Shown here one piece after another: positions 1 through 30,048 of a DNA stretch of 30,048 bases (positions within the stretch are counted from its first letter, which is position 1; each line of letters begins with the position of its first letter). Origin of the DNA: Patescibacteria group bacterium (GTDB lineage Bacteria > Patescibacteriota > Microgenomatia > UBA1406 > GWC2-37-13); NCBI GenBank assembly GCA_040881235.1, contig JBBEDP010000040.1, forward strand, positions 1 through 30,048, in the 5' to 3' direction. The translations under genes and the position numbers were made by a program. Under the pieces are notes generated by a model. That model ran no database searches. It worked only from the letters and a program-made list of their open reading frames with translations, and was not told where the DNA came from.

Positions 1-791
1 TTACTTAATCCTCCAGCTGTAAAAATTCCTAAAACTCCGCCCCCAATGAGTATATTGAATATGTTGCTTCCTAAAATATTACCAACAACCAATTTGTCCT
101 CTTTTTTTATTATTCCAAAAACAGATATAGCAAGTTCTGGAAGCGAAGTACCTATGGCTATTGCTGTGATTCCTATAATAACGCTTGGAACTTGAAATAA
201 ATCTGCTAACAAAAGTCCATAGTTTATTGTCAAACGACTTCCAATAACAATCAGAAGCAACGAAAATATGAAAACAAGAATTATCTTAAATAAACTCTTA
301 TCTGTTGTTTTAATGTTTTTCAACATTTTTTTGTCTTCGTACGCAGCTCCCACAAACCCTTGTTTCACATTATGGATTATCAATAAAGCCCCTAATATTA
401 AAAATAAAGTTCCAAAAGCTATATTTAATGAATTAAACACAAGTATTATAAAAAACAATAGGCTTAACCCTCCATTTATAATGGAATTTCTTTGCGTCTT
501 AAATCTTCCAATTTTTAATGGATTAAGTAAAATGGATATACCAAACACTAATCCTATATTTGCAATATTAGAACCTATTATATTTCCAAGAGCTATATCT
601 GTTGTCTTTTCAATACCTCCAAACAAAGCGATTGCGATTTCTGGTAAAGATGTTCCTATAGAGACGGCTGTTATGCCGATTATAAGAGGTGAGATTTTAA
701 CTTTATTTGCTAAAGCAAGTGAGTTGTTTACAATACTTGATGCTCCAACTAGTAGAAGCGCTAATCCTACTGCAAAATAAAAAATCTCCAT
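1..791 (-). CDS. Calcium/sodium antiporter (CaCA/YrbG family), 3'-truncated by the window edge; absent from the ORF track
   Basis: Manual translation from ATG at 791 gives MEIFYFAVGLALLLVGASSIVNNS... with two alpha-repeats, GTSLPEI...GNIIGSNIANI and GTSLPEL...GNILGSNIFNI. The frame is open to position 1. Confidence 0.92.
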   Translation of the reverse strand, partial: MEIFYFAVGLALLLVGASSIVNNSLALANKVKISPLIIGITAVSIGTSLPEIAIALFGGIEKTTDIALGNIIGSNIANIGLVFGISILLNPLKIGRFKTQRNSIINGGLSLLFFIILVFNSLNIAFGTLFLILGALLIIHNVKQGFVGAAYEDKKMLKNIKTTDKSLFKIILVFIFSLLLIVIGSRLTINYGLLLADLFQVPSVIIGITAIAIGTSLPELAISVFGIIKKEDKLVVGNILGSNIFNILIGGGVLGIFTAGGLS

Positions 792-827
792 TGTTATTAT
801 TATAGATTAACAAATAAATAGATAATA

Positions 828-856
828 TTGAAAGTAAAGCTATAATGTTATATTAT
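828..856 (+). promoter_or_regulatory. Sigma70-type promoter for the YtxH-like gene; probably leaderless
   Basis: TTGAAA(828-833)-17 bp-TATTAT(851-856), ATG 5 nt later. A second TATAAT lies at 841-846. Confidence 0.55.
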
Positions 857-861
857 TAAGC

Positions 862-1281
862 ATGGTTGATAAAAAAGGAAAATTTGGTTTAGGTTTACTT
901 CTTGGAGCTGTTGGTGGAGCATTAGCCGGTCTATTCTTGGCTCCTCAATCTGGAAAAGAGACTCAAAAAGACGCTAAAAAACTATACGAAAAATTAAAAA
1001 AGAATTTAACAAAAGAAAAGCTCGAAAAAAAAGTAAAAGTTATATTTGGAAAAGTAACAAAAGAAACGCAAGCAACATATCTAAAAGCAAGAGGAATGTT
1101 AATTGACGCGGCAGTTGGAATAGGTGATAGGTTAGATAAGGTAGATAAGAAGAAGTACCAAAAGATCATTGACGATTTGGTTTCAAACGTTGAAAAGACA
1201 AGCAAATATTCATCCGCTACACTTAAGAAGCTCAATAAAGAATTAGTCAAAGACTGGCAATCAATTACGAAGACCTCTTAA
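862..1281 (+). CDS. YtxH-domain protein
   Basis: N-terminal FGLGLLLGAVGGALAGLFLAPQSGKET followed by a Lys-rich helical tail, typical of YtxH. Confidence 0.85.
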   Translation: MVDKKGKFGLGLLLGAVGGALAGLFLAPQSGKETQKDAKKLYEKLKKNLTKEKLEKKVKVIFGKVTKETQATYLKARGMLIDAAVGIGDRLDKVDKKKYQKIIDDLVSNVEKTSKYSSATLKKLNKELVKDWQSITKTS

Positions 1282-4200
1282 ATCTCCCATTAAATAATAT
1301 CCAAGAAAACGTAATCACAAGCAAAAGAAACCCAAAATATTCAAGATACTGAGGCCAAAACACAAATTTTACATTTTTTACGTCCGTATCTTCATCGATA
1401 ATCCACCCATTCGCCCAATTATCTACCAAAACATGATTTTTAAGCCTTTTTCCTTTTACATAAGCTGACCAGTTTTTTTCATAAGCATTATCAAATTTGA
1501 TGATTCTATTTTTTTGCAAACTTTCGGAATTCAAAATTTTTATTCCTTGTATATAAGAGTATGGGAAAGGTATAATCTTGATAGATTTTAGTCTATTGAC
1601 GCTTTCTGTATCTCCGATTGAAATGTTTCTTAGTATTAGATGATATCCACCAGAATGATTATATTTTGGAATTATAAAATAATCAGTGTCGATATTTTTA
1701 AACGCTGACAATTCTTCTTCTAATACACATTTTTTGGTTGAATCTTCTTCTAAACATACTTTTAGTGGCAAACCAGAAAGATTTTGTGACTCAATACCCA
1801 AAATATATGAACTTCTTTCATCAATGTCTGAAAATGAGAAACTTTCACAAATTGTTCCTTCAATAGCGCGATATTCTAACATATCTCCGCTTATGTCTTT
1901 AATGATTTTTTTATCAATAAATCTTGATTGTGTTATTGCACAATCTTTTTTTTCACTATTTACTTGGCGAGCGATTATATTAATTTTATCCTCTGGAAAT
2001 ATACCTTCAAGTTGTAAATTATCTTTTATGCTTTCTGAAAAATTGTCTGAATTGGTTGAAAAATTGCCTACCACGCTTTGTGTAGGATATCCAATATTAA
2101 GGTTAGTAATTGAGAGAGTAGAGGATTTAGATAGGGTTTTAGCATTAAATAAAAATCTTAGGCTTAAGTTGCTGATATTTGACTCACCTGGATATATGTC
2201 CTGATGGGATGTTGATTTGTGAATGCTTGGTAACAATATTTTTTTGTTCAAGCAGGATTTTAAAATATTATCATAAAAACAAAATTCCCCTCGACTATTA
2301 AATGGAACCTTATATTTAAAATTGATTAGAGCTGTGTTTTTTGGTATGTTTTGTACTTGAACGAGATTTGTTAAAGGCAGGTCAATACACACCGATGCGT
2401 TTTGAGCTAATATTTCAAACCCATTTTCAATAATATTAGACCCAAATAATTGGTTATTGTTGGCACCATCGCATAAATAAGGGTTTAAATTGAAATCTTT
2501 TAATGGCAAGATATTTAAAGAGTTGTTGTTAAAAAGTCTTAAGTTATTTTGATTTTTGGTATATAGGCTAATTTCGCCGAGGTAAGTCTTATTTGTTGTT
2601 ATCAAACTAGGAAAGCTTAAGAGCTTATTGTTAATAGCCAAGGCATTAAAGTTATCGATGCTCCCGGAACGCATAATTTCTGTAATTGGAGTTGAGCTTG
2701 TAGGAATAAGATATTCTATTAATAAACTTCTACCATTTTTATCAGTAATTAAATACAAACTTGCTTTTAATACATCTTCTGAGTCTATAAGCGACGGCAA
2801 TGCAACGGCAGAATTTTTAGGTATATTTCTATCGAGAATTAATTTATATAAGTTATTTCCTACATCCAAAATATTTTTATTTACTCTTTCATTTCTGTTT
2901 AAAATATTACGAGCGGGGTATATTATTTCATTTTTTTGATCGTTGCTTGATATATATGTAGAATTATCAAGATATGCTTGATCAAAATGCGAGGATGAGT
3001 AATTTGGACTTATTTGTACTGCTTCGAGCATTTTTGAAGTAGAAAAGTTGTTTGCATTTTCGTATTCATAAACATATAGATTGTCAAAATCTTTAACTTT
3101 TGTAAGGCTATCTAACGAAGATAAAAGTTTTGAGGATTGAGGGATATATAATTCTTCAGGACTAGAGCCATCAAGGTTTTTTATGTTCTCGTCAAGCAGA
3201 ATATATTTAATGTTGTATTTATCTAATAACGATTGGAAAAGATTAGCGTTATTAGAATACAAAGCGTAGGATAGCTCTCTATACGATTGTTCATTATAAG
3301 GGTACCACCTATCAAACTCTCTATTTAAGGTTGGTTGTTTAATTCCAAACCAATTAAAACCAGCACCTTGATAAACTTGTGAATTATCTCCTTCTTCCCA
3401 TACGTAATAGTTCCATCCAAAAACTGTATGCATTGGAAGAGTAAGAACTCTTCCATTTTCTTTTGAATCAAACCAATCAAACAATTCAAAATATTGATTT
3501 GGAATATTAACACGAACGATTGGACTTATAAATCCACCTCTAAAAGCCGGAGCTGAGTAAATCAAAATCAATATTATTAAAGTATAAAAATAAACAGAAA
3601 TAACAGTGTAATCTTTAATTTTGAGAAAAATTTGTAGTAGTTTTTTAAGAACGTACTTGTTCATATAAGCAAAAAAGATTGAGAGGACGAAAATAAGATT
3701 TATAGAGAATTTTGTAAACGGAAACCTTAAAAGTTCAGCAAGTAGTTTATTTGAGCTTCTTAAGAAGTCAAAAATTTGTGATAAGACTGGGGTGTTTGAC
3801 AACAAAAAAAATATAGAAATCGCAGCAATTGGTAAAAGTGCAACTAATATGTTCTTTCGTTTTTTTATAGCGACTAAAATACCAGCAAGAGATAGAGTAG
3901 AGAAGGCGTAGCCTAAAAATGAGATTAGAGGATTAGATAGATGGATTATCCAATCTGATAAAAGAGCTTTTGATTCTTTCGCGTTATTAAAGATTGACCA
4001 ATCAAATAAAAAATTTCTAAATAGTAGCAAATCTGATATATTTCCATATTTTTTATTAAAATAAAATGCTTCTGAAGTAAATAATCTATTTATTTTAGAG
4101 CCAATAACATCAACTCCGTAATTTATACCGTAATACATATTAGGAATAATCCAAAAAGAGTTAATAGAAAGGGTAGAAATAAGTAGAATTAGAGATCTTG

Positions 4201-4891
4201 AAAAAAGATGTTTAATACTTTGCCTTTTTAGTAAATAAAACGTTCCTATAAATAATAAAAGTCCAAGGTAATATACATACCATAAAGTTCCAGTATGTCC
4301 CATTGATGAGGAAAATAGAGCCAATAGAGCAAAAATAATTAAGTTTTTTCTTTTACCAGATATTAAATACTTAATAGTAAAAAGATATATAAATCCTAAT
4401 AGCGCAAATTTCATAGCAAACATTTCGAACGGAACAATAAAATGCTGCATGGTTCCGATATTTAACAAATAAAATAGAGCTCCTAAAAAAGCAGATGCGT
4501 TTATTAATAATTCATTTTTATCAGAGGATTCTAAAATAAAAATGTATTTAATTAGTAAATAGATTCCTACAGGACCTAATATGATTGTTAGCAAAAAATA
4601 AGAGTATCTAACAAATTCTAAAGGAATTACCCAGCTAAATATCCAAAGCAAAAAAGCACGCGGAATATCTGCCACATGAGCCTGCGAAGCTGGGGCTCCA
4701 AGTCCTTGATGATCTTGCCAAAATGAAAAAGCTCGTTGGAAATAAAGCTTGAAATTAAATTCCGGATGAAGAGTATCCCACCCTGATAAAAAAGTTCCGG
4801 GTGTATAATTATTAAAGAATAAGAAAACAGCTATAAGTATTAAAAAAAGTAAAAAATAATCAATTTTTAGCTTTTTAAAGTATGACAACAT
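1265..4891 (-). CDS. Large polytopic membrane protein, putative GT-C glycosyltransferase (YfhO/AftD-like) with a large extracytoplasmic region
   Basis: 1208 aa with about 12-13 N-terminal hydrophobic helices, GWDTLHPE loop after TM1, KYNIKYILLD motif, Cys-paired soluble domains, and a C-terminal NWSAY...LVDNWANGW motif plus final TM helix. Family assigned from motif recall. Confidence 0.65.
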   Translation of the reverse strand: MLSYFKKLKIDYFLLFLILIAVFLFFNNYTPGTFLSGWDTLHPEFNFKLYFQRAFSFWQDHQGLGAPASQAHVADIPRAFLLWIFSWVIPLEFVRYSYFLLTIILGPVGIYLLIKYIFILESSDKNELLINASAFLGALFYLLNIGTMQHFIVPFEMFAMKFALLGFIYLFTIKYLISGKRKNLIIFALLALFSSSMGHTGTLWYVYYLGLLLFIGTFYLLKRQSIKHLFSRSLILLISTLSINSFWIIPNMYYGINYGVDVIGSKINRLFTSEAFYFNKKYGNISDLLLFRNFLFDWSIFNNAKESKALLSDWIIHLSNPLISFLGYAFSTLSLAGILVAIKKRKNILVALLPIAAISIFFLLSNTPVLSQIFDFLRSSNKLLAELLRFPFTKFSINLIFVLSIFFAYMNKYVLKKLLQIFLKIKDYTVISVYFYTLIILILIYSAPAFRGGFISPIVRVNIPNQYFELFDWFDSKENGRVLTLPMHTVFGWNYYVWEEGDNSQVYQGAGFNWFGIKQPTLNREFDRWYPYNEQSYRELSYALYSNNANLFQSLLDKYNIKYILLDENIKNLDGSSPEELYIPQSSKLLSSLDSLTKVKDFDNLYVYEYENANNFSTSKMLEAVQISPNYSSSHFDQAYLDNSTYISSNDQKNEIIYPARNILNRNERVNKNILDVGNNLYKLILDRNIPKNSAVALPSLIDSEDVLKASLYLITDKNGRSLLIEYLIPTSSTPITEIMRSGSIDNFNALAINNKLLSFPSLITTNKTYLGEISLYTKNQNNLRLFNNNSLNILPLKDFNLNPYLCDGANNNQLFGSNIIENGFEILAQNASVCIDLPLTNLVQVQNIPKNTALINFKYKVPFNSRGEFCFYDNILKSCLNKKILLPSIHKSTSHQDIYPGESNISNLSLRFLFNAKTLSKSSTLSITNLNIGYPTQSVVGNFSTNSDNFSESIKDNLQLEGIFPEDKINIIARQVNSEKKDCAITQSRFIDKKIIKDISGDMLEYRAIEGTICESFSFSDIDERSSYILGIESQNLSGLPLKVCLEEDSTKKCVLEEELSAFKNIDTDYFIIPKYNHSGGYHLILRNISIGDTESVNRLKSIKIIPFPYSYIQGIKILNSESLQKNRIIKFDNAYEKNWSAYVKGKRLKNHVLVDNWANGWIIDEDTDVKNVKFVFWPQYLEYFGFLLLVITFSWILFNGRFKRSS

Positions 4892-4895
4892 AATT

Positions 4896-6527
4896 ATGGA
4901 TGACTCTTTAAATTATACAGAACTTCGCACGCATAAAAAAAGTAAGTATTTTTACCTATTAATAGCTCTCATAATATTTCATGTAATAGCTAATATAACT
5001 TGGATTATTCTAAATAATCAACCACCAACTTGGGACGCAGGTTTACATACAGTATTGAGCTTCAAGATTTATGAGTCATTTAGTAGTCTATTTACTGTAT
5101 CTAGCTACTATCCGCCATTCGTACATGTCATTGGAAGTATATTTGTATCCATACTTGGTTACAGCTTTAAATCAGTTGAACTTACAGGGACTCTTTTTTT
5201 TGTCACGGCTTTGATTTATATATATTTATATACTAAAGAACTAATCAAAAGTCCAAAAATAGCCTTCTTTTCTGCTCTATTTTTTAGCTTATTTATTACA
5301 ATATTCGATCAATCTAGATATCATATGCTCGATATTCCATTAACGGCTATGGTAGTTGGATCGTTATATTACCTTGAAAAATCCGATAATCTTATAAAAA
5401 AAAGGCCCAGCATGTTGTTTTTTCTTTTCTTTGCTTTAGCTATTTTGACAAAATGGTATGCTGTCATATTTATTACAATTCCACTTGTTTTTAGAGCAAT
5501 TGAGCTAATTAAAAATAGAGAATATTTTAGGGTTCAAATAAAAAACATATTATTAGGACTAGTCGTGTTTTTAGTATTGGTCTTACCTTGGTATTTAATA
5601 AACCTAAATTCACTTATAAATATTGCTGCGTATACTTCAACTGCAGAACTTGCTGATCCACAAAGCCGCTTTAGCATTGAAAACATTTTATTTTATCCAA
5701 AGCTCATTATTATATTCCAAACAAGCTTTTTAGGATTTATATTTTTTATTGTTTCTTTAGTATTTTTTATTAAGAATTCAATCAATAAACAGAAACTTTT
5801 AATATTTCTTTCTATTTTATTTATATATTCGGTATTTACATTAATAGCTAATAAAAATATTAGATACTTAATTCCGATGATGCCATTTGTAGCAATAATT
5901 ATGGGTTTTGGAGCAGACTGGATACTAAAAAAGGGTAAATTTTTATCTTCATTCTTATTTTCAGCTACGATTACTTATCTAGTATTATCATATTTTATCT
6001 TGTCCTTTGGTTTTCCGATCTACCCAAATTATCAATATGCTTTTAATTTCCCAATATTAGGTTGGACAGATGTATATTACCTTAATGATCATCCTATTAA
6101 GATCATTTATGAAGATAACCAAAAATTGCCATATAGTAATCTAGTAGAAGAAATATCAAGCTTGATAGATAATGACAATGTTAGGACTTTGACACTAGTA
6201 GATACGCCTTACATTAATGATTATTTACTAAACCCGAAATTATACTTTAAAGATTCCAAAGCAGAATTTAATATTACTGAGTATTTTCCGTTAAACAAAG
6301 TTGATGATATTAATAAATTTCTCAACGATAATGTAGATGTAATTATTACGTCAAAAAACTATATAGGTCTGGAAGGTGGGATACGTGAGTACAAGAGCGT
6401 AAAAAGATTTCATGAATTTGTACTTTCCGGAAAGCTCAAAAACTTTGAGAAAGTTAAGGAATACGAACTGATAGGGGATGAATACCACCCAAACGACACT
6501 ATTATATTACTTAAGAAAGTTTTTTAA
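4896..6527 (+). CDS. ArnT/PMT-like (GT39/GT83) GT-C glycosyltransferase
   Basis: PPTWDAGLH after TM1, YYPPFVH, DIPLTAM, LTKW and KNIRYLIP motifs, many TM helices and a soluble C-terminal domain. Confidence 0.8.
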   Translation: MDDSLNYTELRTHKKSKYFYLLIALIIFHVIANITWIILNNQPPTWDAGLHTVLSFKIYESFSSLFTVSSYYPPFVHVIGSIFVSILGYSFKSVELTGTLFFVTALIYIYLYTKELIKSPKIAFFSALFFSLFITIFDQSRYHMLDIPLTAMVVGSLYYLEKSDNLIKKRPSMLFFLFFALAILTKWYAVIFITIPLVFRAIELIKNREYFRVQIKNILLGLVVFLVLVLPWYLINLNSLINIAAYTSTAELADPQSRFSIENILFYPKLIIIFQTSFLGFIFFIVSLVFFIKNSINKQKLLIFLSILFIYSVFTLIANKNIRYLIPMMPFVAIIMGFGADWILKKGKFLSSFLFSATITYLVLSYFILSFGFPIYPNYQYAFNFPILGWTDVYYLNDHPIKIIYEDNQKLPYSNLVEEISSLIDNDNVRTLTLVDTPYINDYLLNPKLYFKDSKAEFNITEYFPLNKVDDINKFLNDNVDVIITSKNYIGLEGGIREYKSVKRFHEFVLSGKLKNFEKVKEYELIGDEYHPNDTIILLKKVF

Positions 6528-7486
6528 CTGTTATTAATTGGAGTTGGAAGAAATTCTCCTGTTATCATATTTATAGCTACGTAGGCTAATTTATTAACAA
6601 CATTATCTTCTCCATATATAGGGTAGAAAGTTACTCTTGTCCATGCATTTTCATCTCCGTTTTCTATACCTTTGGCGTCTATGAAGTCAGTTGTTATAGT
6701 ATATTCGCAACCAGTAGCTCCACAGTTTGTTCCTGACATTGCCGCATAGAGCATGTCTTGAGAGAATTGTTCAAGGTTTATTATTTGACCGTTATCAGTA
6801 TTAACCTCTTCATGTCTAGTATCTGCGGCGTGGTTTTTGTATGCAAACCCTACTGCAAATTTATTAAATTTCCAGCCTTGATTTAAGTCTGCTGAAGTGC
6901 CATCATCTGCAACACCTCTGATATATGTAAGATATACGTTGTTTTCTTTCCATGGAAGTTCTATTTGGAAACCGTTTGGAGCGGTAAGAGTTCCACGTCC
7001 GTGAGAAAGATACGCATATGCACCTTCAGGTGCATTTACAATTACCGGACCTTCGTAATCTAATGGGTGACCAGTTCCTGGATCTCTTTCAATCCCAGAA
7101 TTTGTAGTACTTGCTACAAAGTTCATTACAGGTTCAATTTGAGTTACTAAACCTGCTAAGTTTTCTAATTCGCCCTTAACCTGTTCTTTGGTAAGTTCAG
7201 GATAAGCTTCTTGAAAATCCTTTGCGTAATACTCAAATCTATCTGTAGGTAAGGCTTCCGTAGTTGTAGTTGTTTCTGGAATTGTCGTTGCCTCTGGCAA
7301 AGTGGATGATGTAGTTGTAGGAAGTACTTCAGTTGTTGATGTCGAACTTATTGTACTTGTTGACGCTTCTATTGCTCCATTATCATTGCCACAAGCAGCA
7401 AGAAGGGCTGGAGAAGCTAATGCTCCTACCATGGCGAAAATTGCGCTTTTTGGTAAATGTGATTGTGGATTTTCTGAGTGGTTCAT
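6524..7486 (-). CDS. Putative lipoprotein with Ser/Thr-rich linker, unknown function
   Basis: Hydrophobic signal ending in lipobox LLAAC (Cys32, codon 7391-7393), then STSTISSTSTTEVLPTTTSSTLPEATTIPETTTTTEALPT and a globular domain with NCGATGC. A strong promoter lies upstream. Confidence 0.75.
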   Translation of the reverse strand: MNHSENPQSHLPKSAIFAMVGALASPALLAACGNDNGAIEASTSTISSTSTTEVLPTTTSSTLPEATTIPETTTTTEALPTDRFEYYAKDFQEAYPELTKEQVKGELENLAGLVTQIEPVMNFVASTTNSGIERDPGTGHPLDYEGPVIVNAPEGAYAYLSHGRGTLTAPNGFQIELPWKENNVYLTYIRGVADDGTSADLNQGWKFNKFAVGFAYKNHAADTRHEEVNTDNGQIINLEQFSQDMLYAAMSGTNCGATGCEYTITTDFIDAKGIENGDENAWTRVTFYPIYGEDNVVNKLAYVAINMITGEFLPTPINNS

Positions 7487-7503
7487 ATTATTACTTATCT
7501 TAT

Positions 7504-7531
7504 AGTATACAATAAATTTTTAATCTGTCAA
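7504..7531 (-). promoter_or_regulatory. Sigma70 promoter for the lipoprotein gene
   Basis: Minus strand TTGACA(7526-7531)-16 bp-TATACT(7504-7509). Confidence 0.7.
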
Positions 7532-7584
7532 GTGTTAAAAGGTTTTATCTTACTTATATATATACCTATATTAAAAATTATTAA

Positions 7585-8235
7585 TTAGTTTCTTTTTCTT
7601 AACCAAATTCCTGTTCCAACTCCAAGACCTTGAAGAACTAAAAGTCCAAGTCCTAGTCCTGGTCCAGCTGCTGGCACTTCTTTTACACCAACTACTTGTT
7701 TTTCAATACAGAATTGTGATGTGTCTTCGTCAAATACGCTGTCGCCTGAAGCTTGTGCCTTATTTACTAAACAGATAACACCTTTATCACTTGGTAGTGC
7801 TTCTTGGCCAGCTATCTTAAAAGTAAAAGAATATGTTTTTTCCTCTCCTTTTGCAAAGTCTCCAGCGTTTATAGTTATTGTTCTATTTTCGCTGCTGTAT
7901 GAACCTGGGCCTAATACTTTTGTTAGGTATGAAGGAACAAATTCAGATACAGTAATACCATAAAGTTTGGCATCTGATGTATTTTTTACTGTTATTTTAA
8001 ATAATACTTCTTGACCTGGATCAAATCTAAAGTCTGAAGATGAAAGATTGTCTAGATAATCTATTGAAGATCCTCCCTTAGATTGAAAAGGCTTTCCAAC
8101 CTTTTTATCTAAAAGAATAGACTTTGATACATCTGGTCCACCGTATGGGCCGTATTGTGCAAATACAGGTGAGAAAGATCCTGCAAATAGAACAAGCGCT
8201 ATTATGTAAGTTACTAGTCTTTGATTTTTATTCAT
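7585..8235 (-). CDS. Secreted DUF11-like Ig-fold surface protein with C-terminal sortase-like anchor
   Basis: Signal peptide ending VFA|QYG; DUF11-like core LDKKV...PGQEVLFKITVKNT...ITVSEFVPSYL...LVNKAQA; tail VPAAGP + hydrophobic helix + RKRN. Confidence 0.72.
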   Translation of the reverse strand: MNKNQRLVTYIIALVLFAGSFSPVFAQYGPYGGPDVSKSILLDKKVGKPFQSKGGSSIDYLDNLSSSDFRFDPGQEVLFKITVKNTSDAKLYGITVSEFVPSYLTKVLGPGSYSSENRTITINAGDFAKGEEKTYSFTFKIAGQEALPSDKGVICLVNKAQASGDSVFDEDTSQFCIEKQVVGVKEVPAAGPGLGLGLLVLQGLGVGTGIWLRKRN

Positions 8236-8248
8236 ATTACTAAATAGA

Positions 8249-8276
8249 ATTATACTATAAGATTAAGGTTTGTCAA
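8249..8276 (-). promoter_or_regulatory. Consensus sigma70 promoter for the DUF11-like gene
   Basis: Minus strand TTGACA(8271-8276)-16 bp-TATAAT(8249-8254), ATG 13 nt downstream. Confidence 0.75.
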
Positions 8277-8304
8277 CTATAGGACAGTAATATACAAATT
8301 ATTA

Positions 8305-8380
8305 ATTAAATGATTAAAGTATTAACGCATTAACGGATTAATATGTTAATTCGCAATTCGTTAATAGTAAATTTGTAATT
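8305..8380. repeat. Degenerate period-8 array (ATTAAnnn x6) continuing as about 7-bp GTAATT-like units
   Basis: TTAA cores at 8306, 8314, 8322, 8330, 8338 and 8346 (exact 8-bp period): attaaatg attaaagt attaacgc attaacgg attaatat gttaattc. Confidence 0.75.
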
Positions 8381-8393
8381 GTTATAATTGTGT

Positions 8394-8930
8394 ATGAAAC
8401 TTAATGCGAAAGAACTTCGAGATATTGATGAAGGTAAGGCTAAAAGAACCTTAAAAAACATCAAGAGGCGACCATTGTATTTTATACTTGAGGATATATA
8501 TGATACCTACAACGTCGGCGGGATATTTCGTCTTGCTGACGCTTTAAATGTGTCAAAAATATATATTTGTGGACAAACAGAAATACCACCAAATCATAAA
8601 ATAGTAAAAGCATCAATAGGCACATATAAGATAGTGCCTTGGGAGTATAAAAAGTCTGCTGTTGAGGCAATTAACGTTTTACGTTCCACGTTACACGTTC
8701 CACGAATCATTGCAGTAGAACAAGACGCGCAGGCTGTTGATTATACAAAAGTAGATTATTCCTACCCATTAGCCTTGATATTGGGGAATGAGACATCTGG
8801 AGTAAAGAAAGAGACGCTTAAATCAGCAGATCAAATAGTTGAAATCCCTATGTGGGGGATAAACAAATCGTTAAATGTTATTGTTTCGGCTGCAATAGTA
8901 GGCTATTGGGTAGCAGAGAGTATTAGATAA
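8394..8930 (+). CDS. TrmH/SpoU family RNA 2'-O-methyltransferase
   Basis: ILEDIYDTYNVGGIFRLAD, LILGNETSGV and VEIPMWGINKSLNVIVSAAI SPOUT motifs. Start moved to ATG 8394, 5 nt after TATAAT(8383-8388), instead of TTG 8388. Confidence 0.93.
   Translation: MKLNAKELRDIDEGKAKRTLKNIKRRPLYFILEDIYDTYNVGGIFRLADALNVSKIYICGQTEIPPNHKIVKASIGTYKIVPWEYKKSAVEAINVLRSTLHVPRIIAVEQDAQAVDYTKVDYSYPLALILGNETSGVKKETLKSADQIVEIPMWGINKSLNVIVSAAIVGYWVAESIR
8673..8707 (+). repeat. Five-unit degenerate heptamer array inside the TrmH-family CDS
   Basis: aacgttt tacgttc cacgtta cacgttc cacgaat, translated as NVLRSTLHVPR. Confidence 0.8.
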
Positions 8931-9569
8931 CTATTTGTTTGTAGCTGTTGGAGGTTGAGCTGGTACGATATCCCTTGTTGCTATTTTTGTACCTGTAGAG
9001 TCACTGTATCTTACATCTCCTTGGTCATTGAAACCAGCAAAAGTAACTATCTTTCGACTTTGAGTTATATGATTTGCAGTCTGACCACTTAAACTTAAAA
9101 AAACATCTTTTTGCAATCCTAAGTGATCTCCGTCAACCCAAGCCCACAAATCTCCATTTGGATCATTTGGGTCAACGTTGTCACCTTTAATTACCACGGC
9201 GTTTTCAATATTAAAATGTGCTCCAGGTTTGAATTCCACAGCTATATTTCCAACAACACCATCGCCTGTGTTCTTAACTGTTGGTGTGTATCTGCCGTTA
9301 AGAATGCCGTTTTGCACATCAATCTCTATATCAGCAAGTTGTATTTCTCCTCCAGGTCTTAATTGATTTTTAATTTGTTCTTCCCAGTGGTTGACACCAG
9401 CAGATTCGTGGAGGCTGTGTGTTTGATATGGCGTTCCATGGGGTTGATCATAATGATTTTTCAGTTGACCTACAGCAATTCCACCCATTGTTAAAGCCGC
9501 TGCCGTAGTAAATGCAATTGCTTTCTTCTTTAATTTGCCAGGAGGCCTATCGTTACTAATTTCGTTCAT
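8931..9569 (-). CDS. Hypothetical membrane-anchored/exported protein, possible SH3-like domain
   Basis: 212 aa with its own promoter and an N-terminal KKK + hydrophobic segment. LNGRYTPTV...DLWAWV loosely resembles bacterial SH3 motifs (weak). Confidence 0.6.
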   Translation of the reverse strand: MNEISNDRPPGKLKKKAIAFTTAAALTMGGIAVGQLKNHYDQPHGTPYQTHSLHESAGVNHWEEQIKNQLRPGGEIQLADIEIDVQNGILNGRYTPTVKNTGDGVVGNIAVEFKPGAHFNIENAVVIKGDNVDPNDPNGDLWAWVDGDHLGLQKDVFLSLSGQTANHITQSRKIVTFAGFNDQGDVRYSDSTGTKIATRDIVPAQPPTATNK

Positions 9570-9575
9570 AAATAA

Positions 9576-9604
9576 AATTTAGCCTATAATCTTAATCTTG
9601 TCAA
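9576..9604 (-). promoter_or_regulatory. Sigma70 promoter predicted to start at the ATG of 8931-9569
   Basis: TTGACA(9599-9604)-17 bp-TAAATT(9576-9581)-6 nt-ATG(9569). Confidence 0.6.
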
Positions 9605-9613
9605 GGAGCACAT

Positions 9614-9685
9614 TGTAACGTGGAACTTGAAACGTAAAACCTGTAGGTTTACTCACAGGTTACAAGTTATACGTTCTAAGTTACA
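9614..9685. repeat. Inverted pair of heptamer arrays forming an imperfect palindrome
   Basis: Left arm taacgtg gaacttg aaacgta aaacctg; right arm caggtta caagtta tacgttc taagtta. Arms 9614-9645 and 9654-9685 are complementary at 23 of 32 positions (hand count). Confidence 0.85.
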
Positions 9686-9695
9686 CAAATCCTGC

Positions 9696-9725
9696 TTGAC
9701 AAACGCAATATCTTTATTATAAGCT
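9696..9725 (+). promoter_or_regulatory. Candidate sigma70 promoter for 9770-10453
   Basis: TTGACA(9696-9701) with TATAAG(9718-9723) or TAAGCT(9720-9725). A second -10-like TACACT is at 9757-9762. Confidence 0.45.
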
Positions 9726-9769
9726 AAAAGTATTATCAATTTTAATCGTATTAATATACACTATAAGAT

Positions 9770-10453
9770 ATGGTAGAAGGAAGTCCAGTAACAGATGGTA
9801 GGGTAATGCCTAAAATAGAAGGCAAGGATAGAATAGAGGATCCGTTTGTGATTGAAATTAGAGATGCGTTTAAGAAATTAAAGCTCCCATTTGATCCGCT
9901 AAGGCCTAATATAGGCGCTGAAAACAGAATAGTTAGAAATGCTGGAATAGTAGTTGGTCAGTTTAGAAGCAGATATTTTGAATCAAAAATTGACATTGAA
10001 AAAAGAAAGTTAAAAAAAGAGTGGTTAGAAGGTAAGGCGTCTAGCGGAACATTAACGGAAAAAGATATTGACCAATTTCTAGGATTAAAAACAAAAGAAA
10101 ATCGTTATGCTAGATTATTGGATGGAAAGTTGAGCAGAGAAGAAACAACAGCTTTTCTTGAAGAGATGCAAGAACAGATACCAAGAACACTCAGAATAGT
10201 TCCTGGTTTGCATGAGGTACTAGGTGATAGTCCAAAGCTATCAATAGGAGAATTAATTGCCCTTTCTTCTATCCATAAGGATCAAAAAGAAAAAGTATTA
10301 GAGAATGCTCTTTCGTATTTAATGCACAGTGAAGGCGTAGGCTCCTTGGTATTAGAAGAGCTTAGTGATTATTTATTAAAATTAGAAAGTGGTATATACG
10401 AGGCTGTTTTCAATGACAAACACGTGACTCCTCTAAGCAACGGCTTTGTATAA
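9770..10453 (+). CDS. Hypothetical protein
   Basis: 227-aa charged, helical-looking ORF with promoter-like elements upstream; no family recognised. Confidence 0.6.
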   Translation: MVEGSPVTDGRVMPKIEGKDRIEDPFVIEIRDAFKKLKLPFDPLRPNIGAENRIVRNAGIVVGQFRSRYFESKIDIEKRKLKKEWLEGKASSGTLTEKDIDQFLGLKTKENRYARLLDGKLSREETTAFLEEMQEQIPRTLRIVPGLHEVLGDSPKLSIGELIALSSIHKDQKEKVLENALSYLMHSEGVGSLVLEELSDYLLKLESGIYEAVFNDKHVTPLSNGFV

Positions 10454-10960
10454 ATTATTTTCACCATTAATTTTTTTGAATTTACTTAAATATTTATACT
10501 TGTAAAAATAAGATAAGATTTTTGAGTTTGGGGCTTCTTTTTTTATTTTTTTATATACGATTTGAAGATATTTTGGTGAAAGATATAGATAAAAGACTGC
10601 GTTTTTGAATCTTTTCAGGCTCATTTTTGTAAAATCATCTCTTAGGATGTAAATATTTTTCCTGTTTTTATGAAAGAGTCTCTTTAAGTTCATAATTAAA
10701 ACAAGTATAGGATTTATCTCAACAGCATAAAATTTGTTCTTTAAACTGTTGTCATATGCATATTTGGCAGCTTCAAAAATCACAATTCCATCACCTGCAC
10801 CAAGATCAACAACCGCTTTATTGTTTTTTAAATCCAAGGCTTTAATAATCAAAGGAATATCTTTTTTATTAGTCGGGAAGTAGGGGACAGGTGAGTGTTT
10901 TCTTGAAACAAATATTAATAATATAAAAAAAACAAAGATAATCGTTCCTAGAATCAGCAT
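10433..10960 (-). CDS. Class I SAM-dependent methyltransferase with N-terminal TM anchor (FAM173-like small methyltransferase)
   Basis: TM helix, then PYFPT, motif I VVDLGAGDG, AVEINP and DDF...VFYLYL. Confidence 0.8.
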   Translation of the reverse strand: MLILGTIIFVFFILLIFVSRKHSPVPYFPTNKKDIPLIIKALDLKNNKAVVDLGAGDGIVIFEAAKYAYDNSLKNKFYAVEINPILVLIMNLKRLFHKNRKNIYILRDDFTKMSLKRFKNAVFYLYLSPKYLQIVYKKIKKEAPNSKILSYFYKYKYLSKFKKINGENNLYKAVA

Positions 10961-10977
10961 ATTTTATTTTACATCAA

Positions 10978-11006
10978 TTGCAATTTTTAAAAATTCTAGT
11001 TATTAT
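10978..11006 (+). promoter_or_regulatory. Sigma70 promoter for purB-purA, predicted leaderless
   Basis: TTGCAA(10978-10983)-17 bp-TATTAT(11001-11006)-6 nt-GTG(11013). Confidence 0.6.
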
Positions 11007-11012
11007 ATCTGC

Positions 11013-13615
<2,603 letters not shown>

Positions 13616-13616
13616 G

Positions 13617-13700
13617 TGCCGGGGGAGAGACTCGAACTCTCATGATGTTGCCATCATAGGTTTTTGAGACCTACGCGTCTGCCAGTTCCGCCACCCCGGC
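13617..13700 (-). tRNA. tRNA-Leu(CAA)
   Basis: Reverse complement GCCGGGGTGGCGGAACTGGCAGACGCGTAGGTCTCAAAAACCTATGATGGCAACATCATGAGAGTTCGAGTCTCTCCCCCGGCA: acceptor stem, anticodon loop CT-CAA-AA, long variable arm, TTCGA loop. CCA is not encoded. Confidence 0.97.
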
Positions 13701-13715
13701 TAAAATAACAGCTTA

Positions 13716-13724
13716 ATTATAGCA
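13716..13724 (-). promoter_or_regulatory. Extended -10 promoter for tRNA-Leu
   Basis: Minus strand TGcTATAAT (13716-13724), 15 nt upstream of the tRNA 5' end. Confidence 0.6.
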
Positions 13725-13860
13725 TTGATAAATTTTGAGTGCTTCTATCAAAAAAACCTCGATACCATTTATTTGCTTAGTGAGAGCAATCGGCTATTTA
13801 AAATGTTAATCACTTCTCAATGTGCAAAGTAAATTAGTATCTTCGGTTTTTTCATTGTTT

Positions 13861-13884
13861 CACGTTTCAAGTTTTAAGTTACAC
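13861..13884 (+). repeat. Heptamer array of the same family as 8673-8707 and 9614-9685
   Basis: cacgttt caagttt taagtta cac; the terminal TAAGTTACAC is identical to 9677-9686. Confidence 0.75.
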
Positions 13885-13898
13885 TTCCTTTTTCCCTC

Positions 13899-13928
13899 TT
13901 GATTTTATGTTGTTGAATAAATTACAAT
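13899..13928 (+). promoter_or_regulatory. Sigma70 promoter for the NIF3-like/CBS operon
   Basis: TTGATT(13899-13904)-18 bp-TACAAT(13923-13928)-8 nt-ATG. Confidence 0.5.
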
Positions 13929-13936
13929 AGCAAAGC

Positions 13937-14890
13937 ATGACACTTCAGCAAATATATGAACTAGCGGTAAAAATGGGCATGGAATCTGACCCAAGAGGAC
14001 TTAAAGAGGTAAAAAATCAGCTTCAAAAAACAATAGAAAAGCATAAAAAACTAAGTGACAAGGATAAAAAATATTTTGACTTGGAAAACCTACAAAATCC
14101 TTATTCAGACTCGAGAATTTTGTATGGAAGTCCAAAAAAAGAGATTAAAAAAGTTCTTGCAGGAATTGACGCTCAAGCATCAGAAGTACTTCTTACTGAT
14201 AGATTAAATCAAAAAGGAGAAAAAATTGATGCTTTAATTTCTCATCATCCCAGCGGTCACGCACTTGCTGGCATGCACGAGGTAATAGATATCCAAGTTG
14301 ACATGTTTGCTAAAGCTGGAGTTCCTGAGAACGTCGCTCATTCTTTGTTTGATACAAGAAAAGCCATGGTGCAAAGGAGATTTAAACCACTTAATCACTC
14401 ACAAACAGTTGACGCTGCAAAACTTTTGGATATTCCACTTTTGGCGCTACATACGGTTTGGGATAATTTAGGAAATAAATTCTTACAGGATTATATAGGA
14501 GACCAAAAATATGATAGCGTAGGGGATTTATTAGATCATATAAATGAAATACCTGAGTTTATAGAGGCAATTAAAGGTAAGGCTGCTCCAAGCGTAGTTG
14601 TTGGATCAAAAAATAGAAGGACGGGAAGGATAATTGTTGGATTTACTGGAGGAACAAATCCGTCAAAGGAGCTTTATATACAACTTGCAAAAGCAGGTGT
14701 AGGAACTTTAGTCGAAATGCATATTCCTGAAGAAGTTATTGCAGATCTAAATAAATTACACATAAATGTGATAGATGCCGGGCATATGGCAGCAGACTCT
14801 ATTGGCGCAAATCTATATTTAGACGAGCTTGAAAGAAAAGGAATAGAAGTCGTTCCTTGCTCTGGACTGATTAGAGTAAAAAGAAAGTAA
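13937..14890 (+). CDS. NIF3-like (NGG1p-interacting factor) dinuclear metal protein
   Basis: YSDSRIL, VLAGID, LISHHPSGH, LHTVWDN, EMHI and DAGHMAADSIGAN metal-ligand motifs. Confidence 0.85.
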   Translation: MTLQQIYELAVKMGMESDPRGLKEVKNQLQKTIEKHKKLSDKDKKYFDLENLQNPYSDSRILYGSPKKEIKKVLAGIDAQASEVLLTDRLNQKGEKIDALISHHPSGHALAGMHEVIDIQVDMFAKAGVPENVAHSLFDTRKAMVQRRFKPLNHSQTVDAAKLLDIPLLALHTVWDNLGNKFLQDYIGDQKYDSVGDLLDHINEIPEFIEAIKGKAAPSVVVGSKNRRTGRIIVGFTGGTNPSKELYIQLAKAGVGTLVEMHIPEEVIADLNKLHINVIDAGHMAADSIGANLYLDELERKGIEVVPCSGLIRVKRK

Positions 14891-14904
14891 TCTTAACCTA
14901 AAAG

Positions 14905-15843
14905 ATGCAGTTAACAAACCTGATAAAGGTAAAAAACATCATTAAGATATCGCCAGATATCACGCTTTCTAAAGCCTTATCTAGCCTCTCATCATCTCAT
15001 GACTCAGCTTTTGTATTTGATGAAAATAAAAAATATATTGGAATAATTAATCCTTATTATTGCTTAATTAGGAGTTCTCATCCAGGAAACTCAAAAGTTG
15101 AAAATTGTTTATTTCATCCCCCAAGAGTAAATATGAATTATTCTGTTGGGAAAATCGCTCAATTAATGATTGAATCAAAAATTCATTATCTACCTGCCTT
15201 TAATGAAAAAAAGGAATTTATAGGGATTGTTTCCGCAAGGCATATACTGACTATCCTACAAGATTCAAAGGCCTTTGATCTTAAAATTAAAGACTATTTA
15301 AAGCTAAAAAAGGCGCCGTTAATAACGATTTACGAGGATGATTTAGTTACTGAAGCATTGAGATCTTTTAAAAAACATAAAGTTTCAAAATTGATTGTTA
15401 TAGATAAAAATATGAAACTTAAAGGAATTATCGCCCACTACGATCTTATAAATTATTTAGTTAGTCCAAGAGAAAAAAAACATAAAGGAGATAAAAAAGG
15501 ATCGAGAACTGATAGTTTCAAACATAGCAGAATAATAAACTTTACTCAAAAATATGTATTGACCCTTAATCCAAATAACACATTAAAGCAAGCGCTTGAC
15601 ATGATAATTGAAAAATCAATTGGTAGTGTTGTAATAACTGATAATAGTGGAAATCCAATAGGAATAATTACTACCAGAGATTTTCTGAGTCTTTTAAATC
15701 AAGCAACAAAACGTATTAAAATTGAAGAGATGGTGAAAAATCTCACATTAGAAAGTAGTCGCGCAGTTCGCGGCTTTTTTATTAAGCTGTCCGAATGGTC
15801 AAGAAGAATACCAAACATCTCAAAATTTAAGCTTTTTTTCTAA
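14905..15843 (+). CDS. Four-CBS-domain protein with a short, possibly truncated C-terminal domain
   Basis: Four CBS repeats ending YIGII, FIGIVSARHIL, LKGIIAHYDLI and PIGIITTRDFL, then about 45 further residues before the stop inside the convergent gene. Confidence 0.85.
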   Translation: MQLTNLIKVKNIIKISPDITLSKALSSLSSSHDSAFVFDENKKYIGIINPYYCLIRSSHPGNSKVENCLFHPPRVNMNYSVGKIAQLMIESKIHYLPAFNEKKEFIGIVSARHILTILQDSKAFDLKIKDYLKLKKAPLITIYEDDLVTEALRSFKKHKVSKLIVIDKNMKLKGIIAHYDLINYLVSPREKKHKGDKKGSRTDSFKHSRIINFTQKYVLTLNPNNTLKQALDMIIEKSIGSVVITDNSGNPIGIITTRDFLSLLNQATKRIKIEEMVKNLTLESSRAVRGFFIKLSEWSRRIPNISKFKLFF

Positions 15844-16395
15844 ATAATCAATAACTTGATTTAAAGATCGGAATTTATTTGGAAATAAAATTGTTTGGTC
15901 TAAAAAATTAGTAATCCAAAGTATCGTAAGAGCCTTTCTTTTCTTTTCTGAAAGCAATTGAACAATATCCCAATTATCATCAACAAAAACGTCAAGGTTA
16001 TACTTTTTAATCATATCTTCTTTAAATTTATGTGGTTGTTTATTATTTTTGTTATATAAAACTTTTGTAAATACAGATTTGGCGTCTAGTTTATCAGTCC
16101 AGTCTATAAAATCTGATTTTAAAGAGCTATATCTCCCAGTTATTAAATATGCTTTAATTTTTTTATTTTTAACCAGATTAATGAGTCTTTTATAACCGTA
16201 TGCAGGTTTAAAACTTGTTTTATGAAGTAAAAACCAAAATAGTTTTTCAACGCTACTTTGTGGAATATAGAAATGGCTTTTTGGCTTATGAATAAAAAGT
16301 TTTCTAAATAATGCGAGTATAGGCCTTGCTACTCTTGCTGGGTTGTATAGAATTACACCATCAAGGTCAAATCCAACTTTTAGTTCTTTTTTCAT
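15820..16395 (-). CDS. HAD-superfamily hydrolase, 5'(3')-deoxyribonucleotidase-like
   Basis: Motif I GFDLDGV, motif II LITGR, KQPHKFK and motif IV VFVDDN. Confidence 0.82.
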   Translation of the reverse strand: MKKELKVGFDLDGVILYNPARVARPILALFRKLFIHKPKSHFYIPQSSVEKLFWFLLHKTSFKPAYGYKRLINLVKNKKIKAYLITGRYSSLKSDFIDWTDKLDAKSVFTKVLYNKNNKQPHKFKEDMIKKYNLDVFVDDNWDIVQLLSEKKRKALTILWITNFLDQTILFPNKFRSLNQVIDYLEKKLKF

Positions 16396-16440
16396 TAAAA
16401 CTTATTTATTTTAGCATAATCGTTTATAATATTTTGTCGT

Positions 16441-17481
16441 ATGAAAATTGCAATTACTGGTGCCGCTGGTTTTTTAGGACTACATCTTGCTGGGCGATTT
16501 TTTAATAAAAGCAATGAGTTAGCGCTTTGTGATATTCAACCATTTGATAAGAAAGAGTATCCAAAATCAAAATTTATTAAAGGTGATGTAAGAGATAGGC
16601 GAGATATGGATCTTTTTACTAAAGATCAGGATATTTTAATACACGCTGCCGCAGCGCTTCCTCTTTGGAAAGAGCGAGATATTTTTGAAGTAAATGTAAA
16701 CGGGACTAAGAACCTTTTGGAAAATTGCTTAAAAAATAAGGTATCGCACTTTATATATATATCATCAACAGCTGTTTACGGGGTTCCAAAGAAGCACCCA
16801 GTTTATGAGACAGATCCATTAGTTGGGGTTGGCGCTTATGGCGAGAGTAAGATACAAGCAGAGAAATTATGCGAAGAGTACAGAAAAAAAGGCCTGTTAG
16901 TTACTGTTATTAGGCCTAAAACATTCATCGGTACCCATAGACTTGGAGTCTTTGAGATTTTGTTCGACTGGATAAAAGACGGAAAGAAAATACCAGTGAT
17001 AGGATCAGGTAACAATCGTTATCAATTATTAGACGTTGATGACTTAACTGAAGCAATTTTTAGAATAGCTAATTTTAAAGACAAAAAAAAGATAAATACA
17101 GTGTTTAATATCGGAGCTAAAAATTTTAACTCTGTAAAAGAAGACTTAATCAAATTATTTGAGTATGCAAATTCAGGATCAAAAATACTTTCTACACCTG
17201 CAATGCCAATAAAAGCAGCTCTATTTATTTTGGAAAAGCTAAAACTTTCACCTCTTTATAAATGGATTTATGCGACTGCAGATAAAGACTCATATGTTTC
17301 GATTAAACGTTTGACTGATACGTTAAAATGGGTACCAAAATATTCGAATGCGCAAAGTTTAATTAAATCATATAAATGGTATATCAATAACTATAAAGAA
17401 ATTAAATCTAGACCTGCAGGCACAACTCATACAGTAGGCTGGAAACAGGGGATATTAAGGATTTTTAAAAAGTTCCTCTAA
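16441..17481 (+). CDS. NAD-dependent epimerase/dehydratase (extended SDR, 3-beta-HSD-like)
   Basis: ITGAAGFLG, HAAA, VNVNGTKNLL, ISSTAVYG and YGESK catalytic YxxxK; TATAAT at 16425-16430. Confidence 0.92.
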   Translation: MKIAITGAAGFLGLHLAGRFFNKSNELALCDIQPFDKKEYPKSKFIKGDVRDRRDMDLFTKDQDILIHAAAALPLWKERDIFEVNVNGTKNLLENCLKNKVSHFIYISSTAVYGVPKKHPVYETDPLVGVGAYGESKIQAEKLCEEYRKKGLLVTVIRPKTFIGTHRLGVFEILFDWIKDGKKIPVIGSGNNRYQLLDVDDLTEAIFRIANFKDKKKINTVFNIGAKNFNSVKEDLIKLFEYANSGSKILSTPAMPIKAALFILEKLKLSPLYKWIYATADKDSYVSIKRLTDTLKWVPKYSNAQSLIKSYKWYINNYKEIKSRPAGTTHTVGWKQGILRIFKKFL

Positions 17482-17484
17482 ACT

Positions 17485-18975
17485 TCAAAGCTGATAAATT
17501 ATGGCAATTAGACGACTATCATCGTAAACAAAATATTCTTTGCCTTTTGGAGAAAGGTATTTTATCTGTGTAATATAGGGAATGTAGTCGCCCATAAGAA
17601 CATAAATATTTTTATCGGAGGAATCTCTTAAATTAAAATTACCGAATTCTATAGATCTATCTACACAGTTTAAATTAGGCAATAAAAATTGAATTGTTTC
17701 ATAATTACAACTCCATCTATCGGAAAAAAATAAGACTTGACTTTGTGAAACATAAACGCTTTTTAATTTTATAATTGTTTCTTTTAAATCATATGCATAA
17801 ACCCATTTTATTAATGGGGAATGAGGAAATTTAAAAAAATAGGTTTGAAAATTAATAAAAGAACTAATAATTACAACTAGAGATATAAGTATTGGGAATA
17901 ACTTATTTTGTTTTATTAGAAAAGAAATAGCATTCCCAGCAAAAAAATAGAGATAGGGCATGATTAAAATAATTCTTCTATAAGTACCGCCGAATGTTAA
18001 AAAAGAGCTTAAAAGAAATATAATTAAGGAAAACAAAAGAAAAGCTTTGCTTAAATTTAGGTTTTTAAATAATAAAATGCTTCCTAGTCCAAATAAGATA
18101 AGATCAACTAAGTGGAAGCTATAAAAATCTCCAAATCCATCGGCATAGTCAAAAACATCTCCTTTAAAAAAAGAGTTGATTTTATTAAAACCATTTTGAA
18201 TTATCAAATATGCTTTTTGATTAAACGAATTTATGTCTTTAATTTCAGCTTTGTTCAAAATAGAAATAGTTTTATGATGGGAAAAATAGAAATCTGGTTG
18301 TGTTATAACTATTTTCAGTAGTGGTAGACTAATAATTATGAATGTAAATACAAAAAGTATTAATCTCTTAATTTCTATATGGTGAAATTTATTAGATAGT
18401 ACATCAAAAACCAAAAGTAAGATTATGGTCATAGGAAAGAGAATAAATGCGTTATATGTATACATACCTAAACCAGCAAAAACCGCAGCAATAAAAATTA
18501 AATAATGCTTTTTTGTATTTCGCCCTATTAAAATAAATACTAGAGTAGCAATTTGAAAAAATAAAGCTGTTGTTAACATAAAACCTGTTCTTGAATAGTG
18601 CAAGTAAATGAGAGAAAAGCTAAACGCAAATGCTGTTAAAAATGAAGGAAGTTTGGTAAAAAAAAGTCTTAAAAAAATATAAAAAAATGAAACAGTACCT
18701 ATAGAAAAAATACTCACTGTTAGTCTTATTGAAGAAACTGATTCACCAAAAAGTTTAAAAAAAATTGGTGTTATATATGCGAGGCCAATAGGGTTGCCAA
18801 GCGCATCTCCTGAAAAAACTCCAATGTATCCATTTTGAATAATTTCTCTGGCCCAAAGACCAAGCCACGCCTCGTCTCCGTGAAGCCCAGTGGGAATCTT
18901 TTCTAAAAAAATAAATCGTGTAATTGCGGTTAAAGTAATTAGTAAAAGAATAATTAGAAAGTCTTTTTTTATCAT
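17485..18975 (-). CDS. ArnT/PMT-like GT-C glycosyltransferase
   Basis: PTGLHGDEAW after TM1, SIRLTVSIFS, HYSRTG, AGLGMYTY and multiple TM helices. Confidence 0.82.
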   Translation of the reverse strand: MIKKDFLIILLLITLTAITRFIFLEKIPTGLHGDEAWLGLWAREIIQNGYIGVFSGDALGNPIGLAYITPIFFKLFGESVSSIRLTVSIFSIGTVSFFYIFLRLFFTKLPSFLTAFAFSFSLIYLHYSRTGFMLTTALFFQIATLVFILIGRNTKKHYLIFIAAVFAGLGMYTYNAFILFPMTIILLLVFDVLSNKFHHIEIKRLILFVFTFIIISLPLLKIVITQPDFYFSHHKTISILNKAEIKDINSFNQKAYLIIQNGFNKINSFFKGDVFDYADGFGDFYSFHLVDLILFGLGSILLFKNLNLSKAFLLFSLIIFLLSSFLTFGGTYRRIILIMPYLYFFAGNAISFLIKQNKLFPILISLVVIISSFINFQTYFFKFPHSPLIKWVYAYDLKETIIKLKSVYVSQSQVLFFSDRWSCNYETIQFLLPNLNCVDRSIEFGNFNLRDSSDKNIYVLMGDYIPYITQIKYLSPKGKEYFVYDDSRLIAIIYQL

Positions 18976-20561
18976 AACTCTTTTTCAAAAATTATTATTT
19001 TGGGGTGGTCGTAGACAGTAAAGGATTCATCGGCAATGTCATCGTTTATTTCGAAATTAAAATTTCCTATTCGAAAACCCGGATAGGATGTGAATTCAGC
19101 GACTTTTTTAAACCCTAATTCTTCAGAAAATAATCTTTTGTAGTACGATGAACTAATCGGAAAACATATTTTATACATAGAACATGAAGCAAGTTTCTGT
19201 ATAGGGTTATAGAGTCTATTAGAAGCTATAATAATATAATCTGAACGTTCTAATTTGTTTCTAATACTAAACCACTTTTCTTCATTATCAGGCTGGTCAT
19301 AAAGTGTTAATTCTTCATATGTGTAATTTTCTCCATCAAAAATAGGAAGTCGATCATCCCAGTGTTCAACAGCCAAAGTTGAACCTTTTGGAACATTGTT
19401 AATTATCCAGTTTGACGCAGATATCCGCGTGTGTTCTTTTGTATAAATACTTAAAAACAAAAAAGTCCAGATTACAGCCAGGCCAGCCATAATAATTACA
19501 CCTCGCAGGTGTAATTTTTTGGCTTTTAAACTGGTGTAACCAGCTAGAATTACTAAAAATGGGTAGACGGGAAGTATGTAGCGCATAAACTTGACAGCTG
19601 AGTTACCGATAATTAAAAAGTACCAAATATAAAAAACCAAAAATAATAAAATAAACTTATTCTTACCAGAAAATATACGCTGTAAATGTAATGCTTTTGA
19701 TTTGAATAAAAACCATAAGCCTAAAATAGATAAAATACTAATTACTGGGCCAAGTCCCCATAAAAATATATTTTTTAAGTAATGCCAATAGGGGATGGTT
19801 CCTACATATTGTAGAGTATATGGAAAAACATAAGGGTTGCTGTTTAGTTCTAATTGAAGTTTAATATCAACAATAAATTTTGAGTAATTTATATATGCAA
19901 AAGGCATAAAGGTAAAGGTAAAAAGAAATAAGTAAAAAGTAAAAAGAAATAAGTCAGTAAGCCTTTTTTTGCTTTTATAAAAAACAATGATTAATATCAA
20001 GGGAATATAGATTATTGCTGTAAATTTGGACGTTATTGCAGCGGCAAGTGCAATTGAAATGAAGAGAAGTCTTTTTCTACTTGACTTATGTAGATATAAA
20101 AGGGAAGCGTAAAATAAAAGAGTTATAAAAAAATTTAAAAAAGTATCAACAATAAAAAAATGGGAGTTTTGTATCGGAAAGAATGCTACTGTATACAAAA
20201 ATGCTGAAAATAAGGCCACTTCTTCCTTTTTAAAAATAATAATTGCAATCTTGTAAATAAGAAAGATAACTCCAACATCTGCTAAAACAGACAAAAATCT
20301 TCCAAGGTACAGCATTTCCCCATAAAAAGAGTAACTTGTAGAAAAAACAGAGTCTAGAATTTGTCCGGTTCCCTTTAATAAGTAGATTGGAAGAGATCCG
20401 TAGTTAAAAAATTCCGGATTTAAATTTTCAAAAAAATGAATCTTATCAGCAACCATCATTAGCATTCGTTCATCTGGATGCAGATGAGAACCTTGGTCCC
20501 AATTAATTCCTAGAATTCGTAGTAAAAATCCTAAAATAATAATGATTGAGATTTTCCACAT
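18972..20561 (-). CDS. ArnT/PMT-like GT-C glycosyltransferase (LHPDER subfamily)
   Basis: WDQGSHLHPDER, FNYGSLP, IQNSHFFIVD, AAAITSKF, KFMRYILP, EHWDDRLP and ESFTVYDHP; 4-bp overlap with the next gene. Confidence 0.85.
   Translation of the reverse strand: MWKISIIIILGFLLRILGINWDQGSHLHPDERMLMMVADKIHFFENLNPEFFNYGSLPIYLLKGTGQILDSVFSTSYSFYGEMLYLGRFLSVLADVGVIFLIYKIAIIIFKKEEVALFSAFLYTVAFFPIQNSHFFIVDTFLNFFITLLFYASLLYLHKSSRKRLLFISIALAAAITSKFTAIIYIPLILIIVFYKSKKRLTDLFLFTFYLFLFTFTFMPFAYINYSKFIVDIKLQLELNSNPYVFPYTLQYVGTIPYWHYLKNIFLWGLGPVISILSILGLWFLFKSKALHLQRIFSGKNKFILLFLVFYIWYFLIIGNSAVKFMRYILPVYPFLVILAGYTSLKAKKLHLRGVIIMAGLAVIWTFLFLSIYTKEHTRISASNWIINNVPKGSTLAVEHWDDRLPIFDGENYTYEELTLYDQPDNEEKWFSIRNKLERSDYIIIASNRLYNPIQKLASCSMYKICFPISSSYYKRLFSEELGFKKVAEFTSYPGFRIGNFNFEINDDIADESFTVYDHPKIIIFEKEL
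19494..19516. repeat. Perfect 10-3-10 palindrome inside a CDS
   Basis: AATTACACCT-CGC-AGGTGTAATT, encoding KLHLRGVI on the minus strand. Confidence 0.8.
19915..19956. repeat. Six-unit period-7 array inside a CDS
   Basis: aaggtaa aaagaaa taagtaa aaagtaa aaagaaa taagtca; G recurs every 7 bp from 19918 to 19953; encodes DLFLFTFYLFLFTF. Confidence 0.75.
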
Positions 20562-20579
20562 TTTATCTATAATGATAAC

Positions 20580-21422
20580 ATGCTTCCTATATTATTGGAT
20601 TTGCCAGTTATAAAAATCTATACAAATGGCGTTTTTTTGGTCTTGGCGTTTTTTTGGGGTTCGTTTCTTTTGTGGAAAAATTTTCTTTTAACATCTCGAA
20701 AAGAGGAAGAAATATTTGACGGCTTATTTATATCAATATCAGGGGGATTATTGTTGGGCAGAGTGTTTCATGTAGCTTTAAACTTTGAAGATTTTGGGTT
20801 CAGTATTTTTAAATTTATTCTAATAAATGGTTACCCCGGTATTTCAATTTACGGATTTTTAATCGGTGCATTCGTCTCTATGTGGCTTTATTTCAATATG
20901 AGGAACATTGATATAAGGGAAACGTTTGACTATGTTATTCCTGCTGCTTTTTTAGCTTTAGGACTTGGAAAATTAGGCTCATTTTTATCTGGAAGTGAGA
21001 TAGGCGGTAGAACAAACTTTGTATTATCCTTAGAATACCCTGGACTTGAAGGGTCAAGACATTTGACCTCATTATACGAAGGAATAATATTTTTAATAGC
21101 ATGTTTTTTATCTTATAAGTTACTTTTTGCAGTAAGACGAGATAAGTTTCTAAAAGGTTCAAACTTTTTCTTTTTTTGGTGGTTTTTCTCTTTAATTTTT
21201 CTAATTATAGATCCATTAAAAACAGATAAAACAATATTATTTGGCTTTGGTTTTAACTTCCTTTTATCTGCAGTTCTACTATTGACATTTACTTTGATAT
21301 TCATATATCATTTCAGAAGCTTTATATTTGAGCGGCTTAAATTATTAAAATTTAAACAACTAAAAAATGGCAAAAAAGTTTTCAAAAACATTCATAAAAA
21401 AGAAAAAAGAAAGTCTTCTTAA
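20580..21422 (+). CDS. lgt: Prolipoprotein diacylglyceryl transferase family protein, highly divergent
   Basis: Lgt layout recognisable (LGRVFHV, GISIYG, FDYVIP, LGKLGSFLSG, RHLTSLYEG), but several catalytic residues are substituted. TATAAT(20568-20573) lies 6 nt before the ATG. Confidence 0.8.
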   Translation: MLPILLDLPVIKIYTNGVFLVLAFFWGSFLLWKNFLLTSRKEEEIFDGLFISISGGLLLGRVFHVALNFEDFGFSIFKFILINGYPGISIYGFLIGAFVSMWLYFNMRNIDIRETFDYVIPAAFLALGLGKLGSFLSGSEIGGRTNFVLSLEYPGLEGSRHLTSLYEGIIFLIACFLSYKLLFAVRRDKFLKGSNFFFFWWFFSLIFLIIDPLKTDKTILFGFGFNFLLSAVLLLTFTLIFIYHFRSFIFERLKLLKFKQLKNGKKVFKNIHKKEKRKSS

Positions 21423-21732
21423 AGACAGAGAAGAAACCCTTCGACAAATAGAAGAACTAAAAAAAGATGATCCATTTGCAGATCCTGACCACGCTTCTGA
21501 TAATGCTGCAATTGATACTGATGTGAGAGAGCAAGTAGGCCACGATACAATACAGGCGCAAATAAAATCTCTAAATCGGAAAATAGAATTTATTGAAAGA
21601 GCATTTGAAAAAATTGCAAAAAATAAGTATGGAGTTTGTGAGAGATGTGAAAATCAAATCCCTTCAAAAAGATTAGATCTTATTCCAGAGGCTAAATACT
21701 GTATCAACTGCGAGCAAGAACTCATACAGTAA
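21367..21732 (+). CDS. DksA/TraR family C4 zinc-finger protein
   Basis: Coiled coil followed by YGVCERCENQIPSKRLDLIPEAKYCINC. Confidence 0.92.
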   Translation: MAKKFSKTFIKKKKESLLKDREETLRQIEELKKDDPFADPDHASDNAAIDTDVREQVGHDTIQAQIKSLNRKIEFIERAFEKIAKNKYGVCERCENQIPSKRLDLIPEAKYCINCEQELIQ

Positions 21733-21745
21733 TATATAATTTTTT

Positions 21746-23470
21746 ATGGGGCAGATACCATTTGAGACTTTTATAAGCTTTTTTATATTCCTTTTTGTAC
21801 CATTCATATTCGGATTTTTAGCAAAAAAAATAAATATCTCGCCCTTGGTTGGCTATATAATTGGTGGAGTTATACTCGGGAATTTTTTTCAAGGCATTAT
21901 ATCTTCAGATATAATTAACGGCTTTGCCTATATTGGGATTGCTTTACTACTTTTTACAGTTGGCATAAATATAAATTTACAAAAAGTTTTTGTATTGAAG
22001 AGATTTATACTTTTGGGAGGGCTTCTTCAACTCCTTTTAACCACTTTTTTTGTAGCAATTGTCAGTAGTTTTTTCGGGTTTACCCCTTTACAGTCTTTTC
22101 TAATTGCCATTGCTTTTGTATCATCGTCAACAGCTATTGTTTCTAAAATAATACAAGATAGGGGAGAAGAGGATTCTTTTTTAGGAGAAGTGACTGTTGG
22201 AATTTTAATGTTCCAGGATTTAGCTTTTATTCCACTTATACTCATATTTACTCTTTTTAACAGTCAAAATGTATCATTTCTGGAGCTTACAAAGAACGTT
22301 TTCATATCTCTTGCTATAGCTGCTTTAATTCTATACTTAACGTTTTTTATTGGAAAAAGAGTCATACCAATACTTTTTGATATAGTTGCAAAAGTTTCAA
22401 GAGAACTTCTAAATTTACTTGTTTTTATTTTTATGTTTTTTATTGTGGGCGTATTTTCACTATTAAATCTTCACATATTTGTTGGGGCATTTATTGCAGG
22501 AGTATTAATTGCACAGAGCCTTGAGCACTTTCATATTTTTTCTCAGATAAGGCCATTACGAGACATCACGGCAATAGTTTTCCTTGTTTTTATTGGAACG
22601 AATATACAGGTTAGTGAAATTATTTCTATAATACCGCAAGTACTATTTTTTACCTTACTGATTATTACAGCAAAAGTAATAATATTTTTGAGCTTGTTTT
22701 TATATTTTAAATTTTCTTCAAGAATGGCCTTTACTATCGCTATTTTCTTATTTCAGATAAGTGAAAATGCATTTATTTTAATTTTGTTAGCTTACTTTAA
22801 TGGTGTATTTTCATCACAACAATTTACTTTTTTAATAACAGCTGTAATATTGAGCCTCTTAATTACTCCATGGATTATAAATAATAAATACAATATATAT
22901 TATTTCATACGTTTATTTTTCAAGAAATATATACCTGCTATTGAAGTATTTATTAAACATAAGTTAGATTTTGATAAATCTCCATTAGAAGAGTTTGCTA
23001 TTGCTGATCATGTTGTGATATGCGGATATGGACGCATCGGTTCTACTGTAGGAAGATCCTTGAACTTAGCCAATATACCTTTTATAGGCATAGACTACAA
23101 TATAAATACTGTTGAAAAGGCAAAAAAAGAGGGAGTTAATGTAGTCTATGGGGATCCAACAGACATGGATACTTTAAAATTTGTAAAGACAGGAAAAGCC
23201 CTCGCAGTGGTTGTATCTGTTCCTGGAAAAACAAATCAGGAAGCTGTTATATTGAATTCAAAAAAACTCAGTCCTAGCATATATATAATTAGTAGGGTAC
23301 ATAACTCAACAGACCAGGAAAGAGCCCTTGATTTAGGTGCAAAATATGTAGTTAGATCGGAAATTGAAGCGTCTTTATCGATTGTCAAAAAACTTTTTCT
23401 ACTTAAAAAAATGCCTAAAGATGAAGTAGTGAAGAGGCTTAGAAATATTAGGTTAATGAAAAATCCTTAG
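21746..23470 (+). CDS. CPA2 cation:proton antiporter with C-terminal TrkA-N/RCK domain (KefB/KefC-like)
   Basis: LLLFTVG, SSTAIVSKI, ILMFQDL, GAFIAG and FQISENAF; C-terminal VVICGYGRIG...YGDPTD. Confidence 0.92.
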   Translation: MGQIPFETFISFFIFLFVPFIFGFLAKKINISPLVGYIIGGVILGNFFQGIISSDIINGFAYIGIALLLFTVGININLQKVFVLKRFILLGGLLQLLLTTFFVAIVSSFFGFTPLQSFLIAIAFVSSSTAIVSKIIQDRGEEDSFLGEVTVGILMFQDLAFIPLILIFTLFNSQNVSFLELTKNVFISLAIAALILYLTFFIGKRVIPILFDIVAKVSRELLNLLVFIFMFFIVGVFSLLNLHIFVGAFIAGVLIAQSLEHFHIFSQIRPLRDITAIVFLVFIGTNIQVSEIISIIPQVLFFTLLIITAKVIIFLSLFLYFKFSSRMAFTIAIFLFQISENAFILILLAYFNGVFSSQQFTFLITAVILSLLITPWIINNKYNIYYFIRLFFKKYIPAIEVFIKHKLDFDKSPLEEFAIADHVVICGYGRIGSTVGRSLNLANIPFIGIDYNINTVEKAKKEGVNVVYGDPTDMDTLKFVKTGKALAVVVSVPGKTNQEAVILNSKKLSPSIYIISRVHNSTDQERALDLGAKYVVRSEIEASLSIVKKLFLLKKMPKDEVVKRLRNIRLMKNP

Positions 23471-23478
23471 TTTTAAAA

Positions 23479-24387
23479 ATGAAGAAGAGGCAGGAGAAAC
23501 AAATAAAAAACAATTTAAAGAAAGTTACTTTAACCTTGATTTTATTGGGTTTTTTCGTGTTTTTCATTGTACAAACATACAACTCGCTAATATATAAGCG
23601 TCCGGATCGCATAAACGTATTTATTCTAGATGAAAGGCCCACCTTGCTTTCTATTAGTACGTCTGGCGAATCTAATTATATTTTAAATTTTTATTCGGAT
23701 CTTAAAATTAATGTCCCTGGAGGTTTTGGTTTTTATAGAGTAGGCGCATTAAATAAGCTTGTAGATTTGGAAAAAGACCCGGATTTATATAAACGAGCTC
23801 TGACTGGCACGATTCTTACATTTACCGAGTATTATTTTTATCCAAGAAGCGTAGATATTGATTATGGAAAAAAAGAAGACATTAGTATAGTTGAGCCTAG
23901 AATAAGAAACATTTTGTTTAGTAAATCAAACGCCAATTTTTTAGATAGATTATATTTAGCGTACAAAGTCTTGACGCTTAAAAAAAATAGTATTAGATTT
24001 CTTGATACTCCAGAAAAAATAAATATTTCTAAAGACCTAGTTTTTGACAGCGAAAGATTTGAGGAGAAATATAATGGTTTGTTTTTTCATAGTACCTATA
24101 GGAAAGAAAGAAAAAGCGTTCAAGTTTTATATACGAAAGAATATACAAGCGCAGATATAGTAGCCCAAACCTTAGAGAACTCCGGTATAAGAGTTGTAGA
24201 TATTTCGAAAAGCAGTATGACCGATAATAATTGTGAAATTATTGAAACGCAAAAACCATTTTCTGAAACAGCAAAGGATATTAGTAATTTTTTTAGTTGC
24301 AAGCTTGTTTTAGGCGAGAGTGAAATCTCTGATATAATAGTGAATCTAGGCGATATTGAAAGAAAATGGTCTAACAGCAAAAACTAA
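23479..24387 (+). CDS. Single-pass membrane protein with LytR_C-like C-terminal domain
   Basis: N-terminal basic patch and TM helix; C-terminal SVQVLYTK...ADIVAQTLENSGIRVVDIS...DIIVNLG pattern and a Cys pair. Confidence 0.55.
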   Translation: MKKRQEKQIKNNLKKVTLTLILLGFFVFFIVQTYNSLIYKRPDRINVFILDERPTLLSISTSGESNYILNFYSDLKINVPGGFGFYRVGALNKLVDLEKDPDLYKRALTGTILTFTEYYFYPRSVDIDYGKKEDISIVEPRIRNILFSKSNANFLDRLYLAYKVLTLKKNSIRFLDTPEKINISKDLVFDSERFEEKYNGLFFHSTYRKERKSVQVLYTKEYTSADIVAQTLENSGIRVVDISKSSMTDNNCEIIETQKPFSETAKDISNFFSCKLVLGESEISDIIVNLGDIERKWSNSKN

Positions 24388-24393
24388 TTTTAT

Positions 24394-24588
24394 ATGATCA
24401 TAACACTAATTTTAATTCTAATTTTATTTATATCATTTTTGCTAGCGTATAAGTCAATGGGCGATATGGAAGCCCCAAAGGAACTTAAACATTTTATAAG
24501 TAAAAGAAAACTAAGAGGGTCGATAGTATTTTTAAAAAATAAAATCAAACACTATTCTTCTTCGCTATCATCGTCATCTGAAGAATAG
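24394..24588 (+). CDS. Small membrane-anchored hypothetical protein
   Basis: 64 aa with an N-terminal TM helix, starting 6 nt after the previous stop. Confidence 0.55.
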   Translation: MIITLILILILFISFLLAYKSMGDMEAPKELKHFISKRKLRGSIVFLKNKIKHYSSSLSSSSEE

Positions 24589-25352
24589 GGTAGATATATT
24601 TTTTCTTCTTGAGCTGCTAAGTTCTCCTCAAAACTGTCAATCTCGTTGTGAGTAACATCAGTGTCGTCTAATTCTCCAGACGCGTCTTGTTTTTCTTTCT
24701 CTTGGAGGCGAGCAAGATCATGCTGCATATCTTTTGTAAAAGACGTGTATTTTGAGTACTTTTTCCCTTTTTTTACTTCTTTTATAAATACACTTATATT
24801 ATTGAGCGAGAAATCCTGAACAAATCCTTTATATTTATTTCCTCCTTTTATAAATAAATACAAAGTTTTAGATACATCATCTGGCACAGATCCGAGATAC
24901 TCATTTGCTTCGGTGCGTACTTCAATTTTCCTTTTTTTAGGGGTAAGCTCAACTATTTGTCCAATTGTAAGTTGGGCTAATGCACTTTTTTGCCCTAATT
25001 TAACTAAATTAATACTTTTTGTTTTTCCAGGAATTTCCAGAAATAAATTAGGGTCAAACCTAACAATAATTTTCTTGCTTTTTTTACCCTTTTTCCCTTC
25101 GAGAATCTGAATTCTCTCTAAACTATCTTGAGCTAGTTGGTTTTTTGGCTGGAGTTTTAAAGCTTTTTTATAGTTTTTTTTCGCATTTGGAAATTCACTT
25201 TTTTGCATATAAGCAAAACCCAGCCTTAAAAATGCATTTAGATTCTTTTTGTCTTTTGAAACAATCTTATTATTGAGTTTAATTGCAGACTTCCAATCAG
25301 AGTTAATTGCTGCGTCTATTGCTTGTTTTTCTAAAGTTTCTCGATCTTCCAT
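24552..25352 (-). CDS. TPR-repeat protein with HIRAN-like domain and acidic tail
   Basis: TPR helices (AFLRLGFAYMQ...AKKNYKKALKLQPKN), then IGQIVEL...YLGSVPDDVSKTLYLFIKGGNKYKGFV and an Asp/Glu tail. Confidence 0.8.
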   Translation of the reverse strand: MEDRETLEKQAIDAAINSDWKSAIKLNNKIVSKDKKNLNAFLRLGFAYMQKSEFPNAKKNYKKALKLQPKNQLAQDSLERIQILEGKKGKKSKKIIVRFDPNLFLEIPGKTKSINLVKLGQKSALAQLTIGQIVELTPKKRKIEVRTEANEYLGSVPDDVSKTLYLFIKGGNKYKGFVQDFSLNNISVFIKEVKKGKKYSKYTSFTKDMQHDLARLQEKEKQDASGELDDTDVTHNEIDSFEENLAAQEEKIYLPYSSDDDDSEEE

Positions 25353-25361
25353 AACCTTGAA

Positions 25362-25389
25362 AGTATAGGGAATATGGAAAAGAAGTCAA
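25362..25389 (-). promoter_or_regulatory. Sigma70 promoter for the TPR gene
   Basis: TTGACT(25384-25389)-16 bp-TATACT(25362-25367)-9 nt-ATG. Confidence 0.65.
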
Positions 25390-25423
25390 GTATAATAATT
25401 TTAATAAAAATTACTTATTGTTC

Positions 25424-25456
25424 AGTTAACGAGTTTTGCGAGTTAACGAGTTAATT
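25424..25456 (+). repeat. AGTTAACG octamer array
   Basis: agttaacg agttttgcg agttaacg agttaatt. Confidence 0.75.
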
Positions 25457-25485
25457 TATAAATTAACAATTTTTGTATATTTATT

Positions 25486-26232
25486 ATGTCTGGTCATTCT
25501 AAATGGTCTCAAATTAAAAGAAAAAAAGGGATAAAAGATCAACAGAAAGGAGCGGTCTTTACTAAAATATCAAAACTTATCTCACTTTCCGTTTCAGAAA
25601 GCGGAATCATAGATCCTATAAATAATATAAAGCTAAGACTTGCTATTGCTCAGGCTAAAAACGCAAATATGCCAAAAGAGAATATTACAAGAGCAATAGA
25701 AAAGGGGATGGGCCCGGATAAAGAAAGCATCATAGATCTAACCTATGAGGGATTTGGACCAATGGGCGTTGTTTTTATGATTCATGCAACAACTGACAAT
25801 CAAAATCGAACTCATGCCCAGATAAAACAAACTCTTGAAAGGAACAATGGTAAAATCGGAGCTCAAGGATCGGTATCATATCAATTTAAAAAATGCGGAT
25901 TAATAACTTTGAATAAAGATGCTGAAAAAGAAGAAGAGGTTTTTAAATTTTCAGATGAAATTCAAGCATTTGATATAGACGATGATAGTGATCATTATTT
26001 TATTTACTTTCCTTTTGAAAATATGGGGAAAATCCCAGAAAAATCGAGTTTAAAATCCGAAATAAATCCGGAACTTGATTACAAGCCTTTAGCTTATGTT
26101 AAAATAAATGAAGCTGATACAGCAAAAAAAATATTAAATTTAGTTAGTCAAATAGAGAGTATAGAAGATGTACATAAAGTTTATTCTAACTTTGATATAC
26201 GGGAAGAAGTAATGGAGAATTTGGAAGTTTGA
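25486..26232 (+). CDS. yebC: YebC/PmpR family protein
   Basis: MSGHSKWSQIKRKK, NMPKENITRAI, YEGFGPMG, DNQNRT, GSVSYQF and EDVHKVYSN. Confidence 0.96.
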   Translation: MSGHSKWSQIKRKKGIKDQQKGAVFTKISKLISLSVSESGIIDPINNIKLRLAIAQAKNANMPKENITRAIEKGMGPDKESIIDLTYEGFGPMGVVFMIHATTDNQNRTHAQIKQTLERNNGKIGAQGSVSYQFKKCGLITLNKDAEKEEEVFKFSDEIQAFDIDDDSDHYFIYFPFENMGKIPEKSSLKSEINPELDYKPLAYVKINEADTAKKILNLVSQIESIEDVHKVYSNFDIREEVMENLEV

Positions 26233-26241
26233 GGCTTAAAT

Positions 26242-27063
26242 ATGCTAAGAATAAAAATCCCTTTTGATAAAAATAAAATAATTAACTCATTCTTAAAGAT
26301 TAAAAAACGGCTGAGATTTGTAATCAGTACATTACTACTTAGCGCTCTTATGCTTTTTTCAACCTTTTTTCTTTTTGATAAAGCGTGGGTATTTATTCCA
26401 ATTCTTGGACTAGCAGCATATGCGTTTACATACTTTTCAATAATAGAAGGGATTAAAAAGTCAGAGTGGCTAACTCTTTTTATACTTCCTGTTTTTTTTA
26501 CGATATCTTTTTACCTTTTTTACTTTTTATTTCCTGTGAGGTGGCTTACTAGGCTCCCTTTTGTGTTAATTTATGGAGTATCAATTTACGCTATGTTTTT
26601 GACCTCAAATATATTGAATGTTGGAGTAGAGAAGAGTCTCCAATTATACAGGGCGGCATATTCAGTAAATTACTTTTATCAAACTGTAATTGTGTTTTTG
26701 TTTTCTAATATTTTATTCTCATTTAAAATTAATTATTTAGTAAATGCTTTGGGGTTGGGGATTGTAGTGTTTCCTTTGGCAGTTCAGCTACTATGGAGTA
26801 TAAAACTCGATATTGTATTGGAAAAGACCCTATATCTATACGCAATTCTTATAAGCATGATTATTGCGCAAATTGCTTTAATAGCCTCATTTTTGCCTCT
26901 CACAGCCTCTATATCAGCTCTTTTAGTCACATCCTCATACTATTGCCTATCAGGTTTAATAAATGCTTATTTGGACAATAGGCTTTTTAAACAGACAATA
27001 AGGGAATATTTATTTGTGTGGCTATTTGTAATTATTACAGCTACGCTTACAATAGGATTTTAA
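26242..27063 (+). CDS. Conserved-looking multi-pass membrane protein of unknown function
   Basis: 273 aa with about 8-9 hydrophobic helices, LFILPVFFT and SLQLYRAA motifs; operonic with yebC. Confidence 0.7.
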   Translation: MLRIKIPFDKNKIINSFLKIKKRLRFVISTLLLSALMLFSTFFLFDKAWVFIPILGLAAYAFTYFSIIEGIKKSEWLTLFILPVFFTISFYLFYFLFPVRWLTRLPFVLIYGVSIYAMFLTSNILNVGVEKSLQLYRAAYSVNYFYQTVIVFLFSNILFSFKINYLVNALGLGIVVFPLAVQLLWSIKLDIVLEKTLYLYAILISMIIAQIALIASFLPLTASISALLVTSSYYCLSGLINAYLDNRLFKQTIREYLFVWLFVIITATLTIGF

Positions 27064-27243
27064 TGGGATACGTAGAAAGTGGAGGAGAGGGGAAGGTAAA
27101 ATTATAAAATTATTCATAAGTGACGGACGTGAATAATAGACCTATAGTCTAATTTAATTAAAACTATAGGGTATTAACTGAAGCTAAAAAAAGAATATTT
27201 AATTTAATTGTAGCCATGCTTAATGCGCAAGCCAAATATAATA

Positions 27244-27455
27244 TTTAGACTATTACTACGCTCTAAAGTTAGTTCCATCAATTTTACCGCATGTGGATAA
27301 CATTATAAAATAGCCTCAATATTATCAATTTAGACTATTACAACAGTCTAAATTAAGCCAATATATAGAACTATATCATTTGCACTGGTATTTAAACATA
27401 AGTAGATAATAACTAGCTTTGAATTTGCTTATTTAGAACTATAGAAGGCTCTAAA
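27244..27455. repeat. Three TTTAGA-N12-TCTAAA palindromic sites
   Basis: 27244-27267, 27329-27352 and 27432-27455, all with a 12-nt spacer. Confidence 0.85.
27292..27300 (-). promoter_or_regulatory. Perfect DnaA box (TTATCCACA)
   Basis: TGTGGATAA on the + strand. The match is exact; function is unproven. Confidence 0.45.
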
Positions 27456-27662
27456 TTAAACGACACCAATGTGCGAGAGAATAGTGCTTTTACTACTTGT
27501 TTATTTATAGCGTTTTTAAAGGTTTACTTACAATATAAGTGATCTAATTTAAGTTTTAATAAGAAAGAGTGAGGACGAGTACACTCCCTTATATGTATAT
27601 ATGATCCAAATATGAAGTAAGGAAAAAATGAGAGACAAGCAGGTAAAGAGTAGAATTGATAA

Positions 27663-27692
27663 GACGTCGTAAATTGTATCTTTTACGACGTC
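27663..27692. repeat. Perfect 11-8-11 inverted repeat (dif/lox-like geometry or terminator hairpin)
   Basis: GACGTCGTAAA-TTGTATCT-TTTACGACGTC. Confidence 0.85.
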
Positions 27693-27902
27693 AAGCGTGC
27701 TCACTTCCAGAGAATAGTGTAAATTCTATATAAATCATTTTTTGTTATTTTACTTAATTCTTGTTTCTTTCTTCTTACTTCTACTCTTAATTATCTCCTT
27801 ATTTTCCCCTTTTCTCAGATTCCTCTCATTTTGCTTAAATCCCCCATTTTACATAATGAATTATCTTATTATGACAATCTAAATACGATTATCCCCCATT
27901 TT

Positions 27903-28652
27903 TCAGCCTCGGTTTCCGCCTTTTTGCCAATTTACTTTTTTAAAGAAAGGCTTATACATTGGATCTTTAAGTCCAACATGAAGTTTAGAAAGTTCGTCTT
28001 TGCCTGGATTTGCGTTTTTAAAATCTATGAAGTTTAAGCCTGAAGCTATAGCTATTGGTGTTTGTTCCGAGCCTTCACCCATAACTAAGACCGCAGCAGT
28101 TGCAAGTGCATCTGCAATATTTGAAGTTGATACTTCTAAAGTTCTACCGAATAAATCAGGTGTTCCAATATAGTTTTTCATAGCTAAGAAACCGCTGTGG
28201 GCTATAGCAACACCAATCGTACCCCAACGAAGTGGGATAATTCGACTGTCTGTAATAATGACTCCAACTTTATTAAGGTTGAACTTCTTTTTTAGGTAAT
28301 TTCGAAGCTTATTGGCTGTTTTTTGAGGGTTTTTAGGCCAAAGAGTATAGTAGCCAGCGCTATTTGACTCATCTATACCAGCTCCTGGAATTAAAATGTT
28401 ATTTTTCATAGTAAGTCCAAGAGAATTTTTCTTTAAGACTGATGGTATATACAGTTCGGCTTCTTGTTTAACAAGCTCGTTTTTATCAATGGTTCCGATT
28501 TTAACTACAGCGCCTTCACAAAGAGATACAATTTTAGAAGTAAAAACGATGACGGATTCTTCTTTAAGTGATTTTATGTATTTATCAATTAACTTAAAGA
28601 GCGTAATTTTTTTTGGAGTTATTATTTCTGTTTTAAGAGCAACAATTTTCAT
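27903..28652 (-). CDS. CofE-family gamma-glutamyl ligase (putative folate-metabolism type)
   Basis: TSKIVSLCEG, AGIDESN, GVIITDS, PLRWG, DLFGR and ADALATAAVLVMGEGSEQTP; ATGA-coupled to folC. Confidence 0.88.
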   Translation of the reverse strand: MKIVALKTEIITPKKITLFKLIDKYIKSLKEESVIVFTSKIVSLCEGAVVKIGTIDKNELVKQEAELYIPSVLKKNSLGLTMKNNILIPGAGIDESNSAGYYTLWPKNPQKTANKLRNYLKKKFNLNKVGVIITDSRIIPLRWGTIGVAIAHSGFLAMKNYIGTPDLFGRTLEVSTSNIADALATAAVLVMGEGSEQTPIAIASGLNFIDFKNANPGKDELSKLHVGLKDPMYKPFFKKVNWQKGGNRG

Positions 28653-30028
28653 GCAGTTGCTTTCTTTTTTAACATTAATTTTTGTTTTTTTATCAGCAAC
28701 TTTCTAACTTCACCAACAGTATGAAAAGATCCAGTAACTAAAATCTTATCTTTTTTCTCTGATTCTTTTATTACATAAGACAAAGCTTCAGGAAGAGACG
28801 GAATAGCTATAATTCCTCCACTAAATTTAGCCTTTAATATTTTTGCTAATATAATAGACACCTCAATAGGACTATGTGGACCTGCGTTTGTAGGATGACT
28901 AAATTGAGTTGCCACAATTGTTTTAGCTTTATTTTTGAGCATTTTAATTGAGTTTTCAATTTCTTTATTTTTCTTACAAGAAAATATACATATAAATTTA
29001 TCATCTGGGTATACGGTACTAAGAGTTTCAACAAGAGCTGAAAACTTATGTTCGTTATGAGCGCCGTCTAATATAAACGACTTTCCACCAAGTTTCATAA
29101 TTTCAAATCGTCCGTAATGAATGGAATCAGATAAGGCCTTTTTAATATGAGAATTTTTTATTTTATATCCAATTTTTCTTAGTTCAAGCGCAGCCTTGAT
29201 AGCAAGCGCTGCGTTATGGGCTTGATGTGGTCCAACTAGAGAGCAAAAGATGTTTGATATTTTTTTATCACCATCTACATAATCAAATAGGACTCCCCTT
29301 TTTGTGTTTTTTTTAATTGTTACTTCAAAATCTTTGTTTTCAATATATAAGTTTGTTCCTTCTTGCTTTGCCTTTTTAATAATAACTTCTTCAGCGGTCT
29401 TTTTTTGAACGGCAGATATGACAGCGGATTGAGATTTTTTAATAATTCCTGCTTTGCTTACAGCTATTTTATCGATCGTTTTACCCAATATATGCATATG
29501 ATCATAATCTATAGGTGTAATTACACCAATTGTAGAATTAACGACATTTGTTCCATCATATAAGCCTCCAAGTCCAGTCTCAATTACCGCAATATCAACC
29601 TTTTCTTGTGCAAAATAAGTCATTGCAAAGCCTTGCATAATCTGTACAAAATAAAGTTTTCCGTATTTTTTAGCATTAAACTTTTCAATTACAGGTTTAA
29701 TTTTTTTCGTAATCTCTGTGAATTTTTCTTGACTAATTCTTTTATTATTAATTTGAGCTCTTTCTCTGATTGAATGAAGATGAGGAGATAAATGAAGCCC
29801 TGTTTTATATCCTGCTGTTTTTAATATTTTTGAGATAAGATATGAGGTAGATCCTTTACCTGAAGTTCCAGCAATGTGGATTGTGGGATAATTATTTTGA
29901 GGGTTTCCAAGCATTTCAATAAACTTACTTATTCTTTTAAAGCTTAAAGAGCCTCGTACAGGCTTTTTTGATACCTTTGGTACAAATTCAAGGATGTATT
30001 GTTTGGCTTGTTTATAGGTACTTATCAT
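28649..30028 (-). CDS. folC: Folylpolyglutamate synthase/dihydrofolate synthase
   Basis: IHIAGTSGKGST, SPHL...RERAQIN, ETGLGGLYDGTN, DHMHILG, IAVSKAGIIK, LDGAHN and VTGSFH. Confidence 0.95.
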   Translation of the reverse strand: MISTYKQAKQYILEFVPKVSKKPVRGSLSFKRISKFIEMLGNPQNNYPTIHIAGTSGKGSTSYLISKILKTAGYKTGLHLSPHLHSIRERAQINNKRISQEKFTEITKKIKPVIEKFNAKKYGKLYFVQIMQGFAMTYFAQEKVDIAVIETGLGGLYDGTNVVNSTIGVITPIDYDHMHILGKTIDKIAVSKAGIIKKSQSAVISAVQKKTAEEVIIKKAKQEGTNLYIENKDFEVTIKKNTKRGVLFDYVDGDKKISNIFCSLVGPHQAHNAALAIKAALELRKIGYKIKNSHIKKALSDSIHYGRFEIMKLGGKSFILDGAHNEHKFSALVETLSTVYPDDKFICIFSCKKNKEIENSIKMLKNKAKTIVATQFSHPTNAGPHSPIEVSIILAKILKAKFSGGIIAIPSLPEALSYVIKESEKKDKILVTGSFHTVGEVRKLLIKKQKLMLKKKATA

Positions 30029-30048
30029 GGTGATATTCTAATGGCTAC
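30025..30048 (-). CDS. Possible 3' end of an upstream gene coupled to folC
   Basis: Open frame VAIRISP* whose TGA overlaps the folC ATG (ATGA), like other operonic junctions here. Only 8 codons are visible. Confidence 0.3.
   Translation of the reverse strand, partial: VAIRISP

Follow-up and report, generated by a model that had tools for sequence, protein, structure and literature searches.

A DksA-adjacent Lgt-family protein with altered active-site residues in an order of Patescibacteria lacking detectable LspA

An ultra-small CPR bacterium of the Roizmanbacteria type encodes a protein that has the complete fold of Lgt, the prolipoprotein diacylglyceryl transferase, and differs from E. coli Lgt at positions R143, N146 and R239. 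The protein is conserved throughout its order, in genomes where we found neither LspA nor a second Lgt, and its gene overlaps a dksA-like gene; in other Patescibacteria the two proteins are naturally fused into a single chain. It could well be a DksA-partnered derivative of Lgt, perhaps still lipid-binding and no longer a general lipoprotein enzyme, although on this reading we are evenly divided between acceptance and doubt.

The following features of the window (the whole stretch of DNA that was analysed, 30,048 nucleotides) are discussed below.

20580..21422, forward strand: gene for an Lgt-like membrane protein with seven transmembrane segments (280 aa, Pfam PF01790)
21367..21732, forward strand: gene for a DksA/TraR-type protein of 121 aa, with a coiled coil and a C4 zinc finger (PF01258, 37.7 bits)
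21746..23470, forward strand: gene for a Kef-type Na+/H+ exchanger with a TrkA_N domain (PF00999, 146.6 bits; PF02254, 83.7 bits)
20546..20573, forward strand: promoter-like site, TTGAGA, 16-nt spacer, TATAAT (11 of 12 consensus positions)
6524..7486, reverse strand: gene for the sole convincing lipobox protein of the assembly, with a signal peptide ending in LAAC, followed by GNDNG

Family, fold and active-site residues

The open reading frame at 20580-21422 encodes a real, full-length Lgt-family protein with the Lgt fold. The Pfam model PF01790 (LGT) matches it from end to end, with residues 3-243 aligned to profile positions 1-240, at 84.2 bits against a cut-off of 24.9. Every NCBIfam equivalog model for Lgt scores under its cut-off (TIGR00544, 30.2 versus 118.9 required; NF000778, 55.5 versus 334 required). 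The AF2 model of the protein has a pLDDT of 74.6, and structural comparison gave one strong match, to E. coli Lgt (5azb; Foldseek E value 3e-7, TM 0.62). VIA-align matched 239 residues of the two structures with a Z of 18.2 and an rmsd of 4.0, and the next best match had a Z of only 7.2. The protein thus shares both the full-length Pfam family and the seven-transmembrane fold with the E. coli enzyme (PDB 5AZB/5AZC; TIGR00544; EC 2.5.1.145), whereas its head domain is approximately 22 residues shorter. It ends in a Lys-rich cytoplasmic tail.

The coupled pathway of Lgt and LspA is regarded as universal in bacteria and both enzymes as antibiotic targets; within Lgt, R143 and R239 count as invariant catalytic residues. 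In the HMMER alignment of the window protein with E. coli Lgt (5azb), HWYG corresponds to YTNG, SFHGG to SIYGF, and GRLGNF to GKLGSF. MAFFT alignments with 29 and with 52 relatives gave identical columns and set FRIIVEFFR against IFLIIDPLK. The changed residues, from E. coli to window numbering, are Y26 to N16, H103 to Y91, R143 to K131, N146 to S134, Y235 to F203, R239 to F207, E243 to D211, and R246 to K214; N149 is also replaced by Ser. The retained residues are R73 (R61 in the window protein), D129 (D117), G154 (G142), R195-H196 (R160-H161) and Y201-E202 (Y166-E167), as are G27, G99, G104, G142 and G145. A preliminary description of this gene had listed Y26N, H103Y, R143K, N146S, R239F and E243D, and all of these are confirmed, the last two by the MAFFT alignments; the residues it gave as kept (R73, G154 and the RH..LYE motif) are indeed in place. 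Y235F and R246K are changes additional to that list.

The column of E151 contains S139, but the loop here is shorter by one residue, and the residue that follows, E140, is an invariant glutamate; E151 is therefore probably retained as E140. In window numbering, the modified pocket consists of K131, S134, E140, G142, R160-H161, Y166-E167, F207, D211 and K214, equivalences that are taken from sequence alignments rather than from structural superposition. For the C-terminal half, the match to the E. coli protein by HMMER alone is weak (domain score of 1.9 bits, register one off), and the R239, E243 and R246 columns depend on the multiple alignment, where 23 of 23 canonical Patescibacteria Lgts have Arg at position 239.

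The Lgt signature G142-R-L-G-N-F-x-N-G-E-x-x-G154, which includes R143 and N146, reads GKLGSFLSGSEIG in the window protein, and the R239/E243/R246 network of TM6 reads F, D and K. Y26 in TM1 is replaced by Asn in the window protein and its genus, and by F, L, Q, I, M or A elsewhere in the order. In E. coli Lgt, R143K, Y26F, Y235F and R246K fail to complement, as does every tested substitution of R239, which has been termed the most conserved Lgt residue (PMC4728403). Position 103, on the other hand, is Tyr (Y91), and Y, W and F all occur there in natural Lgts (PMC13251419), which bears out the earlier remark that H103Y is no sign of inactivity. The R246K replacement is found in natural Lgts as well (PMC13251419).

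Conservation in the order and the lipoprotein pathway

Multiple alignment, proposed earlier as a check, found that the substitutions persist across the lineage, and the residue changes are a lineage trait (E. coli numbering is used from here on, except for E140). In two families of the order, 13 of 15 aligned relatives share K143, D243 and K246. Position 239 is free among these 15 proteins (Y, N, Q, E, F, T or M), and position 146 is Ser or Ala in the order. In families f1 and f2, to which the window protein belongs, K143, D243, K246, E202, H196, R195, G142, G145, G154 and E140 show almost no variation, and charge is conserved in three of the pocket replacements. Overall, 46 columns are invariant among 24 members that share approximately 50% identity. 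The gene is present in 40 of 41 order genomes, with its frame intact and no internal stops. The copy in family f3 is 225-273 aa long and has no K143, D129 or head domain, while the gene order there is unchanged (Lgt-like, DksA-like, antiporter). K143 is also found in the sole Lgt of another genome, G053, where the gene adjoins dksA-like and lspA genes; thus, R143K may be tolerated in the phylum.

There is one Lgt homolog per genome. A search for a second canonical lgt and for lspA, another check put forward with the preliminary description, found neither. In the host genome (G000, 77.6% complete), a Pfam search and a broad Lgt HMM run in six frames detected the window copy only. LspA was detected neither in this genome nor in any of the 41 order genomes, 36 of which are at least 90% complete; in the phylum as a whole, it was detected in 188 of 301 genomes. 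A further search used an HMM trained on 25 LspA sequences from Patescibacteria; it recovered its control and detected nothing in G000 or in 1.2 Mb of G006. The lineage was also said to lack phospholipid synthesis of its own, and this agrees with our data: CdsA passes the cut-off in just one of the 41 order genomes, and a CDP-alcohol phosphatidyltransferase was identified in 14. Because the lineage has no CdsA, it cannot synthesize its own phosphatidylglycerol.

If Lgt activity persists, the protein encoded at 6524-7486 is a candidate substrate. G000 has one textbook lipobox protein among 479 ORFs and G006 has two among 1,203, a count near chance (approximately one expected and three observed in the two genomes together); in LspA-positive controls, there were 4 among 416 ORFs and 2 among 376. 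Orthologs of the 6524-7486 protein with 60-66% identity retain the cysteine (LSAGC in G001 and LSAC in P0272), which is common to the three orthologs despite their diverged signal peptides, and remoter homologs have a TM anchor instead of the lipobox. Each of the lipobox proteins is genus-specific, whereas the Lgt-like gene is core. A search of the order for orthologs of the two G006 lipobox proteins returned low-complexity matches only.

Gene neighborhood, cluster ancestry and DksA fusions

The dksA-like gene begins, in the +1 frame, inside the end of the Lgt-like gene, so that the two share 56 nt. Of 29 order loci, 27 have a dksA-like gene directly 3' of the Lgt-like one, as do 10 of 10 further loci. 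The DksA-like protein matches the full-length DksA models NF033459 and TIGR02420 under their cut-offs. The exchanger gene starts 13 nt after the dksA-like gene, in the place where other Patescibacteria have lspA. It is found downstream in 23 of 29 loci, and a homolog adjoins dksA-like and lspA genes in loci L059 and L060. The promoter-like site is located just upstream of the Lgt-like start, within the 5' end of a divergent upstream gene for a GT-C glycosyltransferase; such sites were overall no commoner than in shuffled sequences. We found no terminator-like site between positions 20300 and 23700, a result that fits joint transcription of the genes and is not proof of it; both scans are weak evidence.

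Two ideas about the neighborhood were dropped. The GT-C gene was set aside as a functional partner, because this neighborhood is conserved in just 8 of 29 loci. The idea that dksA-like genes are restricted to genomes with an Lgt-like gene was rejected, because families f4 and f7 of the class have DksA-like proteins and no detectable Lgt; thus, the DksA-like protein does not strictly depend on an Lgt-like partner.

A cluster of lgt, dksA-like and lspA genes, often beside a Kef-type antiporter gene, is widespread in Patescibacteria. Judged by synteny, the window gene is the positional orthologue of the cluster lgt, and lspA is missing here. In five LspA-positive genomes of the same class, the cluster holds a degenerate copy and a canonical Lgt is encoded elsewhere. 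Related classes have a second, canonical Lgt outside the cluster, and their sister cluster copies are either degenerate or fused to DksA. In P0167, PF01790 and a full-length DksA are found in one chain, and several families contribute at least 17 more genomes with a single-ORF Lgt-like::DksA protein; nearly all of these proteins are without the catalytic residues. The fusions came from a search among representatives and from long open frames surrounding DksA matches; a search for longer homologs yielded none, but it covered only the 491-2000 aa range and is uninformative for fused forms. The fused or adjacent "dead Lgt" and DksA proteins of other Patescibacteria (P0167; L220-L238) have lost their catalytic residues and belong to the same lineage as the window protein by synteny and, moderately, by the tree. 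In contrast to them, the window has two overlapping ORFs and no downstream lspA, its genome has no second canonical Lgt that we could find, and its protein has kept the head domain and a conserved polar pocket.

In phylogenetic trees, the order forms a clade with 100/100 support on a long stem (1.28), and branches within the clade are short. The careful tree joined the window clade with the degenerate cluster copies at 68/80, which is moderate support, and quick trees joined them with SH-aLRT values of 95 and 98. The canonical "far" Lgts form a separate clade (100/96), in a tree where long branches are present.

Possible functions and significance

Taken together, descent from the cluster, the degenerate and fused sister copies, and the dead version in family f3 tip the balance towards a changed role linked to DksA. 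In the scenario we propose, the gene would derive from the lgt of an ancient lgt, dksA-like, lspA cluster and would have been maintained by selection. In this order, lspA would have been lost and the Arg143/Asn146/Arg239 catalytic network replaced or lost, with the seven-transmembrane Lgt fold and a polar pocket (Lys143, Asp243, Lys246, Glu202, His196, Arg195) retained. The general role of a prolipoprotein diacylglyceryl transferase would have been given up, and bulk Lgt activity is presumably lost. In its new role, the protein would partner the DksA-type RNA-polymerase-binding factor encoded beside it, tethering or regulating that factor at the membrane; for the unfused window protein, it is the natural fusions that suggest a physical partnership with DksA. 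A scavenged phospholipid may still bind in the pocket and act there as a signal, in which case the protein would sense lipids. In a broader and tentative version, which we consider possible but rather doubtful, the Lgt fold would serve as a sensor of membrane lipid or of the envelope that holds or controls a DksA-type factor, forming a membrane-to-RNA-polymerase module that is common among CPR bacteria and whose genes are separate, overlapping or fused.

A DksA/TraR-type gene beside a lipoprotein-maturation gene is also known from B. subtilis, where ylyA, the gene for a DksA-like RNA-polymerase-binding protein, adjoins lspA. This analogy suggests that the link of DksA-like factors to lipoprotein maturation is old; no Lgt-like partner or fusion is known for ylyA. 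Our literature searches returned no paper linking CPR with Lgt biology, and none joining DksA with lspA and lgt or ylyA with lspA.

Several observations weigh against the DksA-partner reading, among them K143 in G053, the DksA-like proteins of families without detectable Lgt, and the moderate tree support given above. The pocket in f1 and f2 is conserved rather than decayed, which is the pattern of a still-active enzyme; canonical Lgts adjoin dksA-like genes too, and the arrangement may be merely inherited gene order; R246K and H103Y are natural; and a few textbook lipobox proteins do exist, with the cysteine kept among orthologs. The main alternative, to which we assign a real but minority chance, is that the protein still acts as a prolipoprotein S-lipid transferase and has a remodelled active site, in which Lys143, Asp243 and Lys246 stand in for Arg143, Arg239, Glu243 and Arg246. 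It would serve one to three lipobox proteins per genome, possibly with a host-derived lipid donor; without LspA, the substrates would retain the signal peptide, or another protease would cut it. Such an enzyme would account for a full-length fold where no other Lgt homolog was found and for strongly conserved intramembrane polar residues in f1 and f2, including three charge-conserving replacements, but position 239 is unconstrained, and R143K, R246K, Y26F and Y235F each inactivate the E. coli enzyme. K143 in the sole, lspA-linked Lgt of G053 is in its favor, as are the textbook lipoboxes in G000, G001 and G006 and the cysteine common to three orthologs; however, lipobox counts are not above chance, the lipobox proteins are genus-specific where the gene is core, f3 keeps the gene without a trace of the catalytic site, and LspA was detected in none of the 41 genomes. 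Unlike E. coli, the host of the window protein has no LspA partner, almost no substrate and no endogenous phosphatidylglycerol synthesis. [quoted passage not shown] Several taxa with such proteins were reported to have more than one lgt, up to four in Deinococcus, whereas here the divergent protein is the sole Lgt homolog found in a whole LspA-less order; that study mentions neither CPR/Patescibacteria nor a link to DksA (PMC13251419). The preliminary description had offered a choice between a pseudoenzyme and an enzyme with a different lipid donor; both are still live, and a simple change of donor is now the less favored.

It is unlikely, in our view, that the protein is an enzyme that has kept the Lgt fold and gained a new acceptor other than protein. 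It might, for instance, cleave or remodel the head groups of phospholipids scavenged from the host, turning phosphatidylglycerol into diacylglycerol, or transfer lipid onto a glycan made by neighboring GT-C enzymes. Its pocket is conserved though substrates and LspA are missing, the organism has no CdsA and must take up lipids, and phosphatidylglycerol bound in E. coli Lgt crystals is slowly broken down to diacylglycerol (PMC4728403). The divergent GT-C gene upstream fits this picture, but its limited conservation does not, nor does the lack of any other linked gene for lipid metabolism; the degenerate and fused relatives further suggest that catalysis is dispensable in this gene lineage. That the gene is a functionless relic of lgt, decaying and heading for loss after the pathway was abandoned, is hardly credible. 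Many essential residues are changed, LspA is missing, and f3 and sister classes have versions in a more advanced state of decay, as expected of a relic; however, the intact frame in 40 of 41 genomes, the 46 invariant columns, the short branches that follow the long stem, and the conserved dksA-like order and overlap all argue against it, and dead genes are rarely retained order-wide in genomes this small.

The DksA-partner reading and its alternatives concern a whole order in which an Lgt-fold protein is under selection without LspA, a canonical Lgt or synthesis of the usual donor, and with almost no substrates. If the protein still lipidates, it would define the limits of active-site change in Lgt and reveal a lipoprotein pathway running without LspA. 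If it does not, it would be a clear case of reuse of an essential enzyme fold, and the recurrent fusion to DksA would suggest that, in organisms reliant on host lipids, the membrane and RNA polymerase are connected in a way not described so far. Should the sensor reading be true, the order would show that the module is kept in its own right, even when the lipoprotein pathway (canonical Lgt, LspA and most substrates) has been discarded.

Fold, active site, and conservation of the Lgt-like protein

The Lgt-like protein genuinely belongs to the Lgt family and has its fold.

20580-21422 (+): Lgt-like protein, 280 residues; Pfam LGT (PF01790)

A Pfam search matches it to PF01790 end to end (84.2 bits; cut-off 24.9), and it reaches no NCBIfam Lgt equivalog cut-off (e.g., TIGR00544, 30.2 versus 118.9). 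The AlphaFold2 model, built from 24 relatives (pLDDT 74.6, pTM 0.72), has seven long helices and matches only one solved structure strongly, that of E. coli Lgt (5azb; Foldseek E 3e-7, TM 0.62); VIA-align gave Z 18.2 and rmsd 4.0 over 239 residues, with the runner-up at Z 7.2. By the names of its close homologs, the organism falls in Candidatus Roizmanbacteria (Microgenomates group), and NCBI names the same-genus ortholog "prolipoprotein diacylglyceryl transferase family protein."

The preliminary description had claimed that most residues essential in E. coli Lgt are replaced here. Aligning the protein to E. coli Lgt with HMMER, and to sets of 29 and 52 relatives with MAFFT, bore out every substitution it listed (Y26N, H103Y, R143K, N146S, R239F, and E243D, in E. 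coli numbering) as well as the retention of R73, G154, R195-H196, and Y201-E202. The alignments added Y235F, R246K, N149S, and Y30L to the changes and G27, G99, G104, D129, G142, and G145 to the unchanged positions. An invariant Glu, E140, lies one residue off the E151 column, where the loop is one residue shorter, and E. coli Lgt has a periplasmic head longer by ~22 residues. HMMER alone aligns the C-terminal half weakly; the register there was fixed by multiple alignment, because canonical Patescibacteria Lgts have R239 in 23/23 and R246 in 22/23 cases.

In E. coli, no complementation was obtained with R143K, Y26F, H103Y, Y235F, R246K, or any R239 or E243 substitution tested (Mao et al. 2016, PMC4728403). 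Natural Lgts do occur with R246K and, as had been pointed out for H-to-Y, with Y, W, or F at position 103 (PMC13251419). The same 2026 paper, in which CPR bacteria are not mentioned, notes an Lgt subgroup of other phyla that has neither R143 nor R239 and proposes that it uses a different substrate or mechanism. Among the nearest 127 50%-identity representatives, only 23 have the R143/R239/R246 triad, and R73, D129, G154, and H196 are almost invariant; judged by these sequences, conservation is far stronger in the Lgt scaffold than at the catalytic site. Elsewhere in Patescibacteria, the Lgts at loci L061, L062, L069, L073, and L074 (genomes G091, G101, G048, G058, and G060, all with LspA) combine W26, C146, D151, and D243 with R143, R239, and, except in G060 (W), R246; this set resembles a natural signature variant that is probably functional.

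One Lgt-family match, free of internal stops, was found in 40 of the order's 41 genomes, and 24 members at ~50% identity share 46 invariant columns. K143, D243, and K246 are a lineage trait, each present in 13 of the 15 members aligned from families f1 and f2, within which the window falls; these 15 have S or A at position 146 and Y, N, Q, E, F, T, or M at position 239. In the maximum-likelihood tree, members of the order group in a 100/100 clade, with a long stem leading to it (1.28 changes per site) and short internal branches. The invariant columns, substitution pattern, and branch lengths fit a shift followed by purifying selection. In f3, the remaining family of the order (seven genomes), the copy is 225-273 aa long and lacks K143, D129, and the head domain.

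Pathway partners, lipid donor, and lipobox substrates

A second Lgt, sought in the window's genome with Pfam and with a broad Lgt HMM in all six frames, was not found, and neither was LspA (PF01252) in this 77.6% complete assembly. None of the order's 41 genomes, 36 of them ≥90% complete, yielded LspA; the same search detected it in 188 of the 301 genomes sampled across the phylum (the 301-genome tallies, including those for LspA and DksA-like proteins, take in one unpublished genome, G194, on which no specific claim depends). An HMM made from 25 Patescibacteria LspA sequences had no match in the window's genome or in 1.2 Mb of its near-complete relative G006, and detected the control at 4.8e-42. 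CdsA scored above cut-off in 1/41 genomes of the order, and a CDP-alcohol phosphatidyltransferase is present in 14/41; therefore, phosphatidylglycerol, the usual donor, cannot be made in these cells. Outside the window, the window's own assembly has a weak CDP-alcohol phosphatidyltransferase match (C104:9523-9960, 33.8 bits), and no CdsA was found in it.

6524-7486 (-): lipobox protein, candidate Lgt substrate

This protein, already recognized in the preliminary description, is the only one of its genome's 479 ORFs with a convincing lipoprotein signal in a census that applied two lipobox patterns to all ORFs of each genome. The counts were 2/1,203 in G006, 0/408 in G300 (a class member without LspA), and, in LspA-positive controls, 4/416 (G285) and 2/376 (G091), a small difference from the window's genome and G006. 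By our own estimate from Cys frequency after signal-like N-termini, ~1 match is expected by chance in these two genomes together; three were seen. Neither G006 lipobox protein has orthologs in the order's other genomes searched. Orthologs of the 6524-7486 protein, which has no Pfam domain, occur only in its own genus and as one metagenome protein; they keep the Cys (LSAGC, LSAC) despite differing signal peptides. In distant homologs, a TM anchor or a collagen-like (PF01391) N-terminus replaces the lipobox signal. The gene sits in a slightly GC-richer stretch (0.35 versus ~0.30). On this evidence, lipoproteins in this lineage are rare and sporadic, though they may be real.

Gene neighborhood, cluster origin, and fusions to DksA

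17485-18975 (-) and 18972-20561 (-): tandem pair of GT-C (PMT_2) glycosyltransferase genes, transcribed away from the Lgt-like gene
21282-21311 (+): sigma-70-like site (TTGACA, 18-nt spacer, TATCAT; 11/12 match) in the 3' part of the Lgt-like gene
21367-21732 (+): DksA/TraR-type gene, directly after the Lgt-like gene with a 56-nt overlap
13 nt after the DksA-like gene: Kef-type Na+/H+ exchanger gene

The Lgt-like gene is followed by a DksA-like gene in 27/29 loci of the order and in 10/10 further loci, with the exchanger next in line in 23 of the 29; the GT-C neighbor is kept in eight of 29 related loci. The start codons at 20561 and 20580 are just 18 nt apart, so both promoters must be inside coding sequence. 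The site at 21282-21311 lies 56 nt before the start of the DksA-like gene and could serve as an internal promoter; the frequency of such sites here does not exceed that in shuffled sequence.

Elsewhere in Patescibacteria, the order lgt, dksA-like, lspA was found at L053-L057, L043, L045-L047, and L072, and an exchanger homolog adjoins dksA-like and lspA at L059 and L060. This three-gene cluster is widespread across the phylum, and we found no paper describing it. In Saccharibacteria-like genomes, an exchanger homolog lies beside dksA-like and lspA, with lgt ~3 kb off. The shared gene order thus makes the window's Lgt-like gene the positional orthologue of the cluster lgt, with lspA lost from the site. 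Five same-class genomes that have LspA each contain two Lgt matches: the copy away from the cluster is canonical (R143, N146, R239, E243, and R246) and the cluster copy is degenerate. Class members without LspA show intermediate states, e.g., G300, which has K143 and S146 yet H103, R239, E243, and R246. Trees place the canonical "far" copies in a separate, well-supported clade (100/96) and the window's order with the cluster copies (SH-aLRT 95-98 in quick searches, 68/80 in a careful search, with long branches involved); synteny is firmer evidence for cluster origin than the trees.

One representative-library match to the window protein, P0167 (E 3e-17), is a single 386-aa chain combining PF01790 (111.5 bits) with a full-length DksA region (residues 267-385). 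The window's DksA-like protein had matches in 134/301 phylum genomes, many in open frames of 325-411 aa; at least 17 of the 20 such loci fetched (L220-L238, several families) encode an Lgt-like N-domain and a DksA C-domain in one ORF. LspA is encoded directly next in 11 and the exchanger nearby in three. R143, N146, R239, and the head domain are missing from the Lgt domains of these fusions, except in f60, another Patescibacteria family, where a nearly canonical domain keeps R239, E243, and R246 with M143 and S146. The Lgt C-terminus is cytoplasmic, which would put the fused DksA domain where RNA polymerase is.

Possible roles of the divergent protein

The reading we prefer, which we hold with about even confidence for and against, is that the gene lineage would be maintained as a putative membrane partner of the DksA-type factor; the f1/f2 protein would retain a modified pocket, perhaps still binding scavenged lipid, and would no longer be the cell's general lipoprotein enzyme. 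It is favored by the unconstrained position 239, the missing LspA and canonical Lgt, the very few substrates, the repeated, independent decay of the cluster copy, the recurrent fusions to DksA, and the dead f3 copy kept in the same gene order. Counting against a partnership, DksA-like genes persist without detectable Lgt in families f4 and f7 of the same class: the complete genomes G043, G072, G099, and G168 have a close DksA-like homolog (E 1e-18 to 1e-21) and neither Lgt nor LspA detectable. The adjacency alone could be inherited gene order.

A tentative alternative, to which we give clearly less credence, is that the f1/f2 protein still lipidates a few lipobox proteins through altered chemistry and host lipid. 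The near-invariant, charge-conserving f1/f2 pocket speaks for a working Lgt, as do the K143 that G053 has in its only Lgt, which is linked to lspA, and the lipobox Cys conserved in three orthologs. Less likely than either of these two readings are a new lipid-remodelling activity, which we consider improbable, and plain decay of the gene, to which we give hardly any weight.

The Lgt family itself is known, as are Lgts without R143 and R239 in other phyla (2026, PMC13251419); our literature search found no paper linking DksA with lspA and lgt, and none on Lgt biology in CPR bacteria. What is new is that, throughout an order, the divergent protein was the sole Lgt homolog found, that this order is without LspA, and that the gene is derived from an lgt, dksA-like, lspA cluster and tied to DksA-type factors.

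Follow-up and report, generated by a model that had tools for sequence, protein, structure and literature searches.

A phased array of palindromic sites and a DnaA box beside a probable dif site in Patescibacteria

An 839-bp gene-free gap in a genome of the Patescibacteria contains an array of 24-bp palindromes, one perfect DnaA box and a 28-bp core that is probably the chromosome dimer-resolution site, dif. The array is real, conserved and helically phased, and makes up one unit with the core and the DnaA box.

The gap and its palindromic sites

The window (the whole stretch of DNA analysed, 30,048 bp) is the largest contig, C40, of a 480-kb assembly in 108 contigs that is 77.6% complete and has a GC content of 30%. 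Its gene content, with DUF5656 in a tiny genome, suggests a bacterium of the CPR/Patescibacteria type. The gap extends from 27064 to 27902, and no tRNA genes were found in it. Its features, with those of its flanks, are as follows, the relative in the same genus being G001.

ending at 27063, plus strand: yebC and DUF5656, the left flank of the gap, convergent with the right flank
27086-27096, plus strand: purine tract AGAGGGGAAGG, with a KOPS-like RGGGGAR at 27088, the last one aimed at the core from the left; kept in G001 and other genera
27141-27171, no strand: palindrome CCTATAG-N17-CTATAGG (inverted repeat I8), kept in G001 and in the same relative place in most genera
27243-27268, no strand: palindromic site 1 (ATTTAGACTATTACTACGCTCTAAAG), an exact match to the pattern, PWM score 27.7; the G001 orthologue is at the same offset, with half-sites kept and interior diverged
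27292-27300, plus strand: perfect DnaA-box 9-mer TGTGGATAA (complement of TTATCCACA), between sites 1 and 2
27328-27353, no strand: palindromic site 2 (ATTTAGACTATTACAACAGTCTAAAT), exact match and best copy, PWM score 30.3, the top match of the genome; blastn matches in other genera
27360-27379, no strand: block AATATATAGAACTATATCAT, identical between G000 and G001, with TATAGAACTATA at the same offset in G001
27431-27456, no strand: palindromic site 3 (ATTTAGAACTATAGAAGGCTCTAAAT), exact match, PWM score 17.7; the copy closest to the core, with 233 bp between starts
27664-27691, plus strand: 28-bp core ACGTCGTAAAT-TGTATC-TTTTACGACGT, the probable dif; unique in its own genome, arms invariant across the order
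27802-27815, minus strand: pyrimidine tract TTTTCCCCTTTTCT, with a minus-strand RGGGGAR at 27804 that points back at the core; kept in G001
27859-27884, no strand: degenerate site 4, with the right half AATCTAAAT kept, PWM score 14.7, around 195 bp beyond the core
starting at 27903, minus strand: CofE-like gene and folC, the right flank of the gap

In the same-genus relative, the CofE-like gene beside the locus is a pseudogene with seven in-frame stops (locus L010, G001:C31:17947-18621).

A sequence-only reading of the window had described full TTTAGA-N12-TCTAAA sites at 27244-27267, 27329-27352 and 27432-27455. These are correct, and the strings ATTTAGACTATTAC and GCTCTAAA that it claimed were shared between sites were both found, as were the perfect 28-mer AATTTAGACT-8-AGTCTAAATT at site 2 (27327-27354) and the repetition of TAGAACTATA at 27366 and 27434. 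All five of the starts that it gave for TCTAA-type right halves (27148, 27262, 27347, 27450 and 27543) are accurate, but two of these halves do not belong to the array: the first is part of the separate conserved palindrome CCTATAG..CTATAGG, whilst the last, which is not kept in the same-genus relative, is probably a chance match. Absent from its list was the fourth, degenerate site, which is a full site in relatives. The three exact copies belong to a single family of direct repeats, 85 and 103 bp apart, and compare with an expectation of 0.01 in the window; none of 100 shuffles reached three. The genome-wide scan that had been suggested as a check found the pattern only four times in the 480-kb assembly, and its reversed-pattern control not at all.

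A consensus for the site was built from the copies at the orthologous locus in relatives, using first 40 sites and then the 82 of alignment A2, giving a pooled consensus of ATTTAGAnTGTTATnACAnTCTAAAT. This describes a 24-bp palindrome composed of two 12-bp halves, TTTAGAnTRTTA and TAAYAnTCTAAA, rather than of a pair of hexamers around a free spacer. The T and A that flank it are strongly conserved, though they played no part in finding the sites. Orthologous copies keep their half-sites whilst the inner bases diverge. Variation in one half is nearly independent of that in the other: over the 11 potential pairs in each site, 75.4% of cells are paired, compared with 73.3% when partners are shuffled, and A-C mismatches are numerous. 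Hence the symmetry arises from each half fitting the consensus, and not from selection for base pairing.

These figures bear on whether the locus operates at the RNA level, as a structured non-coding RNA or as terminator or hairpin elements. Each perfect copy could fold as an 11-bp hairpin, and the purine (27082-27099) and pyrimidine (27799-27816) tracts at either end are complementary, with G-U pairs on the plus strand only. However, column composition accounts for the pairing within sites, the fold energies of the array are ordinary (z scores of -0.8 and -1.8), nothing credible was found in Rfam at the gathering threshold or at E values of up to 10, and there are no terminator-like sites. 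The two tracts are better explained as convergent KOPS-like motifs, and the 10-bp ladder of site spacings described below is a property of duplex DNA, all of which makes an RNA element highly improbable. The sequence-only reading had instead proposed sites for a dimeric protein, which fits the conservation of the half-sites, the independence of the halves, the helical phasing and the class-wide conservation at the orthologous locus. Although we infer the binding itself, the array very probably represents a set of sites for a dimeric, sequence-specific DNA-binding protein.

Conservation, phasing and further copies

The genome of the same-genus relative can be aligned from end to end of the gap (68% identity in the search), and has the array at the same offsets from the core with diverged site interiors. 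Pairwise alignment of G000 and G001 reveals footprint-like conserved islands, which comprise the sites, TTTTACCGCATGTGGATAAC, AATATATAGAACTATATCAT, the CCTATAG..CTATAGG palindrome and around 50 bp surrounding a perfect 11-8-11 palindrome. The same layout recurs in approximately 17 genera of the order, in the gap downstream of the DUF5656 orthologue: a purine tract is followed by the CCTATAG palindrome, a site, an exact copy of TGTGGATAA and two to six more sites, then by around 210 bp of unconserved sequence, the core ACGTCGTAAAT-TGTATC-TTTTACGACGT, the pyrimidine tract and, often, one further site at +184 to +207. Total gap length ranges from 468 to 1011 bp across loci. Two smaller elements are also present in the neighbourhood of the core. 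The direct repeat AGAGAATAGTG lies on either side of it (27476-27486 and 27709-27719 in the window), and is found around +45 from the core in relatives. Most genera additionally have a purine block resembling GGAGAAGTGG on the plus strand about 20 bp downstream of the core; this points away from dif, a direction for which the KOPS reading set out below does not account.

Beyond these genera, the array was found in six further families, and the relatives possessing it come from at least eight families in all. Allowing up to two mismatches, the core was recovered from 21 of the 201 class genomes sampled, seven other families being represented among them, and never more than once per genome. Palindromic sites accompany it in six of those seven families, and the DnaA box in some. 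Three loci have a recognisable core without a detectable array, and several have one site only; hence dif can exist without the array. In G203, an extra gene of 280 aa lies between DUF5656 and the array, yet the array, DnaA box, core and downstream site remain together. The motif is therefore kept at the orthologous locus across the class, above background, as the sequence-only reading requires.

The DnaA box is similarly well preserved: 16 of 17 order-level loci have an exact TGTGGATAA, which mostly precedes the next site by 38-54 bp, whilst its flanks are unconserved. Perfect boxes are rare, numbering five in the window's own genome and nine in the near-complete genome G006; the locus itself holds one, together with a box having one mismatch. 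A head-to-head pair of boxes (TGTGGAnAA-n-TTATCCACA) is found just upstream of dnaA both in the window's own genome (C88:9734-9752) and in G006 (C1:545771-545789), indicating that the lineage uses the canonical box.

Spacings between neighbouring sites are not continuous. The 52 measured cluster at 76-79 bp (21 cases), 85-89 bp (10), 95-98 bp (6), 101-109 bp (4) and 116-117 bp (3), forming a ladder of 77, 87, 97 and 107 bp, or 77.5 + 10n. A Rayleigh scan over all spacings peaks at a period of 9.5-10 bp (R of 0.58), and the spacings of 85 bp or more, taken by themselves, are in phase with 77.5 bp (R of 0.43, p of around 0.008); common ancestry among the loci means that the p-values for both phasing and core distance are overstated. 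The distance to the core is likewise constrained: of the 30 loci having the DUF5656 anchor and at least one site, 22 have their closest upstream site 213-257 bp from the core, even though the intervening DNA is unconserved in sequence. On the far side, a site is located at +184 to +207 in 10 of 34 loci, on a ladder of 185, 195 and 205 bp.

The motif is not restricted to this locus. In G006, TTAGA-N12-TCTAA has 17 matches, against one to four for other spacings from N8 to N17, and 17 of the 19 matches to the PWM are intergenic, although intergenic DNA makes up only 10% of the genome; the reversed control gave two. Outside the dif array, the copies occupy around 14 intergenic places, at 266-270, 432-437, 616-620, 947-948, 996, 1124 and 1161 kb, adjoining small genes without a Pfam match in divergent, convergent and tandem gaps. 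Hence the protein appears not to be dedicated to dif in every genome. Weaker copies are present in the window's own genome on C92, C76 and C83. In G055, five of eight matches to a relaxed pattern fall in the dif array; this pattern, TTTAG-N14-CTAAA, is too loose in that its counts equal those of the control, and genomes without an array at the dif locus show background only. In no genome examined is the motif clustered more densely than in the array beside dif.

On C92 of the window's own genome (467-930, locus L140) there is a second gene-free gap, upstream of a phosphoglucomutase-like gene, containing three weaker palindromes at 634, 766 and 926 along with CCTATAG-like motifs. At 616-620 kb in G006:C1 (locus L097), four sites (616770, 617586, 618627 and 619923) bracket single small genes lacking a Pfam match in a cassette-like arrangement. 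G006 also has perfect intergenic palindromes of another family, AGTCCAATCGATTAATCGATTGGACT and TGTACAATCGATTAATCGATTGTACA, at C1 positions 1062288, 1062819, 1135424, 1201495, 161901 and 223575, which are unrelated to the TTTAGA sites.

Such copies raise the question of whether the sites are ordinary transcription factor operators, serving promoters in the gap for a small RNA or peptide or for the flanking operons, and situated beside dif merely through conserved gene order. The motif does occur in further intergenic DNA, with some copies 8-110 bp ahead of a gene start, and it is also found upstream of the phosphoglucomutase-like gene on C92; DnaA boxes commonly regulate promoters; and the gap has 13 sigma-70-like matches where 5.6 are expected. 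These matches are all weak, however, and neither a conserved promoter nor a conserved ORF is present in the gap. Nor do the genes neighbouring the sites share a theme, and several sites lie in convergent gaps, where a promoter is not expected. An attempt to deduce a regulon from the genes beside other sites was unproductive, there being no Pfam theme, no shared homologues and no autoregulated candidate. Furthermore, three to six phased sites, with a spacer to the core that is conserved in length and free in sequence, exceed the needs of a simple operator, and in G055 the motif is almost confined to the dif locus. An operator role is consequently somewhat unlikely.

Replication polarity around the core

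For analysis of skew and polarity, a contig of 1,231,892 bp was assembled for G006. A de novo search of this sequence for k-mers skewed between the replichores recovered AGGGGA, GGGGAG and GAGAAG, which we take to resemble KOPS (GGGNAGGG) and SRS (GAGAAGGG). Cumulated along the contig, the strand bias of RGGGGAR is lowest at dnaA (547,648) and highest at 981,385-982,817, adjoining the core at 983,666; the strand ratio of AGGGGA is 25:3 ahead of the locus and 10:39 past it. In G008, where the locus is at C4:~124600, RGGGGAR is distributed 54:10 before and 4:7 after. The polarity of RGGGGAR thus rests on G006 and G008, the counts on the window's own contig being too low by themselves. Within the window, the purine and pyrimidine tracts are the last convergent RGGGGAR pair, and this convergence gives rise to the long-range inverted repeat I4.

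The genome to which the window belongs encodes the proteins that a dif site would be expected to need. C74 and C88 each carry a tyrosine recombinase of the Xer family, scoring below the XerC and XerD equivalog cut-offs in either case, and C18 carries the one FtsK. One Xer-like recombinase gene is around 2 kb from dnaA on C88. No canonical dif was found elsewhere in G006, there being nothing within seven mismatches of the E. coli consensus and one match with seven mismatches to that of B. subtilis. Taken with the polarity of the RGGGGAR motifs and the occurrence of the core once per genome, this points to the core probably being dif.

GC skew gives a different picture of the terminus. In G006, the skew minimum is at 540-560 kb, with dnaA at 546 kb, but the maximum is diffuse, at 1030-1180 kb, compared with 983.7 kb for the core. 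The probable dif is therefore off-centre, dividing the chromosome into replichore arms of 436 and 796 kb. There is no switch of skew at the locus in either G006 or G008, and the skew stays positive for tens to around 180 kb beyond it. A flattening of skew on the window's own contig had hinted that the locus was the terminus by this measure, which was not borne out in G006 or G008.

The same evidence bears on a replicative role, whether as a secondary or relic origin, a Ter- or RTP-like fork barrier or a DnaA-titrating or DnaA-reactivating locus of the datA or DARS kind. A perfect, invariant DnaA box lies within the array, the lineage has canonical boxes in front of dnaA, the core is followed by an AT-rich stretch of 60-80 bp, and skew flattens at the locus on the window's contig. 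Yet the minima of GC skew and of the polar motif both fall at dnaA in G006, and the absence of a sign switch in G006 and G008 implies that forks are neither launched nor trapped at dif. The locus has a single perfect DnaA box and no cluster of the oriC type, whilst iterons are normally direct repeats around 22 bp apart, not palindromes separated by 77-107 bp. An element of this sort is quite improbable.

Amongst the roles listed by the sequence-only reading, those of initiator site and RTP-type fork trap are accordingly disfavoured, the former by the position of the skew minimum at dnaA, away from the locus, and the latter by the lack of a skew switch. So too is that of partition site, as ParB is not conserved and canonical parS is absent. 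As a candidate, a ParB/parS centromere was rejected: the N-terminal domain of ParB is missing from G008, which is 99% complete, and from the window's own genome, ParB being patchy in its distribution; no canonical parS was found in G006 or in the window's genome; and the locus is far from the origin, unlike parS, which lies near it. The position of the array, flanking the dif core, favours the remaining two roles, of recombinase accessory sites and of terminus organiser.

With regard to the second of these, a protein bound to the array might tether dif to the division site or hold sister dif regions together until septation, in the manner of MatP on matS, leaving the chemistry of recombination untouched. 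The array is inside the last convergent pair of KOPS-like motifs and is the densest motif cluster in the genomes examined, and 3 of the 16 other G006 sites are less than 40 kb from dif. The others, however, are scattered round the chromosome, some of them close to the origin (432-620 kb), whereas matS is confined to Ter, and the fixed distances of 213-257 bp and around 195 bp from the core suggest direct cooperation with it. We regard a purely positional function as unlikely.

Proposed mechanism and known systems

The reading that we tentatively prefer is of a phased complex, assembled around dif by a dimeric protein, which would control or position Xer recombination. The dimer, or a higher-order form of it, would bind the 24-bp sites through their two-fold symmetry and oligomerise along one face of the DNA, wrapping or looping around 650 bp about dif. 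It is always the more variable, XerC-like arm of dif that faces the array, into which a single DnaA box is built; one more site lies around 195 bp past dif. Such a complex might govern when or how the two Xer recombinases act, either as an architectural accessory or as a 'lock' that is stripped by FtsK arriving along the converging KOPS-like motifs; alternatively, it may keep dif in place. A more elaborate and somewhat unlikely form of the proposal is an undescribed nucleoprotein machine in a class of CPR bacteria, in which a phased solenoid of the palindrome-binding protein and DnaA would enclose a near-symmetric, off-centre dif and gate Xer until FtsK strips the solenoid, coupling resolution, and perhaps decatenation, to replication status through DnaA.

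Several candidates for the binding protein were considered. YebC is a lead on the basis of synteny, together with the DNA binding reported for it elsewhere (PMC7584230). The other neighbour of the array, DUF5656, was rejected as a polytopic membrane protein without a DNA-binding region. PepA and ArgR were likewise rejected, Peptidase_M17 being found in two of five array genomes and the ArgR C-terminal domain in none of the five. Two genera have a PepA-type M17 aminopeptidase gene some 14 kb ahead of dif (G008:C4:110644-111594 and G013:C3:22546-23481), which was not found in G001 or G006. It was also considered whether the palindrome half-site is a relative of the dif arms, but by eye these agree at 6 of 10 positions at best, which is unconvincing.

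If the proposed reading is true, phased protein sites and a DnaA box around a chromosomal dif would represent a third way of controlling Xer recombination. In known systems, FtsK/KOPS control and control by accessory sequences are alternative strategies, and to our knowledge their combination is unprecedented. Textbook chromosomal dif sites are 'naked' 28-bp sequences controlled by FtsK, and we know of elaborate accessory DNA at Xer sites only in small plasmids. A literature search for dif in CPR or Patescibacteria, or for a chromosomal dif with accessory palindromes or DnaA boxes, found nothing, and no chromosomal dif with such a palindrome array is known to have been described before. Bacteria of the CPR have tiny genomes, often without the usual partition and terminus-organising proteins, and the locus, if correctly interpreted, would provide the first handle on chromosome segregation in its uncultured members. 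The core and array together are a marker with which to locate dif and orient replichores in CPR metagenome-assembled genomes, and the 24-mer is a defined bait for a new DNA-binding protein.

Of the systems with which the locus can be compared, cer of ColE1 and psi of pSC101 are the plasmid examples. Bound by PepA with ArgR or ArcA, they have protein-binding DNA beside the Xer core, on the side of the XerC arm, that is thought to wrap and to control recombination; the array described here similarly lies on the side of the more variable arm, around 210 bp from the core. The plasmid sites are FtsK-independent and selective for resolution, yielding products of fixed topology, and have around 180 bp abutting the core, whereas the present locus is chromosomal and flanked by KOPS-like polarity. 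It also differs in the make-up of its array, 250-500 bp of separate 24-bp palindromes, and in having one more site beyond the core.

The chromosomal systems of E. coli (XerCD/dif with FtsK and KOPS) and B. subtilis (CodV/RipX with dif and SRS) likewise have a 28-bp core of 11-6-11 structure, present once per chromosome, with a G-rich polar motif converging upon it, and two Xer paralogues and FtsK are encoded here as they are there. The centre of the core is TGTATC, compared with TGTATA in E. coli dif. Unlike those of either species, the arms are nearly perfectly palindromic and the site is off-centre with respect to GC skew; moreover, we know of no flanking palindrome array or DnaA box described for E. 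coli or B. subtilis dif.

Terminus-associated proteins offer a further parallel. MatP of E. coli, like the protein proposed here, is dimeric and binds short palindromes concentrated around dif. The matS site, however, is a 13-bp palindrome with 23 copies over around 800 kb and no phased local array, whilst here three to six copies fall within 300-500 bp, their distances from the core being fixed, and others lie far from dif. RTP/Ter of B. subtilis and Tus/Ter also involve protein sites in the terminus region, those of Bacillus being imperfect inverted repeats; by contrast, the present sites are symmetric where theirs are polar barriers, and the lack of a skew switch in G006 and G008 indicates that forks are not arrested.

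Finally, subsites II and III of Tn3-family res and the DR1 and DR2 sites of TnpI (the Tn4430 IRS) are also additional, non-recombining sites at fixed phasing beside a crossover site. These accessory sites impose topology and directionality on resolution, are bound by the recombinase itself and belong to whole sites of 110-130 bp, whereas the palindrome described here does not resemble the arms of the core and its array is several-fold larger.

Follow-up and report, generated by a model that had tools for sequence, protein, structure and literature searches.

The window, i.e., the whole stretch of DNA analyzed here, measures 30,048 bases and represents one complete contig (C40) of a 480,057-base assembly (108 contigs, 77.6% complete). 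Two convergent genes, encoding a DUF5656 membrane protein and a CofE-like gamma-glutamyl ligase, are separated by an intergenic gap of 839 nt (27064-27902), which houses a perfect inverted repeat located 600 nt from the gene end on one side and 211 nt from that on the other (Table 1). A first-pass annotation of this DNA had reported the repeat as an 11-8-11 structure and as a candidate non-canonical dif site, and its sequence was confirmed. The repeat occurs once in the window and, in answer to the question of its uniqueness raised at that time, once in the entire assembly, where it ranks among the three strongest perfect hairpins. When 100 copies of the window were generated under a first-order Markov model, 22 contained a perfect 11-bp inverted repeat with a spacer of 3-10 nt by chance, and none did so if at least five G:C pairs were required; the palindrome by itself is only moderately unusual, and the case presented below rests on conservation.

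Table 1. Features of the intergenic region and its neighboring genes in the 30,048-base window.
Feature	Sequence	Position	Strand	Remarks
DUF5656 membrane-protein gene		26242..27063	+	Conserved left neighbor, points toward the site; basis: Pfam, flank survey
Non-coding left spacer		27064..27663	+	600 nt; cross-genus conserved blocks, always on the left-arm side; alignment of 16 genomes
Block in left spacer	GGAGGAGAGGGGAA	27081-27094		
Block in left spacer	ACGGACGTGAATA	27123-27135		
Block in left spacer	CCTATAGT-N14-ACTATAGG	27141-27170		
Three repeated units in left spacer	TTTAGA-N12-TCTAAA	27244, 27329, 27432		
Perfect DnaA box	TTATCCACA	27292..27300	-	Only perfect one in the window
Perfect inverted repeat (11-8-11)	GACGTCGTAAA-TTGTATCT-TTTACGACGTC	27663-27692		Basis: sequence
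28-bp dif-type core (11-6-11)	ACGTCGTAAAT-TGTATC-TTTTACGACGT	27664..27691	.	Basis: conservation among relatives
Left arm	ACGTCGTAAAT	27664..27674	.	Variable arm class-wide (ACGTCGYAYAA types)
6-bp central (crossover) region	TGTATC	27675..27680	.	First T and last C fixed, middle four vary
Right arm	TTTTACGACGT	27681..27691	.	Almost constant in matching families of the class
CofE-like gamma-glutamyl ligase gene		27903..28652	-	Right neighbor

The gap was found to contain neither a tRNA nor a credible small open reading frame, and the surrounding region at 27 kb (26500-28500) returned no Rfam match at E-values up to 1. An 11-bp stem with a minimum free energy of about -21 and -19 kcal/mol was predicted for 81-nt stretches (z -2.7 and -3.4). 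No U-tract is present beside the repeat on either strand, in line with the first-pass remark that a good one was missing on the + side, and a terminator scan of the region yielded no terminator-like site. Elsewhere in this genome a recurrent hairpin was observed that carries a CCTCGCAGG core between A- and T-tracts, e.g., AAAAAATTACACCTCGCAGGTGTAATTTTTTG (window 19494-19516; G000 C96:6787-6819 and C29:5777-5801), and which looks like the ordinary bidirectional terminator type of this organism.

The 839-nt gap was compared with 40 relatives by means of BLAST, which revealed the 28-mer at 27664-27691 at 93-100% identity in 29 of 36 high-quality relatives, representing many genera and two families, with about one copy per genome. 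The same-genus genome G001 matched over the entire gap, at 68% identity, while most of the other relatives matched the 28-mer alone (a few also matched short stretches elsewhere in the gap) and the immediate flanks of the 28-mer diverge. The 11-bp arms as originally delimited form a real repeat, though their outermost G:C pair is not conserved among relatives and falls outside the conserved 28-bp unit. An order-wide search of 223 genomes with a 10-8-10 pattern, allowing up to two mismatches, returned matches in 189 genomes, nearly always as exactly one copy (129 of the 146 high-quality genomes; 164/188, 23/25 and 1/9 genomes in families f1, f2 and f3, respectively), and the reversed pattern, which served as a control, gave about zero matches. 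Genera that seemingly lack the site possess variants instead (G007 and G026). Conservation, which had been suggested as a check on the original proposal, thus extends in single copy across the order.

The manner in which the 28-mer varies is equally informative. Its arms are essentially invariant in the order, and such arm changes as were seen are mostly uncompensated, e.g., the single changes ..ACGAAGT, ..ACGACAT and ..ACGTCGT; in a folded stem, arm changes would give C.A, T.T and G.A mismatches. The innermost base of the left arm is T or A, and positions T12, C17 and T18 are fixed, while positions 13-16 are free (GTAT, ATAT, GAAT, GTAC, GCAT, ACAC, GGAG and GAAG were recorded). Several genomes harbor a perfect 11-6-11 form with arms ACGTCGTAAAA and TTTTACGACGT. 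Among other families of the class one arm remains TTTTACGACGT and the other is represented by ACGTCGTACAA, ATGTCGTATAA or ACGTCGCACAA, and the inner half of this variable arm is similar to that of the E. coli XerC arm (..CGCATAA). Invariant arms flanking a drifting centre are the pattern expected of a putative recombinase core site, not of an RNA stem-loop, because the arms would be read by a protein, while the centre would need only to match that of the partner copy.

Searches with canonical dif patterns (proteobacterial, firmicute, E. coli, B. subtilis and XerD-arm) returned nothing convincing in the source genome or in relatives G073 and G072, and hence no canonical competitor for the dif role was encountered in these three genomes. 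The absence of a canonical XerD arm, which had already been noted at the repeat, thus holds for all three; the XerD-arm consensus TTATGTHAANT matches the site at 5 of 11 positions. In two relatives with fragmented assemblies the site lies less than 100 bases from a contig end (G004:C27:69-96; G005:C33:18-48), which could reflect assembly breaks due to population variation or insertions at the site.

Xer homologs and FtsK, whose presence it had been proposed to verify, were both found: the source genome and every relative examined possess two tyrosine-recombinase genes and one FtsK. The first recombinase, here designated type 1 (contig C74, L001:37-897, in the source genome), consists of about 300-327 residues and has XerD and XerC as its best family matches, albeit below the equivalog cut-offs; its E-value is 2e-69 for XerD, with weaker scores for XerS (1e-39) and XerH (4e-15). 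When aligned to E. coli XerD it exhibits all six catalytic residues (R, K, H-x-x-R, H and Y). The type-1 gene is linked to the 28-mer, at a distance of 3.9 kb in G417 (a complete genome from another family), 4.9 kb in G072, 16.8 kb in G086, 19.2 kb in G006 and 40.5 kb in G073. In 13 of 14 genomes of sister families this distance is 0.2-3.5 kb, and in those that were checked (G231, G313, G390 and G233) the site precedes the type-1 xer gene by about 190-270 nt. In G086, the type-1 gene is a 736-aa open frame (G086:C1:885568-887361; L147:88-2295, minus strand) whose catalytic domain is split by ~420 additional in-frame residues, which may constitute an intein; this genome returned three tyrosine-recombinase family matches, two of which are the halves of the interrupted gene.

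The second paralogue (type 2) is about 290-300 aa in length (L002:1147-2028, contig C88 of G000, in the source genome), has XerA as its best match among solved structures, and is encoded 2-5 kb from dnaA in G072, G073, G086 and G006, and about 90 kb from it in G417. In all six genomes of the order its catalytic Tyr is replaced by Phe (STERFLNL); furthermore, a His is replaced by Asn class-wide, an Arg by Lys in two of the six genomes, and the protein is truncated in G073. The Tyr is retained in 15 genomes from other families. These replacements suggest that only type 1 would be able to cut DNA in this order, although binding by type 2, in the role of a silent partner, is still conceivable. It is likely that a single recombinase species, type 1, performs all catalysis, since the only other tyrosine recombinase is devoid of its nucleophile in this order, and such an arrangement would fit the near-identical arms as well as the homomeric enzyme of the first-pass proposal. 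The idea that the Tyr-to-Phe replacement tracks arm symmetry was rejected: family f12 has the same symmetric site yet retains the Tyr, and G026 (f3, same order) has asymmetric arms yet carries Phe. No consistent occurrence of a ACGTCGTAAA half-site near either xer gene was detected in this order.

The FtsK proteins of the relatives (713-736 aa) are continuous and end in a gamma domain. The source assembly differs in that the FtsK motor (651 aa) and the gamma domain are divided by an in-frame TGA, with the latter continuing in the same frame (C18:4027-4216 of G000; L003:1006-1197, minus strand); erroneous sequencing, a genuine nonsense mutation or read-through could account for this. Furthermore, G073 encodes a stand-alone FtsK-gamma-like domain in a 59-aa open frame (G073:C1:214512-214679) some 20 kb from the dif-type site, with the full-length FtsK encoded separately at 515 kb.

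Chromosome polarity was analyzed in long stretches of four relatives, i.e., the complete genome of G073 (928,688 bp), an 804-kb contig of G072, 400 kb of G006 and 260 kb of G086. An unbiased k-mer screen of G073 yielded AGGGGAG de novo, with 45 copies on the leading strand versus 6 on the lagging strand and a bias that is alike for coding and template strands. In each of the four genomes, the strand on which this word predominates changes at the site. Left of the site, the top and bottom strands carry 23 and 0 copies in G006, 10 and 2 in G086, 20 and 1 in G073, and 9 and 0 in G072; right of it, the corresponding counts are 1 and 17 in G006 and 0 and 18 in G086, while in G073 the word lies on the bottom strand until 892 kb, close to the skew minimum (896 kb) and dnaA (908 kb). 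The cumulative maximum of the word is 0.85 kb from the site in G006, and its minimum in G072 is at dnaA. All words were also ranked under two models, one with a switch at the site and the other with a switch at the antipode of the origin. The former returned AGGGGAG as the best 7-mer (198 toward versus 24 away, z 11.7), with AGGGGAGA also among the top words (90 to 5), while the best z under the latter was 6.7. In the site-to-antipode segment of G073, AGGGGAG occurs twice on the top strand versus 31 times on the bottom strand, and base composition there is slightly G-rich on top; the polarity of the word is therefore no by-product of skew or gene strand. On the contig under study, the word GGGGA gives counts of 18 to 4 on the left-hand side of the site, compared with 0 to 4 on the right-hand side. 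The word (T)AGGGGAG(A) is accordingly regarded as a candidate KOPS-like, FtsK-guiding word that converges on the site.

Classical dif sites are located at the skew switch. In the first-pass annotation the repeat had likewise been placed at such a switch, and the cumulative GC skew of the window does peak near 27-27.5 kb, where genes turn convergent; an argument drawn from one 30-kb contig carries little weight, and what stands of this claim is the local peak together with a switch of the polar word and of gene orientation, as the site is not at the global GC-skew maximum in complete relatives. The cumulative GC skew of G073 reaches its maximum at 424 kb, diametrically opposite the minimum, and the site is situated at 195 kb, where strong positive skew becomes weak; an abrupt weakening at the site is also seen in G086. 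The orientation-corrected skew of G073 is weakly positive from the site to 440 kb and keeps the same sign, and its gene-orientation curve peaks at 160-260 kb, near the site. In G072, whose skew behaves like that of G086, the site coincides with a local skew maximum only, and in G006 the skew climbs for a further ~45 kb beyond the site before leveling off; a clean GC-skew peak at the site was found in none of G006, G073 and G086. The distance between site and dnaA amounts to 23-34% of the chromosome in five relatives. The resulting skew (G073:C1, G072:C1 and G086:C1) has three phases, being strong from origin to site, weak from site to antipode, and strong in the opposite sense back to the origin, and in the middle quarter genes and polar word point against the inferred direction of replication. 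Word polarity and gene orientation thus track the site, while mutational skew tracks the antipode.

Among relatives, the left side of the 28-mer is syntenic, with the DUF5656 gene facing the site across a spacer that, according to the alignment of 16 genomes, measures 600-850 nt across genera and contains GGAGAGGGGAG-type words and two to four TTTAGA-N12-TCTAAA units. The right-hand neighbor varies by genus, being an aminotransferase, a polysaccharide deacetylase, TGT, ABC-2, FemAB or a response regulator in relatives. The DnaA box recurs in other genera about 370-500 nt left of the site, and 414-741 nt left of it in families f26, f11 and f14; G073, whose genome has only six perfect boxes, devotes one of them to the counterpart of this box, and a further one is at dnaA. 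The left block faces the short, origin-proximal arm in all four genomes examined, and is mostly absent from sister families, where the site persists. Since gene, motif-bearing spacer and DnaA box are retained on this side, the site could be part of a larger element, with accessory sequences of the cer/psi type providing one possible analogy. The notion that the DnaA-box block represents an origin was rejected, as both the polar word and the GC skew show a polarity of terminus rather than origin type there, and it is dnaA that coincides with the skew minimum.

Family 28-mers were also identified on ten IMG/VR phage contigs (L192-L201, 7-48 kb), where the agreement extends to the two outer positions, which had been left open in the pattern used for searching. 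Contig L198 belongs to a tailed phage with terminase and portal genes, while L200, L196 and L201 carry genes for a helicase, a Sak4-like protein and a RecE-like exonuclease, an element that was seen in three metagenomes. A search confined to tyrosine recombinases detected none in the five phage records inspected, of which four have a completeness of 96% or more. Mobile elements that would exploit the Xer machinery of their host show such a pattern.

Taken together, these observations make it very probable that the 28-mer (27664-27691) serves as chromosomal dif site, where a Xer recombinase would unlink fused sister chromosomes, in this lineage of uncultured, ultra-small bacteria of the CPR/Microgenomatia type. 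In the proposed mechanism, FtsK at the septum would pump replicated DNA in the direction set by (T)AGGGGAG(A), which it presumably reads, until the site is reached; a XerD-like tyrosine recombinase, occupying both of the near-identical 11-bp arms, would then cut the 28-mer and exchange strands across the 6-bp centre, by which chromosome dimers would be resolved. Of the properties that characterize dif, the 11-6-11 layout, a single conserved copy with diverging flanks, convergence of a polar word and an intact cognate Xer in the genome were all found, while a position at the GC-skew maximum opposite the origin and a match to the bacterial dif consensus or XerD arm were not. The off-maximum position, the lack of a canonical XerD arm, the syntenic left flank, with its hint of a larger element, and the TGA that splits FtsK in the source assembly count against the dif assignment. 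The first-pass proposal of a non-canonical dif site for a homomeric tyrosine recombinase is nonetheless supported by conservation, by the polar word, by xer linkage, by the Tyr-less second paralogue and by integrase-less phages that carry family sites.

Other explanations were considered, and an RNA hairpin is the least plausible of these, whether as an intrinsic terminator that serves both of the convergent genes or as the 3' end of some unannotated RNA. A stable 11-bp stem between convergent genes is what such a reading would predict, but there is no U-tract, terminator call or Rfam match, the repeat is hundreds of nucleotides removed from both gene ends, and the apparent terminators of this genome have A/T-tracts. 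Refutation of the dif proposal had been tied, in part, to RNA 3' ends at the hairpin in combination with a variable loop and compensatory stem changes; instead, the loop is conserved (T12, C17 and T18 are invariant) and arm changes mostly lack compensation, and the terminator and RNA readings were consequently rejected as having next to no likelihood. The site might alternatively be bound by some other dimeric DNA-binding protein as part of a larger non-coding element (DnaA box, TTTAGA-N12-TCTAAA and ACGGACGTGAATA), acting as a fork barrier or pause site, or as a DnaA-linked control locus. The conserved blocks and perfect DnaA box that accompany the site across genera, the box found in three other families, and the abrupt weakening of GC skew at the site in G073 and G086 are consistent with this idea. 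Yet an 11-6-11 unit with a free 4-bp centre is the core layout of a tyrosine recombinase, a xer gene is linked to the site class-wide, integrase-less phages carry the 28-mer alone, and the site persists in sister families from which the left block is mostly missing, and such an element is considered improbable.

There is similarly little likelihood that this is a Xer-type site whose main role is other than dimer resolution, e.g., an attB for phages or islands or, in sister families, an autoregulatory operator of xer. In favor of such a role, integrase-less phages and a Prim-Pol primase island carry family sites, and the site of sister families precedes the type-1 xer gene. However, the site is fully conserved in the present family even though the xer gene is 4-40 kb away, genome-wide convergence of the polar word on the site would be left unexplained, and such elements, where known, make use of dif for the very reason that it is dif.

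Few systems of chromosome maintenance are as conserved as Xer/dif, and dif has been employed as a computational marker of the replication terminus. No description of dif for Patescibacteria/CPR was found in the searchable literature. The present analysis offers a testable dif sequence for a whole order, together with related class-wide forms, and it adds a candidate FtsK-guiding word and what is likely to be a single-recombinase system based on a XerD-like enzyme, as well as evidence that CPR phages may exploit the site. A more tentative possibility, which we regard as rather less likely than its absence, is that chromosome polarity in this lineage is uncoupled from the meeting point of replication forks: dif, polar word and gene orientation would set arms of ~1:3, served by a single XerD-like recombinase, with the skew peaking opposite the origin, and a quarter of the chromosome would therefore be read and pumped against the direction of replication. 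The catalytically dead Xer encoded by dnaA and the DnaA-box block by dif might then hint at a link between initiation and dimer resolution. If real, the off-terminus position would run counter to the rule by which dif, word polarity, gene orientation and fork convergence fall together, and would affect skew-based inference of origin and terminus in uncultured genomes.

The kind of system to which the site would belong is well known, while its near-symmetric arms and off-centre position on the chromosome are unusual. The 28 bp of the site, with two 11-bp arms and a 6-bp centre, follow the layout given in PMC5357621. This layout is shared with the XerCD/dif system and its FtsK/KOPS partners in E. 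coli and with CodV/RipX-dif and SRS in B. subtilis, as are the one copy per chromosome, a XerD/XerC-type recombinase, an FtsK gamma domain and a G-rich polar word that converges on the site; the centre is TGTATC here versus TGTATA in E. coli. Differences from XerCD/dif include the absence of the canonical XerD arm (TTATGTTAAAT), both arms being alike and resembling a XerC arm, the presence of only one catalytically intact recombinase, and a site that is off the GC-skew maximum. Furthermore, the residues named for FtsK contact in E. coli XerD are RQ..QQ (PMC5357621), whereas type 1 exhibits RE..EK.

The XerS/difSL and XerH/difH systems employ a single recombinase whose gene is linked to the site (PMC5357621). 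Those of streptococci and lactococci (XerS) and of Helicobacter and Campylobacter (XerH) resemble the present one in their near-symmetric arms, inner AAAA/TTTT runs, FtsK dependence (presumed for the present system) and linkage of site to recombinase gene, the site being directly upstream in sister families here. They differ in the length of the enzyme (~355 aa, as opposed to about 300-327 aa for the XerD-like type 1, which is no sequence relative), in a 31-bp site with an 11-bp centre rather than 28 bp with a 6-bp centre, and in the 4-40 kb that separate gene and site in the present family. Archaeal XerA/dif similarly combines a single short Xer with a conserved, fairly symmetric 28-bp site; XerA is reported to act without FtsK (PMC5357621), unlike the present system, where an FtsK gamma domain and a polar word are present. 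On the basis of layout, FtsK, polar word and XerD-like enzyme the system is placed with XerCD/dif, while its probable single active enzyme, symmetric arms and linkage resemble XerS, XerH and XerA.

Sites of mobile elements provide further parallels. Plasmid cer has an 11-8-11 layout of 30 bp, and cer and psi consist of a core plus accessory sequences on the XerC side (PMC5357621). The likeness lies in a conserved non-coding block of a few hundred bp on one fixed side of the core; here, by way of difference, the block measures about 600-850 nt, is chromosomal, and bears a DnaA box and TTTAGA-N12-TCTAAA units. The IMEX of Vibrio (CTX, VGJ and TLC phages) similarly possess a dif-like site while encoding no recombinase themselves (for the phages described here, the search covered the tyrosine type); those phages are filamentous, whereas the present set includes at least one tailed phage, the rest being phage contigs of ~40 kb or smaller. 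Second copies of the dif family were also observed on two bacterial contigs, each with a different centre. The copy of G041 (C34:17160-17187; L188:8001-8028) reads ACGTCGCATAA-TACTTA-TTTTACGACGT, is located between divergent blocks of small open reading frames, and adjoins a Prim-Pol/AAA primase, a ThsB-TIR defence gene and a hydrolase, surroundings that likely represent a mobile island. The copy of G165 (C6:26901-26928; L189) is situated near genes for a DNA methylase and an HTH_8 protein.
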